IMG/VR virus record: IMGVR_UViG_3300047546_001470
Length of the DNA: 64,000 nt
From: an uncultured virus (IMG/VR IMGVR_UViG_3300047546_001470)
Lineage: Duplodnaviria > Heunggongvirae > Uroviricota > Caudoviricetes
Reading direction: 5' to 3' (one strand)
This document shows, one piece after another, positions 1 through 64,000 of the stretch. How positions within the stretch are numbered: the first letter of the stretch is position 1; each line of letters begins with the position of its first letter. Both the position numbers and the translations under genes were made by a program. The notes beneath the pieces are model-generated. The model ran no database searches. It was not told where the DNA came from and saw only the letters and a list, made by a program, of their open reading frames with translations.

Positions 1-132
1 CCAGCATTTAGTGTCTTTAGTTTTACACCAGCATTTAGTGTCTTTAGTTTTACACCAGCATTTGGTGTCTTTAGTTTTACTCCAGCATTTGGTGTCTTTA
101 GTTTTACACCAGAGGCCACTTTTAGTTTTACC
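1..132 (+). repeat. 27-bp coding tandem repeat, 4 copies plus a degenerate 24-bp copy
   Basis: Unit CCAGCATTTRGTGTCTTTAGTTTTACW starts at 1, 28, 55 and 82; CCAGAGGCCACTTTTAGTTTTACC at 109. Confidence 0.95.
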
Positions 133-168
133 CCAGAGGCTAGTTTTAACTTTGCACCCTGGGGCTAA
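1..168 (+). CDS. 3' end of a 5'-truncated protein with Phe-rich tandem repeats, ending FNFAPWG
   Basis: Not in the ORF track. Frame 1 reads PAFSVFSFT PAFSVFSFT PAFGVFSFT PAFGVFSFT PEATFSFT PEASFNFAPWG then TAA (166-168). The last 7 residues match those of 7050..8258. Confidence 0.85.
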   Translation, partial: PAFSVFSFTPAFSVFSFTPAFGVFSFTPAFGVFSFTPEATFSFTPEASFNFAPWG

Positions 169-173
169 ACTAT

Positions 174-734
174 TTAATTAGGAAATTTGCCTAACCATTC
201 TTTTGCTTTTGGAGTTAATCCTTTCCAAGAACTCCAGTCTTCTCCGCCATTTGTCATTTTATAGGCAATTTGTGCATTTACAACTGGATTAAATAAGTCA
301 GCATTGTGATCTAAATCATACTTTTTACGACGATCTGGACCAAGCATTCCAAGCATGTTTATTTGAAAAATACCATATGAACTGTCTCCAGTTTCAGTAT
401 TTCCATTGAATGCAAATGGTCGACCATTACTTTCTCTCTTAGCAATAGCCCAAGCCTCCTTAAGATTTTGACCTTCAAATCCTACTAATTTTAATAGATT
501 TTTAAGATCTTTATCAGATAGAGATGTAGCATTTTTATATTTTTCTAACTGATCTTCTTTAGCCTTAGAAACACTTTTGGCCACTTCCGTGGCCTCAATA
601 GTCTCTTCAAGCGTGATAGTTTTACTATCTAATCGGTTTTCAGAAGCATTGGCAATGTTTGACCAAACGGAAAACATCACCAATATGCTGAGTGTTCCAA
701 TGATATTCCTATTATTATTCATAAAGTTAATCAT
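174..734 (-). CDS. Secreted lysozyme-like/lytic transglycosylase (SLT/Rpf-like)
   Basis: N-terminal hydrophobic signal ending ANA; catalytic-type AIAKRESNG, YGIFQIN, NAQIAY and WSSW motifs. Start moved from 779 to ATG 734, which follows an AAGGAGG RBS. Confidence 0.8.
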   Translation of the reverse strand: MINFMNNNRNIIGTLSILVMFSVWSNIANASENRLDSKTITLEETIEATEVAKSVSKAKEDQLEKYKNATSLSDKDLKNLLKLVGFEGQNLKEAWAIAKRESNGRPFAFNGNTETGDSSYGIFQINMLGMLGPDRRKKYDLDHNADLFNPVVNAQIAYKMTNGGEDWSSWKGLTPKAKEWLGKFPN

Positions 735-755
735 AGTTTCCTCCTTAGAAACGGA

Positions 756-779
756 ATGACACCTTTTTAAGGGTGTCAT
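756..779 (-). promoter_or_regulatory. Hairpin in the 5' leader of the transglycosylase gene
   Basis: Perfect 8-bp inverted repeat ATGACACC-N8-GGTGTCAT, lying between a minus-strand TATACT (about 790-795) and the RBS. Confidence 0.5.
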
Positions 780-840
780 ATTACTTCTAAGTATAACACA
801 ATTTAGTCAAGGTAGTCAAATAATGATATAATTACTGTCT

Positions 841-1398
841 ATGGCAGATACAACAGATAATTATAATTTAAAATTTCCAGAAGCAACAGATTCTGTAAAT
901 GTTCATAATGATATTAAAAAGTTAGCAGATTCTGTTGATACAGCATTACAATCTTTAGACGCATCTAATGTTAGAATAAAGGTTATTAATAAAACATCAA
1001 ATAATATTTCTGCTGGAAAACCAGTTTATGCTGCAACATGGTTTGATCCTGATTTAAATCAAGAAAGAGGTCAAAATAATGGAAGAACAGTTATTAAACC
1101 TTTTACCTCAGAGTTATCTGATAATTATCCATTTTTAGGATTAACAAAAGAACAAATAAATGCAAATGGAGGAACTGGAGAAGTTGTTGTTTCTGGAGTC
1201 CTTTCTGGACAAAATATAAATACATCATCTTTTCAAGCAGGAGATCTTTTATATCCAACTTCTGGTGGTGGACTATCTACTACTGTAAATGGTGGAGCAA
1301 TTGGTGTAGTTGCTTTAGCAGCAACGAGTAATGGAGTTATAGTTGTTCAAGCAAAAGGTAATGGAACATGGGGAGCATTAAAGGCTGGATTAGCCTAA
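841..1398 (+). CDS. Putative virion/tail accessory protein
   Basis: 185-aa ORF with a fibre-like N-terminus (TTDNYNLKFPEATD) and a Gly-rich beta C-terminal part; lies in the fibre cluster. Confidence 0.55.
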   Translation: MADTTDNYNLKFPEATDSVNVHNDIKKLADSVDTALQSLDASNVRIKVINKTSNNISAGKPVYAATWFDPDLNQERGQNNGRTVIKPFTSELSDNYPFLGLTKEQINANGGTGEVVVSGVLSGQNINTSSFQAGDLLYPTSGGGLSTTVNGGAIGVVALAATSNGVIVVQAKGNGTWGALKAGLA

Positions 1399-1416
1399 AT
1401 ATGATATAATCGACAT

Positions 1417-1806
1417 ATGGCTACCTTCCGAAATCAACCCACAGACTCATATGCTTTAGGTTCTGCTCCACCAGAAGTTCGTTGGACGGTAGTTAGAGGA
1501 GACTCTGCAGCATTTAGAGTTTATGTAACAAACGATGCAAGAGAGCCACTATATTTAAATGATTGGGAAATTGCAATGGACATTTATCGTCCATCTACTA
1601 GTCAAGTTATAGTTTCATTATCACCAGAACCAATTGAATTTCAAGACTCAGAAGGAACATTTACAGTTAACTTAACATCTTCACAATCAGAACTTTTAGA
1701 GACAGGAGATATCTTTGACATTCAACTCACAGAACTTTTGTCTGAGGGAAGAGTCTGGACGGTAGCCAAAGGATCAATGGTTATCCTTGAAGATGTTACG
1801 CAATGA
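1417..1806 (+). CDS. Putative Ig-fold baseplate/fibre adaptor (BppU N-terminal-like)
   Basis: The pattern VVRGDS...VNLTSSQSELL...FDIQL...KGSMVILEDVT resembles BppU_N-type adaptors. Confidence 0.5.
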   Translation: MATFRNQPTDSYALGSAPPEVRWTVVRGDSAAFRVYVTNDAREPLYLNDWEIAMDIYRPSTSQVIVSLSPEPIEFQDSEGTFTVNLTSSQSELLETGDIFDIQLTELLSEGRVWTVAKGSMVILEDVTQ

Positions 1807-2051
1807 GCAATTATAATTTAATCCCAGTAAATCAAGAAGTTTTTAATACAACTCATAAAAAAGCACATGCACAAATTAAAGAACTTGATAAAAGATATAT
1901 CAGAATAGATCATATACAACCAAAAGCAAGAATTGAAGAAGTTTTACCTTTTCGTGTACAGTTTATCAATGTTAGCGTGTTTGGGTATTCAAAAAATAAT
2001 CCACCCCCAATACCGCTTCAAATTATTGGATATAGTAATTATATTCTATAA
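1803..2051 (+). CDS. Hypothetical protein
   Basis: 82-aa ORF with an ATGA overlap to the upstream gene. Confidence 0.65.
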   Translation: MSNYNLIPVNQEVFNTTHKKAHAQIKELDKRYIRIDHIQPKARIEEVLPFRVQFINVSVFGYSKNNPPPIPLQIIGYSNYIL

Positions 2052-2074
2052 TAAAAAGGAGTTATAATACCATC

Positions 2075-2521
2075 ATGGCAAAAATATCAATACCTAATCT
2101 AAAGACAAAGTTTGAGACTGGGGATCGCCCCACGCAACAAGATTATGAGGATTTAATTGATTCAGCCTCAGCCCGTTCAACCGACCTTGGTTCAATGGGT
2201 AATAATGAAAATACAATTACGGGTATTGAAAATGCCACAGTAATTGATAACTTTGACGCCACAGAATGGCGTATGGTTAAGTATATTGTTTCTATCGCAA
2301 AAGTAACTGCGGGAGATAATAAATTCTATGCAACAGAGTTGACCATCTTGGTAGACGGCACAAATGTGAATGTCTCTGAGTATGGCACAATAGACAATGA
2401 TGGGAATATTGGCACCGTTAGCGTCTCCAGGGTTGGAAATACAGTATCCTTAACGGTTACTCCAGATCCTGCGATTAAGCCAGTCACAGTTCGTTATGCA
2501 CGAATTGGACTTAAGGCATAA
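2075..2521 (+). CDS. Virion structural protein sharing its beta domain with the C-terminus of 2538..4151
   Basis: N-terminal LKTKFETGDRPTQQDYEDLIDS. WRMVKYIV..SEYGTI..GTVSVSRVGNTVSLTVT aligns by eye with YRSAEFLV..TEYAMV..GSVSADVSGNDVRLRVT. Confidence 0.65.
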   Translation: MAKISIPNLKTKFETGDRPTQQDYEDLIDSASARSTDLGSMGNNENTITGIENATVIDNFDATEWRMVKYIVSIAKVTAGDNKFYATELTILVDGTNVNVSEYGTIDNDGNIGTVSVSRVGNTVSLTVTPDPAIKPVTVRYARIGLKA

Positions 2522-2537
2522 ACAAGGAGATAAATAA

Positions 2538-4151
2538 ATGGCAACAGTAAACAAAGACTTTAAAGTAAAGAATGGTCTCATCGTTGAAGGCACAACAGCC
2601 ACAGTTAACAACTATGACATTCTTACAAAGAAGACAGACGATCAAAACTATATCGTCAATTTAATTGGTGGTACAGCCACCTCAGCAAACGAAGCAAACA
2701 AGGTTGTAAAGCGTGATGGCTCAGGCAACTTTGCTGCAGGAGTAATAACAGCAGACCTCGTTGGTGATGTAACTGGTAATGCAGATACAGCAACAGCACT
2801 TGAGACTTCTCGCACAATTGAACTTACTGGTGATGTAACTGGTCAAGTTAATTTTAATGGTACACAAAATGTACAAATTTCTACAACATTAAATGGATCT
2901 TTTGCAACAGATGCAGAGGTTGCAACAGCAAAGTCTGAAGCAATTTCAGCAGCATCATCAGATGCAACTACAAAGGCAAATGCGGCTCAAGCAGCAGCAG
3001 AACTTACAGCATCAAATGCTCTTTCTTCAGCAGTAACAACTCTTGAAGGACAGATTGCAGACGCAGAAACAGACGCAAATACTTACACAGACAATGCTAT
3101 TACAGCACTTAATCTCGCTGGCACATATGATGCACTTGGTGCAGCAGCAGATGCTCTTGCAGATGCAAATACATACACAGATGGTAAAGTTTCAGCGCTT
3201 GTAGATTCAGCACCAGAATTACTTAATACTCTTAATGAGTTAGCAGCAGCAATTGCTGATAATCCAAACTATGCAACAGATGTTGCTAACTTGGTTGCAA
3301 CAAAGGCTGATACTACTTATGTAGACGGAGAAATTTCAGCAGTAGATACAGCAGCACAAGGCTATGCTTCAACAGCACAGTCAAATGCACAATCATTTGC
3401 TACAACTGCAGCAAACAATGCTCAGTCTGCAGCAGAAGATTATGCTGATGGACTTGCAATCAATTATGATTCAGCAGGTTCTGCAGCAGCAGCACAGACA
3501 GCAGCACAGTTATATGCTGATGGTCTTGATGATGCAACAAATACTCGTATTGATAACCTTACAACATCAAATGTTGCAGAAGGTACAAACCTTTATTACA
3601 CTGATGCTCGTGCAAAGGCAGAAGCAGCAACGCTTCTTGCAAATGCAACAAAGACTAACATTGTAATTACAAAAGATGGATCAAATAATCTTACAATTAC
3701 CGCAGAAAACGGTGTTGCAGATTCTGACACAGATGACCTTGCAGAAGGAACAAACCATCTTTACTTCACAAATGCTCGTGCAGTAGATGCTCTTGAAGCA
3801 GTTGTTCCTAACTTTACAGCAGTTGAACTTAATTCAATTGCAAAGCAGGTAGCAGCAACCGCTTCTATCGCTACAGCAAGCACAAACAACGCAATTTCAT
3901 GGTTGAAGGCAGACTATCGTTCTGCTGAATTCCTTGTTAAGATTGCTAATGGATCTCATACAGATGTATCCAAGGTTATCTTGACACTTGACACTTCAGA
4001 TAATGTCGCTATTACAGAATACGCAATGGTTGGAACAAACGGTTCTCTTGGATCAGTTTCAGCAGATGTTTCTGGCAATGATGTTCGTCTTCGTGTCACT
4101 ACCGCCAACAACAACTCAACAGTTGCTGTTATCGGAACACTTTTAGCATAA
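2538..4151 (+). CDS. Tail fibre protein
   Basis: AAGGAG RBS; Ala/Thr-rich coiled segments; fibre motifs VDSAPELLNTLNELAAA, EGTNLYYTDARA/EGTNHLYFTNARA and LTGDVTG. Confidence 0.8.
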   Translation: MATVNKDFKVKNGLIVEGTTATVNNYDILTKKTDDQNYIVNLIGGTATSANEANKVVKRDGSGNFAAGVITADLVGDVTGNADTATALETSRTIELTGDVTGQVNFNGTQNVQISTTLNGSFATDAEVATAKSEAISAASSDATTKANAAQAAAELTASNALSSAVTTLEGQIADAETDANTYTDNAITALNLAGTYDALGAAADALADANTYTDGKVSALVDSAPELLNTLNELAAAIADNPNYATDVANLVATKADTTYVDGEISAVDTAAQGYASTAQSNAQSFATTAANNAQSAAEDYADGLAINYDSAGSAAAAQTAAQLYADGLDDATNTRIDNLTTSNVAEGTNLYYTDARAKAEAATLLANATKTNIVITKDGSNNLTITAENGVADSDTDDLAEGTNHLYFTNARAVDALEAVVPNFTAVELNSIAKQVAATASIATASTNNAISWLKADYRSAEFLVKIANGSHTDVSKVILTLDTSDNVAITEYAMVGTNGSLGSVSADVSGNDVRLRVTTANNNSTVAVIGTLLA

Positions 4152-4180
4152 AAAATAAATAAAAAGAGGGAGTGGTAATC

Positions 4181-4636
4181 TTGGCAACAGTCAACAAAGA
4201 CTTCAAGGTTAAAAATGGACTTATCGTCACTGGTGGCGGTGAGTTTGGCGGAGCGGTAGTTGTAGGAGAACCTACATTATCTACCCATGCTGCTACTAAA
4301 TCATATGTTGATTCAGTAATAGGTGGCATGACAGTTGGAGGTACCGCTCCCTCTACACCAGATAATGGTGATCTATGGTTTGATACATTAACAGAAAGAG
4401 TTAATGTTCATTATAATGGTTCTTGGCTAACAATCGCAACAATAGACGATACTCAGAGTCTTCCACAACATATTCACGATACAGCAATCGATGGTACTGG
4501 TTTTATAGTATCTCAATTTTATGAAGGCGGAAGTTTTAATAGCCCACAAGGAGCAGGTTTAGATGCTGGAGGTCCAACTACAAATCAGTGGACTCTTGTA
4601 TTTGATGGAGGAAGTGCTATTGATAATTTCAACTAA
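4181..4636 (+). CDS. Short fibre-associated protein
   Basis: TTG start at 4181 after GAGGGAG gives MATVNKDFKVKNGLIV, identical to the N-terminus of 2538..4151. Also has HAATKSYVD and GDLWFDT fibre motifs. Confidence 0.75.
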   Translation: MATVNKDFKVKNGLIVTGGGEFGGAVVVGEPTLSTHAATKSYVDSVIGGMTVGGTAPSTPDNGDLWFDTLTERVNVHYNGSWLTIATIDDTQSLPQHIHDTAIDGTGFIVSQFYEGGSFNSPQGAGLDAGGPTTNQWTLVFDGGSAIDNFN

Positions 4637-4699
4637 AAATTGATGTTATAATTAGCACAGAAATAAACTGGTAGAAATACCATAAGGAGAGAATAAAAT

Positions 4700-7018
4700 A
4701 TGGCAACAAGAATGCAACAACGCAGAGGAACCGCAGCACAATGGACTGCAGCGAATCCAACTTTAGCAGCAGGAGAAATCGGATTTGAAACCGATACCAA
4801 CCAGTTCAAAATTGGAAACGGGTCTTCGGCATGGTCTGCCCTCTCCTATTTTAAAAATTTAGATGGCCTTGATGGCGTAGGTGGAATAGTAACCCTAAAC
4901 GCACAAGGTATGATCGATATAGCATTAATCCCACAAGGCGTGGCATTAGATGCAGAGTTAACTCAATATATTGAAGATCATAATAATGAGACAACAGGTG
5001 TTCATGGAATTTCTAATACAGCAAATCTTGTATATCAAACAGACCTAACAACTACGGTAAATGACGCAATTTCATTAGAAGTAAATAATAGAAACGATGC
5101 AATTTCTGATGCTATTGGACAAGAAGTAACAAACCGTAACACTGCAATTGATGATGCTATTGCATTAGAAGTAACAGAGCGCAATACTGCAATTAATGAT
5201 GCTATTGCCCTAGAAGTCTCTGCTAGAGATGTGGCTATTGATGATGCTATTGCTCAAGAAGTAACAGATAGAAATAATGCAATAGGAAATGAGATTGCAG
5301 CAGAAGTTTCTGATAGAAATCAGGCTATTGATGATGCTATTGCTCAAGAAGTAACAGATAGAAATAATGCAATAGGCACAGAAATTGGTACACATAATTC
5401 TGACACAACTGGTGTTCATGGAATTACAGATACAGCAGCACTTGCAACAAAAACATATGCAGACAATGCAGCATCAGCAGTAGGATCTTCTGCTTCAGCA
5501 AATCTAACTGCTCATACTACAGCAACAACAAGCGTACATGGTATTGCTGATACAGCAGCACTTGCAACAAAAACATATGCAGATGGAGCAGTTTCGACAG
5601 CAGTTGCAGCATTGACAAAGTCTTCCGTAGGACTTGGAAATGTTGATAATACATCTGATGCAAATAAGCCAATATCAACTGCAACACAGTCTGCACTTGA
5701 TCTAAAGGCACCGCTTGCTTCTCCAACATTTACTGGCACAGTATCTGGAGTTACAAAAGCAATGGTTGGACTTGGTAATGCAGACAATACTTCCGATGCT
5801 AATAAGCCAGTTTCAACTGCTACACAAACAGCACTTGATCTTAAGGCTCCTCTTGCAGGACCTACCTTTACAGGAACTGTTACTCTTCCATCAACAACAT
5901 CAATTGGAAATGTTTCAGCAACTGAACTTGGATATGTTGACGGTGTAACCTCAGCAATTCAAACACAATTAGATTCTAAGTTAGCACTTGCTGGCGGAAC
6001 AATGACAGGAGCCTTGACACTTTCGGGCGCACCATCAGCAGATTTACATGCAGCAACTAAGGCATATGTAGATAATGTAACTGCAGGAATTAACTTCCAT
6101 CAGCCAGTTCGTGTTGCTACAACAGCAAATATTACATTAAGCGGAACACAAACAATTGATGGAGTTTCTTTATCTGTTGGTGATCGTGTTCTTGTTAAGG
6201 ATCAAACAACTCAAACACAAAATGGTATTTATGTAGTTGCTTCAGGTTCATGGACAAGAGCAACAGATGCAGACAATACTCCAGACGGAGAGTTAAAGGG
6301 TGGAGATTTCACTCTAGTACTTGAAGGTACTGTTAACTCAGGATACGGATACGTTTGCTCTAACACATCAGCAATTACAATTGGAACAACAAATGTTACC
6401 TACGCAGCATTTAATGCTGCTAAAGCAATAACAGCAGGTTCAGGTCTTACAGAATCAACACCAGGAACAATTGAAATTGCAACTGGTGGAGTTACATCAG
6501 CAATGATTGCAGATGGAACTATCGTAAATGCAGATATTAATGCGTCTGCAGCAATTGATCAATCCAAGATTTCTGGACTTTCAGCATCATTTGCTGCTAA
6601 AGCAGATCTTGCATCACCAACCTTCACTGGAACCGTAACTCTTCCAGCAGCAGGTATCGTATTTTCAGACGGCACACAGTCTAAAGAAGGCGTTCCTTCA
6701 AGAACGCCAATTATTCAAAAGTCCGCAGCATATACACTATCTGCACTTTCTGAAAGAGACTCTATGATTGAAGTTTCACACACTGGCGGAACTGCTGTAG
6801 ATATTACAATTCCAGCAAACTCCTCAGTTGCATATCCAGTAGGAACATCTATTGATGTTCTTCGTACAAATACTGGTGGAGTAAGAATTGTCGGAGCAGC
6901 AGGAGTAACAGTAAATGGTACACCTGGTGCATATTTAAGAGCACAATGGTCTGCAGCAACCTTATTTAAGAGAGCAACAGATACTTGGGTCTTGATAGGC
7001 GACCTCGCTACGGCGTAA
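4700..7018 (+). CDS. Tail fibre protein with Mtd/hyaluronidase-like N-terminal domain
   Basis: N-terminus RMQQRRGTAAQWTAANPTLAAGEIGFETDT; 15-aa EVTxRNxAI repeats; VGLGNVDNTSDANKP and APLASPTFTG repeats; GDRVLVKDQT..NGIY domain. Confidence 0.85.
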   Translation: MATRMQQRRGTAAQWTAANPTLAAGEIGFETDTNQFKIGNGSSAWSALSYFKNLDGLDGVGGIVTLNAQGMIDIALIPQGVALDAELTQYIEDHNNETTGVHGISNTANLVYQTDLTTTVNDAISLEVNNRNDAISDAIGQEVTNRNTAIDDAIALEVTERNTAINDAIALEVSARDVAIDDAIAQEVTDRNNAIGNEIAAEVSDRNQAIDDAIAQEVTDRNNAIGTEIGTHNSDTTGVHGITDTAALATKTYADNAASAVGSSASANLTAHTTATTSVHGIADTAALATKTYADGAVSTAVAALTKSSVGLGNVDNTSDANKPISTATQSALDLKAPLASPTFTGTVSGVTKAMVGLGNADNTSDANKPVSTATQTALDLKAPLAGPTFTGTVTLPSTTSIGNVSATELGYVDGVTSAIQTQLDSKLALAGGTMTGALTLSGAPSADLHAATKAYVDNVTAGINFHQPVRVATTANITLSGTQTIDGVSLSVGDRVLVKDQTTQTQNGIYVVASGSWTRATDADNTPDGELKGGDFTLVLEGTVNSGYGYVCSNTSAITIGTTNVTYAAFNAAKAITAGSGLTESTPGTIEIATGGVTSAMIADGTIVNADINASAAIDQSKISGLSASFAAKADLASPTFTGTVTLPAAGIVFSDGTQSKEGVPSRTPIIQKSAAYTLSALSERDSMIEVSHTGGTAVDITIPANSSVAYPVGTSIDVLRTNTGGVRIVGAAGVTVNGTPGAYLRAQWSAATLFKRATDTWVLIGDLATA
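5062..5376 (+). repeat. 45-bp-period coding repeat (coiled-coil shaft) containing an identical 54-bp direct repeat
   Basis: GGCTATTGATGATGCTATTGCTCAAGAAGTAACAGATAGAAATAATGCAATAGG occurs at 5233-5286 and 5323-5376. Confidence 0.85.
5429..5583 (+). repeat. 35-bp direct repeat within the fibre gene
   Basis: GATACAGCAGCACTTGCAACAAAAACATATGCAGA occurs at 5429-5463 and 5549-5583. Confidence 0.85.
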
Positions 7019-7049
7019 TAGAAATTACAAATAAAAGGAGTAGATAGTA

Positions 7050-8258
7050 ATGGCAGGTAAACTTGGAAGAAAAGCAGGTCAGCAATCATGGCCTAATGAT
7101 GTAACAATTACCACTGCAACAGACGTTGGTACGAATCGTCCATATGCTGCCTCAGCAGCATCAACAGAGGCAGGAGCCTCTGGTGTTGGAGGATCTGTAA
7201 GTCTTGCATGGTCTTTACCAGCAGGATCAGCAGAAGCATCATCTTATACCATTACTACTACTCCTTCTACTTATTCAAAAACGGTATCTGGAACAAGCAC
7301 TACATTTGAAGGACTTGCATCTAATACAGCATATACATTTACAATTAAAGCAAATAATAGTGTAGGCTCTTCTGCAGGAACAACATCTTCTTCAGTAACT
7401 GCTACTACAGTTCCTCAAGCACCAACACTTTCATCTGCAACAGATGTTGGAACAAATAGACCCTATAACAATGGATCTGTTTCTGTTGCATTTACTGCCA
7501 ACGCTACTGGTGGAAAATCAATAACAAGTTATACAGTATCTGGTGGAGGATATTCTGCTTCTGGAGCAACTTCCCCATTGGCTCCAACAGGATACGCTAC
7601 TGGTGCAACTCCAACGTTTACAGTCACTGCTACAAATGGAAATGGTACTTCATTAGCATCTTCTGCTTCTAGTGCTGTTACAGTAACAACTGTTCCAGAT
7701 ACACCAGCAGCACCAACAGTATCATCTCCAACGCCTTCTGCTGGAGTTAACGTTGCTGGAACTACAACAGACAGCGTATCTTGGTCTGCACCAGCAAATG
7801 GTGGAAAGGCTATTAGTCAATATACCTGGACATCTTCGGACTCAAAGTCTGGAACAACAGCAGGAACATCGGTTTCTGTAAATCAAGAAGGTGGAACTGC
7901 TCAAACTTATCAGGTTCGTGCAGAAAATGCTAATGGTGCTGGAAATTATTCTTCTGCATCTTCTAGCGTTACAACATTCCAATTTACTCCATTCTCGGTC
8001 TTCGGATTCTCACCATTCGGTGTATTTTCCTTCGCACCATTCTCGGTCTTCGGCTTCTCACCATTCGGTGTATTTTCCTTCGCACCATTCTCGGTCTTCG
8101 GCTTCTCACCATTCGGTGTGTTTGGCTTCTCACCATTCGGTGTCTTCGGCTTCTCACCATTCGGTGTCTTCGGCTTCTCACCATTCGGTGTGTTTGGCTT
8201 CTCACCATTCAGCGTGTTCGGCTTCTCACCAGCGTTTAACTTTGCTCCTTGGGGCTAA
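7050..8258 (+). CDS. Fibronectin type III-like repeat protein with a C-terminal (PFxVFxFx)10-PAFNFAPWG tail
   Basis: Three FN3-like units (SLAWS..YTIT..GLASNTAYTFTIKANNSVG; GGKSITSYTV..FTVTATNGNG; VSWSAPANGGKAISQY..YQVRAENANG); AAGGAG RBS. Confidence 0.85.
   Translation: MAGKLGRKAGQQSWPNDVTITTATDVGTNRPYAASAASTEAGASGVGGSVSLAWSLPAGSAEASSYTITTTPSTYSKTVSGTSTTFEGLASNTAYTFTIKANNSVGSSAGTTSSSVTATTVPQAPTLSSATDVGTNRPYNNGSVSVAFTANATGGKSITSYTVSGGGYSASGATSPLAPTGYATGATPTFTVTATNGNGTSLASSASSAVTVTTVPDTPAAPTVSSPTPSAGVNVAGTTTDSVSWSAPANGGKAISQYTWTSSDSKSGTTAGTSVSVNQEGGTAQTYQVRAENANGAGNYSSASSSVTTFQFTPFSVFGFSPFGVFSFAPFSVFGFSPFGVFSFAPFSVFGFSPFGVFGFSPFGVFGFSPFGVFGFSPFGVFGFSPFSVFGFSPAFNFAPWG
7989..8228 (+). repeat. 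24-bp coding tandem repeat x10
   Basis: Consensus CCATTCGGTGTNTTYGGCTTCTCA. The first five units alternate as a 48-bp higher-order repeat (PFSVFGFS/PFGVFSFA). Confidence 0.95.
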
Positions 8259-8300
8259 AACATGGTATACTGTAGTAATACAGTAGAAGGGTAAAATAAA

Positions 8301-8960
8301 ATGCAAAATCAAGGAATGAGTCCAACTGCAAAATTTGGAACTAAGCCACATAAATTTTTTGAAAGACATTTAAATAATGATCTTAATAAATTGTCTAATT
8401 TTTTATCTGATAGATATGAAAAAATAGAAAGAGCCGAAATAGATGGTGTAACTCCTTTGGGTTCTGCAGGACACGAATATTGGGTAAAATCTGGAAGTAC
8501 TTCCACAGTAAAATGGAGAGAGTACAATGTTTTTCAATTTCATAGTGAAGAAATATATAATGTTTTTAAAGGTGTTAAAGATGCAACAAAAGAGGCATGT
8601 GAATATTATGATATTGACTTTGATGCACAAAACTTTATGGTTCAGGGATGGTTTAATATAACTCATAAGGGTAAAGGCAAATTAGATTGGCATGATCATG
8701 GTCAACCAGGAGCACCAAATTTTCACGGGTATTATAGTGTTAAAGCAGAGCCTTCTACAACACATTATCATGTGTATGGAGAAGTGGTAGATCATCATAA
8801 TATTGATAATAAATTAATTGTTTCTGAAATGGGTCATCAGCATGCTATGGCAGATTGGGATTGGGAAGGTCCAAGAATAACAATCGCTTACGACATTATT
8901 CCATTGGAATATTTAATTAGGGCAAATGCTGCCGAACAGCATTGGATCCCATTGTTATGA
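8301..8960 (+). CDS. Putative 2OG-Fe(II) oxygenase/cupin (TIGR02466-like)
   Basis: GWFN..WHDH..FHGYY..H..RITIAYDI matches the W-x-N/HxH/GxYY/H/RxxIxF pattern of this double-stranded beta-helix family. Confidence 0.7.
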   Translation: MQNQGMSPTAKFGTKPHKFFERHLNNDLNKLSNFLSDRYEKIERAEIDGVTPLGSAGHEYWVKSGSTSTVKWREYNVFQFHSEEIYNVFKGVKDATKEACEYYDIDFDAQNFMVQGWFNITHKGKGKLDWHDHGQPGAPNFHGYYSVKAEPSTTHYHVYGEVVDHHNIDNKLIVSEMGHQHAMADWDWEGPRITIAYDIIPLEYLIRANAAEQHWIPLL

Positions 8961-9634
8961 TAGCAATGAAGCCACCACATAAATTTTTTGAATCATTTAT
9001 TGATAATGATTTAGATTTTTTATTTGACTATTTAGTAGAAAAACAATCGGAATTACTTTCTGGTTCTTTAGCACCTATTCCAGAAGATGTTTTATCAAAG
9101 TATAACAAAGATAATGGACCAACAACACAATTAGGAAACTATTATAATATTTTTAATTTTGAAAATAATGAAATTAAAAATTTAAAAATATCTTTATCTA
9201 ATTTAACTAAAGAAGCATGTGAGTATTATAATTTTAATTATGAAGAACTGGACTTTATGATTCACGGCTGGTATAATTTAGATTATAAAACTTATGGAAG
9301 TTGGGACGAAAAAAAACAAAAAATAATGGCTGTAAATGGTGGAGTTAGTCCAATAAATAATGCCCATTCATTTCATGATCATGCAGAGGGCACAGGAGCA
9401 CCAATCTTTCATGGTTATTATTGTGTTAACGCTGAACCATCTATAACATTTTATAAAATAAATAAACAAGTGTTATTTGAAAATCACAATAAAAACAATA
9501 GAGCAATAGTATCAGAAACAGGACACCCACACGGTAGAGATGATTGGTATGAGGACAAGCCAAGAATTACAATTGCTTATGATATTGCTCCAAAAGATTC
9601 TCACGTAGTAACAGAGTTATGGACAAAATTATGA
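8957..9634 (+). CDS. Putative 2OG-Fe(II) oxygenase/cupin, paralogue of the upstream gene
   Basis: Shares PHKFFE, TKEACEYY, HDH, FHGYY, AEPS, VSExGHxH and PRITIAYDI with 8301..8960. ATG 8957 overlaps the upstream TGA. Confidence 0.7.
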   Translation: MIAMKPPHKFFESFIDNDLDFLFDYLVEKQSELLSGSLAPIPEDVLSKYNKDNGPTTQLGNYYNIFNFENNEIKNLKISLSNLTKEACEYYNFNYEELDFMIHGWYNLDYKTYGSWDEKKQKIMAVNGGVSPINNAHSFHDHAEGTGAPIFHGYYCVNAEPSITFYKINKQVLFENHNKNNRAIVSETGHPHGRDDWYEDKPRITIAYDIAPKDSHVVTELWTKL

Positions 9635-9759
9635 AAAAGATAATTTGTTTTTTTAAAGGACATAACATGCAAACATCTGAATGCCCAGTTACTGGTGCAA
9701 AACTAAATATATGTCTAAGATGTTTTCCACAAAATCATTCAAGAGTAACTTTTAAATAA
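9631..9759 (+). CDS. 42-aa Cys/His small protein (possible zinc binder)
   Basis: Below the track cut-off. MKKIICFFKGHNMQTSECPVTGAKLNICLRCFPQNHSRVTFK; ATGA overlap; CxxxGH and CxxC motifs. Confidence 0.65.
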   Translation: MKKIICFFKGHNMQTSECPVTGAKLNICLRCFPQNHSRVTFK

Positions 9760-9847
9760 CTATAACCCTCAATAATAGCATAAGAGTTTTATAAAACTAA
9801 AAACTCTGGTATACTTAAATAATTACAGTTTCTTAAGGAGAATAACA

Positions 9848-11881
9848 GTGTCAGATTTTTTTAGTTTTCGCTTGTCAGAAGATTTTATAAATGAGTATAA
9901 AACAAAAGAACCACCATTTGGATTTACAGATGCTGGTGGTAATTCACTAGGAGAGATTACGTTTATTCGTACCTACTCTCGAATGAAGGAAGATGGAACT
10001 AAAGAAAGATGGTATGAGGTTTGTCGTCGAGTAATTGAGGGCATGTATTCAGCCCAAAAGAATCACGCCAAAGAAAACAGACTCCCTTGGAATGACTATA
10101 AAGCACAGGCTTCTGCAAAAGAAGCATATCAGCGTTTGTTTGAGTTAAAGTGGACACCACCAGGGCGAGGCCTATGGTCTTTTGGCACGGCACTTACAAT
10201 GGAAAAGAAAAACTCAGCAGCATTACAAAATTGTGCTATGGTATCTACAAAAGATATAGACAGAAATGATCCAGGAACATTATTTGCTTGGGTTATGGAT
10301 GCGCTTATGATGGGTGTAGGTGTAGGATTTGATACTGTCGGGGCAGAAAAAAAGTTACCTATTTATGACCCTACAGAACCACCACAGGTTTATGAAATCC
10401 CAGATACTCGTGAGGGCTGGGTAGAATCTGTTAGATTATTAATTAACTCATTTTTAAAACCTAATATGTACATACAAGAATTTAACTATGACCTCATTCG
10501 TCCTTTAGGAGCACCTATTAAAGGGTTTGGAGGCACAGCAAGCGGTCCTGCACCACTTATACAGTTACACAAGCAGATAAGGTCTGTAATCGGCGGTAGG
10601 GCAGGAGAAACACTTGACTCAAGAGCAATAGTAGATATCGTTAACCTCATTGGCACCTGCGTGGTATCAGGAAATGTTAGACGATCTGCAACATTGGCTC
10701 TAGGTAATGCTCAAGATGAAGACTTTATGAATCTTAAGAATTCTGAGGTTTTCCCAGAAAGAAATTCATTTGATCCAGAAAATCCAGGTTGGGCCTGGAT
10801 GTCAAACAATTCTGTTTCTGCGACGGTAGGCACAAAGTACGAAGAATATGTAGACCTTATTGCTAATAACGGAGAACCTGGTTTTATATGGTTAGATGTG
10901 GCAAGAAATTACGGGCGTTTAAAAGATCCTGCTGACGGAAAAGATTATAGAGTCATGGGCTTTAATCCTTGTGCAGAACAACCTTTGGAGTCATATGAAC
11001 TATGCACCTTGGTTGAAGTACATTTAAACCGTCATGAGTCTAAAGAAGATTTTTTGCGTACATTAAAGTTTGCATATTTGTATGGCAAGACGGTAACGCT
11101 GATACCAACACACTGGCAACAGACAAATGGAATTATGCAGCGTAATCGTCGCATTGGAACATCACTAACTGGTATTGCTTCATTTTCAGACAAATTTGGT
11201 TTGCCTGTTGTGCGTGAATGGATGGACGAAGGCTATGAAACTATACGTAGATATGATCATAAATATTCTGAATGGTTATGCGTTCGTGATTCCATTAGAG
11301 TCACAACTGTTAAACCATCAGGGTCTGTATCAATTCTTTCTGGCGCAACGCCTGGAGTTCACTGGGCGCCTGGTGGAAACTATTTCTTGAGAGCAATTCG
11401 TTTTGGGAATACCGACCCAATGATTCATTTGTTCAAGGCTGCTGGATATAAAATGGAGGCTGACCTTGTATCTGCGAATACAACTGTCGTTTATTTCCCA
11501 GTACATTCTGGTCATTCAAGGTCTGAAAAAGATGTAACGTTATTTGAGAAGATTGCGCTTGCTGCTACTGCTCAGAAATATTGGTCTGATAACGGCGTGT
11601 CTGTAACGCTTTCATTTGACAAAGAAACTGAAACAAAGCACATTGCGCCAGCGCTTCATATGTACGAAGGACAGTTAAAGGCGGTATCATTTTTACCTAT
11701 GGGTAATACTGTGTATCCACAACAACCATATACAGAGATTACTGAAGAGGAGTATAATAGTTATATAGGACAAATAAAGAAGATAGACTGGTCCGCTATT
11801 TACGATGGAGCAGAAAATTTGGAGGCACAGGGAGAAATGTACTGCACAACTGATGCTTGTGAGATAAGGATTAAATCATGA
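9848..11881 (+). CDS. nrdJ: Class II (adenosylcobalamin-dependent) ribonucleotide reductase, monomeric RTPR type
   Basis: PPGRGLW, LQNC, GNVRRSA, FNPCAEQ..ELCTL and TTVKPSG motifs; C-terminal redox pair YCTTDAC; no beta-subunit gene nearby. Confidence 0.93.
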   Translation: MSDFFSFRLSEDFINEYKTKEPPFGFTDAGGNSLGEITFIRTYSRMKEDGTKERWYEVCRRVIEGMYSAQKNHAKENRLPWNDYKAQASAKEAYQRLFELKWTPPGRGLWSFGTALTMEKKNSAALQNCAMVSTKDIDRNDPGTLFAWVMDALMMGVGVGFDTVGAEKKLPIYDPTEPPQVYEIPDTREGWVESVRLLINSFLKPNMYIQEFNYDLIRPLGAPIKGFGGTASGPAPLIQLHKQIRSVIGGRAGETLDSRAIVDIVNLIGTCVVSGNVRRSATLALGNAQDEDFMNLKNSEVFPERNSFDPENPGWAWMSNNSVSATVGTKYEEYVDLIANNGEPGFIWLDVARNYGRLKDPADGKDYRVMGFNPCAEQPLESYELCTLVEVHLNRHESKEDFLRTLKFAYLYGKTVTLIPTHWQQTNGIMQRNRRIGTSLTGIASFSDKFGLPVVREWMDEGYETIRRYDHKYSEWLCVRDSIRVTTVKPSGSVSILSGATPGVHWAPGGNYFLRAIRFGNTDPMIHLFKAAGYKMEADLVSANTTVVYFPVHSGHSRSEKDVTLFEKIALAATAQKYWSDNGVSVTLSFDKETETKHIAPALHMYEGQLKAVSFLPMGNTVYPQQPYTEITEEEYNSYIGQIKKIDWSAIYDGAENLEAQGEMYCTTDACEIRIKS

Positions 11882-12399
11882 TAGATAAAATAAAGTATGT
11901 AGAAGAATTTATGCCAAGAGATATTGCTTTAAGGATATCTGATTATGCAAAAAAATATACAGATGATTTTCCAGAATATGGGAATAATGAACAAGAATTT
12001 ACTGTTCATACATACAACGAAATAAAGGCTAGAGATCCAGAACTGTTGGATATAATGCAAGAGTATGCAATTAAAGTTTATAATTTTGTAAAAGAAAATT
12101 ACGATGGCCCATTTCAAGATTTCCTTCATGAAAAAACACATATAGCAAAATTTGTTGCTGGAAAAGGAATGCACGAACATTTTGATTCTAACAGACCAAA
12201 TGACATAGCAACCTTAGTTTACTTAAATGATGACTATGTCGGAGGAGATATTTATTTTCCAAAATATAACATATCCTATAAGCCAAAGCCAGGAGATCTT
12301 CTTTGTTTTCCAGACAATCCAGACTATGTTCATGGAGTAAAGGTTATAGATTTAGGAACAAGATATACTGCTCCTAGATGGTTTACACGCATCGTATGA
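11878..12399 (+). CDS. Prolyl 4-hydroxylase-like 2OG-Fe(II) oxygenase
   Basis: HFD..ATLVYLNDDYVGGDIYF..PKPGDLLCFP..HGV..GTRY gives the canonical HxD...H...R arrangement. Confidence 0.88.
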   Translation: MIDKIKYVEEFMPRDIALRISDYAKKYTDDFPEYGNNEQEFTVHTYNEIKARDPELLDIMQEYAIKVYNFVKENYDGPFQDFLHEKTHIAKFVAGKGMHEHFDSNRPNDIATLVYLNDDYVGGDIYFPKYNISYKPKPGDLLCFPDNPDYVHGVKVIDLGTRYTAPRWFTRIV

Positions 12400-12414
12400 T
12401 AAAATAGACCCATA

Positions 12415-15400
12415 ATGTCTAGTCCGTCAAATCTATATGCTGAAAAAATATTTGCTGAACATCCACAAAGACTTTGGGCTTTGGATGATAAAGTAGATTA
12501 TGTATCAATTATTAATAACTCGCACAGAGATTTTTCATCATGGGAGATAATTAATGGGTCTTCTGTTTCTACAACAGAATTTTTAGACACACCATTTCCA
12601 GAAAGCATAGTTAATAAGATAACTCCAGAAAGTTTAGAAGGAGAAACATTTTCGGTAACTTTAGAAAGTCCAGATATTATTAATGTTGATGATATTAATC
12701 AAACATTAAAAACATTTTCTATAGGTTCTTATTTTTATACTCAAAGCCCATATGTTTTGGGTGTGGAGTTAGGTTATAGATATTATGACTCAGTTTTAAG
12801 TTCTTATGTTGATGTGTTAAGACCCTACGATGTTGCAATCAGAGAAAGATGGATCTTTTTATCAGAAACTTTTAGTCCAGACTTTGATAATTCTCAAATA
12901 AAAATTATAATTAAATTTAATTTTTTATTTGCAACTAATGACGTAAACGATTATTTAGTTTATTCAAATGGTTTAACATTTGGACAATGGTCTGAAGAAT
13001 TTCATTCTCATTCATTAGGCATAACAACATCTAGTTTGCCGTCAACTATTTCCTTAGAGTCTTCACAGGTTATCCCAGCAGATGCTTACGGATTAACCGA
13101 AGACTGTGGATATTATTTTTCTAAAGATAATGCTTTAGTTGCAAAAAATTCTGGCGTACCAATGGTTTTTGGTTCACAAAGTATTACAAAAATATATAAC
13201 AATGACAATATGCCATCTTTAATTATTCCATCTTTAGGTATGCTTTCTGATTCTGGTAAGCATCAAGATTATACTTTAGAATTTTGGCTAAGAACTAATA
13301 ATGCATCAACAGAACAAAAAAGAATTATAGGTCCAATCGCATCTCAAGACGGTATATATTTGCATGGACCATTTTTATTATTAAAAATAGATGATAAATA
13401 CGGGTCTTATTATGTTGGTAAATGGGAAAGACCAATGCTTATGCATCTTAGATATACAAATAATCAATTATCCCTATTATTAAATGGTGAAGAAATTATT
13501 ACAATTACAATAAATTCTAACACAATATCCCTGCCTAGTGCATTTGATGAAAATAATAAAAGTCAAAATTGGATAGGATTTTATGCATATGAAAAAATAG
13601 AGCCAATAGAAATAGATTGTGTTGCTATATATCCATATGTAGTCCCATCTATTGTTGCCAAAAGAAGATTTGTGTTTGGCCAAGGAGTCCAGTACCCTCA
13701 AAATCTAAATTCAATATATGGCGGAGATTCTGTTTTGTTTGATTATTCTTTTGCAGACTATACTAAAAACTATAATTATCCAGATTTAGGATCGTGGAGT
13801 CAGGCATCAATAGATAATCTAATTATTGAAGATAATATGCTTACAATTCCAAATACTTTTATACCACAAATATTTACAAATAATTTTAATAAAAAAGAAC
13901 AAGATATGTTTAATGACCAAAATTTATTGTCTGAAAATTTATATCTTTCTTTAAGGCCAAACAACTCTTGGAATTTAGTTAACTCATATATATACTTTGA
14001 TAATTTTTCTTTATATAATCAAATAACAAAAGCAGTTTATGGGTTATTTGAAGTTCCAACCTCTTTTACTGGAACACAGGTTTTGATGAGAATTGAAGAC
14101 AATAATTCTAATTATTTTTCTATAGAATGTGTTAATGATAAAATTAAATATATATTAAAATATAATAGTGTTATAAAAGATATATATGAGTGTTCTAGAG
14201 TAAATGCACTATCTTCAACCAATTTAGATGACGGAGAACCTGGAGAAACTGAAAACATTATTTTTGCTGTAGGACTTGAATTAGATAAATTTAGCAACCA
14301 TTTTGGAGACAATATAATATCATTTTTTACTAATCAGTCCACATTAAAGTTATATGTTGGAGGAACAAAAGAATTTGAAAAAACTTTTACTGGAAAAATT
14401 TATAAAGTTGGAATTTGTTCTGAAAAGAATTTATTAGACATTGATAACTTATTTAATGAAATAGGTGTTCCAGTAGACTATGAAAATATATTTGACTTAT
14501 ACGAACCAGGCATAGACTTTGACGGCGGATTATATAATCAAGATAATATAGGATGGAGTGATTCTATAGGAGAAACAAATCAACTATTATATGAAGATGA
14601 AAATGATATAACAATTCCAATACTTGAAAACTATAGTTATTCTCCATCATTGCCAGACTTAAGACTTTTAAAAGATCATACCCCTAGCGTGGGCATAATT
14701 CCTAAAAAATATTTTAATAAATTTTATTTAGATGCAACTGTATCTGGGTCATGGAAAGATTATGTTCCATTGTCTTACTTTGGTCAAAACGTTGTAGATG
14801 AATATGGCAATCAAGTTTTTGAATTAGACTTTATTCAGTTTAATGTAAATTATCCAGCATCTGTTAAGTTTAAAGAAAGTGAAACAATAGATCCAAATGG
14901 ATGGCCTTATTCAGAGTTATCTGCAGAATATTCTTTCCCACAGCAAAGGTCGTATGCTTCCTTAGACAATTTCTTATATACTGGGTATTTAAATTATGAA
15001 GATTTACAACAAAAATCAATTAAGAAATATACATATGATACTTCAAATGAAATTGTTAAAACATATATTACATTTGAATATTTAGAAGAAGGTGCAAATG
15101 CTGAAGAATCATTTTTTATAAGAAAAGAAGATGTTCCAAAAAATGGCGTAATTGAGCCAGGCAGCAATTGGATAAATACAAAGTATGAGGTTGTAGATAA
15201 TGTTATTATTTATCCACCTAGCGGAGTTAATTTTAATGATTTAGCAATAGTGTTACATATAGAGGTTGACATAAATGGAATTAGATATAGTCCACTAAAA
15301 ATTAAAAATTTACAGTTAGCATCACAGGCATTTAACTATAATGGAGCAAACAGCGTTGGGACAAGGTTTGGAGTTCCAGTTTATCCATATAAGTCTACAG

Positions 15401-16212
15401 GTTATTATTTTGATTACAAAACTAAAAATCCTTTTTCTATATATAAAGGTTCGTCTCCATATTTATATTTGACAAGGGATTCTGGTTTAGAAATAAGAGG
15501 AAGTTATGATCCACTAATTAATCGTGGTGTTGCTTTATCAATCAATCCATCAAAAATACAAACATACGAGATTATGGCAATGCAAAGTTTAATAAGGTTT
15601 AATTCTGATTTTTTCCCTTATGCTCCAACACAAATAATGCAAATAAATGCAAAAAATAAAATTATCAAATTGTATATGGTTGCAAACCACCCATCTGGTA
15701 AAAGAGCAAAGATATACGCTATTGATGGAAATACTGGTGGACTATACAATGCAATATCTTTTTATTTAAATGGAAAAATTGTTAAAGAACCAGTAATTAA
15801 TATAAATGAATGGTCTTTACTTGGTATAGGATTTTCAGACATTTTAAATTTTAAATCCTATACTGGATCTATAATGATTAATGGTCCAATTATATTTAAT
15901 GCTTTATCATATTATCAAACAACTAACTTACAAGAAGTTAAGAATGTTACAAAAAGACCTTGGGCTAGAGTTAGATTTTCTGCAGATGGCATATATGAAT
16001 GGGAATATTGGAATGATTTTTATATGTGGGACGGCGTTTTGGTTCAGTCATCTAGCAGTTATTATGGTGTTGATCCTGAAGACCTATATAAGTCGTATAC
16101 TGGCACCAATAAAATTATAATAGAAGATGACAGTGTTTTTGGTATTCAGGGTTACGAATATTCTATATTTAAAGACGTAACCTGGCAATCACAAATATCA
16201 AACGCAGTATAA
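12415..16212 (+). CDS. Large virion protein with a concanavalin A/LamG-like domain
   Basis: 1265 aa; HPQRLWALDD N-terminus; YTLEFWLR..MHLRY..LLLNGE..IDCVAIY LamG-like pattern. Confidence 0.6.
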   Translation: MSSPSNLYAEKIFAEHPQRLWALDDKVDYVSIINNSHRDFSSWEIINGSSVSTTEFLDTPFPESIVNKITPESLEGETFSVTLESPDIINVDDINQTLKTFSIGSYFYTQSPYVLGVELGYRYYDSVLSSYVDVLRPYDVAIRERWIFLSETFSPDFDNSQIKIIIKFNFLFATNDVNDYLVYSNGLTFGQWSEEFHSHSLGITTSSLPSTISLESSQVIPADAYGLTEDCGYYFSKDNALVAKNSGVPMVFGSQSITKIYNNDNMPSLIIPSLGMLSDSGKHQDYTLEFWLRTNNASTEQKRIIGPIASQDGIYLHGPFLLLKIDDKYGSYYVGKWERPMLMHLRYTNNQLSLLLNGEEIITITINSNTISLPSAFDENNKSQNWIGFYAYEKIEPIEIDCVAIYPYVVPSIVAKRRFVFGQGVQYPQNLNSIYGGDSVLFDYSFADYTKNYNYPDLGSWSQASIDNLIIEDNMLTIPNTFIPQIFTNNFNKKEQDMFNDQNLLSENLYLSLRPNNSWNLVNSYIYFDNFSLYNQITKAVYGLFEVPTSFTGTQVLMRIEDNNSNYFSIECVNDKIKYILKYNSVIKDIYECSRVNALSSTNLDDGEPGETENIIFAVGLELDKFSNHFGDNIISFFTNQSTLKLYVGGTKEFEKTFTGKIYKVGICSEKNLLDIDNLFNEIGVPVDYENIFDLYEPGIDFDGGLYNQDNIGWSDSIGETNQLLYEDENDITIPILENYSYSPSLPDLRLLKDHTPSVGIIPKKYFNKFYLDATVSGSWKDYVPLSYFGQNVVDEYGNQVFELDFIQFNVNYPASVKFKESETIDPNGWPYSELSAEYSFPQQRSYASLDNFLYTGYLNYEDLQQKSIKKYTYDTSNEIVKTYITFEYLEEGANAEESFFIRKEDVPKNGVIEPGSNWINTKYEVVDNVIIYPPSGVNFNDLAIVLHIEVDINGIRYSPLKIKNLQLASQAFNYNGANSVGTRFGVPVYPYKSTGYYFDYKTKNPFSIYKGSSPYLYLTRDSGLEIRGSYDPLINRGVALSINPSKIQTYEIMAMQSLIRFNSDFFPYAPTQIMQINAKNKIIKLYMVANHPSGKRAKIYAIDGNTGGLYNAISFYLNGKIVKEPVININEWSLLGIGFSDILNFKSYTGSIMINGPIIFNALSYYQTTNLQEVKNVTKRPWARVRFSADGIYEWEYWNDFYMWDGVLVQSSSSYYGVDPEDLYKSYTGTNKIIIEDDSVFGIQGYEYSIFKDVTWQSQISNAV

Positions 16213-16230
16213 TATGGTATACTGGTGGTA

Positions 16231-16599
16231 ATGAAAAGAGAGATTCCTGGCCAAATTGGCAAAACACGAATTAAAGCAATCGACAAAATGTACGATTGGG
16301 GAATATACGTATGGAAAAAACAAAATGGAAAATGGTTTACAGATGGACAGGGAAACATTTTAAACATACCATCTATGAAGGGTGATATTTCCAAGATAGC
16401 CGAACTAAAAAAGGCTGCAGCATATTATGGAGAGCCAGAGGGCGAGGCTATATTTTTCCCAGGACTAAACCGTGTTACCGATGAAGAGTACGCAGAACAA
16501 AAGCAAAGAATGCTTGAGGGGCTAATCCCTAACCTCAACGATATGGGATCTGTTTATGATGCAAAACAAACTATTAAAAAGTATGGAGCACAAGACTAA
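16231..16599 (+). CDS. Hypothetical protein coupled to the portal gene
   Basis: ATG 16231 lies 7 nt after TGGTATACT; its stop overlaps the portal start (TAATG). Confidence 0.7.
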   Translation: MKREIPGQIGKTRIKAIDKMYDWGIYVWKKQNGKWFTDGQGNILNIPSMKGDISKIAELKKAAAYYGEPEGEAIFFPGLNRVTDEEYAEQKQRMLEGLIPNLNDMGSVYDAKQTIKKYGAQD

Positions 16600-18185
16600 T
16601 GAGCGACCAAGAATTTTTTATTAATGCAAGAATTGATAATCCAGTAGATATACTTCAGCAGTTTAAAGAAGAAGATCCATTTAATAAGTCTTGGACCGAA
16701 TTAAAGAATCTAGTCGGATTAGACAATAACTTTAAGCGCAGAGCAGGAAGACTGGCAGAAAAAGCAGTCGCTCCAGAGAACATGACGGGGTATCTAAACA
16801 ATGCTAAAGCACAGCCAACAGGTATAGACGGAGCACAATCAAAAGAGATCAATCCTGGATCTGTATATCGAAATGCTTACGGTTTATTTGATGTCATTAC
16901 ACCACCATGGAACCTTTATGAATTAGCAAATTATTATGATACATCTTTTGCAAATCATGCTGCTATTGATGCAAAGGTTGAAAATATAGTTGGTTTGGGA
17001 TATGACTTTGAGATTTCTCCAGCGACAATGCTTCGTCTTGAGTCTAATCAAGATAAAGAGCAGGTAGGAAGAGCAAGAAATAGAATTGAAAGAGCAAAGA
17101 TTGAACTACACGCATGGTTAGAGTCATTAAATGATAACGATTCATTTACTACAACTATGGTTAAGATTTATACTGATATGCAAGCAACAGGAAATGGATA
17201 TCTAGAAATAGGCAGGACTACACGTGGGGAGATAGGATATGTTGGACATATACCTTCTACAACAATGCGTGTTCGTCGTTTGCGTGATGGATATATTCAG
17301 ATAATTGGACAAAAGGTAGTTTATTTCCGTAATTTTGGCGCTAAGAATGCAAATCCAATTACTGCTGATTCAAGACCTAATGAAATTATTCATTTTAAAC
17401 AATACTCACCTCTAAATACTTTTTACGGAGTTCCCGATATACTTTCAGCAATCAATTCTTTACACGGAGATCAGTTAGCCTCACAATATAATATTGATTA
17501 TTTTAGTAATAAGGCTGTTCCAAGATATGTGGTGACACTAAAGGGTGCTAGGCTTTCTGCTGATGCAGAAGATAAGATGTTTAGATTCTTGCAAACAAAC
17601 CTTAAGGGGCAATCACATAGAACGCTGTACATACCGCTTCCTGGAGATTCTGATACAAATAAAGTTGAATTTAATATGGAGCCAATTGAAAATGGTGTGC
17701 AGGAAGGTTCATTTGAAAAATATCGTAAACAAAATCGTGATGATATTTTAATTGCACATCAGGTACCGCTATCTAAAATTGGTGGTGGAGAGTCTGGAGG
17801 AATAGCAGCAGCACTTGCACAAGATCGTACATTTAAAGAGCAGGTTGCAAGACCAGCACAAAGAGAACTTGAAAAAACATTAAATAGAATTATTAAAGAA
17901 AAGACTGATATTTTAGTTCTTAAGTTTAATGAACTAACCCTAACCGATGAAAATGTACAGTCTCAAATACTTGAAAGATATGTAAAGAATCAAGTTATGC
18001 TTCCAAACGAAGCAAGAAATATTCTTGGACTTCCACAACGGGAAGGAGGGGATGAGCCTTTCCAGCCAAAACCACAGGATACCGCAACTAGAGCACGGGA
18101 CGGAGAAAGAATGAATAATCAATCAGACAGTACCGCAACAGTTGCTGGTAGAAACCCAAAAGGTGAAGGCAGATCAACCGAGTAG
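16599..18185 (+). CDS. Portal protein
   Basis: GNGYLEI, EIIHFK..FYGVPD, YFSNKAVP and ILIAHQVP motifs (HK97/PBSX-like); upstream of the protease and capsid genes. Confidence 0.92.
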   Translation: MSDQEFFINARIDNPVDILQQFKEEDPFNKSWTELKNLVGLDNNFKRRAGRLAEKAVAPENMTGYLNNAKAQPTGIDGAQSKEINPGSVYRNAYGLFDVITPPWNLYELANYYDTSFANHAAIDAKVENIVGLGYDFEISPATMLRLESNQDKEQVGRARNRIERAKIELHAWLESLNDNDSFTTTMVKIYTDMQATGNGYLEIGRTTRGEIGYVGHIPSTTMRVRRLRDGYIQIIGQKVVYFRNFGAKNANPITADSRPNEIIHFKQYSPLNTFYGVPDILSAINSLHGDQLASQYNIDYFSNKAVPRYVVTLKGARLSADAEDKMFRFLQTNLKGQSHRTLYIPLPGDSDTNKVEFNMEPIENGVQEGSFEKYRKQNRDDILIAHQVPLSKIGGGESGGIAAALAQDRTFKEQVARPAQRELEKTLNRIIKEKTDILVLKFNELTLTDENVQSQILERYVKNQVMLPNEARNILGLPQREGGDEPFQPKPQDTATRARDGERMNNQSDSTATVAGRNPKGEGRSTE

Positions 18186-18249
18186 TATACACAGGTTTTT
18201 CCACAATTTATTAACATTTGTATAAAAAGGCTCTATAATATATTCTAGT

Positions 18250-19623
18250 ATGACTATATCTAAAGGCCATTGGGCAACCAACGGCGACTCAGTAAGACTT
18301 TCCCTTCCATTTGCGAAGGTTGATAAAGAGAGACGTATCGTCTCAGGTTTTGCATCTCTTGATAATGTTGATAAACAAGGAGATATAGTTACAGCAGAAG
18401 CATCAATGAAAGCGTTTTCTGAATTTCGTGGAAACATTCGTGAAATGCATCAACCACTTGCTGTTGGTAAAATGGTTAACTTTAAAGCAGATAGATATTT
18501 TGATCCAGAATCTAAAAAGTTTTATTCAGGTGTTTTTGTTTCTGCGTATGTATCTAAGGGCGCACAAGATACATGGGAAAAAGTTTTAGACGGCACACTA
18601 ACAGGATTTTCTATTGGTGGTCGTATGAATAAATGGGACGATGGATATGATGAGAAATCAGATTCCACAATTAGAATTATTAAAGATTATGACCTTGTAG
18701 AGTTGTCACTTGTTGACTCTCCAGCAAATCAATTTGCTAATATTATGCAAGTTGAAAAAGTAGACGGAGTGCCGATTGTTAAAGGTCAAGATGTTGAATT
18801 AGAAAATGTTTTTTATGATGAAGAGTCTGGCATTGTTATGGTATCAGATCAGGAATCTGTTGCAAGTCCAATTAATGGTAATCAGATGAAAAATATAGGG
18901 TTCGTTGAAAAAACGGATAATGAAAAAATGGATATAGTCAAATTCTTAGTTGATAGTGCTAAAGGCATGAATGCTTCTAAGATAACAGAGGAGGAAAATC
19001 CTATGGCAAAGAAAACAAAAACTGTTGAAGAAACAGTTGAAGTAACTAAGTCAGAAGAGATCGCTCCAGTTGCTGAAGAAACTCAAGCAGTTGAAACTGA
19101 AAAAGCAGATGTTGTTGATGAAACAACTGAAAAGACAGATGTTGTAGAAACAACAGAAGTTGCTGAAACAGAAAAGGCTGCAAAGCATCCAGATAAGGAA
19201 ACTCCTGCAGAAGATGCAGAAGAGGGTCCAGGTGCTGAGATGGAAGAAGAGAAGAAAGCAAAGAAGAAGTCAGATGAAGTAGTTGTTGACGCAATTGCTG
19301 AAATTAGAGAAACTATTACATCGGCCTTTAGCGATCTTTCAAATACTCTTAAGTCCTTGCAGGCTGAAGTAGAAGTACTAAAGTCTACCGCAATTGACAA
19401 GGAGACAGTAAAAAGTTCGTTTGATGCAGTCGCCAGAGATATCGCTGCAACTAATGAACGATTCAGTGAGTTTGGAAAGCGTGTTGACGCAGTAGAAGCA
19501 GATACAGCATTCCGAAAGTCTGGCGATCTAGGCGAGATCGTTCAGGATCGACCACAGGAAACTATGGTTGAAAAATCCTTATGGGGCGGACGTTTCCTCA
19601 AAACAGCCGACTTATTTAATTAA
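18250..19623 (+). CDS. Prohead protease fused to an acidic scaffold domain
   Basis: VSGFAS..VDKQGD..EMH..GFSIGG..ELSLVDSPAN (HK97-type protease) followed by a Glu/Lys-rich helical C-terminus. Confidence 0.9.
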   Translation: MTISKGHWATNGDSVRLSLPFAKVDKERRIVSGFASLDNVDKQGDIVTAEASMKAFSEFRGNIREMHQPLAVGKMVNFKADRYFDPESKKFYSGVFVSAYVSKGAQDTWEKVLDGTLTGFSIGGRMNKWDDGYDEKSDSTIRIIKDYDLVELSLVDSPANQFANIMQVEKVDGVPIVKGQDVELENVFYDEESGIVMVSDQESVASPINGNQMKNIGFVEKTDNEKMDIVKFLVDSAKGMNASKITEEENPMAKKTKTVEETVEVTKSEEIAPVAEETQAVETEKADVVDETTEKTDVVETTEVAETEKAAKHPDKETPAEDAEEGPGAEMEEEKKAKKKSDEVVVDAIAEIRETITSAFSDLSNTLKSLQAEVEVLKSTAIDKETVKSSFDAVARDIAATNERFSEFGKRVDAVEADTAFRKSGDLGEIVQDRPQETMVEKSLWGGRFLKTADLFN

Positions 19624-19646
19624 GTACAAAACTCGGAGGTGACAAT

Positions 19647-20789
19647 ATGTCGGAAGAAATAAAGAAAAACCAGCCAGGAGAATCAGGCCAACTCGGTGGA
19701 ACAACACCAGGTCTTTATCAGGCACAAGGTGCATTTGCATCTGGTTCTGATGCAGGCTCAAATATCCCTGGCAATTATACTGATGGTGGCGTTCTTGGAA
19801 ATGTTCCAAACGCAAACCTAGGTCTTACAACAGGACCAAATGCAGTAAATCCTTCAGGTGAGGCTGGAAGCGGTATCCTACGCCCTGAACAGGCACAGCG
19901 TTTCATTGATTACGTTTGGGACGCTACAGTTCTCGCCCAGGATGGTCGTCGTGTCACAATGAGAGCAAACACCATGGAACTCGAAAAGATTAACGTGGGT
20001 GAACGAGTAATTCGTTCTGCTGCTCAAGGTGTCGGTGACTACACTAACACTGGTGCTACATTCAGCAAAGTTGAACTTACAACCAAGAAGATTCGTCTAG
20101 ATTGGGAAGTTACTGCTGAAGCACTCGAAGACAATGTTGAGGGGGCTGCGCTTGAAGATCATCTAGTTCGCTTGATGACAAACGCATTCGCTAATGACAT
20201 TGAAGACCTCGCTATTAATGGCGATGGTTCAACTGGAAACTTCCTTTCAATTATGAAGGGATTCGTCAAGAAGCACAAGGACAATGGAGATTCGCATGAA
20301 GTTGCGTTGACTGTTGCTGATAATGCTTGGACACCAGAAAAGATGCAAGAGATTATTCTAGGCATGCCACGTAAGTATCGTGCTCTTAAGAATAACCTCA
20401 AGTTCTATGTAGGTACAGACACATTTGCTGGTATCGTTAAGCATAATGGTACTCTTGCTGATGCAATTGCTGAAGCAATGGGTAATCGTGTTGCTGGTAC
20501 TGCTGCAAACCGTCAAGCATACCTTGATGGAAACGGCCAGACATTCGGTGGAGCACGTACAACACGTGTTCTCGGAATTGATGTCCAAGAAGTTCCTTAC
20601 TATCCAGATGGTTATGTCGATTTGACATTCCCACAGAACCGTGTATGGGGCTTCCAGCGTGATATCGTCGTTAACCGTGAATACAAGGCAAAGAAGGATA
20701 CAATTGAGTATACCGTCTTCGTCCGTTTCGGTATTCAATGGGAAGAAGAAGACGCTATTACATGGGCAGACGCTGCTTCAGATTCATAA
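19647..20789 (+). CDS. Major capsid protein (HK97 fold)
   Basis: Follows the protease; GGAGG RBS; GILRPEQAQRFID, EALEDN and DIEDLAINGD motifs; biased codon usage; hairpin downstream. Confidence 0.9.
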   Translation: MSEEIKKNQPGESGQLGGTTPGLYQAQGAFASGSDAGSNIPGNYTDGGVLGNVPNANLGLTTGPNAVNPSGEAGSGILRPEQAQRFIDYVWDATVLAQDGRRVTMRANTMELEKINVGERVIRSAAQGVGDYTNTGATFSKVELTTKKIRLDWEVTAEALEDNVEGAALEDHLVRLMTNAFANDIEDLAINGDGSTGNFLSIMKGFVKKHKDNGDSHEVALTVADNAWTPEKMQEIILGMPRKYRALKNNLKFYVGTDTFAGIVKHNGTLADAIAEAMGNRVAGTAANRQAYLDGNGQTFGGARTTRVLGIDVQEVPYYPDGYVDLTFPQNRVWGFQRDIVVNREYKAKKDTIEYTVFVRFGIQWEEEDAITWADAASDS

Positions 20790-20809
20790 TCTGTAAACAG
20801 TAACCTTTG

Positions 20810-20851
20810 AGAGGGGGCAGGGGCTAGATCTCCTCCCCCTCTTAATCTTTT
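20810..20851 (+). terminator. Probable intrinsic terminator after the capsid gene
   Basis: Imperfect GC-rich stem AGAGGGGGCAGG...CCTCCCCCTCT followed by a T-rich run. Confidence 0.7.
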
Positions 20852-20886
20852 AGTATTCTGTTATAATAGTCATAAGGAGGTTAACA

Positions 20887-21366
20887 ATGGAAGAAAATAA
20901 TGAAATAAATGAATATCAAATTCAAGATCAAAATGAAATTCAAGTTGATGAACAGCCTGAAATTCAGAATGTAGAAGAAAATCATGTAGTACCAGAAACA
21001 CATGTTGCAGAAGTTGCAGAACAACATAATATTGAGGCAACAATTTCTGCTCCTGAGCCAGAAATAACTGCTATTTCAACAAATGATTTAGCAAAGTCTT
21101 CTGCCGAAATCCAAGGTCTTGGATCTGTAGCGGATGGTGCAATTGGAGTAACTTCAGTACGTCGTACACCAGAAACTCCAAAAAACAATAAGCCTGCCAA
21201 TGAAAAAGTTGCTGTATATTCTACAAAAAATATAACAATCCCAGGTTTGGGCAAGGTGTATCGTGGTTATAATATTGTAACTAAAGATGCTGCAAATCAA
21301 TGGACAACTAAAGAATATATTAGACTTGCTACTCCAGAAGAAGTAGCGAAGGAATTTGGTAAGTAA
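20887..21366 (+). CDS. Acidic head-associated hypothetical protein
   Basis: AAGGAGG RBS; lies between the capsid and adaptor genes. Confidence 0.65.
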   Translation: MEENNEINEYQIQDQNEIQVDEQPEIQNVEENHVVPETHVAEVAEQHNIEATISAPEPEITAISTNDLAKSSAEIQGLGSVADGAIGVTSVRRTPETPKNNKPANEKVAVYSTKNITIPGLGKVYRGYNIVTKDAANQWTTKEYIRLATPEEVAKEFGK

Positions 21367-21368
21367 TA

Positions 21369-22289
21369 ATGGAAGTATTGAGAGTTCCACCCTATCCTTT
21401 AACAACAACATGGGATGTTCCCATCGCTAATTACGAATATGTTGTATATGTTGAGGATTTGGTGGATCACTCAGTAGAAAAAACAAACCTAACTTCGGGT
21501 GCAAATAGTAAAATAGTTTATGAATTGCCATTAACAAAAGTGCAATTTGACAGAGACTTTTTAATTAGATTTTATGATAGTGAAGAAGAACATATTTTAG
21601 TTGAAAGCAATTTAACTATAACAAGGCCTTACGTTAATCCAATAGAAATGGGAACAACCGCAAGCGAAATTAATGAATATCAGATGTATGAACTTATTGC
21701 AAGATCAATTATAGATACATACGTAGGAGATGGTTTTTATAATCATAAGTTAGTTATGAATACAAGCGGTAATGGAGCAGACTATTTTCCAATTTGGCAT
21801 GATTTTAATAGAGTATTAAAAGTTTATGAAAATAATATTTTAGTATACGATATAGAAAATCCAGATGATTATGATTATGAATTTAAACCTTTGTTAGATA
21901 ATTCAGCAATTTATAGAATTGAAAAAGCATATGCAAACGAAGAAAGAAATAGAACTGAAAATAATTTAACTAAGATTGCAACAGCACATGGAGATTTAGG
22001 GTATGTAGCATATGCCCCAACAGATTTTCCTAAAGGAACAGATTACACTTTTATTTTAGATGTTGGGTATCGTGCAGTGCCAGCAGACGTTGAAGTAGCA
22101 ACAAAGATGCTAATTGAAGACATTAAGTGCGGTAAGTTAGATTATTATAAGAGATATATTTCGGCATATAATACAGATCAATTTAGAATTCAATTTGATA
22201 AAGGAATGATGTCTGGAACTGGAAATCTTCTTGTAGATAAAATATTAGAAAAGTATATTAAATCAATAACTAAGCCAGGAGTTCTATAA
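21369..22289 (+). CDS. Head-tail adaptor-like protein
   Basis: IARSIIDTY..GYRAVPADVEVATKMLI..VDKILEKY pattern typical of connector proteins; synteny. Confidence 0.7.
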   Translation: MEVLRVPPYPLTTTWDVPIANYEYVVYVEDLVDHSVEKTNLTSGANSKIVYELPLTKVQFDRDFLIRFYDSEEEHILVESNLTITRPYVNPIEMGTTASEINEYQMYELIARSIIDTYVGDGFYNHKLVMNTSGNGADYFPIWHDFNRVLKVYENNILVYDIENPDDYDYEFKPLLDNSAIYRIEKAYANEERNRTENNLTKIATAHGDLGYVAYAPTDFPKGTDYTFILDVGYRAVPADVEVATKMLIEDIKCGKLDYYKRYISAYNTDQFRIQFDKGMMSGTGNLLVDKILEKYIKSITKPGVL

Positions 22290-22735
22290 TGATTTGCGAA
22301 GAACCAGACTTCGCATTCCCTATGCAAGCAGATATATACCATCCAATAGTTGAGCAGGGCGTATATGGAGAAGTTAAAAAAACTTGGATTTTAGATAGAA
22401 CAATTGCCTGTTCTTTTGCACCAGCAGGAACTGCTTTTAAAGAAGAGGTTGTTCCAAATATCAATATTACACAAGAAAAATTATTACTTGGTCGCTGTAA
22501 AACAGATGTAAGAGTTTCTAGCATGCAAGCACAAAACTCTATAACTAATGTAATTATAACTAATATCAAAGATAAAAATTGTAATGAAATTTATAAAGAA
22601 ACATCTGGACCACGTGCAGGAAAATCAACAATATTTGAAATAGCAACTCAGGATCCATATGTAGGGCCATTTGGTAACATTGAATACTATAAAATAATTA
22701 TTCGCAGATCTGAAAACCAGGCGGTTGATGTATGA
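22289..22735 (+). CDS. Putative head closure protein
   Basis: 148-aa beta-rich ORF after the adaptor, translationally coupled. Confidence 0.55.
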   Translation: MICEEPDFAFPMQADIYHPIVEQGVYGEVKKTWILDRTIACSFAPAGTAFKEEVVPNINITQEKLLLGRCKTDVRVSSMQAQNSITNVIITNIKDKNCNEIYKETSGPRAGKSTIFEIATQDPYVGPFGNIEYYKIIIRRSENQAVDV

Positions 22736-23406
22736 TAGTTAAATTTAATAATACAATGTTTAAAAAAGATATGAAAAATATTATAGATTATTCAATAGGA
22801 TTTTTAGATGGGGTTCAGGGCGGTAAAAAAGCATTTTTAAATATGTTAGGAATGGAAACAGTAGAGTTAATGAAAGAATATATTGATTCAAATGCTAGAG
22901 TAAATCCAGCCATGCTACATCACGTTTATGAATGGAATAGAGTTGGAAGTCCAGATGCTAGACTATATGACATACATTACACTTCTAGTAATCTAGGACT
23001 ATCTTTTAATTCAACCTTTAAACAGTCAACATCAATTAAAAATGGATCTAGAGTTCCTTTTTATGATAAGGCTAGAATTATGGAAGAAGGAATTCCAGTA
23101 ACAATAGTTCCTAAAAGAGCACAGGCTTTAATGTTTGATATAAATGGAGAAGAAATTTTTACTAAGCAACCAGTAGAGGTTTCTAATCCTGGAGGAAATG
23201 AAGTTCAGGGTAGTTTTGAAAAAACTTTTGATTCATTCTTTAAAAGATATTTTACTCAAGCATTTTTAAGAGCAAGCGGAGTGGCAAAATATTTAGAAAA
23301 TCCAATTGCATATAAAAAGAATTTGTCTGCTGGCAAAAAGAGCGGAAAGGTTAAAGGCTATCAAACAGGATATCGCTGGATAGCAAACGCAGGAGTTGGA
23401 AGATGA
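22732..23406 (+). CDS. Putative neck/tail completion protein
   Basis: Synteny and ATGA coupling. Confidence 0.5.
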   Translation: MIVKFNNTMFKKDMKNIIDYSIGFLDGVQGGKKAFLNMLGMETVELMKEYIDSNARVNPAMLHHVYEWNRVGSPDARLYDIHYTSSNLGLSFNSTFKQSTSIKNGSRVPFYDKARIMEEGIPVTIVPKRAQALMFDINGEEIFTKQPVEVSNPGGNEVQGSFEKTFDSFFKRYFTQAFLRASGVAKYLENPIAYKKNLSAGKKSGKVKGYQTGYRWIANAGVGR

Positions 23407-23936
23407 CAGAATCAACATCAGTATTAAATACACCAGTGTTATGGATTAATAAATACTTACAAGAAAAGTTGATAGGTTTGTTAGATGGAGAGCCTGTTCC
23501 ATTTTTCCCCACATCACCATCAACAATAGATCAGTTAACAGAAACATTTCCAGACGGAGGCGGAGCATTTTGTGTTTTTGACAGAATGTTTAGAATGCGT
23601 AGGGGTCCTTTCCCACATATTAAATGTGAACAGGTATTATATTATTTTTATGCACAGGCAAGTCAGCCAACAATTAAAATGCTTAAAATACAAGAATCTG
23701 TTTTAAGACTTTTAGATCGTGGGGATGAAAGTGCTAAAGAACTCAATGCTTGGACCAAGGGAAAGACTTTTGACGGCATGGATTGCAAATTCTACTTCCA
23801 TAACTTCAAGATATACCAATTAGAAGAGGCACGGGATATAGTCGACTTCGGAACAGCCCGAACCTATGCGGGTAATAAGATAATTATTGACTACGACTAC
23901 CATCAAATGCAGGATATAATCGATTCAATAAATTAA
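23403..23936 (+). CDS. Putative tail terminator
   Basis: 177 aa, directly upstream of the tail tube gene. Confidence 0.5.
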   Translation: MTESTSVLNTPVLWINKYLQEKLIGLLDGEPVPFFPTSPSTIDQLTETFPDGGGAFCVFDRMFRMRRGPFPHIKCEQVLYYFYAQASQPTIKMLKIQESVLRLLDRGDESAKELNAWTKGKTFDGMDCKFYFHNFKIYQLEEARDIVDFGTARTYAGNKIIIDYDYHQMQDIIDSIN

Positions 23937-24010
23937 TAAAAAGGCTGTATACTTATCAATGAGGAAACACGCCTTTTAATTTCTATAGAAAAAAAAGAGG
24001 TGAAATAAAT

Positions 24011-24643
24011 ATGGCTCTAGGTAATAGTAATAATATTATCGTTGGTGCAGCCCAGTTATGGATTGCTGATGCTCCTTTAGCAGTTGGCGGAAATCCCGCT
24101 CCTGTTTCAGGTGAAAAGTATTCAGTAACCATGGATGGTGAAACACCAGATTTCCGTTCAGTCGGATATACTATGAATGGTTTGGAACTACAGTTCCAGC
24201 CAGATTTCGGTGAAGTTCAGGTTGACCAGGTTCTTGACGTTGCTAAGTTGTTTAAGCAAGGCATGCAAGTAAACCTCAATACTACTTTTGCTGAATCCAC
24301 ATTAGAAAATCTACTTGTTGCAGTTGCGGGAGATCCTAGTGATCTTTCGGGCAGCGCAAGTTCTTCTAATGGCCAGACATTTAATATCAAATCAGGTAAT
24401 CTTGGCGAATGCCCAGTAGAGCGTGGTTTGGTTGCTGTCGGTCCAGGAACTGGTGACTGTGATGAGGGATCTAACAAGGAAAGAATTTATGTTGCATACC
24501 GTGCACTTTCAATTGAAAATGTAACAGTATCAGCAAAGCGTGATGAGGCTACAATGTTTGAAGTTTCATTCCGTCTTCTTCCAGATGATACAACAGGCTC
24601 ATACGGTAAGATCATTGATCGCACTGTAACACCAGCATCATAA
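24011..24643 (+). CDS. Major tail tube protein
   Basis: NIIVGAA..VGYTMNGLEL..VDQ..TTFAESTLENL..FEVSFRLLP siphoviral tube pattern; GAGGTG RBS; terminator downstream. Confidence 0.82.
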   Translation: MALGNSNNIIVGAAQLWIADAPLAVGGNPAPVSGEKYSVTMDGETPDFRSVGYTMNGLELQFQPDFGEVQVDQVLDVAKLFKQGMQVNLNTTFAESTLENLLVAVAGDPSDLSGSASSSNGQTFNIKSGNLGECPVERGLVAVGPGTGDCDEGSNKERIYVAYRALSIENVTVSAKRDEATMFEVSFRLLPDDTTGSYGKIIDRTVTPAS

Positions 24644-24663
24644 TACAACTTAATAATCAGATG

Positions 24664-24691
24664 GCCCAGACCCTTGAAAGTCTGGGCTTTT
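24664..24691 (+). terminator. Intrinsic terminator
   Basis: GCCCAGAC-N8-GTCTGGGC followed by TTTT. Confidence 0.85.
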
Positions 24692-24711
24692 CTGTTTGAT
24701 ATAATGAATAC

Positions 24712-25395
24712 ATGGCCACGGAAATATATGAAAGCGATTACATTAGTTTAATTGATGGAACGCAAATATATATAACCCCATTAAAAATAAAATATCTTCG
24801 TCAATTTATGAAACAGTTTGAAAATGTTGGTAAGGCAAAGGGAGATGACCAGGCAATTGGGGAATTAGCAAAATGTGCTTTAATTACAATGCAACAATAT
24901 TATCCTACTATAAAAACAATTGAACAATTAGAAGATAGCATAGACTTGTCAACAATTTATAAAATATTAGATATTGCTGCAGGTATTAAAATAGATAAAG
25001 ATTCAAAAGAAAAAGTCAAAGATCAGGCTGTAGATAGCGGATCTCCATGGGAAAAACTAGACATTGTTAAGTTAGAGTCAGAGGTATTTCTTCTTGGCAT
25101 ATGGAAAGATTATGAAGAATTAGAAACTTCAATGTCAATGCCAGAGTTAACTGCTACGCTAAATATTAAAAGAGAATTAGATTATGCAGATAAAAAATTT
25201 TATGCAGCAATTCAGGGAGTAGATTTAGATAAAAATACAAATAAATCAAATGCCTGGGAAGATATGAAGGCTAGAGTATTTAGCCGTGGCAAGGCCAAAG
25301 ACTCAAACGATATTGTTTCATTGCAAGGAGCAAATGCTCAAAAGGCTGGTTTTGGAATAGGCATGGGGTTAGAGTATGAAGAAATTTCAGATTAA
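24712..25395 (+). CDS. Tail assembly chaperone, long (GT-like) form
   Basis: Lies between tube and tape measure; its first ~95 aa are homologous to 25447..25773 and it has an extra C-terminal domain. Confidence 0.7.
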   Translation: MATEIYESDYISLIDGTQIYITPLKIKYLRQFMKQFENVGKAKGDDQAIGELAKCALITMQQYYPTIKTIEQLEDSIDLSTIYKILDIAAGIKIDKDSKEKVKDQAVDSGSPWEKLDIVKLESEVFLLGIWKDYEELETSMSMPELTATLNIKRELDYADKKFYAAIQGVDLDKNTNKSNAWEDMKARVFSRGKAKDSNDIVSLQGANAQKAGFGIGMGLEYEEISD

Positions 25396-25446
25396 AAATA
25401 AAATGGGGTTATGGTATAATTAATTCAACCTTATAAGGAGGAATTA

Positions 25447-25773
25447 ATGGCTACAACTGTGCACGAACCAAAAGAAATCGTATTAATCGACGGCACAAAA
25501 ATTAAAGTAAGACCACTTAAAATCTCTCTACTTCGTCCATTTATGAAGAAGTTTGAGGGTATTGCAGCAGTGGCTGATGATAATGAAAAGTCAATGACTC
25601 TGCTTATGGAATGTGTAGCAATTGCTATGCAACAATATAAGCCAGAGTTAGCGGAAGATTTGACTGCTCTTGAAGAGAACCTTGATCTTCCAACCGTTTA
25701 TAAGATCGTAGAAGAGGCTTCTGGAATCAAATTAACAGATGCTTCGCTAATTAGCGGTCTTGCAAACGTATAA
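25447..25773 (+). CDS. Tail assembly chaperone, short (G-like) form
   Basis: LIDGT..PLKI..LR.FMK.FE..C..I.MQQY..DL.T.YKI...A.GIK shared with the upstream gene; strong AAGGAGG RBS. Confidence 0.7.
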   Translation: MATTVHEPKEIVLIDGTKIKVRPLKISLLRPFMKKFEGIAAVADDNEKSMTLLMECVAIAMQQYKPELAEDLTALEENLDLPTVYKIVEEASGIKLTDASLISGLANV

Positions 25774-25799
25774 ACTTAATAATATAGAGGTGTTATGGA

Positions 25800-28700
25800 A
25801 TGGCTGATGTTCAATCTAATATTCATGTAAATATAGATACGTCTGAAGCATTAGCCAGCATAAAAGCATTACAAAAGCAAATATCAGCCTTCCATACATC
25901 AATGGCGAAGAGCGGTGCTGCAGCAGCAGCCATCTCCGCCAATATGCAACAAAACTTAATCAACTCTCTTAATGCTACAGGCAAATGGTCTGCTTCTATG
26001 CGGACTGTTAGAACTACTACAGAGTCTTTTACAAATGCATTAGAAAAAAATAAATTATCTATGCGGGATTATTACCGCTATTCAATGGGTGCAACAAAAA
26101 CATTTGGAAGGTTTTTTAGATCAGAATTTGATACGATAAATAAAGTTGCAAGAGAACGTGTAAAAGATTTACAAACTCAATATATTAAATTAGGTAGAGA
26201 TGCCAACGGAGCAATGAAAGCAATTGCCGTTAGACCACTGGCACTCGATATGAAAAACCTTGGAACACAAACTGCTGTTGCTGCACAAAGACAGGCACTG
26301 CTTAATCAATTATTAAAGCAGGGCGCTACAAATATGCTCAATTTTGGTAAAAATACTCAGTGGGCTGGTCGTCAGTTAATGGTTGGTTTTACAATACCAT
26401 TGGCATATCTTGGAACTGCAGCAGCAAAAACATTTATGAAGTTAGAAGAACAGGCAATTAGATTTAAACGTGTTTACGGTGAAATGTTTACAACTGGCGA
26501 AGAAACAGATAAAATGCTTAAGGAAATTCAATTACTTGCCAAAGAGTTTACCAAATATGGAGTTGCTGTTGAAAAGACAATGGAGATGGCTGCCACTGCT
26601 GCTGCAAGCGGTAAGATGGGTGCAGATCTTTTAGCACAAGTAAATGAGGCAACCAGACTTTCAGTTTTGGGCGGAGTAGAACAAGAACAGGCATTAGAAA
26701 CCACTATATCATTAACAAACGCTTTTGGTTTAGCATCAGAAGATCTTGCAAAAAAGATTAACTTCTTAAACGCAGTAGAAAACCAAACAGTTGTTTCTAT
26801 TGAAGATTTAACTATTGCCATTCCAAAAGCAGGTCCAGTTGTTAAGCAATTAGGTGGAGATGTTGAAGACTTAGCGTTCTTCTTAACTGCTATGAAAGAA
26901 GGCGGAATTAATGCTTCAGAAGGTGCTAACGCATTAAAATCTGGTTTAGCATCATTAATTAATCCAACAGAAAAAGCATCAAAAATGCTTGGTGGTATGG
27001 GTATAAACATACAAGGGATTGTTGAAGCAAATAAGGGAAACGTTAAAGGCATTGTTGTTGATTTTGCTAATGCATTAAATACTCTTGATCCATTAAACCG
27101 TGCCCGTGCAATTGAACAACTATTTGGTAAATTCCAATTTTCACGTTTGTCTACATTATTTAACAATGTGGTTGCTGAAGGAAATCAAGCAAACCGTGTT
27201 TTAACATTAACTAAAGCAACTACAGAAGAACTTGCTATATTATCTGAACGAGAATTGTCTAGAGTTGAAGAGTCTACCACATATAAGTTTAAGAAAACAA
27301 TAGAAGATTTAAAGGTAACTCTTGCTCCAGTAGGAGAGCAGTTCCTAAAAGCAATAACTCCAATTGTAGAGTTTGTTAGCAAGATATTAGATAAATTTAA
27401 TAATTTAGGAGACGGTACAAAGAAATTTGTTGTTATATTAACAACTCTTTTAGGTGGAATAGGTCCAGTATTACTTATGACATTTGGTTTATTGGCTAAC
27501 GGTTTGGCTAATATTATTAAACTATTTGTAAGCATGAAGTCTGTATTTAATAGGGCTGGACAATCTTCTACTGTATTAGGAAATCAAACACAATTTTTAA
27601 CTGCTGAACAAGCACAAGCAACTGCCGTAGCAGCATCATTAGAACAGGTACACGTAAAATTACAACAAACCTTTACGTCTGAGGTTGCTGCACTTAACGC
27701 ATTAACACAAGCATATCAAAGAGCAATTGCAGCACAAAGAGGTTTTGGAGGACCAATTGTTGGTAAAGGTAGAAAAGGTTTTGCAGAAGGAACTAAAAAA
27801 GTAAAACCATTTTATTTCGCTACTGGTACTGATTCAGTTCCTGCAATGCTTACGCCTGGTGAAGCAGTAATTCCAGCAGGACCAGCACAAGATCCAAGAA
27901 ATAAGCCAGCGATCTCACATATGATTGCGGGTGGAGTAATGTCACAATTTTCTACAGGTACAAAAGGTGCTGGAGATTTCTCTCATATAGGAAATCCTAG
28001 GACAGTTGGAGCATTAGATTTAGTTAATAAGTTAAAGGCATTACCTGCTGGAATTATTAGTGCAAGAGCAATGCAAGCCATCGAAGCAGTTGCTATGAAG
28101 TTTGCAAATACACTAAAGATTAATCTTTATGGAAAACTTGGCATAACAACTGGTATGTCTAATGTAGATGGACGACAAGTGTCGATGAACAACCTAATGA
28201 AGCCAGGCGGACGTGGTGTTGCTAAAGGCGAATTTATGCAAGACTGGGATCAAAGAGGTTTATCAAGATGGAAGATTGCATTAAAAAATGGTGGAATGAA
28301 AATGCAAGATGTTGCTGCAGATCTTTCTATTTTAGATACTCATATGAAAGATTATCTGACAAGTCTTGATGCAAATACTAGAATAACTGACACACATGTA
28401 AAAGAAGCATATGAATATAGTCGCAGAAAGATGGGCGCAGAAAATAGACTTATTAAAGCATTTGATCAGTTAGCAGTAACTGCTGGAGAAGCAAGAATTA
28501 ATATTTCTCAAGCAGCACAGAGAATGGCAGGATTGCCAACTGCTGCTGGCGGAGGAAGTAAAGGTGCGGTAGATGTAGGCGGAATGAAGATTCGTCGTGG
28601 CGGAGATAGATTTACATTTTATAAGAAGACAGGATTTAGCCTTGTAGATTTTGCAGAAAAGAGCATGGTAGAAGGAATGATGGAGAGAGCACAAGTTGCA

Positions 28701-31700
28701 TCTCCTTCTAAAGTTACTAAAAAAATAGGTGCAGATATTGCAGTAGGCGCAGTTGTTGGAATGAAAGAATATGTAGATGACGCAAGAGTTGCTGGTCAAC
28801 AAATAGGAACTGCAGTAACTCAAGGAGCAATGTCTCAAGCACAACAAGCAGCAGCATCCAGAGCAGCATTATATGGAGCGGGACCAATTGATCCAGCACA
28901 AAAATCATTAAGAAGGCAGTTAGAGAAACAGGCAAGGCTAAAGGCTTTGGCAGAAAAAAGATTAGTTACACAATCACAAGTTACTGGAATGGTTGCTGCC
29001 AATGCAGCAGGAGGATCTGGTGGTTCTGGAGGAAAAGGTGGAGGAAGATTCTTCGGAGGTTTTAGAAGAACTCCAGCAGATCCAAATAATCCAAAACCTG
29101 GTATGGGCGCAGGAGGAGCAATGATGGCTGCTTCTGCAATAACAATGGGTGCAGCAATGATGCCTGGTGCAATAGGAGACATGGCACAAAAAATAATGAT
29201 GCCACTTATGGCTTTAACTATGATACTTCCATTACTTCAAACTAAAATGGGAGTGCTTGCAGTCGGTATTGGTTTAGTTGTTGCAGCAGCAGTAAGGTTA
29301 AGAATGGCTTTTGATAAAGCACAAGACTCTGCTATGAAACTAGCATTGGCTACAGGATCTGGACAAGATGCAATTAGAGGTTTGGCAAAATTTGCTGGAG
29401 GAGTAACTGCTGGTGAAGTAATGGATAAGCGTAGAGAAGCAGCAGTAAATCCATTCGCTATTCAAACAGGAAAAACAACATTTGGAGAGTCTTATGTTGC
29501 AAGTAAAGAGGGTAAGGATTTAGTAAAAGCAACTGGGCAAAATATTGAGGGAATGGGTCGTTCAGGCGCACAAAATAGAATGGTAAATCAACTTGCAACT
29601 GCAGTATCGTCTGGTGCAATGACAGCAGCACAAGCAAGAAGCGTTGCAGCAAATATTGGAAAAGAACTTGGAGATTATAGTTTTGGAATTCAAGTTAATG
29701 CAAAACTTATAGAGTTGATTGGTGTTAATGGAGAAAATCTTTTGACAGATCCATTGGCAATTCGTGTTAAATTAGTTGAAGAAACAAGAAAAAATGTTCA
29801 GTCTTTTGGAGATCAGGCAAAGCAGGCTGGAAAATGGACTGGAAAAGATATGCTAAATGTTGGAGGAAAAACTGCATTAGGGGCTGGACTTGGTGCTGCA
29901 GCAGGTGCAATTGCTGGTCAAATTTTAATTCCAATTCCTGGAGTTGGTGCTGCTATAGGAGCAACTATTGGAACAGGAATAGGTACAGTGGCAGGAAATC
30001 TATTCTCAAGAAAAGATCGTGCCGAAAGAATAGGTACCGCATCAGGTGCATCAATTGCCATGCAAAAAATGGCATTAGAACAACAACAAGAAATGGTAGA
30101 CTCTTTAGATATAGCATACGAGAAAAGAATTGCTGAGGCAAAAGCAGCAGGGGATACTGCAAAAGTTGATGAATTAACAAACAAGCATATTAAGGATAGA
30201 GCAGCATTACTTGAAGAAAATGGTAAATTATTAAAAGATATTGCAACATCATATTCTAGTGCTGAAGGCGCAACACGAAAAGCACTTGATACAGGAGCAG
30301 ATAAAGCCATAACAAATAAATATAAGGGTACTGCAATGGAGGATGTTGCCAAATTAGCAAAAACAAATCTTAATGATAATAAAAATTTAACTGGAGAGCA
30401 GAGATATCTTTTAAAAATGGAACTTGCATCTGGAGAAATAGATCCTATGCAAATGATAAATCTTTTAGAATCTTTTGGTGACAACAAAGAAGCAATGACA
30501 AAGGTATTAAATATTATAACTAAGTTTGGCGGAGCATTTGGTAATCAAATTATGTCTACTGCATCATTATTTGTAGACAAAGATGGAAATCCAGTAAAGG
30601 ATGTTCAAACTAGATTTATTGCAAAAATAGAAAGTGCTGGAAATGCAGAAGAAGCAGAAAGACTTAGAAGTTTTTATTCCATGGTTGCTAAAACTGGAAA
30701 CGTTTTAAATACAACAATTATTACTGACTTTTTATTAAAAAATCCAGAAGTTGCAGAAAGATTAATGAAACAAACAGAGCAAATTGAGGCGCTTAAAGGC
30801 AAAATTGATTTTACAGTTGCAAGCAAAGTTTTAAATGCAGATCAATTAAAAATATTAAATGATGATTTAGATTATTTTAATAGTATTAAAACTGATGAAT
30901 TAAAGAAAGTATATCTGCAGACTTTGGTTCAAACCATAACAACTGTTTCCCCGAATGACCCAGCACTACAGTCCTGGCTTAAGGCAGAAGGTTCTCAATG
31001 GGCAAACTCTCCTCCAGGAACACAACTTCAGGAATATGCACAATGGAACGCACAACGTGTAACTGTTACTGCTGCAGATAATACTGCACCGCCTGTTCCA
31101 AAAGGCTCTGGTGGTGGTAAAACAGAAACATCTCCATTAGATGAACTAGTTAAAAAACTAAGAGATGTTCGTAAGAACCAGATTAAGGTAACAGAAGGCT
31201 GGTCTGCCTCCATGAAAACACTAGATCAGTTATTTGGCGGAAAGAAGAGATTAGAAATGTTTAGCGGTATAGAGCAGGACATCGCTAGACTTGGTGGCAA
31301 AGGAAATCTTATAGAGTTTATTGTAGGAATGGACCCTAAAGAATATGAAAAAAGAAAGAAGTCATTATTTGAATTTGATAATAAAGGAAACATTATTGCT
31401 CTAAAAAGAGATGCAAAAACAATACAAGAAGTATTAAATGGTATAGTTGCTGGAGACTATTCATCTAAACTACAACAACAAAAACAAGAACTTCAAGATC
31501 AATCTGACGCATACAAAATACTAAGAGATGCTGGCCTAAGTTATGCAGACACGCAAGAATTAATTGCAGATAAAGCCTTTGCTGCAATGATTGCTGCAGA
31601 AGGTAATACTGAAGCAGCAAAAAAATTAATTAAATTATTAAAACAAGTTAAGACATTGTCTAAAAATGCTGAACAAAAAACAGCAATTCAACAAGATATT

Positions 31701-33749
31701 GATTCTAAAAATCAAGAAGATCTTGCAAGAAGTAATTTGGCAAAGGCTGCAACCAGTCAAAATTGGAGTTGGCTTGAGGCAGATGCTATATTAAGCGATG
31801 ATACATTAAGAGATGCAATGTCAAGATGGGATTCAGTTATTAATGATCCAAAACTTTTTGAAGAATTTAAAACAAGATTAAACCAAGTTCTTAATTCAAT
31901 AGAGTTTAAAGAGTCAGTTTTCCAAAAAGGCTACGATAAGGCTATGGAAAAATTCTCTGTTATGGAAACAAAGATAGAGTTAGGTTTTCAATTTACAACA
32001 TTAAAAGATCAAGATATTATAGAAAAAGCACAAGACAAAATTGCTGGAATTAATTACGAAATTGATGATTGGGAAGCAAGCCTTAAGGGTATTGAAGATC
32101 AAGAAGAAAAAATTAATGAAAAGTATGATGCTAAATTTAAGGCATTAGATGAGATACGTGCAATTAATGAAAGAATATCAAAACAACAAAAAGGACAACT
32201 GACAATTGCTGATGCTCTTTCTCAAGGAGATATTGCAGCAGCAGCAAGAGCAGCACAAGATTTAAGAGCAGAACAAGCAACTCAAGCATTAGACGATCAA
32301 CAAAAATTACTTGAGGCTGCCAAAGAAAATGAATTAGCACAGGTAAGAAATGATAAAGGATATACTCGTGCACAAATTGAAGATCAAATTAAAAAACTAC
32401 GTGCCGAAATATTTAAAATTGAAGAAGAAGAACTTGAGCCAGCGCAAGAAAGAGTTCGTATTGAAGAGGCAAAAAAGAGAGAATTAATACAATCTTTAAC
32501 AGTTCTCGGTAAGTCTAAATTAGAATGGGAAGAAATAAAAAATAGAATTGATTTAGCAAGAACTTCTAGTGCTGAATATATGCAAGCCATACAGGCTGCA
32601 CTCGATGTTGTTGAAGATATTATTAAGTATTGGTTGTCACTTGATGGGAAAATAATAACAACGACGCATAAAATTATAACTATTTATGAAAATGGAGGAT
32701 CTACTGGAGGTTCAACTGGAGGCACTCCAGACGGCACTCCAGACGGCACTCCAGATGGCACCCCAGACGGCACTCCAGACGGTGGAGATGGCAACCCAGA
32801 CGGTTCAGATGGTTCAGACGGTTCAGATGGATCGGGTAATAATAATGGAAAACCAAAGGCAACTGGAGCAGGAACCGACTCTGGAACAGACTATACTGGA
32901 AGACCTAAAAATGGATTTACTCAGTATTTAGATGAGGCAAAGGGATTATATGATTCTGCAGTTGCTAAATCATTACAGCCTGGAGCAACGCCAAGCGACT
33001 TTGGACACTTACTTGCAGCAAGAGATCAACAAGTTATTAATGCAATTAATCTAGTTGATGAAAAAAATAAATATAACTCTATGGTAGCAGAAATTGCTAA
33101 CCCTGGAGCAGCAGCAAAGGCTGCCTATGATAAGATAGTTGCACAATCAAAAACTGCTGGAGCAACTCCTAGTGACTTTGGTGGAGCCTTAGCAGCAGCA
33201 AGTCAAAAAGTTATTAATGATAGTAAAAAGAATTTAACTCCTAGTGATTTTGGACATAGTCTTGCAGCACAAGACAAAAAGGTTGTTGATTTAGCAACTA
33301 AGGTTATGGCATCTTCACCAGCAGCAGCCGCAGCAGCAGCAAAGGCTAAGGCAGCAGCAGATGCAGCAGCAAAGGCTAAGGCAGCAGCAGATATAAAGAA
33401 ATTTGGCGGAAATGCTACTGCTGCTAATCAATTTGCTAATTGGCCTGGAGGAAAATCTTCTGGAGGATTAATTAAAAGATTTGCTGTTGGCGGACCAGTA
33501 ATAGGAACTGATGTTGTTCCATCTATGCTAACTCCTGGAGAATTTATTATGAGCAAGTATGCAGTTAATGCGTACGGTGTAGATAAAATGAGAGCAATTA
33601 ATAATGGAGATATTTCTGATGCTTCAGTGTATAATTATAGTATTGCAGTTAATGTAAGATCTGATGCAAACCCTGATGAAATTGCAAGAGCAGTTATGAC
33701 TCAGATTCGTCAGGTAGATTCAAAGAGAATTAGGAGTATAGCAGGATAA
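25800..33749 (+). CDS. Tail tape measure protein
   Basis: 2649 aa; TP901-type core (LNAVENQT..GINASEGANALKS..IEQLFGK), hydrophobic segments, long coiled coil, C-terminal FAVGG..MLTPGEF..YNYSIAVNV. Confidence 0.93.
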   Translation: MADVQSNIHVNIDTSEALASIKALQKQISAFHTSMAKSGAAAAAISANMQQNLINSLNATGKWSASMRTVRTTTESFTNALEKNKLSMRDYYRYSMGATKTFGRFFRSEFDTINKVARERVKDLQTQYIKLGRDANGAMKAIAVRPLALDMKNLGTQTAVAAQRQALLNQLLKQGATNMLNFGKNTQWAGRQLMVGFTIPLAYLGTAAAKTFMKLEEQAIRFKRVYGEMFTTGEETDKMLKEIQLLAKEFTKYGVAVEKTMEMAATAAASGKMGADLLAQVNEATRLSVLGGVEQEQALETTISLTNAFGLASEDLAKKINFLNAVENQTVVSIEDLTIAIPKAGPVVKQLGGDVEDLAFFLTAMKEGGINASEGANALKSGLASLINPTEKASKMLGGMGINIQGIVEANKGNVKGIVVDFANALNTLDPLNRARAIEQLFGKFQFSRLSTLFNNVVAEGNQANRVLTLTKATTEELAILSERELSRVEESTTYKFKKTIEDLKVTLAPVGEQFLKAITPIVEFVSKILDKFNNLGDGTKKFVVILTTLLGGIGPVLLMTFGLLANGLANIIKLFVSMKSVFNRAGQSSTVLGNQTQFLTAEQAQATAVAASLEQVHVKLQQTFTSEVAALNALTQAYQRAIAAQRGFGGPIVGKGRKGFAEGTKKVKPFYFATGTDSVPAMLTPGEAVIPAGPAQDPRNKPAISHMIAGGVMSQFSTGTKGAGDFSHIGNPRTVGALDLVNKLKALPAGIISARAMQAIEAVAMKFANTLKINLYGKLGITTGMSNVDGRQVSMNNLMKPGGRGVAKGEFMQDWDQRGLSRWKIALKNGGMKMQDVAADLSILDTHMKDYLTSLDANTRITDTHVKEAYEYSRRKMGAENRLIKAFDQLAVTAGEARINISQAAQRMAGLPTAAGGGSKGAVDVGGMKIRRGGDRFTFYKKTGFSLVDFAEKSMVEGMMERAQVASPSKVTKKIGADIAVGAVVGMKEYVDDARVAGQQIGTAVTQGAMSQAQQAAASRAALYGAGPIDPAQKSLRRQLEKQARLKALAEKRLVTQSQVTGMVAANAAGGSGGSGGKGGGRFFGGFRRTPADPNNPKPGMGAGGAMMAASAITMGAAMMPGAIGDMAQKIMMPLMALTMILPLLQTKMGVLAVGIGLVVAAAVRLRMAFDKAQDSAMKLALATGSGQDAIRGLAKFAGGVTAGEVMDKRREAAVNPFAIQTGKTTFGESYVASKEGKDLVKATGQNIEGMGRSGAQNRMVNQLATAVSSGAMTAAQARSVAANIGKELGDYSFGIQVNAKLIELIGVNGENLLTDPLAIRVKLVEETRKNVQSFGDQAKQAGKWTGKDMLNVGGKTALGAGLGAAAGAIAGQILIPIPGVGAAIGATIGTGIGTVAGNLFSRKDRAERIGTASGASIAMQKMALEQQQEMVDSLDIAYEKRIAEAKAAGDTAKVDELTNKHIKDRAALLEENGKLLKDIATSYSSAEGATRKALDTGADKAITNKYKGTAMEDVAKLAKTNLNDNKNLTGEQRYLLKMELASGEIDPMQMINLLESFGDNKEAMTKVLNIITKFGGAFGNQIMSTASLFVDKDGNPVKDVQTRFIAKIESAGNAEEAERLRSFYSMVAKTGNVLNTTIITDFLLKNPEVAERLMKQTEQIEALKGKIDFTVASKVLNADQLKILNDDLDYFNSIKTDELKKVYLQTLVQTITTVSPNDPALQSWLKAEGSQWANSPPGTQLQEYAQWNAQRVTVTAADNTAPPVPKGSGGGKTETSPLDELVKKLRDVRKNQIKVTEGWSASMKTLDQLFGGKKRLEMFSGIEQDIARLGGKGNLIEFIVGMDPKEYEKRKKSLFEFDNKGNIIALKRDAKTIQEVLNGIVAGDYSSKLQQQKQELQDQSDAYKILRDAGLSYADTQELIADKAFAAMIAAEGNTEAAKKLIKLLKQVKTLSKNAEQKTAIQQDIDSKNQEDLARSNLAKAATSQNWSWLEADAILSDDTLRDAMSRWDSVINDPKLFEEFKTRLNQVLNSIEFKESVFQKGYDKAMEKFSVMETKIELGFQFTTLKDQDIIEKAQDKIAGINYEIDDWEASLKGIEDQEEKINEKYDAKFKALDEIRAINERISKQQKGQLTIADALSQGDIAAAARAAQDLRAEQATQALDDQQKLLEAAKENELAQVRNDKGYTRAQIEDQIKKLRAEIFKIEEEELEPAQERVRIEEAKKRELIQSLTVLGKSKLEWEEIKNRIDLARTSSAEYMQAIQAALDVVEDIIKYWLSLDGKIITTTHKIITIYENGGSTGGSTGGTPDGTPDGTPDGTPDGTPDGGDGNPDGSDGSDGSDGSGNNNGKPKATGAGTDSGTDYTGRPKNGFTQYLDEAKGLYDSAVAKSLQPGATPSDFGHLLAARDQQVINAINLVDEKNKYNSMVAEIANPGAAAKAAYDKIVAQSKTAGATPSDFGGALAAASQKVINDSKKNLTPSDFGHSLAAQDKKVVDLATKVMASSPAAAAAAAKAKAAADAAAKAKAAADIKKFGGNATAANQFANWPGGKSSGGLIKRFAVGGPVIGTDVVPSMLTPGEFIMSKYAVNAYGVDKMRAINNGDISDASVYNYSIAVNVRSDANPDEIARAVMTQIRQVDSKRIRSIAG
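32694..32835 (+). repeat. Short coding repeats in the tape measure (GGST x2, GTPD x5, DGS x4)
   Basis: GGCACYCCAGAY x5 at 32721-32780, then GGTTCAGAY repeats. Confidence 0.9.
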
Positions 33750-34423
33750 TGGCTACAGCAAGTTATATAACAGGCAGAAGAAGATATCAAAGACCACAAG
33801 GAATGTTATGGTCTGAAAATTCTGGAACGCTAGTAGAATTAACTCCTGGAGGAAATAAGATATATGTACCAAATGGATTAGAAATTGGTCAAGATGTAGG
33901 TAGTGAAACTGACACAGGATTATATGATCAATTTTTAATTTTATCTGATGACAATAGAGGAGAAATTAATTTTAAGCCTACCAGAATTGAAAAAAGAGAA
34001 AGAATGATTAATGGCCGAATGAGGTCTTATCATATAGCAGATAAGTTACAAATAACTACATCATGGGAAATGCTTCCTTCTAGATCTTATTTTCAAACGC
34101 CAGAGTTTAATCCAACGACTGGAAAATCACCGCACTTCAATGATAATAATTTAGAGTTTACAACTGACGGCGGTGCAGGCGGGGTAGAAATATTAGACTG
34201 GTATGAGAATCATCAAGGACCATTTTGGGTTTATTTATCATATGATAATTATAAAAATTTTAAAAACGATGAGGGACTTATTGATAATAATTCATACGCA
34301 CATTTACCACAATATAGTCAATTAATACAGATGTATTTTACAGATTTTACCTATTCTGTAATTAAAAGAGGCGGAACCAATTTTGATTTTTGGAATATAA
34401 ACCTTACATTGGAAGAAGTATAA
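33749..34423 (+). CDS. Putative distal tail protein
   Basis: Directly after the tape measure (TAATG overlap); ends WNINLTLEEV. Confidence 0.6.
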   Translation: MATASYITGRRRYQRPQGMLWSENSGTLVELTPGGNKIYVPNGLEIGQDVGSETDTGLYDQFLILSDDNRGEINFKPTRIEKRERMINGRMRSYHIADKLQITTSWEMLPSRSYFQTPEFNPTTGKSPHFNDNNLEFTTDGGAGGVEILDWYENHQGPFWVYLSYDNYKNFKNDEGLIDNNSYAHLPQYSQLIQMYFTDFTYSVIKRGGTNFDFWNINLTLEEV

Positions 34424-37400
34424 TGTTTCAAAACGAAGAATTAAAAAATCATCTTGAATCTTCAAGTACAGTTAAAACACAATCTGCAATTATTCTAGAA
34501 TGGAATATGAATATTGCTAATAATATTTTTAGAATTGGTAACTATAGATATAGACCAACACTTTCTAATTCTGAAAAATATAAACTTATTCCAAATACAT
34601 TTGATGTAAATGATATAGGAAATTTTTATACAGGTGCAACAGATGCCGATATAAAAATTGATGGAGGAATTGATCCAGAAGACAACGAACAACCATGGTT
34701 TTTATTGGCACAAAACACAAAAAATAAAATGTTGTATTCGTTAGAAGATTGTTTTAAAAAGTTTAGGCCAAGATCTGGTATAAATAAAGCCTCTTATATT
34801 CCAGGGAAAAGATTACATCATTCAAATTTAAACATGTCCAATAGACCTAGATATTATATGGCAGATAAAAATGATAACTTTAAATATTGGACTTCATACA
34901 GAACTGAATCAGGCTCAGTTTTTGGCATAGCAAATAAGCAAGTAGGCGGTCAATACTTTATAGATGATGCCTGTCCATTTGTTGTTTATTCAGATCCTGT
35001 GCCAGCAAACAGAATAGTAATTAAAATGCAAACAAATGTTGGGTCAGTAGATTTAGGTCCTTTTTCAGGAAAGGCTGGATCTTTCCCTGACCCACTGTAT
35101 GGAGACAATAATAAAACAACACCAGTTCAATGGAAAATTCAATATCTAAAACAAAATGAATGGATTGATGCAATTAAGTTTGATGCTAACTCTAGAAGAA
35201 GTGACGGTACATCAATAATAAAAGATGACGGATACGTAGAGTTAGCATATGGATTAAAGGTGCCACAAAAATACAAAGAAGTATTTATTCGTGCAGAAGA
35301 ATATTATAGCGAATCATTCTTACCTAAAGAGTCTATCAATGGATATGCTTATTTAGTTAAAAATAATGATGACGATTTGGGACTGTACCACATTTGGTTT
35401 AATGGTGGATGGGAAACATTCACCCCCACTTATGGCTGGTACTTAGAAGAAGAAACTGTAACTAGATTAACTAACTTTGTAACTGACTTAACAAACCCCA
35501 TATCTTTTAAATCAAATACAGACAATAGACAAGTATATAGAGAATTTGAAAATATAAAAGGAATAAGGGTTGTACTTGATACAATGAATAAAGTTAACTC
35601 TACATTTGATTTAATAGAAATGTCTCCAAGACTAGTAGCAGATATTTCTGACAAGGTAACTGGCTTTTCAGTTAAAAAATCAGCATCTGATTTAGGCAAC
35701 AGTGGAATGCCAGTAGGTCAATTGTTGGCATCTGTAGGATCATTATCTATATTTGACTATGATGATGCTTTTAATGAGAATAATACTGGAAGCATTATAT
35801 ATAAATATTTGTCTAATAATATACAATTAAAATTTTATGACATCATAGTTGATGTTAATGGATATGACTATATGGTTCCAATAAAAACATTATATTGTGA
35901 TGCATTTCCAAAATATAATCCAAACGATAGAAAGGTAACTTTAGAGTTAAGAGATTTATACTTTTATTTTGAATCAATTCTTGCACCACAAATACTTGTT
36001 ACTAATGTCTCACTAAGTTATGCTGTATCACTTCTTTTAGACTCTGTAGGATTTTCTAACTATACCTTTAAAAGAGTTTCTGGAGAAAAAGAATTAATAA
36101 TTCCATTTTTTTATATTGGTCCAGACAAAACTGTAGCCGAAGTTTTAAATGATTTAGCAGTATCTACACAAACGGCAATGTTTTTTGATGAATATAATAA
36201 TTTTGTTATGATGAGTAAAAATTATATGCTTCCCTCAGACTCTGAAAGAGATATACAATTTACTTTTTATGGATCAAACGATTTCATTAAAGATAATGAA
36301 ATAAGAAATAAAAATAAAAATATTAAATTAACTAATATTGTAGACATAGCCTCTAGCGATAAAAATGTTTTTAATGATGGAAAAATTAACTATAAGTCAA
36401 GATATATTCAAAGATCGTATGGAACAATTAAACAAGCAAGCATGATAGACAATGAGGCTGCAGCAAAAAATTGGATATACAAACCAGTTCTCTTATGGGA
36501 GGTAACTGGGGATACGCCATTAAGATCAATCAATGGAGAGGCTCAAAGTCAATCTGCCTATAGCCTATCTGCTATTCCATTAAACTCTGATTTATCTGAA
36601 AATGTTCCATTCGTAGTTGGAAATCAAATAACAAACAATACAATAGATCTTGGAGAGGCAGTTTATTGGCTAGGTAGACACGCAGGATATTTTTATGCAA
36701 ATGGAGAAATTATAAGATTTGATGCAGTTCAATACAGTATTCCTGGAGCAGAAAAAATAATCACAACAGAAGATAGTAATGGAAAAATTAATTTTACAAC
36801 AACAACAGTAGGTGCTGTTGGAAACGTTTGGATTAGCAGTAATCAAGAATATCAAAACTATATGGGTAAACTAACATTTAATGGAAAAATATATCCTACT
36901 GGATTGGTTCGTATTTATTCTGAACCAAAATATGAAGATATAAACGGAAGAACTGTTATGAAAAATGGCAATGTTTCCAGACATGGAAGAGGTCAGTTTG
37001 GAACGCCAATACTTTCTCACAAGGCTGGACTAGATTCATACTGGAGTAATGATCTGTATGTACGTGGAATGGACATGGATAGCAAATATCTTTTTGGCTT
37101 AGAATATATAGCAAAAGGAAAAGATGAATTAGTAAATAGTTTAGGAGAACAGATAGTATTAGGAGAGGGTCCTGCTGGAGTAAATAATATTAGATCTAAA
37201 GAAAACAAAAGAACTGGAGTTATTAAAAACTTTTTATCTACATCCTTTACAAAAGAAACACAAAATAATACCATAAAGTCTACACAAACTGGGTCCGTTC
37301 AGTCCTCAGCATTAGTAATGTCTGGCCCGTCATTTCCAAATACAGAACAACCAATTGACTTTTTATCATATCAATACAAAGCATTAGATAATAGATATAA

Positions 37401-38829
37401 GCATTTTGGAACAAGAATGAGAATTGTTGGCAAAATTGAATCAAGTGAGACACGTGGACAGACACCATTAAATTCCACACCGTATTATGTACTTCCTGGA
37501 TCACAGCCTAATCAAAGCCTTAATATATCTGGTGGTTCTGGGGGTATTGCTGTTTTACTAAACCCAAACACTAATGTTGGATATTATTTTGAAATTATAT
37601 CTTTAACAGAAAAGAATGTTAGTGAATACTCAACTGCAGCAGAAAATCTTCATAATGTAGTTTTCTATAAAGTTTTGTCTGATCCAGAAGGTAAGGCAAT
37701 ACCAATAAAACTTTGGGGCGGATTTACAAATATAATTGTGGACGACGGTAATTTTACTGGACAGTCAAGATTAATGGGCGAAGACAATCCAACAGTATAT
37801 GATTTAGCAGTAGAATATCAAGATGTTGGATCTATTAGAAAATTTTACTTATATATTAATAATCAAATAGTAGGAATTATAGATGACGAGGCACCCACTC
37901 CAATTTATAATAATATGGCTTTATTTGTACGTGGCGGGTCAAAATGTATGTTTGAAAATATATATGCATTAACTAATAACTATAGTCAAAACACTGTTTT
38001 TTCATTAGACACTCCAGTGTCAGCAGCGTTTGGAGATAACGAAATTAATGCAAATGAGTCATTTAGAAAATATGCAATGTCTGGAATTATTCAATCAACG
38101 TATCTTTCTGGAATCAGTCCAAGCCAACCTCCTAAGTTTAATATTTATTTTGAAGAGTTTGGAAGCATAATGAGAGAAGCAGCGTATTTAAAAATTAGAT
38201 ATGATAAGGCATTTCCAGCATTATACGCACAACTATCTCCTACATTTAATAGAATTAAAGGATATACTGTATCTGGTTTTAGGGCTGGTTCATACGGAGC
38301 AGAATTCTTAATATTTAATTCTACAGATACTGCAATTAATTTAGATGAAACTAGCGGAAACTATTTGAGAATACAGGGAATAACATTTACACAACAATCA
38401 GAAAATGAGTTAACGGTAGATAATTATTTTGCTAAAAATAGTAACTTTTCTGATCCAGAAATTGGTAAAGATGGTTTAATTATTTCACCAATTAAAACAC
38501 AACAAGATTTTGATAAAATAAAAACAAGTAGATTAACATATGGTAAAAAAGAATTTTCTATAGAGCCACCATATATCCAATCTGAAGACGACGCAAAAGA
38601 CCTAATGTCTTGGATCATACAAAAAATTATGAAACCAAGAAAAAGTGTAGGGCTTAAAGTATTTAATTTGCCAATTATACAATTAGGAGATATAGTTAAT
38701 ATAGAATATAAAAATGAAAATAATCTAGATGTTATTGTTTCTCCAGAGTCAAAGTTCGTAGTTTATAATATAGACTATCAAAAGGATATAGGTGGTCCCA
38801 ATATGACACTATATTTAAGTGAGGTGTAG
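34423..38829 (+). CDS. Large tail tip/hub protein
   Basis: About 1470 aa; LNDLAVSTQTAMFFDEY and IQLGDIVNI hub-like motifs. ATG 34423 overlapping the upstream stop is preferred over TTG 34390. Confidence 0.7.
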   Translation: MFQNEELKNHLESSSTVKTQSAIILEWNMNIANNIFRIGNYRYRPTLSNSEKYKLIPNTFDVNDIGNFYTGATDADIKIDGGIDPEDNEQPWFLLAQNTKNKMLYSLEDCFKKFRPRSGINKASYIPGKRLHHSNLNMSNRPRYYMADKNDNFKYWTSYRTESGSVFGIANKQVGGQYFIDDACPFVVYSDPVPANRIVIKMQTNVGSVDLGPFSGKAGSFPDPLYGDNNKTTPVQWKIQYLKQNEWIDAIKFDANSRRSDGTSIIKDDGYVELAYGLKVPQKYKEVFIRAEEYYSESFLPKESINGYAYLVKNNDDDLGLYHIWFNGGWETFTPTYGWYLEEETVTRLTNFVTDLTNPISFKSNTDNRQVYREFENIKGIRVVLDTMNKVNSTFDLIEMSPRLVADISDKVTGFSVKKSASDLGNSGMPVGQLLASVGSLSIFDYDDAFNENNTGSIIYKYLSNNIQLKFYDIIVDVNGYDYMVPIKTLYCDAFPKYNPNDRKVTLELRDLYFYFESILAPQILVTNVSLSYAVSLLLDSVGFSNYTFKRVSGEKELIIPFFYIGPDKTVAEVLNDLAVSTQTAMFFDEYNNFVMMSKNYMLPSDSERDIQFTFYGSNDFIKDNEIRNKNKNIKLTNIVDIASSDKNVFNDGKINYKSRYIQRSYGTIKQASMIDNEAAAKNWIYKPVLLWEVTGDTPLRSINGEAQSQSAYSLSAIPLNSDLSENVPFVVGNQITNNTIDLGEAVYWLGRHAGYFYANGEIIRFDAVQYSIPGAEKIITTEDSNGKINFTTTTVGAVGNVWISSNQEYQNYMGKLTFNGKIYPTGLVRIYSEPKYEDINGRTVMKNGNVSRHGRGQFGTPILSHKAGLDSYWSNDLYVRGMDMDSKYLFGLEYIAKGKDELVNSLGEQIVLGEGPAGVNNIRSKENKRTGVIKNFLSTSFTKETQNNTIKSTQTGSVQSSALVMSGPSFPNTEQPIDFLSYQYKALDNRYKHFGTRMRIVGKIESSETRGQTPLNSTPYYVLPGSQPNQSLNISGGSGGIAVLLNPNTNVGYYFEIISLTEKNVSEYSTAAENLHNVVFYKVLSDPEGKAIPIKLWGGFTNIIVDDGNFTGQSRLMGEDNPTVYDLAVEYQDVGSIRKFYLYINNQIVGIIDDEAPTPIYNNMALFVRGGSKCMFENIYALTNNYSQNTVFSLDTPVSAAFGDNEINANESFRKYAMSGIIQSTYLSGISPSQPPKFNIYFEEFGSIMREAAYLKIRYDKAFPALYAQLSPTFNRIKGYTVSGFRAGSYGAEFLIFNSTDTAINLDETSGNYLRIQGITFTQQSENELTVDNYFAKNSNFSDPEIGKDGLIISPIKTQQDFDKIKTSRLTYGKKEFSIEPPYIQSEDDAKDLMSWIIQKIMKPRKSVGLKVFNLPIIQLGDIVNIEYKNENNLDVIVSPESKFVVYNIDYQKDIGGPNMTLYLSEV

Positions 38830-38830
38830 G

Positions 38831-39469
38831 ATGGTATATTTTACTGGCGACGGAAAAATAGTTTATGATGATTATCCAATTGCCCCTACGCACGAAGAAA
38901 AGATGTCTTGGAAAAATGGCAGTGCAAAAAGGGTAACTAGTGCTGCACAACTTCAAGAGTTTGCAGACTATATAAGTGGATTAAATGCAATACCAGATGA
39001 CCCAACTGTATTATACCCAAATGGCACAGTAGATGGAAGTGTAAAGCCTGCAACAACTGACCTAATCTTATTTAAAGATGATACCCTTCCAGTAGATATA
39101 ATGACAGATCTTATATTTGAAAATATAGGAGGCCAAGAATTAATTAATATAGTAAGATCAGATTTGGTTAACGGACAGAACATTTTATATCAGCCAATTA
39201 AAAATTTAAGTAGTGTATATTTTCAATACAATCCACAAAATATTTTAGGCTTACAAGATATAGATTCAAACTATTTCAAACAATTTCCAATCAATTTTTC
39301 TAGCAAAATACCAGAATGTGGCACTGGTCCAAACTGCTCTATAGTATATATTGATGAAGAAACTGGTGATTTAATAATTAATGTTATTAATTTAGCCAAA
39401 GATGAACAAGTAGAGGTCTCTATCATATCTGACGGGATAGTATTAGATGATACAATATATGAGGTGTAA
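38831..39469 (+). CDS. Tail-region hypothetical protein
   Basis: ATG 38831 after GAGGTG; synteny. Confidence 0.6.
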   Translation: MVYFTGDGKIVYDDYPIAPTHEEKMSWKNGSAKRVTSAAQLQEFADYISGLNAIPDDPTVLYPNGTVDGSVKPATTDLILFKDDTLPVDIMTDLIFENIGGQELINIVRSDLVNGQNILYQPIKNLSSVYFQYNPQNILGLQDIDSNYFKQFPINFSSKIPECGTGPNCSIVYIDEETGDLIINVINLAKDEQVEVSIISDGIVLDDTIYEV

Positions 39470-39471
39470 AT

Positions 39472-40581
39472 ATGATTACTAACATTGGAAAAGGCATTTT
39501 AGCCAAATATCTTATAGGGCAGGCCCCTGCCTATGCGTCTTATATTGCAGTAGGATGCGGAGCAAAACCACTAAATACTACTCAGCCATTTGCAGATTAT
39601 TCAAATAAAGAAAGTTTAGATTTTGAAATGTTTAGAGTTCCTATTGTTTCAAGAGGATATGTTAATGACGGCGGAGTAGAAAAAATTGTGTTGACTGCAG
39701 AGTTGCCTACTGACGAAAGATATGAAATATCAGAAGTTGGAATATATTCTGCTGGAGCCAATCCATCTGCTGGAGCGTATGATTCTAGATCTTTGTTTGC
39801 TTTTACTGTAAATGAAAACTGGGAATATCATAATCAAACATCTTCTACTAAATTAGATGTGATTTATGAGCCTTTAGGAGCAAACAATACTATAGACCAA
39901 ACTCTTAAAGCATTTCAGACAAACTCAGACAATGTTGTATTTACTGATTCCAATAGGACATCTAGATATGAACGAGCAAGATTCTTTAATAATATAGTTA
40001 TGATGAGGGGTGATTCAGCAAATTTAACGGTATCGGACAATCATTTACAAATAAATTCTGAATCAGATCATATACATTTATTGGGAACATCCTTGGATTT
40101 TAATAAAAATATACCAACCGATCAAATTAAATTAGCATTTAGTATAATAAATAAAGATCCAGATCCATCAATTATTCCAGATGAAGTACGTATATTATTA
40201 GAGTTTTCTGAAACAGACGAGTCTGGCTCTGGTCAGTGGGCTAGATTTGAGGTAGTAATGAATGCAAATGATTATGATTTTGCAAATAATAGATATTATG
40301 TAATAACAAAAGAGTTACAAGAACTATACAAAAGTACAGGTTTCACATGGAATAATGTTAGTATTGTAAAAATATATACAACAATAATTAATAATAACGC
40401 ACCGTCTTCAGATTTTTATGTTGGATTAGATGCAATTAGGTTTGAAAATATTTCTACAACAAATCCAGTTTATGGATTAACTGGGTATACTGTTTTAAAA
40501 AATGCTAATGCAGCAACTATCATTAAGGCTGCAAATACTACAAACTATATAGAGTTTAGATTTGCAATGGATGTGCAATAA
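39472..40581 (+). CDS. Putative tail/baseplate protein
   Basis: MITNIGK..YIAVGCG..ISEVGIY pattern resembles tail-collar/baseplate domains. Confidence 0.55.
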   Translation: MITNIGKGILAKYLIGQAPAYASYIAVGCGAKPLNTTQPFADYSNKESLDFEMFRVPIVSRGYVNDGGVEKIVLTAELPTDERYEISEVGIYSAGANPSAGAYDSRSLFAFTVNENWEYHNQTSSTKLDVIYEPLGANNTIDQTLKAFQTNSDNVVFTDSNRTSRYERARFFNNIVMMRGDSANLTVSDNHLQINSESDHIHLLGTSLDFNKNIPTDQIKLAFSIINKDPDPSIIPDEVRILLEFSETDESGSGQWARFEVVMNANDYDFANNRYYVITKELQELYKSTGFTWNNVSIVKIYTTIINNNAPSSDFYVGLDAIRFENISTTNPVYGLTGYTVLKNANAATIIKAANTTNYIEFRFAMDVQ

Positions 40582-41021
40582 TGTCGACACCAGATCAAGG
40601 TATTAAAAAAATTATCATACCTAAATCTAAGTTGCCAGGATTTTTTGGAGATAATAAAACATATATTTTAAAGTATAGGTTTATTTCTGAAGATAAAAAT
40701 AGAACTTCCCACTGGTCTCCAGTATATAAAATAATTGCTGAAGATACTCCAGTAGAAATTTTAAATAGTTTAATAATTGATACAACTAATCGTGTTATTA
40801 ATTTAACATGGGAACCTCAAACAAATATTGAGGAATACTATATATATGTTAAATGGAACAACGGAAACTGGAATTATTATTCAAAAACATCTCAAACAAA
40901 TTATTCTATAGTATATTCACCAGACAAAGAATATATAAATGTTGCAATTCAAACAAAGACAATTCCTCTACAAAAATTTAGCAATGCAACATTATTTGAA
41001 AATGAGGGAAGTCTGATATAA
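40581..41021 (+). CDS. Putative FN3/Ig-like tail protein
   Basis: RTSHWSP and INLTWEP..YYIYVKW motifs; coupled to the upstream gene. Confidence 0.5.
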   Translation: MSTPDQGIKKIIIPKSKLPGFFGDNKTYILKYRFISEDKNRTSHWSPVYKIIAEDTPVEILNSLIIDTTNRVINLTWEPQTNIEEYYIYVKWNNGNWNYYSKTSQTNYSIVYSPDKEYINVAIQTKTIPLQKFSNATLFENEGSLI

Positions 41022-41037
41022 TTAGACAGGAGGAATC

Positions 41038-41481
41038 ATGGCAAAAATACCATTACCAGAATTAGGTCAACCACTTGATGTTTCATATATTTATCAAATT
41101 GCTAATGCAATTAATGAGTTATCACTTCAGGTTTCACCAGCAATATATAAATATGTCACAGTAGATGTTCCTGGAGGCGTATCTCAAAATGCTAAGGCTT
41201 CTGAAACTAGAATTATTGCAGGATATACAGATGTTATTAAAAGTTCAAATCAAAGTGTAGGAAGTCAGCAACCATTTTCTTATAGTTTTGCAGCAGACTT
41301 TAAGTTTGCTCCAATAGTAACTGCTACTCCAATAAATATTGGCGGAACAGAAGCAGGTAAAAATGTTTCAGTTGTAATAAAAAGTATTACAACATCAAAG
41401 GTAGATGGCGTTGTTAACTTTAACTCTAGCGGAGATGTTTCTATTGGCGTTAATTTAATTATCGTCGGTATGCCCAATTAA
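41038..41481 (+). CDS. Putative tail tip protein with a lectin-like C-terminal domain
   Basis: AGGAGG RBS; F..APIVTAT..VNLIIVG pattern typical of fibre-end domains. Confidence 0.5.
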   Translation: MAKIPLPELGQPLDVSYIYQIANAINELSLQVSPAIYKYVTVDVPGGVSQNAKASETRIIAGYTDVIKSSNQSVGSQQPFSYSFAADFKFAPIVTATPINIGGTEAGKNVSVVIKSITTSKVDGVVNFNSSGDVSIGVNLIIVGMPN

Positions 41482-41672
41482 TGATTAGATGTAAAAAATG
41501 TTCAAGATATATGATGATAGACAGAGTTTTTACTTCTCTTTCTCATGTAGAAATATATTGTTTTATTTGTGGATCAAGAAGATTTTTTCATCCACCGTCT
41601 GAGACAGAGGAAGGCAGATGGCTATTAAAAAAGGAATTAGATCGAGCGAAGATTACAACCTCTCCCCTGTAA
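41481..41672 (+). CDS. Small zinc-ribbon protein
   Basis: CKKC...CFICG. Confidence 0.65.
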   Translation: MIRCKKCSRYMMIDRVFTSLSHVEIYCFICGSRRFFHPPSETEEGRWLLKKELDRAKITTSPL

Positions 41673-42160
41673 TTGTAGGAAGTAAAAAAATTTGGTTTTT
41701 AAATAAAAATTTAGTTAGGGTTATTCATTATAACAGATCAAATGGCATAATGTCAATTTATAATATAACAAAAGATAAAACTGAAAGTTGTTTAATAAAA
41801 GAATTTAAAAATAAAAGAGAAAGAGCATATACTGTATCAGAAACTGCAGATCTTGTCAATAGACATAGAAAATATATGCCGACATTAATGAAACGTGGAA
41901 TTATTCCAAATCCTATTGGAGCACAAAAAGACGGTAAGCGTGGATGGCAAGTAAGATCTTATTACTCTGAATCGCAAGTTAGAGAGATTCGTGATATACT
42001 GGCTACGTACCATATTGGTAGACCAAGAAAAGATAATTTAATAACAAATGATATCACTCCAACAAAGGCTGAGTTGACCAGACGAATGGGAGATGGTATA
42101 CTTACATATACGAAGACCGAAGACGGTAGGTTTATACCAATTTGGTCAGAGTCAATATAA
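41618..42160 (+). CDS. MerR-like helix-turn-helix DNA-binding protein
   Basis: YTVSETADLVNRHRKY..RGIIP..RSYYSESQV winged-HTH pattern. Confidence 0.65.
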   Translation: MAIKKGIRSSEDYNLSPVIVGSKKIWFLNKNLVRVIHYNRSNGIMSIYNITKDKTESCLIKEFKNKRERAYTVSETADLVNRHRKYMPTLMKRGIIPNPIGAQKDGKRGWQVRSYYSESQVREIRDILATYHIGRPRKDNLITNDITPTKAELTRRMGDGILTYTKTEDGRFIPIWSESI

Positions 42161-42174
42161 CAGAAGGGTATGAA

Positions 42175-42381
42175 ATGGACGATACTAAAGTATCAGTAAC
42201 GCTTGGCTATACAATCAATCTTGGAAACTTTCAATCATTAAGATTAGATTTAGGCGTTGTAGATTCAAAGCGTGATGGAGAAAATACAGATCAGGCTTTT
42301 GAACGTGTATACAAATTTGTTGAAGACAAATTAACAGAAAAAATCTCAGAAGCAAAGGTTGAACTAGAAGAAAGCAATTAG
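42175..42381 (+). CDS. Conserved-type phage hypothetical protein
   Basis: ATG 42175 after AGAAGGG; VTLGYTINLGNFQSLRLD. Confidence 0.65.
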   Translation: MDDTKVSVTLGYTINLGNFQSLRLDLGVVDSKRDGENTDQAFERVYKFVEDKLTEKISEAKVELEESN

Positions 42382-42382
42382 T

Positions 42383-42691
42383 GTGACAGACAAACAGAAG
42401 CGACTGGCTCTGTTAAGTAGGTTTGATAAACACTATAAGTTTAAACTAGGACAGAAGCCACAATACAATAAGTGGGTTGAGCAGTGGTCTGCTGATGCAC
42501 TTATCGAGTCCTATGGACTTGATCTTTGCTATGAACTACTAGAGTATTATTTTGATGTAACAGAAAATCCAACATGGAATCATTTTGCATACATAGCACA
42601 TGATATACTAGAAGCAAAGCAGCAATATGTAAAAGATATAGAAGATAGAGCAGAGCGCAGGAAAAAGGCTAAGGAGTGGTTGGATGAATAA
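42383..42691 (+). CDS. Hypothetical protein upstream of the helicase
   Basis: GTG start; 102 aa; overlaps the helicase start. Confidence 0.65.
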   Translation: MTDKQKRLALLSRFDKHYKFKLGQKPQYNKWVEQWSADALIESYGLDLCYELLEYYFDVTENPTWNHFAYIAHDILEAKQQYVKDIEDRAERRKKAKEWLDE

Positions 42692-43910
42692 TACAGAATC
42701 CAAATTAATTTCAGCCGTATTAAAAGATAAGCAAGCCCATGTTTTACTACAAGCAAATATAGAAAACATTTTAATTACACACGTAGATGTATGGCAGTTT
42801 ATTAGAAAGTATTATGAGCACAATGCCACAGTGCCTCCAACAGAATTAGTTATAGAAAAATTTAGAGATTTTGAATTAGTTGATAATATAGGATCTACTA
42901 AGCATCATTTAGAAGAACTACAGGCAGAATACCTTACAAATAGTCTTAAAGATATTATTAGATCTGCTGCAACAGATGTGCAGGGCGGACAAGGCATTGA
43001 TGCACTTGAATCTTTAATTACAAAAACTGCAGAACTAAGGAAAAATACAGCAGCAATTCGTGATATTGATGTGACAGATTTAGATTCTGCTGTTGCATAT
43101 TTTGAAAATTTAAAGAAGCAGCAAGAGGCTGGAGCACTAGGAATTAAAACTGGACTTCCAGGATTTGATAATTATTTACCGTCTGGGATCATGCCAGGGC
43201 AGTTAGGAGTCTTTCTTGCATATCCAGGCATAGGAAAGTCATGGTTGTCTCTCTATTTCGCCGTACAGGCTTGGAAACAGGGTCGTAGCCCAATGATCAT
43301 AAGTCTTGAAATGTCTGAAGTAGAAGTTCGCAATCGTGTATTTGCAATTATGGGCGAGGGAGTATGGTCTCATAGAAAGTTAAGTGCTGGACAGGTTGAG
43401 ATGGATATGTTAAAGTCTTGGCATACTAAACATGTTAGCGGTAAACCAGAGTTTCATATTATATCTAATGATACTGGCGGCGATATTACGCCATTAGTTT
43501 TACGAGGAAAGATTGATCAATATAAACCAGACTTTGTTATTGTTGACTATTTGCAGTTAATGTCTCCAAATCAAAAGTCTGATAACGAAACTATTCGTAT
43601 GAAAAATCTATCTCGTGAATTAAAATTAATGGCAATTGCAGAAGAGGTACCAATTATTGCTATTTCCTCTGCTACTCCAGATGACGTTACTAAACTTGAA
43701 ACCGTACCAACCCTTGGTCAAACCGCATGGTCACGCCAAATTGCTTATGATGCCGACTGGGTGCTTGCGTTGGGTAGAGGGAATAATAGCGATATTATTG
43801 AATGTGTATTCCGTAAGAATCGTAACGGTTTTATGGGAGAATTCTTAGTTCAGGCTGATTTTGACAAGGGATATTATAGGTATAAGGATTATGAAGATAA
43901 GTCAGTATAA
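42684..43910 (+). CDS. dnaB: Replicative DnaB-like helicase
   Basis: Walker A AYPGIGKS, ISLEM, VIVDYLQLM, LSRELK, IAYDAD and KNRNG. Confidence 0.93.
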   Translation: MNNTESKLISAVLKDKQAHVLLQANIENILITHVDVWQFIRKYYEHNATVPPTELVIEKFRDFELVDNIGSTKHHLEELQAEYLTNSLKDIIRSAATDVQGGQGIDALESLITKTAELRKNTAAIRDIDVTDLDSAVAYFENLKKQQEAGALGIKTGLPGFDNYLPSGIMPGQLGVFLAYPGIGKSWLSLYFAVQAWKQGRSPMIISLEMSEVEVRNRVFAIMGEGVWSHRKLSAGQVEMDMLKSWHTKHVSGKPEFHIISNDTGGDITPLVLRGKIDQYKPDFVIVDYLQLMSPNQKSDNETIRMKNLSRELKLMAIAEEVPIIAISSATPDDVTKLETVPTLGQTAWSRQIAYDADWVLALGRGNNSDIIECVFRKNRNGFMGEFLVQADFDKGYYRYKDYEDKSV

Positions 43911-43918
43911 TATGCAAC

Positions 43919-44245
43919 ATGGAAACATTTCCGCACAAGGCGATAAAGCGGTTTGGGCTAGACGGAATCATAGCAGATGACTCAGCCATATACAGACTGC
44001 AGCAAGAATATATCAGATTACTGGTATCAGAAATGCGCCTATCTGGATATGCTCCAAGATTTGATATTGATCCAGAATTTACATTATCTTATAATGAACA
44101 AAAAAATTATTTTGAATTTGCATTAAGCGTATATGGAATATATATAGGGAGAAAAAAGGCAGAATGGATACTAGGGATAGACGGAACCAGACCAATTTAT
44201 ACACAGCCAGCCAAGTTAAAAGAGTACTCTCAGGGTCTGGCGTAA
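43919..44245 (+). CDS. Hypothetical protein
   Basis: 108-aa ORF; ATG 7 nt after TATAAT. Confidence 0.65.
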   Translation: METFPHKAIKRFGLDGIIADDSAIYRLQQEYIRLLVSEMRLSGYAPRFDIDPEFTLSYNEQKNYFEFALSVYGIYIGRKKAEWILGIDGTRPIYTQPAKLKEYSQGLA

Positions 44246-45108
44246 CTGTAGAAAAAGAATCAGAGTCTGAGTATATAGTATTTTGTCCATTTCATGCAAA
44301 CCATCGAACCCCTGCTGGAGAAATAAATAAGTATAGTGGTTTATTTTTTTGTTTTTCTTGTGGAAAAACTGCAGACCTAATAGAGTTGGTAATGCATTTT
44401 TCAAACAGGACATATTTTGAATCTGTTAGATTTATCAAAAGTAAAGAAGTTGAGGTAGATATTTTATCTGAGATAAATTCTAAATTAGTAGAAAAAGAAG
44501 AGTGGACAGAGTTTGATTTTTCTATAGTTCAAAGATTACATGAACAGGCTCTTGTTTCTGAAAGAGCAAAAGAATATTTTGTTAAAAGAAAAATTACAAA
44601 GGACTCTGTAATAAAGTTTAAATTGGGATATTCTGAAACACAAGATATGATATCTATTCCAGTGCATAATCATGAAGGATTATGTGTAGGATTTGTTGCA
44701 AGATCTATAGAAGGCAAAGACTTTAAAAATACTCCAAAACTTCCTAAGTCAAAGTTATTGTTTAATTTAAATAGAGTAAAGACTGCATCTAAGGTTTATG
44801 TAGTTGAATCTTCTTTTGATGCAATAAGATTAGATCAGGTAGGGTTTCCAGCAGTAGCAACTTTAGGTGCTAATGTATCTACTAAGCAGTTAGACCTACT
44901 TGAAAAATATTTTTCTGATATAATTGTTATTGCAGACAATGACGAGGCTGGTTCAAATATGAAAGATAGACTTATTAAAAGATTTGGCTCTAGTATTTCT
45001 ATCATTAATATAGATTCTAGATATAAGGATATCGGAGAAATGGAGGATGAAGAGATAATGAAATTAAATCATGATTTTGATAAATCTATCCTCTCTCTTT
45101 TAAATTAA
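44164..45108 (+). CDS. dnaG: DNA primase (CHC2 zinc finger plus TOPRIM)
   Basis: CPFH..FFCFSCG; VVESSFDA; ATLG; IADNDEAG; KDIGE. Confidence 0.92.
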   Translation: MDTRDRRNQTNLYTASQVKRVLSGSGVTVEKESESEYIVFCPFHANHRTPAGEINKYSGLFFCFSCGKTADLIELVMHFSNRTYFESVRFIKSKEVEVDILSEINSKLVEKEEWTEFDFSIVQRLHEQALVSERAKEYFVKRKITKDSVIKFKLGYSETQDMISIPVHNHEGLCVGFVARSIEGKDFKNTPKLPKSKLLFNLNRVKTASKVYVVESSFDAIRLDQVGFPAVATLGANVSTKQLDLLEKYFSDIIVIADNDEAGSNMKDRLIKRFGSSISIINIDSRYKDIGEMEDEEIMKLNHDFDKSILSLLN

Positions 45109-45109
45109 A

Positions 45110-45406
45110 ATGAAAAAAAATAATATGGAATGGCTACAAGCATTAAAAACAATGGGCCATAAAGAATATTGGACAAAAGCAAATACTGTAGAATTTTTTG
45201 CATTTGTTGCAAAAGCATCAATTATATTTCCTGGATTGTTATTCGGCAAAGAGATTTGGTGGCTGTATATTTTTGCTTTAGTTTCAAGCATCGGCTTGAT
45301 CTGGTCTTCAACAGTAAAAACAATACCAACCCTCATATGGTTTAATATATTGTGGTCTATACTTGCTATTATTTATATTGCTAAGTATTTCGGCTTAATT
45401 CTATGA
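45110..45406 (+). CDS. Small multi-pass membrane protein
   Basis: About three hydrophobic Trp-rich helices; ATGA-coupled to the next gene. Confidence 0.7.
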   Translation: MKKNNMEWLQALKTMGHKEYWTKANTVEFFAFVAKASIIFPGLLFGKEIWWLYIFALVSSIGLIWSSTVKTIPTLIWFNILWSILAIIYIAKYFGLIL

Positions 45407-46854
45407 AGATAGTAGTTATTGGTGGCGGTACTGCTGGATATTTAGCAGCACTTACTATTAAGCATAAATATAAGAACTCTGACATTACAATAATTGATAG
45501 TTCTAAAATAGGTGTTTTAGGTGCTGGAGAAGGAACAACTTCAAATTTTAAATATATCTTTGATGAGTTAGAGTTGCCACTAGATGAATTTATAGAGCAT
45601 ACAGGGGCAACATTAAAAAATGGAATAAGATTTACAGGATGGTCTAAAAGCAATAAATCATACTTCCATCCATTAACAAACTATGTTGCCGATACTCAAG
45701 ACAATAGAGAAATAATTTTAACAAATTTTAAAAATGCTTCCATGGAGTTAATGTTTAACGGTAAAACACTTGATGAAATAAATAAAGGCTTGGCTGCCAC
45801 AGAAAAAAATACATTGACCTGGCCTTATATAGGATGGCATTTAGATGCAATTAAACTTGCTGAATTTTTTAGAAAACATTCCGAGTTACGTGGAATAAAG
45901 GTTGTTGATGATGTATTTACATATTTTGGAGAATTTGATGGCAACATAAGTGTGGTGCATACAGAAAAAGGAGCCTACGACTGTAACTTTGTAATAGATG
46001 CAACAGGCTTTAAAAATTTAGTTGTTGGAAAACATTTGCAATCAGAATGGGTAGATACGTCTGAAAGTTTACCGTGCACAAAAGCATTGGCATTCTTTTT
46101 ACCACAAGATGAAAATTATTCCTTATGTACTGAAATAATTGCAATGAAATATGGCTGGGTTTGGAAGACGCCATTAAAGCATAGGTATGGATGTGGATAT
46201 GTTTATGATCCCTCATATATAAATAAAGAGCAAGCAGAAGAAGAAATATATCAATTATTTAAAAAAGAAGATATAAAAATAGTAAATCATTTTGATTTTA
46301 ATTCAGGATATTATAAACAACCATGGATTAAAAATTGTTTATCGGTAGGACTGGCATCTGGATTTTTTGAACCATTACATGCAACCTCAATTATGCTAAC
46401 AATTTATATGATGAGTCTTTTTATATCTGATGAATTTTTAAATAAATTTATAGAAGAAAAAGATTATTCAGTAATAGAAAAATATAACAATAAAATACTA
46501 GAAAAAAATAAAGAATTATTAGGTTTTATATATATTCATTATTTAACTGATAGAGACGACACAGACTTTTGGAAAAACTTTAAACAAAAAAATGTTATTC
46601 CAGAATATGCCAAAATAGTGTTATCTGAATTAGATGATAATTGTATATCTGATTTTATTATTAAAAATAATAATAAAACATTTGGATATCAGTCTTGGAT
46701 GACAACCTATGTTGGAACAGGACAATTTAATAAAAATAATACAGTTTCTAATTTGCAAACAAGAGAAGCATATGATAAACTGTATAAAGAAGCAAAAGAG
46801 TTTAAAGGAATAGAGATAGAAGAGTATTTTAATAAATATAACTCAATTACTTGA
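45403..46854 (+). CDS. Tryptophan halogenase-like flavoprotein
   Basis: GGGTAG FAD motif, GAGEGT, ATLKNGIRF (Lys at the catalytic position), DATGF, GWVWKTP, GLASGFFEPLHATSI. Confidence 0.88.
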   Translation: MKIVVIGGGTAGYLAALTIKHKYKNSDITIIDSSKIGVLGAGEGTTSNFKYIFDELELPLDEFIEHTGATLKNGIRFTGWSKSNKSYFHPLTNYVADTQDNREIILTNFKNASMELMFNGKTLDEINKGLAATEKNTLTWPYIGWHLDAIKLAEFFRKHSELRGIKVVDDVFTYFGEFDGNISVVHTEKGAYDCNFVIDATGFKNLVVGKHLQSEWVDTSESLPCTKALAFFLPQDENYSLCTEIIAMKYGWVWKTPLKHRYGCGYVYDPSYINKEQAEEEIYQLFKKEDIKIVNHFDFNSGYYKQPWIKNCLSVGLASGFFEPLHATSIMLTIYMMSLFISDEFLNKFIEEKDYSVIEKYNNKILEKNKELLGFIYIHYLTDRDDTDFWKNFKQKNVIPEYAKIVLSELDDNCISDFIIKNNNKTFGYQSWMTTYVGTGQFNKNNTVSNLQTREAYDKLYKEAKEFKGIEIEEYFNKYNSIT

Positions 46855-46879
46855 CAAACAAAATTTGCTAGTATATAAT
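46851..46879 (+). promoter_or_regulatory. Consensus sigma70/SigA promoter for the SSB-DnaE-RecA operon
   Basis: TTGACA (46851-46856), 17-nt spacer, TATAAT (46874-46879); AAGGAG RBS downstream. Confidence 0.85.
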
Positions 46880-46901
46880 ATAATAAACAAAGGAGAAAAC
46901 T

Positions 46902-47564
46902 ATGAGCGTTATTAAGGGACTCAAAAACATTAATGCCCTGCTCGACAAGAAAACAGATGAAAGCGCACCAAAGGTCCGTTGGCTAAAGTTGGCAGATGGA
47001 CAAGCAGTTAAGATCAGATTCATTGAAGAATTAGATGAAGACTCAGCAAACTATAACGACAAGCGTGGACTAGCACTTGTTGTTAAAGAACATACAAATC
47101 CAAAAGACTATAAGCGTAAGGCTGTAGATACTCTAGATACAGAGGGCCGTGACTGGGCAGAAGAAATGTATCGTAAGGATCCAAAAGGTAACAGTGGGTG
47201 GCGTGGCCGTCTACGTTTCTATTGCAATGTGCTTGTAGATGATGGCATTGAAGATAAGCCTTATGTTGCTATCTGGTCTATGGGCGTAAGCAAGCAATCT
47301 TCGTTTAATACTATTCGTGAGTATGCACTTGAAACAGGAAGCATCTCAAACCTAACATGGAAGTTAAAGCGTAATGGTCAGGGAACTGAAACATCATATA
47401 CTTTGATTCCATCGGCCCCAGATAAAGAGCCTTTTAATTGGGAGGGCATCGAGCCATACCCATTGGAGAAAGCATTGCGTCGTGTTCCATATGCGGAACA
47501 AGAGGCATTTTACTTAGGCTTTGATTCTCCATCTTCTACCTCAGCGACAAACATCGACTGGTAG
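46902..47564 (+). CDS. Single-stranded DNA-binding protein (gp32-like)
   Basis: WLKLADGQ..IRF, RFYCNVLV and KLKRNG.GTETSY motifs; C-terminal tail ending IDW; upstream of the polymerase. Confidence 0.7.
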   Translation: MSVIKGLKNINALLDKKTDESAPKVRWLKLADGQAVKIRFIEELDEDSANYNDKRGLALVVKEHTNPKDYKRKAVDTLDTEGRDWAEEMYRKDPKGNSGWRGRLRFYCNVLVDDGIEDKPYVAIWSMGVSKQSSFNTIREYALETGSISNLTWKLKRNGQGTETSYTLIPSAPDKEPFNWEGIEPYPLEKALRRVPYAEQEAFYLGFDSPSSTSATNIDW

Positions 47565-47567
47565 TAG

Positions 47568-50500
47568 ATGAATTACGTACCACTGCATTTACACACCCAC
47601 TTTTCATTATTCGATGGCATTGGGTTGCCGTCTGAATATGTAGATCGTGCTACAAAATTGGGTATGCCAGCAATATCGATTACAGACCATGGCTCCCTTT
47701 CTGGCCACAGAGAAATGTATCGTGCTGCTAAGTCAAGTGGTATTAAGCCTATTCTTGGCATAGAAGGATATATGTGTGAGGATCGATTTGATAGAAGAGA
47801 CAAAGAAGATCGAACCACCCCATTAGATATGGTTTACAACCACATAATTCTTCTAGCCAAGAACAAGGTAGGTTTAGAAAATTTAAATAGGTTAAATGAA
47901 ATTGCTTGGACAGAAGGTTATTATAAAAAGCCGAGAATAGACTTTGAAGTTCTTTCTAAATATAAAGAAGGCATTATTGTTTCTTCCGCATGCCCAAGCG
48001 GTATTATTGCTAAGTCTATTGAACTTGGCGAACTTGGCATGGCAAAGAAATATATTAAATGGTTTAAAGAAGAATTTGGCGATGACTATTATCTTGAAGT
48101 AATGCCACATAATGATGAATCAATCAACCAAACAATTTTACAGTTAGCAGATGAGTTTAAGGTTAAGCCTATTGTAACTCCAGACTGCCATCACGTAGAT
48201 CCATCACAAAAAGAAATCCAAGAACTAAAACTTATTCTTAATACATATTCAAATAAAATTCAAAAAGATGCTACATATGAAAAGTCCAAAAAGCAAGGGG
48301 ACCTAATGAAGCGTCTTGATTACCTATACGGCGCAGATAGACAAATGTCATTTAATAAGTTTGATATTCATCTTCTTTCATATGAAGAAATTCAGGCTGC
48401 TATGGAAAAGCAGGCAATTTTTAGAACTGATATTTATGAAAATACTATTGAACTTGCTAATAAGATTGAAGACTATGATATTAAAGATGGTTTAAATCTT
48501 CTTCCAGTACAATACAAAAATCCAGATAAACAATTAAAAGAATTGGCTATGACTGGTTTGGCAGAAAAAGGCCTTAATAATAATCAGGAATATTTAGACA
48601 GACTTGAAGAAGAACTAAAAGTAATTCAAGATAAAAAGTTTGGTCCGTACTTTCTTGTCGTACAAAGTATGATCTCCTGGGCAAAGAAAGAAGGCATCAT
48701 GGTTGGGCCAGGCCGTGGATCCTCTGCTGGCTCACTGCTTTGCTATGCACTAGGAATTACCGATATTGATCCACTAAAGCATGGTCTTTTGTTCTTCCGC
48801 TTTATTAATCCTGAGCGTAATGACTTTCCAGATATTGATACAGATATTCAAGATTCTCGTCGTGATGAAGTTAAAGACTATCTTGTTAGACAATACAAGC
48901 ATGTTGCATCTATAGCAACATTCTTAGAATTTAAAGATAAAGGCGTAGTACGAGATGTTGCTCGTGCATTAAATATTCCATTGGCAGATGTAAATAAAGT
49001 TTTGAAGTTGGTAGATACTTGGGATGAGTATTGTACTTCAAAAACCACTGCATGGTTTAGAGAGAAATATCCAGAGGTAGAACAATATGGCGAACAACTT
49101 CGTGGTCGCATTAGAGGTACTGGCATACACGCTGCTGGTGTTGTCACTAGTAAAAATCCTATTTTTAGGTACGCACCGATGGAGACACGTAATTCTCCTG
49201 GTTCCGATGAGCGCATTCCTGTTGTGGCAGTGGACATGGAAGAGGCTGAAAAAATTGGACTCATCAAAATTGACGCACTTGGACTTAAAACATTAAGTGT
49301 TATTAATGACACTATTAAAATAATTAAAGAGCGAGAAGGTACTGAGATTGATTTGCTAAAAATTGATATGGAAGATCAAAAAGTATATCAGATGCTTTCT
49401 GAGGGATATACAAAGGGTGTATTTCAATGTGAAGCAACCCCATATACAAACCTTCTTATAAAGATGGGTGTAAAAAATCTAGCAGAGTTATCCGCCTCAA
49501 ATGCTCTTGTGCGTCCAGGCGCTATGAATACCATTGGCAAAGACTATATTGAAAGAAAGCACGGCAGACAAGCAGTAAATTATCTACATCAAACTATGAA
49601 ACCATTCACCGAAGAAACATATGGGTGTATCCTATACCAAGAGCAGGTTATGCAGGCCTGCGTTCAACTAGGAGGAATGTCTTGGTCTGAGGCCGATAAG
49701 GTTCGTAAGATCATTGGTAAAAAGAAAGATGCTAGAGAGTTTGATGCGTTTCGTGATCGTTTCGTTGATGGGGCTTCTAAGTTTATTAGCCCTAATCAGG
49801 CTCGTGATTTATGGCATGACTTTGAGGCGCATGCGGGCTATTCGTTCAACAAGTCTCATGCGGTTGCTTATTCTACGCTCTCGTATTGGACGGCATGGCT
49901 AAAATATTATTATCCAATTGAGTTTATGTACTCATTGCTTAAAAATGAAAGGGACAAAGATGCGAGAACTGAATATCTTATTGAAGCGAAAAGAATGGGG
50001 ATTAGCATTAAACTACCTCACATTAACGATTCGGATATTGATTTTAAAATTGAGGGTAAGGGTATTCGGTTTGGATTGTCGGGGATCAAGTTTATCTCTG
50101 ATAAAATTGCAGAACGATATATATCGGCACGACCTTTTAAGTCTTTTCAGGAAGTTAGAGATTTTACATTTACCAAAGGCAATGGAGTAAATAGTCGAGC
50201 ACTTGAGGCATTAAGAATTATTGGTGCTGCAACATTTCCAGACAATCCAAGAAACGATAACGAACTTCGTGAAAATCTTTATGAGTATTTGGGATTGCCA
50301 GAATTTACACAAACTGTTCCATCGCATTATCATGCCTTTATAAATTCTGTAGAAGATTTTGAAGAAAAGGGATCTTTCATTTTAATGGGAATGGTAAAGG
50401 GCATTAAGCGTGGCAAAGGTTGGAGTCGTGTAGAAATTTTAGATAAGACTGGCAGCATAGGTGTATTTGATGAAGAACAGACTACCATTGAGGCTGGAAG

Positions 50501-50846
50501 AAGTTATATTGCACTGTGTACTGATAATAGAATTGTTTCTGCTATTCCTGTAGACGAGATAAAGAATTCTGATGCAGCATTAATTAAATTTTTAAATTAT
50601 AGAATGTTACCATATAAAGATGAAGAGTTATTTGTTGTTTCTTTTAAACCAAGAATAACAAAGGCAGGGAAAAAGATGGCATCTTTAACCCTTGCAGATA
50701 CATCTAGAGAACTACATTCGGTAACAGTATTTCCTACTGCATTCGCAAAGGCATACATGAAAATTGAAGAAGGCCATGCTTACAAATTTGAATTTGGAAA
50801 AACAAAAGACGGAACTGTTATATTGGAGGATATAAATGTCGGTTAG
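47568..50846 (+). CDS. dnaE: DNA polymerase III alpha subunit
   Basis: PHP domain HLHTHFSLFDG/TDHG; GPGRGSSAGS, PDIDTD, GIHAAG, KIDALGL, YSFNKSH; no intein-sized insertion. Confidence 0.96.
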   Translation: MNYVPLHLHTHFSLFDGIGLPSEYVDRATKLGMPAISITDHGSLSGHREMYRAAKSSGIKPILGIEGYMCEDRFDRRDKEDRTTPLDMVYNHIILLAKNKVGLENLNRLNEIAWTEGYYKKPRIDFEVLSKYKEGIIVSSACPSGIIAKSIELGELGMAKKYIKWFKEEFGDDYYLEVMPHNDESINQTILQLADEFKVKPIVTPDCHHVDPSQKEIQELKLILNTYSNKIQKDATYEKSKKQGDLMKRLDYLYGADRQMSFNKFDIHLLSYEEIQAAMEKQAIFRTDIYENTIELANKIEDYDIKDGLNLLPVQYKNPDKQLKELAMTGLAEKGLNNNQEYLDRLEEELKVIQDKKFGPYFLVVQSMISWAKKEGIMVGPGRGSSAGSLLCYALGITDIDPLKHGLLFFRFINPERNDFPDIDTDIQDSRRDEVKDYLVRQYKHVASIATFLEFKDKGVVRDVARALNIPLADVNKVLKLVDTWDEYCTSKTTAWFREKYPEVEQYGEQLRGRIRGTGIHAAGVVTSKNPIFRYAPMETRNSPGSDERIPVVAVDMEEAEKIGLIKIDALGLKTLSVINDTIKIIKEREGTEIDLLKIDMEDQKVYQMLSEGYTKGVFQCEATPYTNLLIKMGVKNLAELSASNALVRPGAMNTIGKDYIERKHGRQAVNYLHQTMKPFTEETYGCILYQEQVMQACVQLGGMSWSEADKVRKIIGKKKDAREFDAFRDRFVDGASKFISPNQARDLWHDFEAHAGYSFNKSHAVAYSTLSYWTAWLKYYYPIEFMYSLLKNERDKDARTEYLIEAKRMGISIKLPHINDSDIDFKIEGKGIRFGLSGIKFISDKIAERYISARPFKSFQEVRDFTFTKGNGVNSRALEALRIIGAATFPDNPRNDNELRENLYEYLGLPEFTQTVPSHYHAFINSVEDFEEKGSFILMGMVKGIKRGKGWSRVEILDKTGSIGVFDEEQTTIEAGRSYIALCTDNRIVSAIPVDEIKNSDAALIKFLNYRMLPYKDEELFVVSFKPRITKAGKKMASLTLADTSRELHSVTVFPTAFAKAYMKIEEGHAYKFEFGKTKDGTVILEDINVG

Positions 50847-51849
50847 TATTGAAGATGTGATAGCACAACTAAACCCTAAATTAAGAAAAAGTATTTTAGT
50901 TGGAGACGAAGTACCAAAAACAGAATATGCGGCAACACCAAGTTATGGACTTAATCGTGCACTTAATGGAGGACTTCCATATGGTAGGCAGGTATTAGTT
51001 TGGGGGAGCAAGTCAAGTGCTAAATCATCATTATGCTTACAAACAATTGCCTTGGCACAGAAAGAAGGAAAGATCTGTGCTTGGATAGATGCAGAAATGT
51101 CTTATGATAAAGAATGGGCTGCTAAGTTAGGTGTAGACACATCTAAATTAATAGTGTCTCAGGCTAGAACAATCAATGAGATGGTAGATGTAGGAGTAAA
51201 TCTAATAGAGGCTGGTGTTGATATTATTGTGGTTGATTCAATTACTTCTTTGCTTCCTGCTATCTATTTTGAAAAAGATTCTACTGAGTTAAAACAATTA
51301 GAGAATACTAAACAAATTGGAGCAGAGTCTCGTGATTTTAGTAATGCATGGAAAATGCTTAACTATGCAAATAATAAAGTTAAGCCTACGTTATTGCTTT
51401 TAATTAGTCAGTCAAGAAATAATATTAATGCAATGTATACAAGTCAACAGCCAACTGGCGGACAAGCAACAAAGTTTTACTCATCTACTGTAATTAAATT
51501 ATTTTCTTCTGAATCAGAAAATCAAGCATTGAAAGGAAAAATATATGTTGGTGACAAGGCTATTGAAGAAAAAGTTGGTAGAAAGATTAGATGGGAGTTA
51601 CAGTTTTCTAAAACTTCTCCTGCTTTTCAGTCTGGTGAATATGATTTCTATTTTAGAGGCGATACTTTGGGTATTGATGCTATCGCTGATCTTGTTGACA
51701 CTGCTGAACTAATGGGAATAGTTGAAAGAACTGGAGCATGGTACTTATTGCCAGACGGCACAAAGGTACAAGGCAGAGATGGTTTTGTTAATAGAGTAAG
51801 AGAGGACTTAGATCTACAAGAAATGATTAAGGCCAAGATTAGTGGATAA
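50836..51849 (+). CDS. recA: RecA-like recombinase
   Basis: GGLPYGR, AWIDAE, IIVVDS, SQSR, PTGGQATKFYSS and GAWY motifs; variant Walker A GSKSSAKS. Confidence 0.9.
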   Translation: MSVSIEDVIAQLNPKLRKSILVGDEVPKTEYAATPSYGLNRALNGGLPYGRQVLVWGSKSSAKSSLCLQTIALAQKEGKICAWIDAEMSYDKEWAAKLGVDTSKLIVSQARTINEMVDVGVNLIEAGVDIIVVDSITSLLPAIYFEKDSTELKQLENTKQIGAESRDFSNAWKMLNYANNKVKPTLLLLISQSRNNINAMYTSQQPTGGQATKFYSSTVIKLFSSESENQALKGKIYVGDKAIEEKVGRKIRWELQFSKTSPAFQSGEYDFYFRGDTLGIDAIADLVDTAELMGIVERTGAWYLLPDGTKVQGRDGFVNRVREDLDLQEMIKAKISG

Positions 51850-52027
51850 GTATAGTATTTATGAAGGAAAATTTCCTTGTAAAGTATGCAAAAAAGAAGT
51901 AAAGACTATTCGTATATATATTACAACTGGAATGGCATCTTGGATGTGTTCTGATAAACATTTATCTGAGGTTGAATTATTTAAGGTAGGATATAAAAAA
52001 AAGAGGGTCCATGAGCGAAAAGAATGA
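51842..52027 (+). CDS. Small zinc-binding protein
   Basis: CKVC...CSDKH. Confidence 0.6.
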   Translation: MDKYSIYEGKFPCKVCKKEVKTIRIYITTGMASWMCSDKHLSEVELFKVGYKKKRVHERKE

Positions 52028-52295
52028 AAGTAAAAGAATTGGTGCTAAACAACATAAAAATTCTGGGCGTGGTATTAAAAAGGGAGACGCTACCTGGAAT
52101 AACTTTACTATAGATTTTAAAGAAAATAAAAAGTCATTTACATTAAATCAAGATGTATGGGCTAAGGCAACTACAGATGCCATTAGGAATAATAATGACC
52201 CAGCAATAGTTGTTGTTTTAGGTGAAGGCAATAAAAAGACTAGGTTAGTAATATTAGAGTTCGACCTATTAGAGTCCTTGGTTGATAGGGTATAA
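52011..52295 (+). CDS. Hjc-like PD-(D/E)XK nuclease/resolvase
   Basis: E..NSG..KGD..IDFKE pattern in a 94-aa protein. Confidence 0.6.
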   Translation: MSEKNESKRIGAKQHKNSGRGIKKGDATWNNFTIDFKENKKSFTLNQDVWAKATTDAIRNNNDPAIVVVLGEGNKKTRLVILEFDLLESLVDRV

Positions 52296-52302
52296 TATAT
52301 AT

Positions 52303-52932
52303 ATGACACTTGTTAAATCTAATATTTTTTCTGATGAGCAAATTTTAAGAATATATAAAAGTATAAATAAAGAATTTGAAAATCGTGAAATAGTGGAATG
52401 GTATGATTCAAAAATGGGCCACCAATATCCAAGTGATAAAAAATTTATTGCAATCAAAAAAGAACTATTGTCTAGACTAGATATTGATAGATTAGAACTT
52501 GATGATGATATTATTTTATCTGCAAAGAAATGTGCAACTGATATTTTATCTAATTTTGGAATAAACGTTAGATCCGTTGTTGGTGTGACATATGTTGAAT
52601 ATAATAAAAAATACGGTGGTAATCCGTATCTTAATCCACACAAAGATGCTCCAGGTGAAAGTGATTTTGTCTTAGACTATCAACTAGACGCAAATACATC
52701 TTGGGCTATAGGAATTAACAAAGATTTATATGAGTTAAATAATAATGACGCTTTAGGAATAATAACAACTAAAAATTATCATTGGAGACAAAAGAAGCAA
52801 TGGAACGATGATGAATATGTAAAAATGTTGTTTTTTCATATAGCATTAGAAAATAGAAACATAGAGCATACAGCATATTCAGAAAAAGAAATTTATGATT
52901 TTATAGAAAACTATAACGGAGGTATAAAATGA
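52303..52932 (+). CDS. Putative 2OG-Fe(II) oxygenase
   Basis: PHKD..LDYQL..W..HWR..MLFFH. ATG 52303 lies 6 nt after TATAAT and is preferred over TTG 52282. Confidence 0.72.
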   Translation: MTLVKSNIFSDEQILRIYKSINKEFENREIVEWYDSKMGHQYPSDKKFIAIKKELLSRLDIDRLELDDDIILSAKKCATDILSNFGINVRSVVGVTYVEYNKKYGGNPYLNPHKDAPGESDFVLDYQLDANTSWAIGINKDLYELNNNDALGIITTKNYHWRQKKQWNDDEYVKMLFFHIALENRNIEHTAYSEKEIYDFIENYNGGIK

Positions 52933-53546
52933 AATATAATGAAAATAATGTAATAGTAGACGATATACTAAATCAGGATGGGATAGATTCTGTAAGGGCC
53001 TCTATTTCTAGAAGTACTGGCGGTAACTTTGTTCAGGAACATTGTCAGGCTAACCTATTTATACAACTTGAAGTAGAGGTTGTAAAAAAGTTTACCAAAG
53101 TAGCCCGTCTCGTTAGTGGAAACGATAATTTAGTATTAACAGAACACTGTTTTGCTAGATATGAAAATGTAACAAGTAATTGTGGAAAATTTCATTTTAA
53201 GCCATCATTATTTCCGCATTATGATGAAACATTTAAGGAACCCAGATTTACATTTGACTATCAATTAAGTTCAAACATTAGTTGGCCACTTGTAGTTGAG
53301 CCAGATAAGGAGTTTGTTTTAAAAGATAATCAGGCTGTAACCTTTAGTGGAACTCACCAAGTGCATTGGAGAAAACCAACCCTATTTAAAGATGGTGATT
53401 TTGTAGAGATGATTTTTTGCCACTTCTCAGATCCAACTTCTGGGCCAAAAGAAGAAGGCTTAAATAAGATTATGGATGAAAAGGTTAATGCTTATCGCAA
53501 AGCATATTTTGATGCAGGGGGATGGACAAATGGCTCAACTTCATGA
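52929..53546 (+). CDS. Putative 2OG-Fe(II) oxygenase
   Basis: PHYD..FDYQL..WPL..HWR..MIFCHF. Confidence 0.75.
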   Translation: MKYNENNVIVDDILNQDGIDSVRASISRSTGGNFVQEHCQANLFIQLEVEVVKKFTKVARLVSGNDNLVLTEHCFARYENVTSNCGKFHFKPSLFPHYDETFKEPRFTFDYQLSSNISWPLVVEPDKEFVLKDNQAVTFSGTHQVHWRKPTLFKDGDFVEMIFCHFSDPTSGPKEEGLNKIMDEKVNAYRKAYFDAGGWTNGSTS

Positions 53547-54318
53547 TTATTTAACTGGGTTTGATAAATATAATAAGCCCTTGCCATTTTATGTAGATAA
53601 TTTATTTACAGAAGATCAAAAGTCAAGAATAATGAATTTAATTCAAGAAAATCGTAAACTTGAACCATTTGTTATAGGAGATAGAATAGAAGATGGATAT
53701 ATTAGAAATTCTCCATTTAAAAGTAGGTTTCAGCCTAAAATAGCAAAAAACATGTCAAGAGTTTTAATTGAATTTGATATGCCAGAAGATTGTGAAGCCG
53801 TACTAGATAAAATTGCAAAACCATTATACAAAAAAGATATAGCACTATGCCATTGGAACTATATAGACTATAACTTAAAATATGGTTATGGGGACAACAG
53901 TCCAGCATTACCACCACATTTAGATGCAGATGAAAACTTGGTAACAATTAATTATTGTCCAGATACAAACATAGAGTGGGACTTATATGTTGGAAACTGG
54001 AATGATACTGGAAACTTTACCAGGTATACCCTTGGCCCAGGACAAACCATAGTATTTAGTGCAGTAAATCAAATACATTGGAGGCCAAAACGTAAATTTA
54101 AAGATGGAGAGTTTTGTGAGATTATTAGTATGGATTATTGCCCTACAAATAGTTACAGATTTACTAATGAAGAAAATCCAATAGATCCAGAAAAATATCC
54201 AGAGAAAAGAAGAGAGTATTTAGATAAATTACAATCAAGATCAGATATGCAGGCTGCTTTTAAATTATGGGCGGAAGATGGTTTGCGAGATGGAATACCA
54301 ACAGAATCGATGGGGTAA
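53530..54318 (+). CDS. Putative 2OG-Fe(II) oxygenase
   Basis: PHLD..TINY..WDL..HWR..IISMDY; probable start ATG 53530. Confidence 0.72.
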   Translation: MAQLHDYLTGFDKYNKPLPFYVDNLFTEDQKSRIMNLIQENRKLEPFVIGDRIEDGYIRNSPFKSRFQPKIAKNMSRVLIEFDMPEDCEAVLDKIAKPLYKKDIALCHWNYIDYNLKYGYGDNSPALPPHLDADENLVTINYCPDTNIEWDLYVGNWNDTGNFTRYTLGPGQTIVFSAVNQIHWRPKRKFKDGEFCEIISMDYCPTNSYRFTNEENPIDPEKYPEKRREYLDKLQSRSDMQAAFKLWAEDGLRDGIPTESMG

Positions 54319-54623
54319 TGGAACAACAACAAACTACACTAGAAATGATAAATGGACTCTCAGAAATATCAGAGTACATGAAGGATGAAGAACTTACTAC
54401 AGCACTTACTGTAATTGCAAAATTAATACTAAAGCCAGACATTCCAATGAATGTTGCTACTTTAGAAATTGTTAGACTTCAGGCAATAGCATCTAAAATG
54501 GCACTACGTGCAACTTGGATGGCCAACGTGGATAAGTCTAATCGTAGTCAAAAAAATATATACTACACGGCAGCAGAATCAATTAACAATTTAGTGTCAG
54601 CATTAAAATATATAACTAGATGA
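54318..54623 (+). CDS. Helical hypothetical protein
   Basis: ATG 54318 overlaps the upstream stop (TAATG). Confidence 0.65.
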   Translation: MEQQQTTLEMINGLSEISEYMKDEELTTALTVIAKLILKPDIPMNVATLEIVRLQAIASKMALRATWMANVDKSNRSQKNIYYTAAESINNLVSALKYITR

Positions 54624-54656
54624 GATCTGATATAATTAGTTTAAACAAAGGAAAAC

Positions 54657-55514
54657 ATGGCTAAAAATTTATTACAACAGGTAATGCTAAAAGGAAATAG
54701 TAAAAATAAAGTATCTACAGAAGATACAAGTTTTATAGATGGCTTAATAGAAAAAATTGAGTCTGGATATTTAACTAAAACTAAACCAAAGTTTAGTAAA
54801 AAGAATAATTTTTCTGCATCCACATTAACGTATGGTGCTGGAGAGTGTCCAAGATTTTGGCACCTTGCTTTTGACGGCGCTGTATTTCATGACAATTCTG
54901 ACGCACACGGTGTAGCAAATAGAACTAATGGAACATTAGGTCACGGAAGAATTCAAGAAGCAATAGAGGCTTCTGGTCTTTTGGATGAGACAATGGAGAT
55001 GGATCCATTACCAAGAAAATATAATAAGCAAACACATCCAGCAATGGAGTTTAGAGTAAAGACAGAAGATCCTCCATTTGATGGCTATGGAGATGTTATG
55101 CTTAATATAAATAACGAAAGAGTAATTGGTGAAATTAAAACAATCTCAAATGAAGGATTTGAGTATAAAAAGAATAGCAGAAAGCCAAAGATGGGACATC
55201 TTATGCAATTGCTTATCTATATGAAAGTTTGGAAAGTCGGCAAGGGTGTAATGATTTATGAAAATAAAAATAATCATGAGTTGTTGACTTTACCAATAGT
55301 AGTAAACGATCATTACCGTCGGTGGGTAGACCAGGCATTTGATTGGATGAAAGATGTATATAAAAATTGGAAAGATAATCAACTTCCTCAGAAGCCTTAT
55401 CGATCTAATTCTAAGATATGTAAAGTTTGTCCAATTCAAAAAGCATGTGCCGAAGCAGGGACAGGGGTAATTAAAATTAAACCTCTGGAGTTATTAGAAA
55501 ATGAAGAACTGTAA
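54657..55514 (+). CDS. Cas4-like/RecB-family PD-(D/E)XK exonuclease with Fe-S cysteines
   Basis: ECPR, GTLGH, GYGD..EIKT, QLLIY and CKVCPIQKAC (1+3 Cys). Confidence 0.85.
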   Translation: MAKNLLQQVMLKGNSKNKVSTEDTSFIDGLIEKIESGYLTKTKPKFSKKNNFSASTLTYGAGECPRFWHLAFDGAVFHDNSDAHGVANRTNGTLGHGRIQEAIEASGLLDETMEMDPLPRKYNKQTHPAMEFRVKTEDPPFDGYGDVMLNINNERVIGEIKTISNEGFEYKKNSRKPKMGHLMQLLIYMKVWKVGKGVMIYENKNNHELLTLPIVVNDHYRRWVDQAFDWMKDVYKNWKDNQLPQKPYRSNSKICKVCPIQKACAEAGTGVIKIKPLELLENEEL

Positions 55515-55797
55515 ATGGTGTGATCATAACTTTGAATCAGTAGTTTCATATCAAATATATTGTTCAGAACAATGTAGAGAGTCTGCTACTAAAGAAAAAA
55601 TTGCACAAAGATATATACAAACGAGAAGACAAAAAAGAAAAGGAAAAAATAGAACATGTAAAGACTGTGGATCTAAGTTATCAATATATAATGATGATCC
55701 ATTATGTACAAAATGCTCTATAAATCCTGGAGATGTAAAAAAAGCAATTAAAGAGATTAAAGGTTTATCAAATGACAAAAGCAAAAGAAACAGATAG
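55501..55797 (+). CDS. Zinc-finger protein
   Basis: CKWC..YCSEQC..CKDC..CTKC. Confidence 0.75.
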   Translation: MKNCKWCDHNFESVVSYQIYCSEQCRESATKEKIAQRYIQTRRQKRKGKNRTCKDCGSKLSIYNDDPLCTKCSINPGDVKKAIKEIKGLSNDKSKRNR

Positions 55798-56386
55798 ATA
55801 CGCAAACAGCGTTTTACCAAAAATCCCTGGGGTGATTTGTTCTATTGATGCCAGTACCAATAATCTTGCTTTTGCAATTTACTCATATAAAAAGTTAGAC
55901 TGCTATGGGAAAATAACATTTAGCGGTAAAGATATATATGAAAAAATAACAGATGCTTGTAAGAAATCTAAAGCATTGTTTGATCATTATAACCTAGTTG
56001 AAGCAATAGTTATTGAGCATACAGTTTTTATGAATTCTCCAAAAACTGCAGCAGATCTTGCCCTAATCCAAGGTGGAATACTTGGAGGAGCAGGATTATC
56101 TGGTATAAAAATAATAGGCAAGGTTTCTCCAATAACGTGGCAAAACTATATTGGAAATAAAAGATTAACAAAAGAAGAACAAATAAAAATAAGATTATCA
56201 AATCCAGGCAAATCAGATTCATGGTATAAATCATATGAAAGAGATTTTAGAAAGCAAAGAACAATAAAATTATTAGATGTTATTTATGACAAAAAAATAA
56301 CAGATAATGATGTCGCAGACGCATGCGGAATCGGACATTGGTCTATAAATAATTGGGAAAAGGCTATTGGAGTTGACAAGGAATAA
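55772..56386 (+). CDS. RuvC-like Holliday junction resolvase
   Basis: SIDAST, IVIE, PITWQ and DVADACGIG give an RNase H-fold acidic set. Confidence 0.8.
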   Translation: MTKAKETDRYANSVLPKIPGVICSIDASTNNLAFAIYSYKKLDCYGKITFSGKDIYEKITDACKKSKALFDHYNLVEAIVIEHTVFMNSPKTAADLALIQGGILGGAGLSGIKIIGKVSPITWQNYIGNKRLTKEEQIKIRLSNPGKSDSWYKSYERDFRKQRTIKLLDVIYDKKITDNDVADACGIGHWSINNWEKAIGVDKE

Positions 56387-56388
56387 CT

Positions 56389-56544
56389 ATGAGTGCTAAA
56401 CTATATTCAAATGAATTATGGCTTAAAAAGAGATATCATCTTGACAAGAAATCTCCAGAAGATATTGCAAAGGAGTGCGGTGTAACTGTGGAAACAATAT
56501 ACGTATATCTTGCAAAATTTGGATTAAGGAAGTCAAAAAGATGA
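56389..56544 (+). CDS. 51-aa helix-turn-helix protein
   Basis: Below the track cut-off. MSAKLYSNELWLKKRYHLDKKSPEDIAKECGVTVETIYVYLAKFGLRKSKR; ATGA overlap with the next gene. Confidence 0.75.
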   Translation: MSAKLYSNELWLKKRYHLDKKSPEDIAKECGVTVETIYVYLAKFGLRKSKR

Positions 56545-56870
56545 ACCCAGTATTTCCCGATTCTAAAAGATTTAATTGTGAGGATTTATATTTATTAACT
56601 GTGGGAACATCTGCAGGTTATAAAATATGGGAAACAACACATGAGATTGCTCATATGCTTATTAGAAAAAATATAGCATATGGAAATTCTGCTCTTGATC
56701 CAATTCGTATTTTTAGCAAGGCTGATGCCAGAGAACAACTGCATGTCCGTATTGATGATAAGTTAAGTAGAATTATGCGTGGCACAGAATATATAGGCGA
56801 CAACGACATTGATGATCTAATTGGATATTTGGTATTATTAAAGATAGCAAAGGATAAAGATGTCAACTGA
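56541..56870 (+). CDS. DUF1599/nucleotide-modification-associated (MazG-like helical) protein
   Basis: RKNIAYGNS..RIDDKLSRI..DLIGYLVL; true start probably ATG 56541. Confidence 0.7.
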   Translation: MNPVFPDSKRFNCEDLYLLTVGTSAGYKIWETTHEIAHMLIRKNIAYGNSALDPIRIFSKADAREQLHVRIDDKLSRIMRGTEYIGDNDIDDLIGYLVLLKIAKDKDVN

Positions 56871-57393
56871 AGAAGATTTAGTAAAACACTTAGATGAAAT
56901 AAATAATGTTGTTGCAGAATATTTAAAGGGAAATGATCCTACAAAAATTTCTAAAGATCTTTCTATTCCAAGAAATAAGGTTGTGCAGCATATAAATGAG
57001 TGGAAGGTAATGGCATCTGCTAATGACGCTATTCGTGGCAGAGCAAAAGAAGCACTTGCGATTGCAGATACACATTATGATAATTTAAAATTATTAGCAC
57101 ACGAAGTTATATCTGAAGCAACCCTAACAAATAATTTGGGTGCAAAAACACAGGCAATTAAACTAGTAATGGATATTGAAGCAAAAAGAATTGATATGCT
57201 ACAAAAAGCAGGTCTTCTTGAAAACAAAGAATTAGCAGAAGAAATGATACAGATAGAAAGAAGACAAGACGTTTTGATGTCAATTCTTCGTGATATTGCT
57301 GCTGAGTATCCAGAAGTTCGTGATGAAATTATGCGTAGGCTTTCTGATATTGCTAAAAGAGATGAAGTGATTACAATTGTCCACGATGTTTGA
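56860..57393 (+). CDS. Probable terminase small subunit
   Basis: N-terminal HTH (YLKG..TKISKDLSI) and helical body; overlaps the large-subunit gene. Confidence 0.65.
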   Translation: MSTEEDLVKHLDEINNVVAEYLKGNDPTKISKDLSIPRNKVVQHINEWKVMASANDAIRGRAKEALAIADTHYDNLKLLAHEVISEATLTNNLGAKTQAIKLVMDIEAKRIDMLQKAGLLENKELAEEMIQIERRQDVLMSILRDIAAEYPEVRDEIMRRLSDIAKRDEVITIVHDV

Positions 57394-59164
57394 TGATTTT
57401 ATTGAAGCACTTAAGGATAATTATTTTGAAGAAAATCCAGTAGATGCAAAAACATTTGTAGAGTCTCCAGAATATTTAGGGCAACCACCTTTGTCTGATA
57501 TTCAGTATGATATTGTTCAAGCAATGAGTCAGATATATCGCAAAGAAGATTTGCAAGAACTGATGGGAGAAAAAGAAGGAGAAGAATATTATGAAAAATA
57601 TACTAAGAATGAAATTATCCTCCAACTTGGCAAGGGTAGTGGAAAAGATTTTACTTCTACTGTTGCTTGTGCTTACATTGTGTATAAGTTACTATGCCTT
57701 AAGGATCCAGCCAGATATTTCGGCAAACCCTCTGGAGATGCCATAGACCTTATCAATGTTGCTATTAACGCACAACAGGCTAAGAATGTTTTCTTTAAAG
57801 GATTTAAAACTAAGATTGAAAGATCACCATGGTTTGCTGGCAAGTATGAAGCCAAGGTGGATTCGATTGGATTTAACAAATCAATTACAGTGTACTCTGG
57901 GCACTCAGAAAGAGAGTCTCATGAAGGTTTAAACCTATTGCTTGCTGTTCTTGATGAGATTTCTGGATTTGCTTCTGAAGTAATGACAGGAAATGAACAA
58001 GGTAAGACTGCTGATAATATCTATAAGGCCTTCCGTGGCTCTGTTGATTCTCGTTTTCCAGATCTTGGAAAGGTAGTTCTTCTTTCATTCCCCCGCTATA
58101 ATGGAGATTTTATTTCAGAAAGATATGATTCTGTAATTGCAGAAAAAGAAACTATAACTAAAACACATAGATATATAATTAATCCTTTGCTTCCAGAAGA
58201 TGATGCAGATAATTGGTTTGAGATATCTTGGGATTATGATGAGATAAGTTCTTATAAATATCCTGGAGTTTTTGCGTTAAAAAGAGCAACTTGGGAAGTT
58301 AATCCAACTAGAAAAGTTGATGATTTTAAAATTGCTTTTATGACAGACCTAGGTGATGCAATGATGCGTTTTGCTTGCGTACCAACTTATGCATCTGATG
58401 CTTTTTTTAAACAAGCAGATAAGGTTCGTGCTTGTATGACAATAAGAAATCCACTTGATCAATTTAGAAGATTTGAAACAAGTTTTAAGCCTGATCCAGA
58501 TAAAGTTTATTATGTTCATGCTGACCTTGCACAAAGACATGACAAATGTGCTGTTGCTATTGCACACGTAGATAAATGGGTAAGCGTTCAAGTTATTAAA
58601 AATTATGAAGAAATATCACCAATTGTAGTTGTTGATGCCGTTGCTTGGTGGGAACCAAAAGTAGAAGGTCCAGTTAATTTATCTGAAGTTAAACAATGGA
58701 TTCAAAATTTAAGAAGATTAGGCTTTAATATAGGAATGGTTACTTTTGATAGATGGCAATCATTTGATATTCAAAATGAACTTAAGTCCGTAGGAATGAA
58801 AACCGATACAGTGTCTGTGTCTAAAAAACAATACGAAGATATGGCAATGTTAGTATATGAAGAACGTCTTGTCATGCCGTCTATAGAACTTTTGTTTGAA
58901 GAACTTACAGAATTAAAAATAACAAAAAATGGTAAAAATGTTGATCACCCAAGAAAATTATCTAAAGACTTAGCAGATGCAGTTTGCGGGTCTATTTTTG
59001 GGGCGATATCATATACCCCAAAAGATCAAAACCTTGAAGTTGAAGTTCATACATTTAGAGACAAACCACGTAGAGTTGACACGCTCCCTGAGAACGTGAT
59101 ACAATATAAACCTAGTCAAATAGAAGATATTCAAGACTATTTGGATAGATTAAAAACAATATAA
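57377..59164 (+). CDS. terL: Terminase large subunit
   Basis: Walker A GKGSGKD, Walker B AVLDE, LLSFPR, and nuclease motifs HADLA/TFDRW/DHP..KDLADA. Confidence 0.9.
   Translation: MSTMFDDFIEALKDNYFEENPVDAKTFVESPEYLGQPPLSDIQYDIVQAMSQIYRKEDLQELMGEKEGEEYYEKYTKNEIILQLGKGSGKDFTSTVACAYIVYKLLCLKDPARYFGKPSGDAIDLINVAINAQQAKNVFFKGFKTKIERSPWFAGKYEAKVDSIGFNKSITVYSGHSERESHEGLNLLLAVLDEISGFASEVMTGNEQGKTADNIYKAFRGSVDSRFPDLGKVVLLSFPRYNGDFISERYDSVIAEKETITKTHRYIINPLLPEDDADNWFEISWDYDEISSYKYPGVFALKRATWEVNPTRKVDDFKIAFMTDLGDAMMRFACVPTYASDAFFKQADKVRACMTIRNPLDQFRRFETSFKPDPDKVYYVHADLAQRHDKCAVAIAHVDKWVSVQVIKNYEEISPIVVVDAVAWWEPKVEGPVNLSEVKQWIQNLRRLGFNIGMVTFDRWQSFDIQNELKSVGMKTDTVSVSKKQYEDMAMLVYEERLVMPSIELLFEELTELKITKNGKNVDHPRKLSKDLADAVCGSIFGAISYTPKDQNLEVEVHTFRDKPRRVDTLPENVIQYKPSQIEDIQDYLDRLKTI
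59076..59105 (+). promoter_or_regulatory. Promoter embedded in the 3' end of terL
   Basis: TTGACA (59076-59081), 18-nt spacer ending TGA, TACAAT (59100-59105). Confidence 0.6.
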
Positions 59165-59191
59165 ACCAAAATGAATAATAAAAGGAGAAAA

Positions 59192-60340
59192 ATGAATTCA
59201 TTTAAGAAGATTGCTCTTGCCGTGGTTGCAGCCATGACTATGAGCACACTCGTAGTGACACCTGCAAGTGCCAATACCGTTTCTGTTGACGTAACAACTG
59301 AAATTGCTGGCGCAGGTACTGCAGCCTCACCATTCACAGTTAAGGTTCCATCTGACAACGTAGTAAGCGTTGCAGATACCACAACTGTCACAAATAACGA
59401 AGCACTTCTTATCACCGCTACAGTTGTTTCTGGAACACCAGTAACATTTACCGCAGTTGGTGCTAACACACGCCTCGTTTCTGCAATTGGTTCAACAGTT
59501 AATGCATCTGCTGGATCCTCATCAATCACAGTCACACCTGCTTCAACAACAGCGACTGTCTATGCATATACAACAAGTACTGCTGCATCTGCGGTTACAG
59601 TTTCTGTAGTCGGTGCAAGCACTACAATTTATCTTAAGGGTGTTGCAGGTCCTGCATATGAACTTAAGATGTCAATCCCTGCTTCAGGAAATATTTCTGG
59701 CAAGGTAACTGCAACTCTTGATGTAGCAGATATTTTCGGCAACGCTGTTGCTGATACAGTAACTGTTACTACTCTTGGTGGCGCAACTGCTGGAACAGTA
59801 ACTGCTGATGCTCTTGTAACAGGTCGTTACACATCAGACATCACACTTCCTGCAACTGCTGGAACTGTTGCTGTTGGAGCATCTATTACTGCACCAACAT
59901 CTGTTCCAACAATCAAGTTGGCAACAACTTCTCAGACTGCAATCGTAACAGTATCTGATCTTGCTGGAGCACTTGCTACTGCCAATGCTGCACTCGCTGC
60001 AGAAAAGGCTGCTCGTGCTGCTGATAAGGTAACTGCAGATGCTGCTCTCGCTGCTGCTGTAGCAAAGGCTGCAACTGATGCTGCTGCTGCTAAGGCTGCT
60101 GCTGATGCTGCTGCTATTACTGCTGCTGCTGAAATTGCAACACTAAAGGCTAATGCTGTAACCGCTAAGGTTGCTGCTGATAAGGCTCTTGCTGATGCAA
60201 AGGTTGCTGCAGATGCTGAACTTGCAAAGGTAAAGGCAGATAATGCTGCTGCTATCGCTGCAATGAAGAAGGCATTTAATGATCTTGCCAAGAAGTGGAA
60301 CGCAAAGAATCCAAAGGCAAAGGTTACACTTGTTAAGTAA
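59192..60340 (+). CDS. Secreted Thr/Ala/Val-rich surface protein (Ig-like domains plus Ala-rich coiled coil)
   Basis: AAGGAG RBS; signal peptide MNSFKKIALAVVAAM..PASA; beta-rich body; basic C-terminus; own promoter and terminator. Confidence 0.75.
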   Translation: MNSFKKIALAVVAAMTMSTLVVTPASANTVSVDVTTEIAGAGTAASPFTVKVPSDNVVSVADTTTVTNNEALLITATVVSGTPVTFTAVGANTRLVSAIGSTVNASAGSSSITVTPASTTATVYAYTTSTAASAVTVSVVGASTTIYLKGVAGPAYELKMSIPASGNISGKVTATLDVADIFGNAVADTVTVTTLGGATAGTVTADALVTGRYTSDITLPATAGTVAVGASITAPTSVPTIKLATTSQTAIVTVSDLAGALATANAALAAEKAARAADKVTADAALAAAVAKAATDAAAAKAAADAAAITAAAEIATLKANAVTAKVAADKALADAKVAADAELAKVKADNAAAIAAMKKAFNDLAKKWNAKNPKAKVTLVK

Positions 60341-60358
60341 TTAACAAATTAAAAGATG

Positions 60359-60391
60359 GGGAGTCAGGAAACTGGCTCCCTTTTCTTTTTT
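60359..60391 (+). terminator. Intrinsic terminator
   Basis: GGGAGTCAG-GAAA-CTGGCTCCC followed by TTTTCTTTTTT. Confidence 0.9.
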
Positions 60392-60439
60392 AAATAAAAT
60401 GTTATAATAGTCTTATTAAATCTGGAGGCAGAAAGGACT

Positions 60440-62041
60440 ATTAAGAAATTAACCAGAATATTAACAGCAACTTTATTAGCATTTGGTTTTAACCTATGGC
60501 TTCCAGAAAACGCTAATGCCACTTGTGTAAACTTTATACAATCACAAACCATAGCAGCAGCATACAATGGTGATACAGAACCAACAGTACACACAATGGA
60601 TACTTGTTCTGGAGACGATGTTTCTTATCAAATTCCTATTGCAAGCACAGTTACTTTTGACGGGGTACAGTATGAAAACATTTATGCAACAACTAACTCA
60701 GTAATTACATTTGGTCAACCTGATCCCACATATTGGGCATATCCTAATACACCATCTATCTCCTTATATTCAATGGACTGGTTTCCAGGAGCAAGCGGTA
60801 CATCTGGTTTGGATATATATTATTCAGAGGGCGGATTTCAATTAAATCTAAATATGGTCCCATACGGTAACTATGGGGCACAACCAAGTACAGTAAATAT
60901 ATTAGTGGCTATTACTAATACTGGCGGTTTAGCGGTGTCCTATAGTTATCAAGGTCCAGAATATCAAAATCTTAGAACAGGAGTTAGACTTCATAATGGA
61001 GACATTGTTTCTTTAGAGGCTTGGGGAGCCACCCAAGTACAGGCTGGTAGTCCAACACCTACTCTTGCTCCAGAACCTATCCCAGAACCTTCTCCAACGC
61101 CCACAGAAGCCCCTATAACACCAGCAGAGCAACAAGAGCAGGTGGCAGAGGCAGCACAGTTGGCTTCAGAAATATCAGATTTAAATAATCTTATTGCATC
61201 TATTAATGGTGAAGAGGTAAATAACCCAGAGCCAGAACCTACCACAGACCCTTCTCCAGAGCCAAGTCCTGAGTCTACAAATGAACCAGATTTGCCTGAC
61301 CCTGATGTTGAGGTTGATCCAGAGATAATTACTCCAGATGATCCAAGATTCCCTGATGATGAAGAGCAAACTGAACCAGACGCTCCCAATCCAACTCCAA
61401 GCCCTGATACAACAGGTGGGGTAGACGAAGAGACTGATGCAACTCCAGAGCCTTCACAAGAGCCTTCACCTCAGCCAACGGATACAGATCCAACTCAAGA
61501 GCCTGAACCTGAGCAACCTGCTGACGAAGATCCTGTAGTAGCACCAGATAATGATAACACAAATAGCAGTCCTATTTCTGACGAGGAACTTAAGAAGTTA
61601 AATAAACTAATTAGTGTTAATGATTCTAAATTAATGTCAGCCGTATCAAACTTTTTAACTGAATTAAATCCAGAGGCTAAGAAAGAGTTGGCAAAAGATC
61701 TTGGTATTAAGGCAGAAGAAGTTGCCCTTATTGCAGAGGTAGCAAAAGAAAATCCTGTAGTAGCAGCAGCCGTAGTTCAATTTGCTGAAAAGGCAGCACA
61801 AAATGAAAATGCTCCCATGCCATATACCTTAGCAGATGCTGTAACAGAAATACAAACAGAGGCATTCTTAGCAGATCCGCTTGGCGTATTGACAGACATA
61901 GATTTTGAAAAGTTGTTAAGCCCAACAGAATGGGGTAAAGATATGACAGATGATCAGAGAGAAAAAGTTCAAGAGGTTGTGATCCCTGTTATTTTGGTAG
62001 GAAATATAGTTAGTTCAGTTATGTCACTAAGGAGGTTATAA
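60440..62041 (+). CDS. Exported protein with a nidogen-like beta domain, Pro/Glu/Asp-rich stalk and C-terminal hydrophobic anchor
   Basis: The frame is open upstream of ATG 60596 and encodes the signal-like IKKLTRILTATLLAFGFNLWLPENANA; YATTNSVITFG motif; PEPSP repeats; C-terminal VVIPVILVGNIVSSVMSLRRL. Confidence 0.7.
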   Translation: MKKLTRILTATLLAFGFNLWLPENANATCVNFIQSQTIAAAYNGDTEPTVHTMDTCSGDDVSYQIPIASTVTFDGVQYENIYATTNSVITFGQPDPTYWAYPNTPSISLYSMDWFPGASGTSGLDIYYSEGGFQLNLNMVPYGNYGAQPSTVNILVAITNTGGLAVSYSYQGPEYQNLRTGVRLHNGDIVSLEAWGATQVQAGSPTPTLAPEPIPEPSPTPTEAPITPAEQQEQVAEAAQLASEISDLNNLIASINGEEVNNPEPEPTTDPSPEPSPESTNEPDLPDPDVEVDPEIITPDDPRFPDDEEQTEPDAPNPTPSPDTTGGVDEETDATPEPSQEPSPQPTDTDPTQEPEPEQPADEDPVVAPDNDNTNSSPISDEELKKLNKLISVNDSKLMSAVSNFLTELNPEAKKELAKDLGIKAEEVALIAEVAKENPVVAAAVVQFAEKAAQNENAPMPYTLADAVTEIQTEAFLADPLGVLTDIDFEKLLSPTEWGKDMTDDQREKVQEVVIPVILVGNIVSSVMSLRRL

Positions 62042-62042
62042 T

Positions 62043-62252
62043 ATGAACATGATTAAGAAGGTAGTTAAGGGATTCTTAAAGTGGCTTAAGGCTGCTGTAG
62101 TTGAGAGCATAGCCCAAGTATTTACCATCCTTGGCTTCTTTATTGCTTGGCTTACCCTTACAGGTACCGCCCAGCAGGTAGTGGGAGTAGCCACATTAAT
62201 ATCAATAGCCCTATGGCTTATTACCATCCCGCTTCGTGAAGAAAAAGAATAG
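62043..62252 (+). CDS. Small two-TM membrane protein (holin-like)
   Basis: GGAGG RBS; two hydrophobic helices; charged C-terminus; near the endolysin. Confidence 0.6.
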   Translation: MNMIKKVVKGFLKWLKAAVVESIAQVFTILGFFIAWLTLTGTAQQVVGVATLISIALWLITIPLREEKE

Positions 62253-62264
62253 TATAATGTCGAT

Positions 62265-62480
62265 ATGAAGATTCGTCATATTTTATTATCGTGTATACTT
62301 GTATTAGGCCTTAGTGGCTGCGGGTATGACGGTCACTATCGCTATCCTTGTCAGGATCCAGCAAACTGGGATAATAAGGAATGTAATGTTCCTGTCTGTG
62401 AGACAACTGGCACATGTACAAGAGATATAATTGGAAAAGATGCTTGGGATGAGTATCAAAAAACGAAAGGCAATAAATGA
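62265..62480 (+). CDS. Small Cys-rich lipoprotein
   Basis: Lipobox LSGC followed by four further Cys. Confidence 0.7.
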   Translation: MKIRHILLSCILVLGLSGCGYDGHYRYPCQDPANWDNKECNVPVCETTGTCTRDIIGKDAWDEYQKTKGNK

Positions 62481-62920
62481 GCAAGCAAAGATTGACACCA
62501 CAAGATCTTGATGCACGACTTAAGTTTATTCTTGGTTGTACATTAGGAGCAATTTTATTATTTACAGCATTGGGTATTTTATATGCTCTGATATTTGTAA
62601 CTCAGCCAATAGGAGCACAATCAGAAAATGATAAAATGTTTTTCAATGTGCTTGGCTCAGTTGCAACATTTATTACAGGAACATTAGCAGGTTTATTAAT
62701 TGGACAGTCTGGTGCAAAAGATATAATGGCTGCACAACTATCTAATAAGGAAATGGATGCTAAGAATACTCAAGCAGATAAAAAGTTAGAGTCTGAAATT
62801 AAAATGGCTGAAGATAAACTTGATGCAGAACTTGACGAGATAAGAGCAAGACTTGCAAAGAAGCCAGACGGCGCAATGCCAGAAGAACAACCAGTTGATA
62901 CAGAGTGGGACAAGGATTAA
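62477..62920 (+). CDS. Two-TM membrane protein with a coiled-coil tail (holin-like)
   Basis: Two hydrophobic helices, then a charged helical tail; directly upstream of the endolysin. Confidence 0.65.
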   Translation: MSKQRLTPQDLDARLKFILGCTLGAILLFTALGILYALIFVTQPIGAQSENDKMFFNVLGSVATFITGTLAGLLIGQSGAKDIMAAQLSNKEMDAKNTQADKKLESEIKMAEDKLDAELDEIRARLAKKPDGAMPEEQPVDTEWDKD

Positions 62921-62922
62921 TC

Positions 62923-63516
62923 ATGGCAGAAATGGGAACGGCAGAAAAATTAATTGAAGTAGCCAAAGGCGAAGTTGGAACTATTGAAGGTCCAAAAGAC
63001 AATGAAACCAAGTACGGTAAGTTTACCAAGGCTAACTTTCAACCATGGTGCGGTTCATTTGTTATGTGGTGTGCCGATCAGGCAGGAGTAAAGGTTCCTA
63101 ATACAGTTTATACTCCAGGTGGAGCAGCAGCATTTAAAAAAGCAGGAGCGTGGATTGATGGAGATGTAGCAGATCCAGAACCAGGGGACATTGCTTATTT
63201 TGATTTTCCATCTGACGGGGTAGATAGAATATCTCATGTTGGAATTGTTATTGAAGACAACGGAGACGGAACAGTTTGGTGCATTGAAGGTAATACATCT
63301 GGAGATAATAAAGGTAGCCAAAGAAATGGTGGAGAGGTTTGTAAAAAACTTCGTGCTTATAAGAAAAATAAGAAAAATGTTTTGATTTCAATTGTAGGGT
63401 TTGGTCGCCCTAAGTTTGGCGGGGCAGTTGCAAAGAAATCTGATGAGCCTGCAAAGCCTAATAAGACTGCTAAAAAATCTAAAACATGTCCAGAATGTGG
63501 ACAAACTATTAAATAG
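62923..63516 (+). CDS. CHAP-domain endolysin
   Basis: PWCGSFVMW, PGDIAYF, SHVGIV and IEGNT; ATG 62923 after AAGGA; C-terminal CPECG. Confidence 0.88.
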   Translation: MAEMGTAEKLIEVAKGEVGTIEGPKDNETKYGKFTKANFQPWCGSFVMWCADQAGVKVPNTVYTPGGAAAFKKAGAWIDGDVADPEPGDIAYFDFPSDGVDRISHVGIVIEDNGDGTVWCIEGNTSGDNKGSQRNGGEVCKKLRAYKKNKKNVLISIVGFGRPKFGGAVAKKSDEPAKPNKTAKKSKTCPECGQTIK

Positions 63517-63545
63517 TTGACACATTTTTAGTTCAATGCTATACT
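63517..63545 (+). promoter_or_regulatory. sigma70/SigA-type promoter
   Basis: TTGACA (63517-63522), 17-nt spacer, TATACT (63540-63545) with an extended TG. Confidence 0.8.
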
Positions 63546-63571
63546 AAATACTAAACACAGAAGGGTATGCA

Positions 63572-64000
63572 ATGACTTGTATCGCAGTCGTTCGTGACAA
63601 AGTAAATAATAAAATATGGATGGCTGGTGATCGTGCTATCTCAGATGATAATACAGTAAATATATCTTCAAGTCCTAAGATATGGAAAAAAGAAGGCTAT
63701 CTATTTGGATATGCTGGATCAATGGATGGGGATAGAATCAGACATTTATTTGTACCCCCACAATTTGAAGGTCGTGGAAGTATTGATAAGTTTATGTATA
63801 GTAAATTTTTAAAAGCCTTGCGTAATTTTTATGAAGGTTGGTGGGTAGACACATCTACATCATCAGATTTTGGAATGATAATTTGTGTACGTGGAAAAAT
63901 ATATGAACACAATGCAGCAGATATGTCATTAACACAATATGAACAGGATTATCTAGCAATGGGTTCTGGCGGAGACTTAGCATTAGGCTCATTGTATTCA
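63572..64000 (+). CDS. Ntn-hydrolase (HslV/proteasome beta-like) protein, 3'-truncated
   Basis: Not in the track. MTCIAVV..MAGD..PKI..GYAGS..YLAMGSGGDLALGSL; N-terminal Thr nucleophile and GSG motif; runs off the window. Confidence 0.8.
   Translation, partial: MTCIAVVRDKVNNKIWMAGDRAISDDNTVNISSSPKIWKKEGYLFGYAGSMDGDRIRHLFVPPQFEGRGSIDKFMYSKFLKALRNFYEGWWVDTSTSSDFGMIICVRGKIYEHNAADMSLTQYEQDYLAMGSGGDLALGSLYS

Follow-up and report, generated by a model that had tools for sequence, protein, structure and literature searches.

Tail-fibre accessory, chaperone or adhesin genes follow the fibre genes of several well-known phages: gp38 in T4 and Tfa in Mu and lambda. PASTA domains are typical of peptidoglycan-sensing kinases and penicillin-binding proteins (PBPs). 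Nucleoporin FG repeats are Phe-Gly-rich, low-charge sequences predicted to be disordered. Sorting signals such as LPXTG, PEP-CTERM and PGF-CTERM combine a motif, a hydrophobic helix and a basic end in proteins that also carry an N-terminal signal peptide. We compared these systems with a locus found in 64,000 nucleotides of an uncultured virus (IMG/VR IMGVR_UViG_3300047546_001470), hereafter the window, in which two genes, A and B, encode Phe-repeat proteins ending with the same heptapeptide, FNFAPWG.

Genes A and B resemble gp38 and Tfa in that they lie directly after fibre genes, consist of modular and exchangeable parts and are duplicated together with the fibre. As those proteins are generally described, however, A and B are not known to be related to them in sequence or fold, their binding-type domain is N-terminal, and gp38 and Tfa have no counterpart to the Phe-rich, charge-free array. 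Protein A shares a PASTA domain with PknB/PrkC and PBP2x-type proteins (residues 16–73, by Pfam and by its superposed model), but this domain is single and N-terminal, and the protein includes neither a kinase nor a transpeptidase. Both arrays are similar to nucleoporin FG repeats in being Phe-Gly-rich, low in charge (charged residues: 0 of 93 in B and 5 of 159 in the second array of A) and predicted to be disordered, a likeness for which we claim no homology; unlike FG repeats, they are much richer in Phe (30–38%), lack hydrophilic spacers, are punctuated by a Pro every 8–9 residues and belong to a phage fibre module. The BIL and Hint proteins (Clostridium thermocellum 2lwy, Tetrahymena BUBL BIL2 6tmm and Hedgehog 1at0) resemble the Cys-started end found in relatives of A and B (TM 0.71–0.77 on target), whereas A and B themselves have no Hint domain and stop seven residues past the last full repeat unit. 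Finally, a C-terminal sorting signal can be set aside, since both proteins end at FNFAPWG with nothing after it and the N-terminus of protein A (MLNSLWTFLAKGMG) leads directly into the PASTA domain.

Two Phe-repeat genes in a duplicated fibre cassette

The window opens inside gene A (Table 1). Read in frame 1, its first 168 positions encode PAFSVFSFT twice, PAFGVFSFT twice, then PEATFSFT, PEAS and FNFAPWG, with TAA at 166..168. The upstream part of the gene was taken from a viral contig (L005, reverse strand) that was found with the back-translated pattern of FNFAPWG plus stop; it matches window 1..4168 with 100% identity and extends it by 3856 bases on the upstream side; the nearest other record (G001) spans the window from 10881 onwards only. 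Since this identical contig supplies an open and coding upstream frame, positions 1..168 are the 3' end of a real gene, whose complete product (P0001) is 350 aa long.

Protein A is composed, in this order, of a PASTA domain, four SPFGVFGF units that resemble the B repeats, a Cys/Trp-rich insert, a second array and the FNFAPWG tail. The PASTA domain is well above the Pfam cut-off (PF03793; E 3.8e-10; 40 bits vs 23.2), and the Foldseek top matches of its model are PASTA domains of PknB, PrkC and PBP/PBP1 (TM <=0.78 on target). The insert comprises about 75 residues rich in Cys, Trp and Arg and is predicted by AlphaFold2 to form a long hairpin (pLDDT 86–92). Its motifs (WSEWSAW ... RTYTRTRTRT and four Cys) recall the thrombospondin type 1 repeat (TSP_1); Foldseek returned BAI1 TSR3 at a non-significant E of 0.36, Pfam TSP_1 did not match the insert of P0001, and a relative (P0009) matched it at E 0.0048, below the cut-off. 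The second array spans 159 residues and is built from 9-aa TPAFSVFSF units plus FNFMP units. The AlphaFold2 model of the whole protein (25-row alignment) has a mean pLDDT of 52.6: the PASTA domain and the insert are confident (78–92), the arrays lie below 50, and the second array with the tail reaches about 25.

Table 1. Positions of the features of the window that are discussed in the text
Feature	Position	Strand	Evidence or remark
Gene A, 3' end (last 55 codons + TAA)	1..168	+	frame 1 open at the 5' edge
Gene A tail, FNFAPWG	145..165	+	TTT AAC TTT GCA CCC TGG GGC, then TAA
SLT_3 / lysozyme-like protein, hydrophobic N-terminus	174..779	-	Pfam SLT_3, E 7.9e-15; convergent with A
Tail-fibre protein, Mtd_N at its start	4700..7018	+	Pfam Mtd_N, E 9.3e-16; directly precedes B
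Gene B, 402 aa (FN3 domains, Phe array, FNFAPWG tail, TAA)	7050..8258	+	Pfam fn3, E 3.2e-10
Gene B Phe array, 24-bp units	about 7977..8234	+	
Gene B tail, FNFAPWG	8235..8255	+	TTT AAC TTT GCT CCT TGG GGC, then TAA
Two overlapping paralogous ORFs (8301..8960 and 8942..9634)	8301..9634	+	directly after B
2OG-Fe(II) oxygenase, Oxy_3 (prolyl-hydroxylase-type family)	11878..12399	+	Pfam PF13640, E 2.6e-08, above cut-off
Flavin-dependent Trp_halogenase-family gene	45403..46854	+	Pfam, E 9.5e-90; replication module

Gene B lies about 8 kb from A, and its product ends with SPFSVFGFSPA followed by FNFAPWG. The two arrays differ in several respects. Tandem Repeats Finder gave a period of 27 for A (1..112; 4.1 copies; 96% matches) and of 24 for B (7998..8231; 9.8 copies; 80% matches). 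Phe is encoded mostly by TTT in the whole of gene A (61 TTT and 3 TTC) and mostly by TTC in the array and tail of B (7 TTT and 27 TTC). The background of nine long ORFs of the window is 313 TTT and 47 TTC, which makes the array of B the odd one out; its foreign-looking codon usage fits an acquisition from elsewhere. Repeat number also varies between near-identical phages (for example, 341 vs 275 aa in one comparison, 350 vs 359 aa in another). Together with the differences in unit length and codon usage, this indicates that the arrays change independently. The tails of A and B differ at only two sites, both synonymous (GCA CCC vs GCT CCT). The first-pass annotation of this DNA, which had only the letters of the window and their reading frames, had proposed a repeat gene open at the left edge with the same end as B, arrays distinct in unit length and Phe codon, synonymous tail differences and independent expansion, all of which agree with these results. 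It had also asked whether gene A has FN3 or Ig domains upstream; the answer is negative, as Pfam finds PASTA and neither FN3 nor Ig in the full protein.

Each of the two genes directly follows a fibre gene, that of A encoding 224 aa, and the two fibres share a C-terminal domain of about 100 aa (BLASTP 41% over 99 aa, E 1e-15), which makes the fibre and its Phe-repeat partner a duplicated cassette. This fibre domain matches the ends of PHROG tail/minor-tail and virion-structural families. The arrangement is general: in 14 of 14 related loci, including phages of the tail type and of the Hint type, the Phe-repeat gene lies directly after a fibre gene with a homologous C-terminal domain. A complex prediction pairing residues 300–402 of B with the shared fibre domain (130 aa; alignment of 14 rows) scored 0.00 in two runs without controls, and counts neither way.

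The pair of ORFs that follows B in the window also follows B in another phage (G002). Neither ORF has a match in Pfam, PHROG or PDB sequences; their language-model features alone resemble 2OG-FeII_Oxy_5 clusters. We therefore did not retain a prolyl-hydroxylase identity for the pair, which would depend on that likeness only. The gene for the Oxy_3 oxygenase is found further on, 3.6 kb past B.

A large family with alternative ends

We searched for relatives of A with its complete product, which retrieved 272 proteins at E <= 1e-3. Among the best 120 of these 272 matches, nine end with FNFAPWG, and one (P0006, 65% identical) ends with FSFAPWG. Most of the others among these 120 are PASTA proteins of about 297 aa or FN3 proteins of about 414–450 aa, in which the Phe array is followed by a domain of about 170 aa that starts with Cys (e.g., SPVSR followed by CIDQDTPV) and ends with VVHN-x-K-x-F or VYNAYPVD. 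The FN3 part of B (residues 1–300) retrieved 1017 proteins at E <= 1e-5. Among the 120 listed of these 1017, three end with APWG, namely the window's own cluster, P0091 (69%) and P0079 (58%), 37 present other short ends (FNFVPR, FNFSPR, FNFAPR, FGFAPFSAWT, SPSY, R and others), 31 carry a terminal domain of at least 100 aa and 49 have no FxVFxF units. The nearest non-self relative of B among the matches listed (P0122, 73%) has a Cys-rich end. Scanning for the pattern PFGVFGF yielded at least 122 stretches, and proteins of this kind, no less diverse in their ends, are encoded at 46 of the 80 loci examined. FNFAPWG is thus one of many interchangeable endings of a large phage protein family.

The Cys-started domain was identified by profile and by fold. 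Its Pfam matches to Intein_splicing are weak (E 0.002–0.056, below the cut-off), and the best PDB sequences for a profile of 41 of these domains are a RadA intein (E 0.0015) and 2lwy (E 0.0017). The AlphaFold2 model of one such relative of A (P0026) has a mean pLDDT of 79.5, with the C-terminal domain above 90 and the array (residues 91–134) below 50. Compared with the PDB, this C-terminal domain matches inteins, BIL domains (2lwy with TM 0.77, and 6tmm) and Hedgehog 1at0, with E of about 1e-7. These profile and fold matches together indicate that the Cys-started end is a Hint domain. No Hint domain is present in A or B, both of which stop after FNFAPWG. The heptapeptide does not correspond to the junction before the Hint Cys, where the relatives read SPVSR, SPGGG or SPTTY.

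The family is known only from uncultured phages. When the Hint-type relative P0026 was searched against GenBank phage records with tblastn, a single weak intein match was returned, and full-text literature searches, the broadest of which was judged on its top results, found no published description of this Phe-repeat family. What the present locus adds is the Hint-less FNFAPWG form in both paralogues, the spread of this form over different FN3 backgrounds, a natural truncation of the tail, mixed pairs of ends and the co-occurrence of the tail with a halogenase gene. The existence of a Hint-less form shows that proteins of this design can do without the self-cleaving domain.

Conservation of the tail and its possible functions

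We searched for the back-translated FNFAPWG plus stop pattern in viral contigs, metagenome contigs and reference prokaryote genomes. In viral contigs, 21 stretches were found; all 21 are in frame, use TAA and end A-type (8) or B-type (13) proteins. Metagenome contigs gave 18 stretches, of which 13 are genuine, all of A or B type, and five read TGG instead of a stop. Among 185,579 reference prokaryote genomes no tail with a stop was found, and the two stretches returned both read TGG. Across these three collections, the tail with its stop codon occurs only in A/B-type proteins. Two complete genomes (G007 and G008) each contain exactly two genes ending with FNFAPWG.

The composition of the tail is close to that of the array. 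FNFAP, FNFSP, FNFVP and FNFMP are ordinary repeat-unit variants among the relatives, and FNFAP is followed in the family ten times by the WG end, seven times by FS or FG and once by the R end. With FNFAP among the repeat units, the tail can be read as one final, degenerate unit to which Trp-Gly is added, apparently at the point where the next unit would start with Phe-Gly. The same letters also occur at the start of the Phage Tail Collar domain (PF07484), where GEIRMFGFNFAPWGW... holds FNFAPWG followed by W. Such Collar-start FNFAPWGW strings account for two genome and five metagenome stretches, one of them with a Pfam Collar match at E 1.8e-69. In contrast to these, A and B have no Collar domain after their tails; no Collar remnant was seen downstream of their stops, the next genes starting 5 bases after that of A and 42 bases after that of B, and a motif search for Collar domains in 236 retrieved family proteins was negative. 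The likeness may be due to chance or may be a vestige.

The tail is invariant in the eight B proteins that were aligned, while the residue preceding it varies (A, S, N or G), and it is kept in B proteins whose FN3 part is 58–69% identical. It is also present in eight of nine readable close homologues of A; these were collected mostly by searching with N-terminal peptides, and their tblastn identity goes as low as 53%. In a tree of the FN3 region (FastTree with long-branch warnings; 99 FN3-type rows; the 190 residues before the array in 200 columns), the five tail-bearing rows need four changes, all four of them forced by starred branches, and all end types together need 21 changes vs 47.4 in shuffles. 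Identity to B of the window rises from 22–86% in the first FN3 part to 89–99% in the array and tail. The tree, this rise in identity and the foreign codon usage of the B array lead to the same interpretation: the presence of the tail on unrelated FN3 backgrounds points to an exchange of C-terminal modules between backgrounds.

The sequences themselves show that A and B are this phage's two members of a large modular family of tail-fibre partners, composed of an N-terminal domain of a binding type, a Phe array and a variable end, and that the cassette is duplicated. On balance, we lean towards the explanation that both proteins act at the fibres and that FNFAPWG is a selected cap. The two proteins would sit on or at the fibres, and their N-terminal domain (PASTA in A and FN3 in B) would contact the cell wall or envelope of the host. 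The Phe array, predicted to be disordered on its own, may act as a greasy, hydrophobic tether, or as an anchor. The heptapeptide would close the array as a short cap, moving together with it in recombination and occupying the place of the removable, self-cleaving Hint domain of relatives. Once matured, Hint-type proteins would likewise stop soon after their array, so that the common core appears to be the binding domain plus the Phe array, with the end swapped like a cassette. Hint, Cys-rich, short-cap and truncated-cap forms would then constitute natural comparisons for the role of the array at the fibre, and FNFAPWG is a peptide small enough to be amenable to mutagenesis.

Three observations weigh against this explanation. 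First, in a phage whose A is 98% identical (G003), the tail reads TTT AAC TTT TCA CCC TAG, that is FNFSP-stop (Ala>Ser and Trp>stop), which means either that WG is dispensable or that this contig is defective or misassembled. Second, two contigs have mixed pairs: in G004, A has the tail, and B, after which comes an Oxy_3 oxygenase, has a (PFFPFFPPFF)n array and a Cys-rich end; in G002, it is B that carries the tail, and the position of A is occupied by a Pro-rich protein with a Cys-rich end. Third, the low pLDDT values of the second array and tail of A, and of the arrays of A and P0026, provide no structural support for a cap.

In an alternative reading, the tail would be a motif for non-covalent docking or assembly, through which the Phe-array ends of both partners bind the same site, for instance the fibre C-terminal domain, and would replace Hint self-cleavage or transfer. 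Of the 14 pairs that could be read, 11 have the same end type on A and B (tail on both in 6, Hint on both in 4, R on both in 1), the remainder being the two mixed pairs and the truncated one. A shared docking site would account for this agreement, for the two cassettes having in common both the fibre C-terminal domain and the module of array and end, and for the retention of the tail on several FN3 backgrounds. However, near-identical phages supply many of these 11 pairs, which are therefore not independent, the mixed contigs rule out a strict matching of ends, and one tail is truncated. In addition, the fibre C-terminal domain stays the same among phages whose ends differ greatly, so that this domain does not co-vary with the end. 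We consider docking unlikely.

The heptapeptide could instead have no function, being the chance stop point of the array, inherited and spread with it by recombination. The fact that FNFAP is an ordinary unit variant would fit this view, as would the 37 other short ends (such as FNFVPR, FNFSPR, SPSY and R) among the 120 listed relatives of B, the FNFSP end of the G003 variant and the lack of predicted structure in the tail. These points are opposed by the invariance of the tail next to a variable residue in all eight aligned B proteins and by the retention of the same seven residues in diverged A proteins. The tail is moreover encoded by ten synonymous DNA variants (4 in A and 6 in B), a set ascertained on the peptide because the search required FNFAPWG; together with the two synonymous differences between A and B, this argues against recent copying alone. 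We judge a functionless tail to be unlikely as well.

The first-pass annotation had viewed the heptapeptide as conserved at the protein level and as the mark of a small family. Conservation holds insofar as diverged A and B proteins keep the peptide through synonymous changes, and it is limited by the truncation, the mixed pairs and the alternative ends. The pattern search does confine the tail with its stop to A/B-type proteins, but the small family gives way to a very large modular one in which this tail is one of many ends.

Trp halogenase genes and the probable host

A further explanation is that an enzyme of the phage, such as a tryptophan halogenase or a 2OG oxygenase, acts in trans on the tail, and chiefly on its single Trp, as a recognition or substrate site, and would thereby tailor the fibre partners after translation. 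A Trp_halogenase gene was found in all five genomes with Trp-containing short tails (the window, G002, G007 and G008 with two copies each, and G016, whose tail is FGFAPFSAWT) and in none of the 12 family genomes with other ends, four of which are at least 93% complete. The enzyme of G016 is only 35% identical to that of the window, and the Oxy_3 oxygenase near B offers a second candidate. Among known peptide halogenases, SrpI acts on a C-terminal Trp and MibH on a peptide Trp (PMC12615548). The likeness lies in the Trp at or near the C-terminus of a peptide and in the Trp_halogenase-family protein encoded by the window; the difference is that A and B have neither a leader peptide nor a gene-neighbourhood link to the halogenase.

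The halogenase gene is 37 kb away, in the replication module. Four of the five halogenase-positive genomes are close relatives, which leaves at most two independent co-occurrences, and a pattern search for further genomes with Trp tails and TAAY tails returned only G016 and two short contigs. Distant halogenase homologues are present in three of three complete phage genomes without Phe-repeat proteins, and the two ORFs directly after B match no family. A site for such an enzyme is very improbable. The narrower proposal that Trp-containing tails (FNFAPWG and FGFAPFSAWT) are handles for phage flavin-dependent tryptophan halogenases, and that the fibre partners are halogenated at their C-terminus, is also very improbable; if true, it would mean that a protein associated with the virion is halogenated after translation, and the many orphan "tryptophan halogenase" genes known from aquatic phages would gain a natural substrate.

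Finally, we considered the nature of the phage. The window encodes a portal, a prohead protease, a capsid protein, a 2649-aa tape-measure-type protein and a CHAP protein, as well as DnaB, primase, Pol III alpha and RecA, and the phage is a large siphovirus-like phage. No match was found for window 1..3000 among GenBank phages with megablast, nor for B among 50,697 GenBank phage records with tblastn, and a phage with a related RNR (DSL-LC01) is not colinear with the window. The portal is 46–48% identical to the portals of Streptomyces phages of about 127–130 kb, the RNR is closest to those of an Actinomycetia phage and of Mycobacterium phage Gaia, and the G+C content is 29–41%. Taken together, these relatives and this composition suggest that a low-GC actinobacterium is the likely host, and the carriers of the family as a whole are probably uncultured, lake-type phages of Actinobacteria.

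Tail variants and mixed pairs in related phages

A natural variant of gene A, which encodes the PASTA and Phe-array protein, was found in the related phage contig G003 (IMGVR_UViG_3300047550_002227), where an Ala-to-Ser change and the replacement of Trp by TAG, both within the tail, leave a protein ending in FNFSP (L035:2523-2546). Gene B of this contig, the FN3 and Phe-array gene, retains FNFAPWG alongside the altered A. The A protein of contig G004 also retains this tail, despite a different protein at the B position (Table), which is followed by 2OG-FeII_Oxy_3 genes.

Features around genes A and B and elsewhere (coordinates in the window unless a locus is named)
Feature	Location	Strand	Remarks
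B-position protein, G004	L174:17036-17980	+	pure (PFFPFFPPFF)n array, Cys-rich end GGCYCGYCWRCGTCCPGRSCHC
Two overlapping paralogous ORFs	8301..8960 and 8942..9634		immediately 3' of B
2OG-FeII_Oxy_3 gene	11878..12399		prolyl-hydroxylase-type; directly 3' of class II ribonucleotide reductase
SLT_3 lysozyme-like protein	174..779	-	convergent with A
Cys/Trp/Arg-rich insert of A	L005:4001-5053, residues ~117-190	-	upstream of window
Tryptophan-halogenase-family gene	45403..46854		Pfam E 9.5e-90
FNFAPWG-W Collar-domain start	L178:1518-2321	-	
FNFAPWG-W Collar-domain starts	L241, L242, L250, L251, L255		metagenome loci

Neighborhoods of genes A and B

The paralogous ORF pair after B is also conserved in the related contig G002. 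Neither ORF presented any match in Pfam, PHROG or PDB sequences, and the sole likeness of the pair, based on language-model features, was to 2OG-FeII_Oxy_5 phage clusters (score 0.96). On the side of A, the SLT_3 gene is separated by 5 bases from the stop of A and its product starts with a hydrophobic, signal- or anchor-like stretch. The duplicated region around A and B seems to extend beyond the fibre gene and its partner, since phrog_1084 is matched both at 1417..1806 and at L005:7328-7759:- on the overlapping contig.

The insert of gene A

The Phe arrays of A are interrupted by an insert (WSEWSAW ... RTYTRTRTRT, four Cys) modeled by AlphaFold2 as a long hairpin (pLDDT 86-92). The insert resembles a thrombospondin type 1 repeat, an identity that neither Pfam nor Foldseek confirmed. 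Its copy number varies among relatives, with none in some (L017) and two in others (P0007).

Halogenase-family genes and Collar domains

The halogenase-family gene lies between the genes for primase and Pol III alpha, and related complete genomes carry two copies. This family co-occurs with Trp-containing tails of Phe-repeat proteins (5/5 versus 0/12, a comparison confounded by kinship).

Separately, Phage Tail Collar domains opening with FNFAPWG and then W (GEIRMFGFNFAPWGW...) were observed in contigs from bacterial MAGs and metagenomes; their start string is identical in all seven residues to the tail of A and B.
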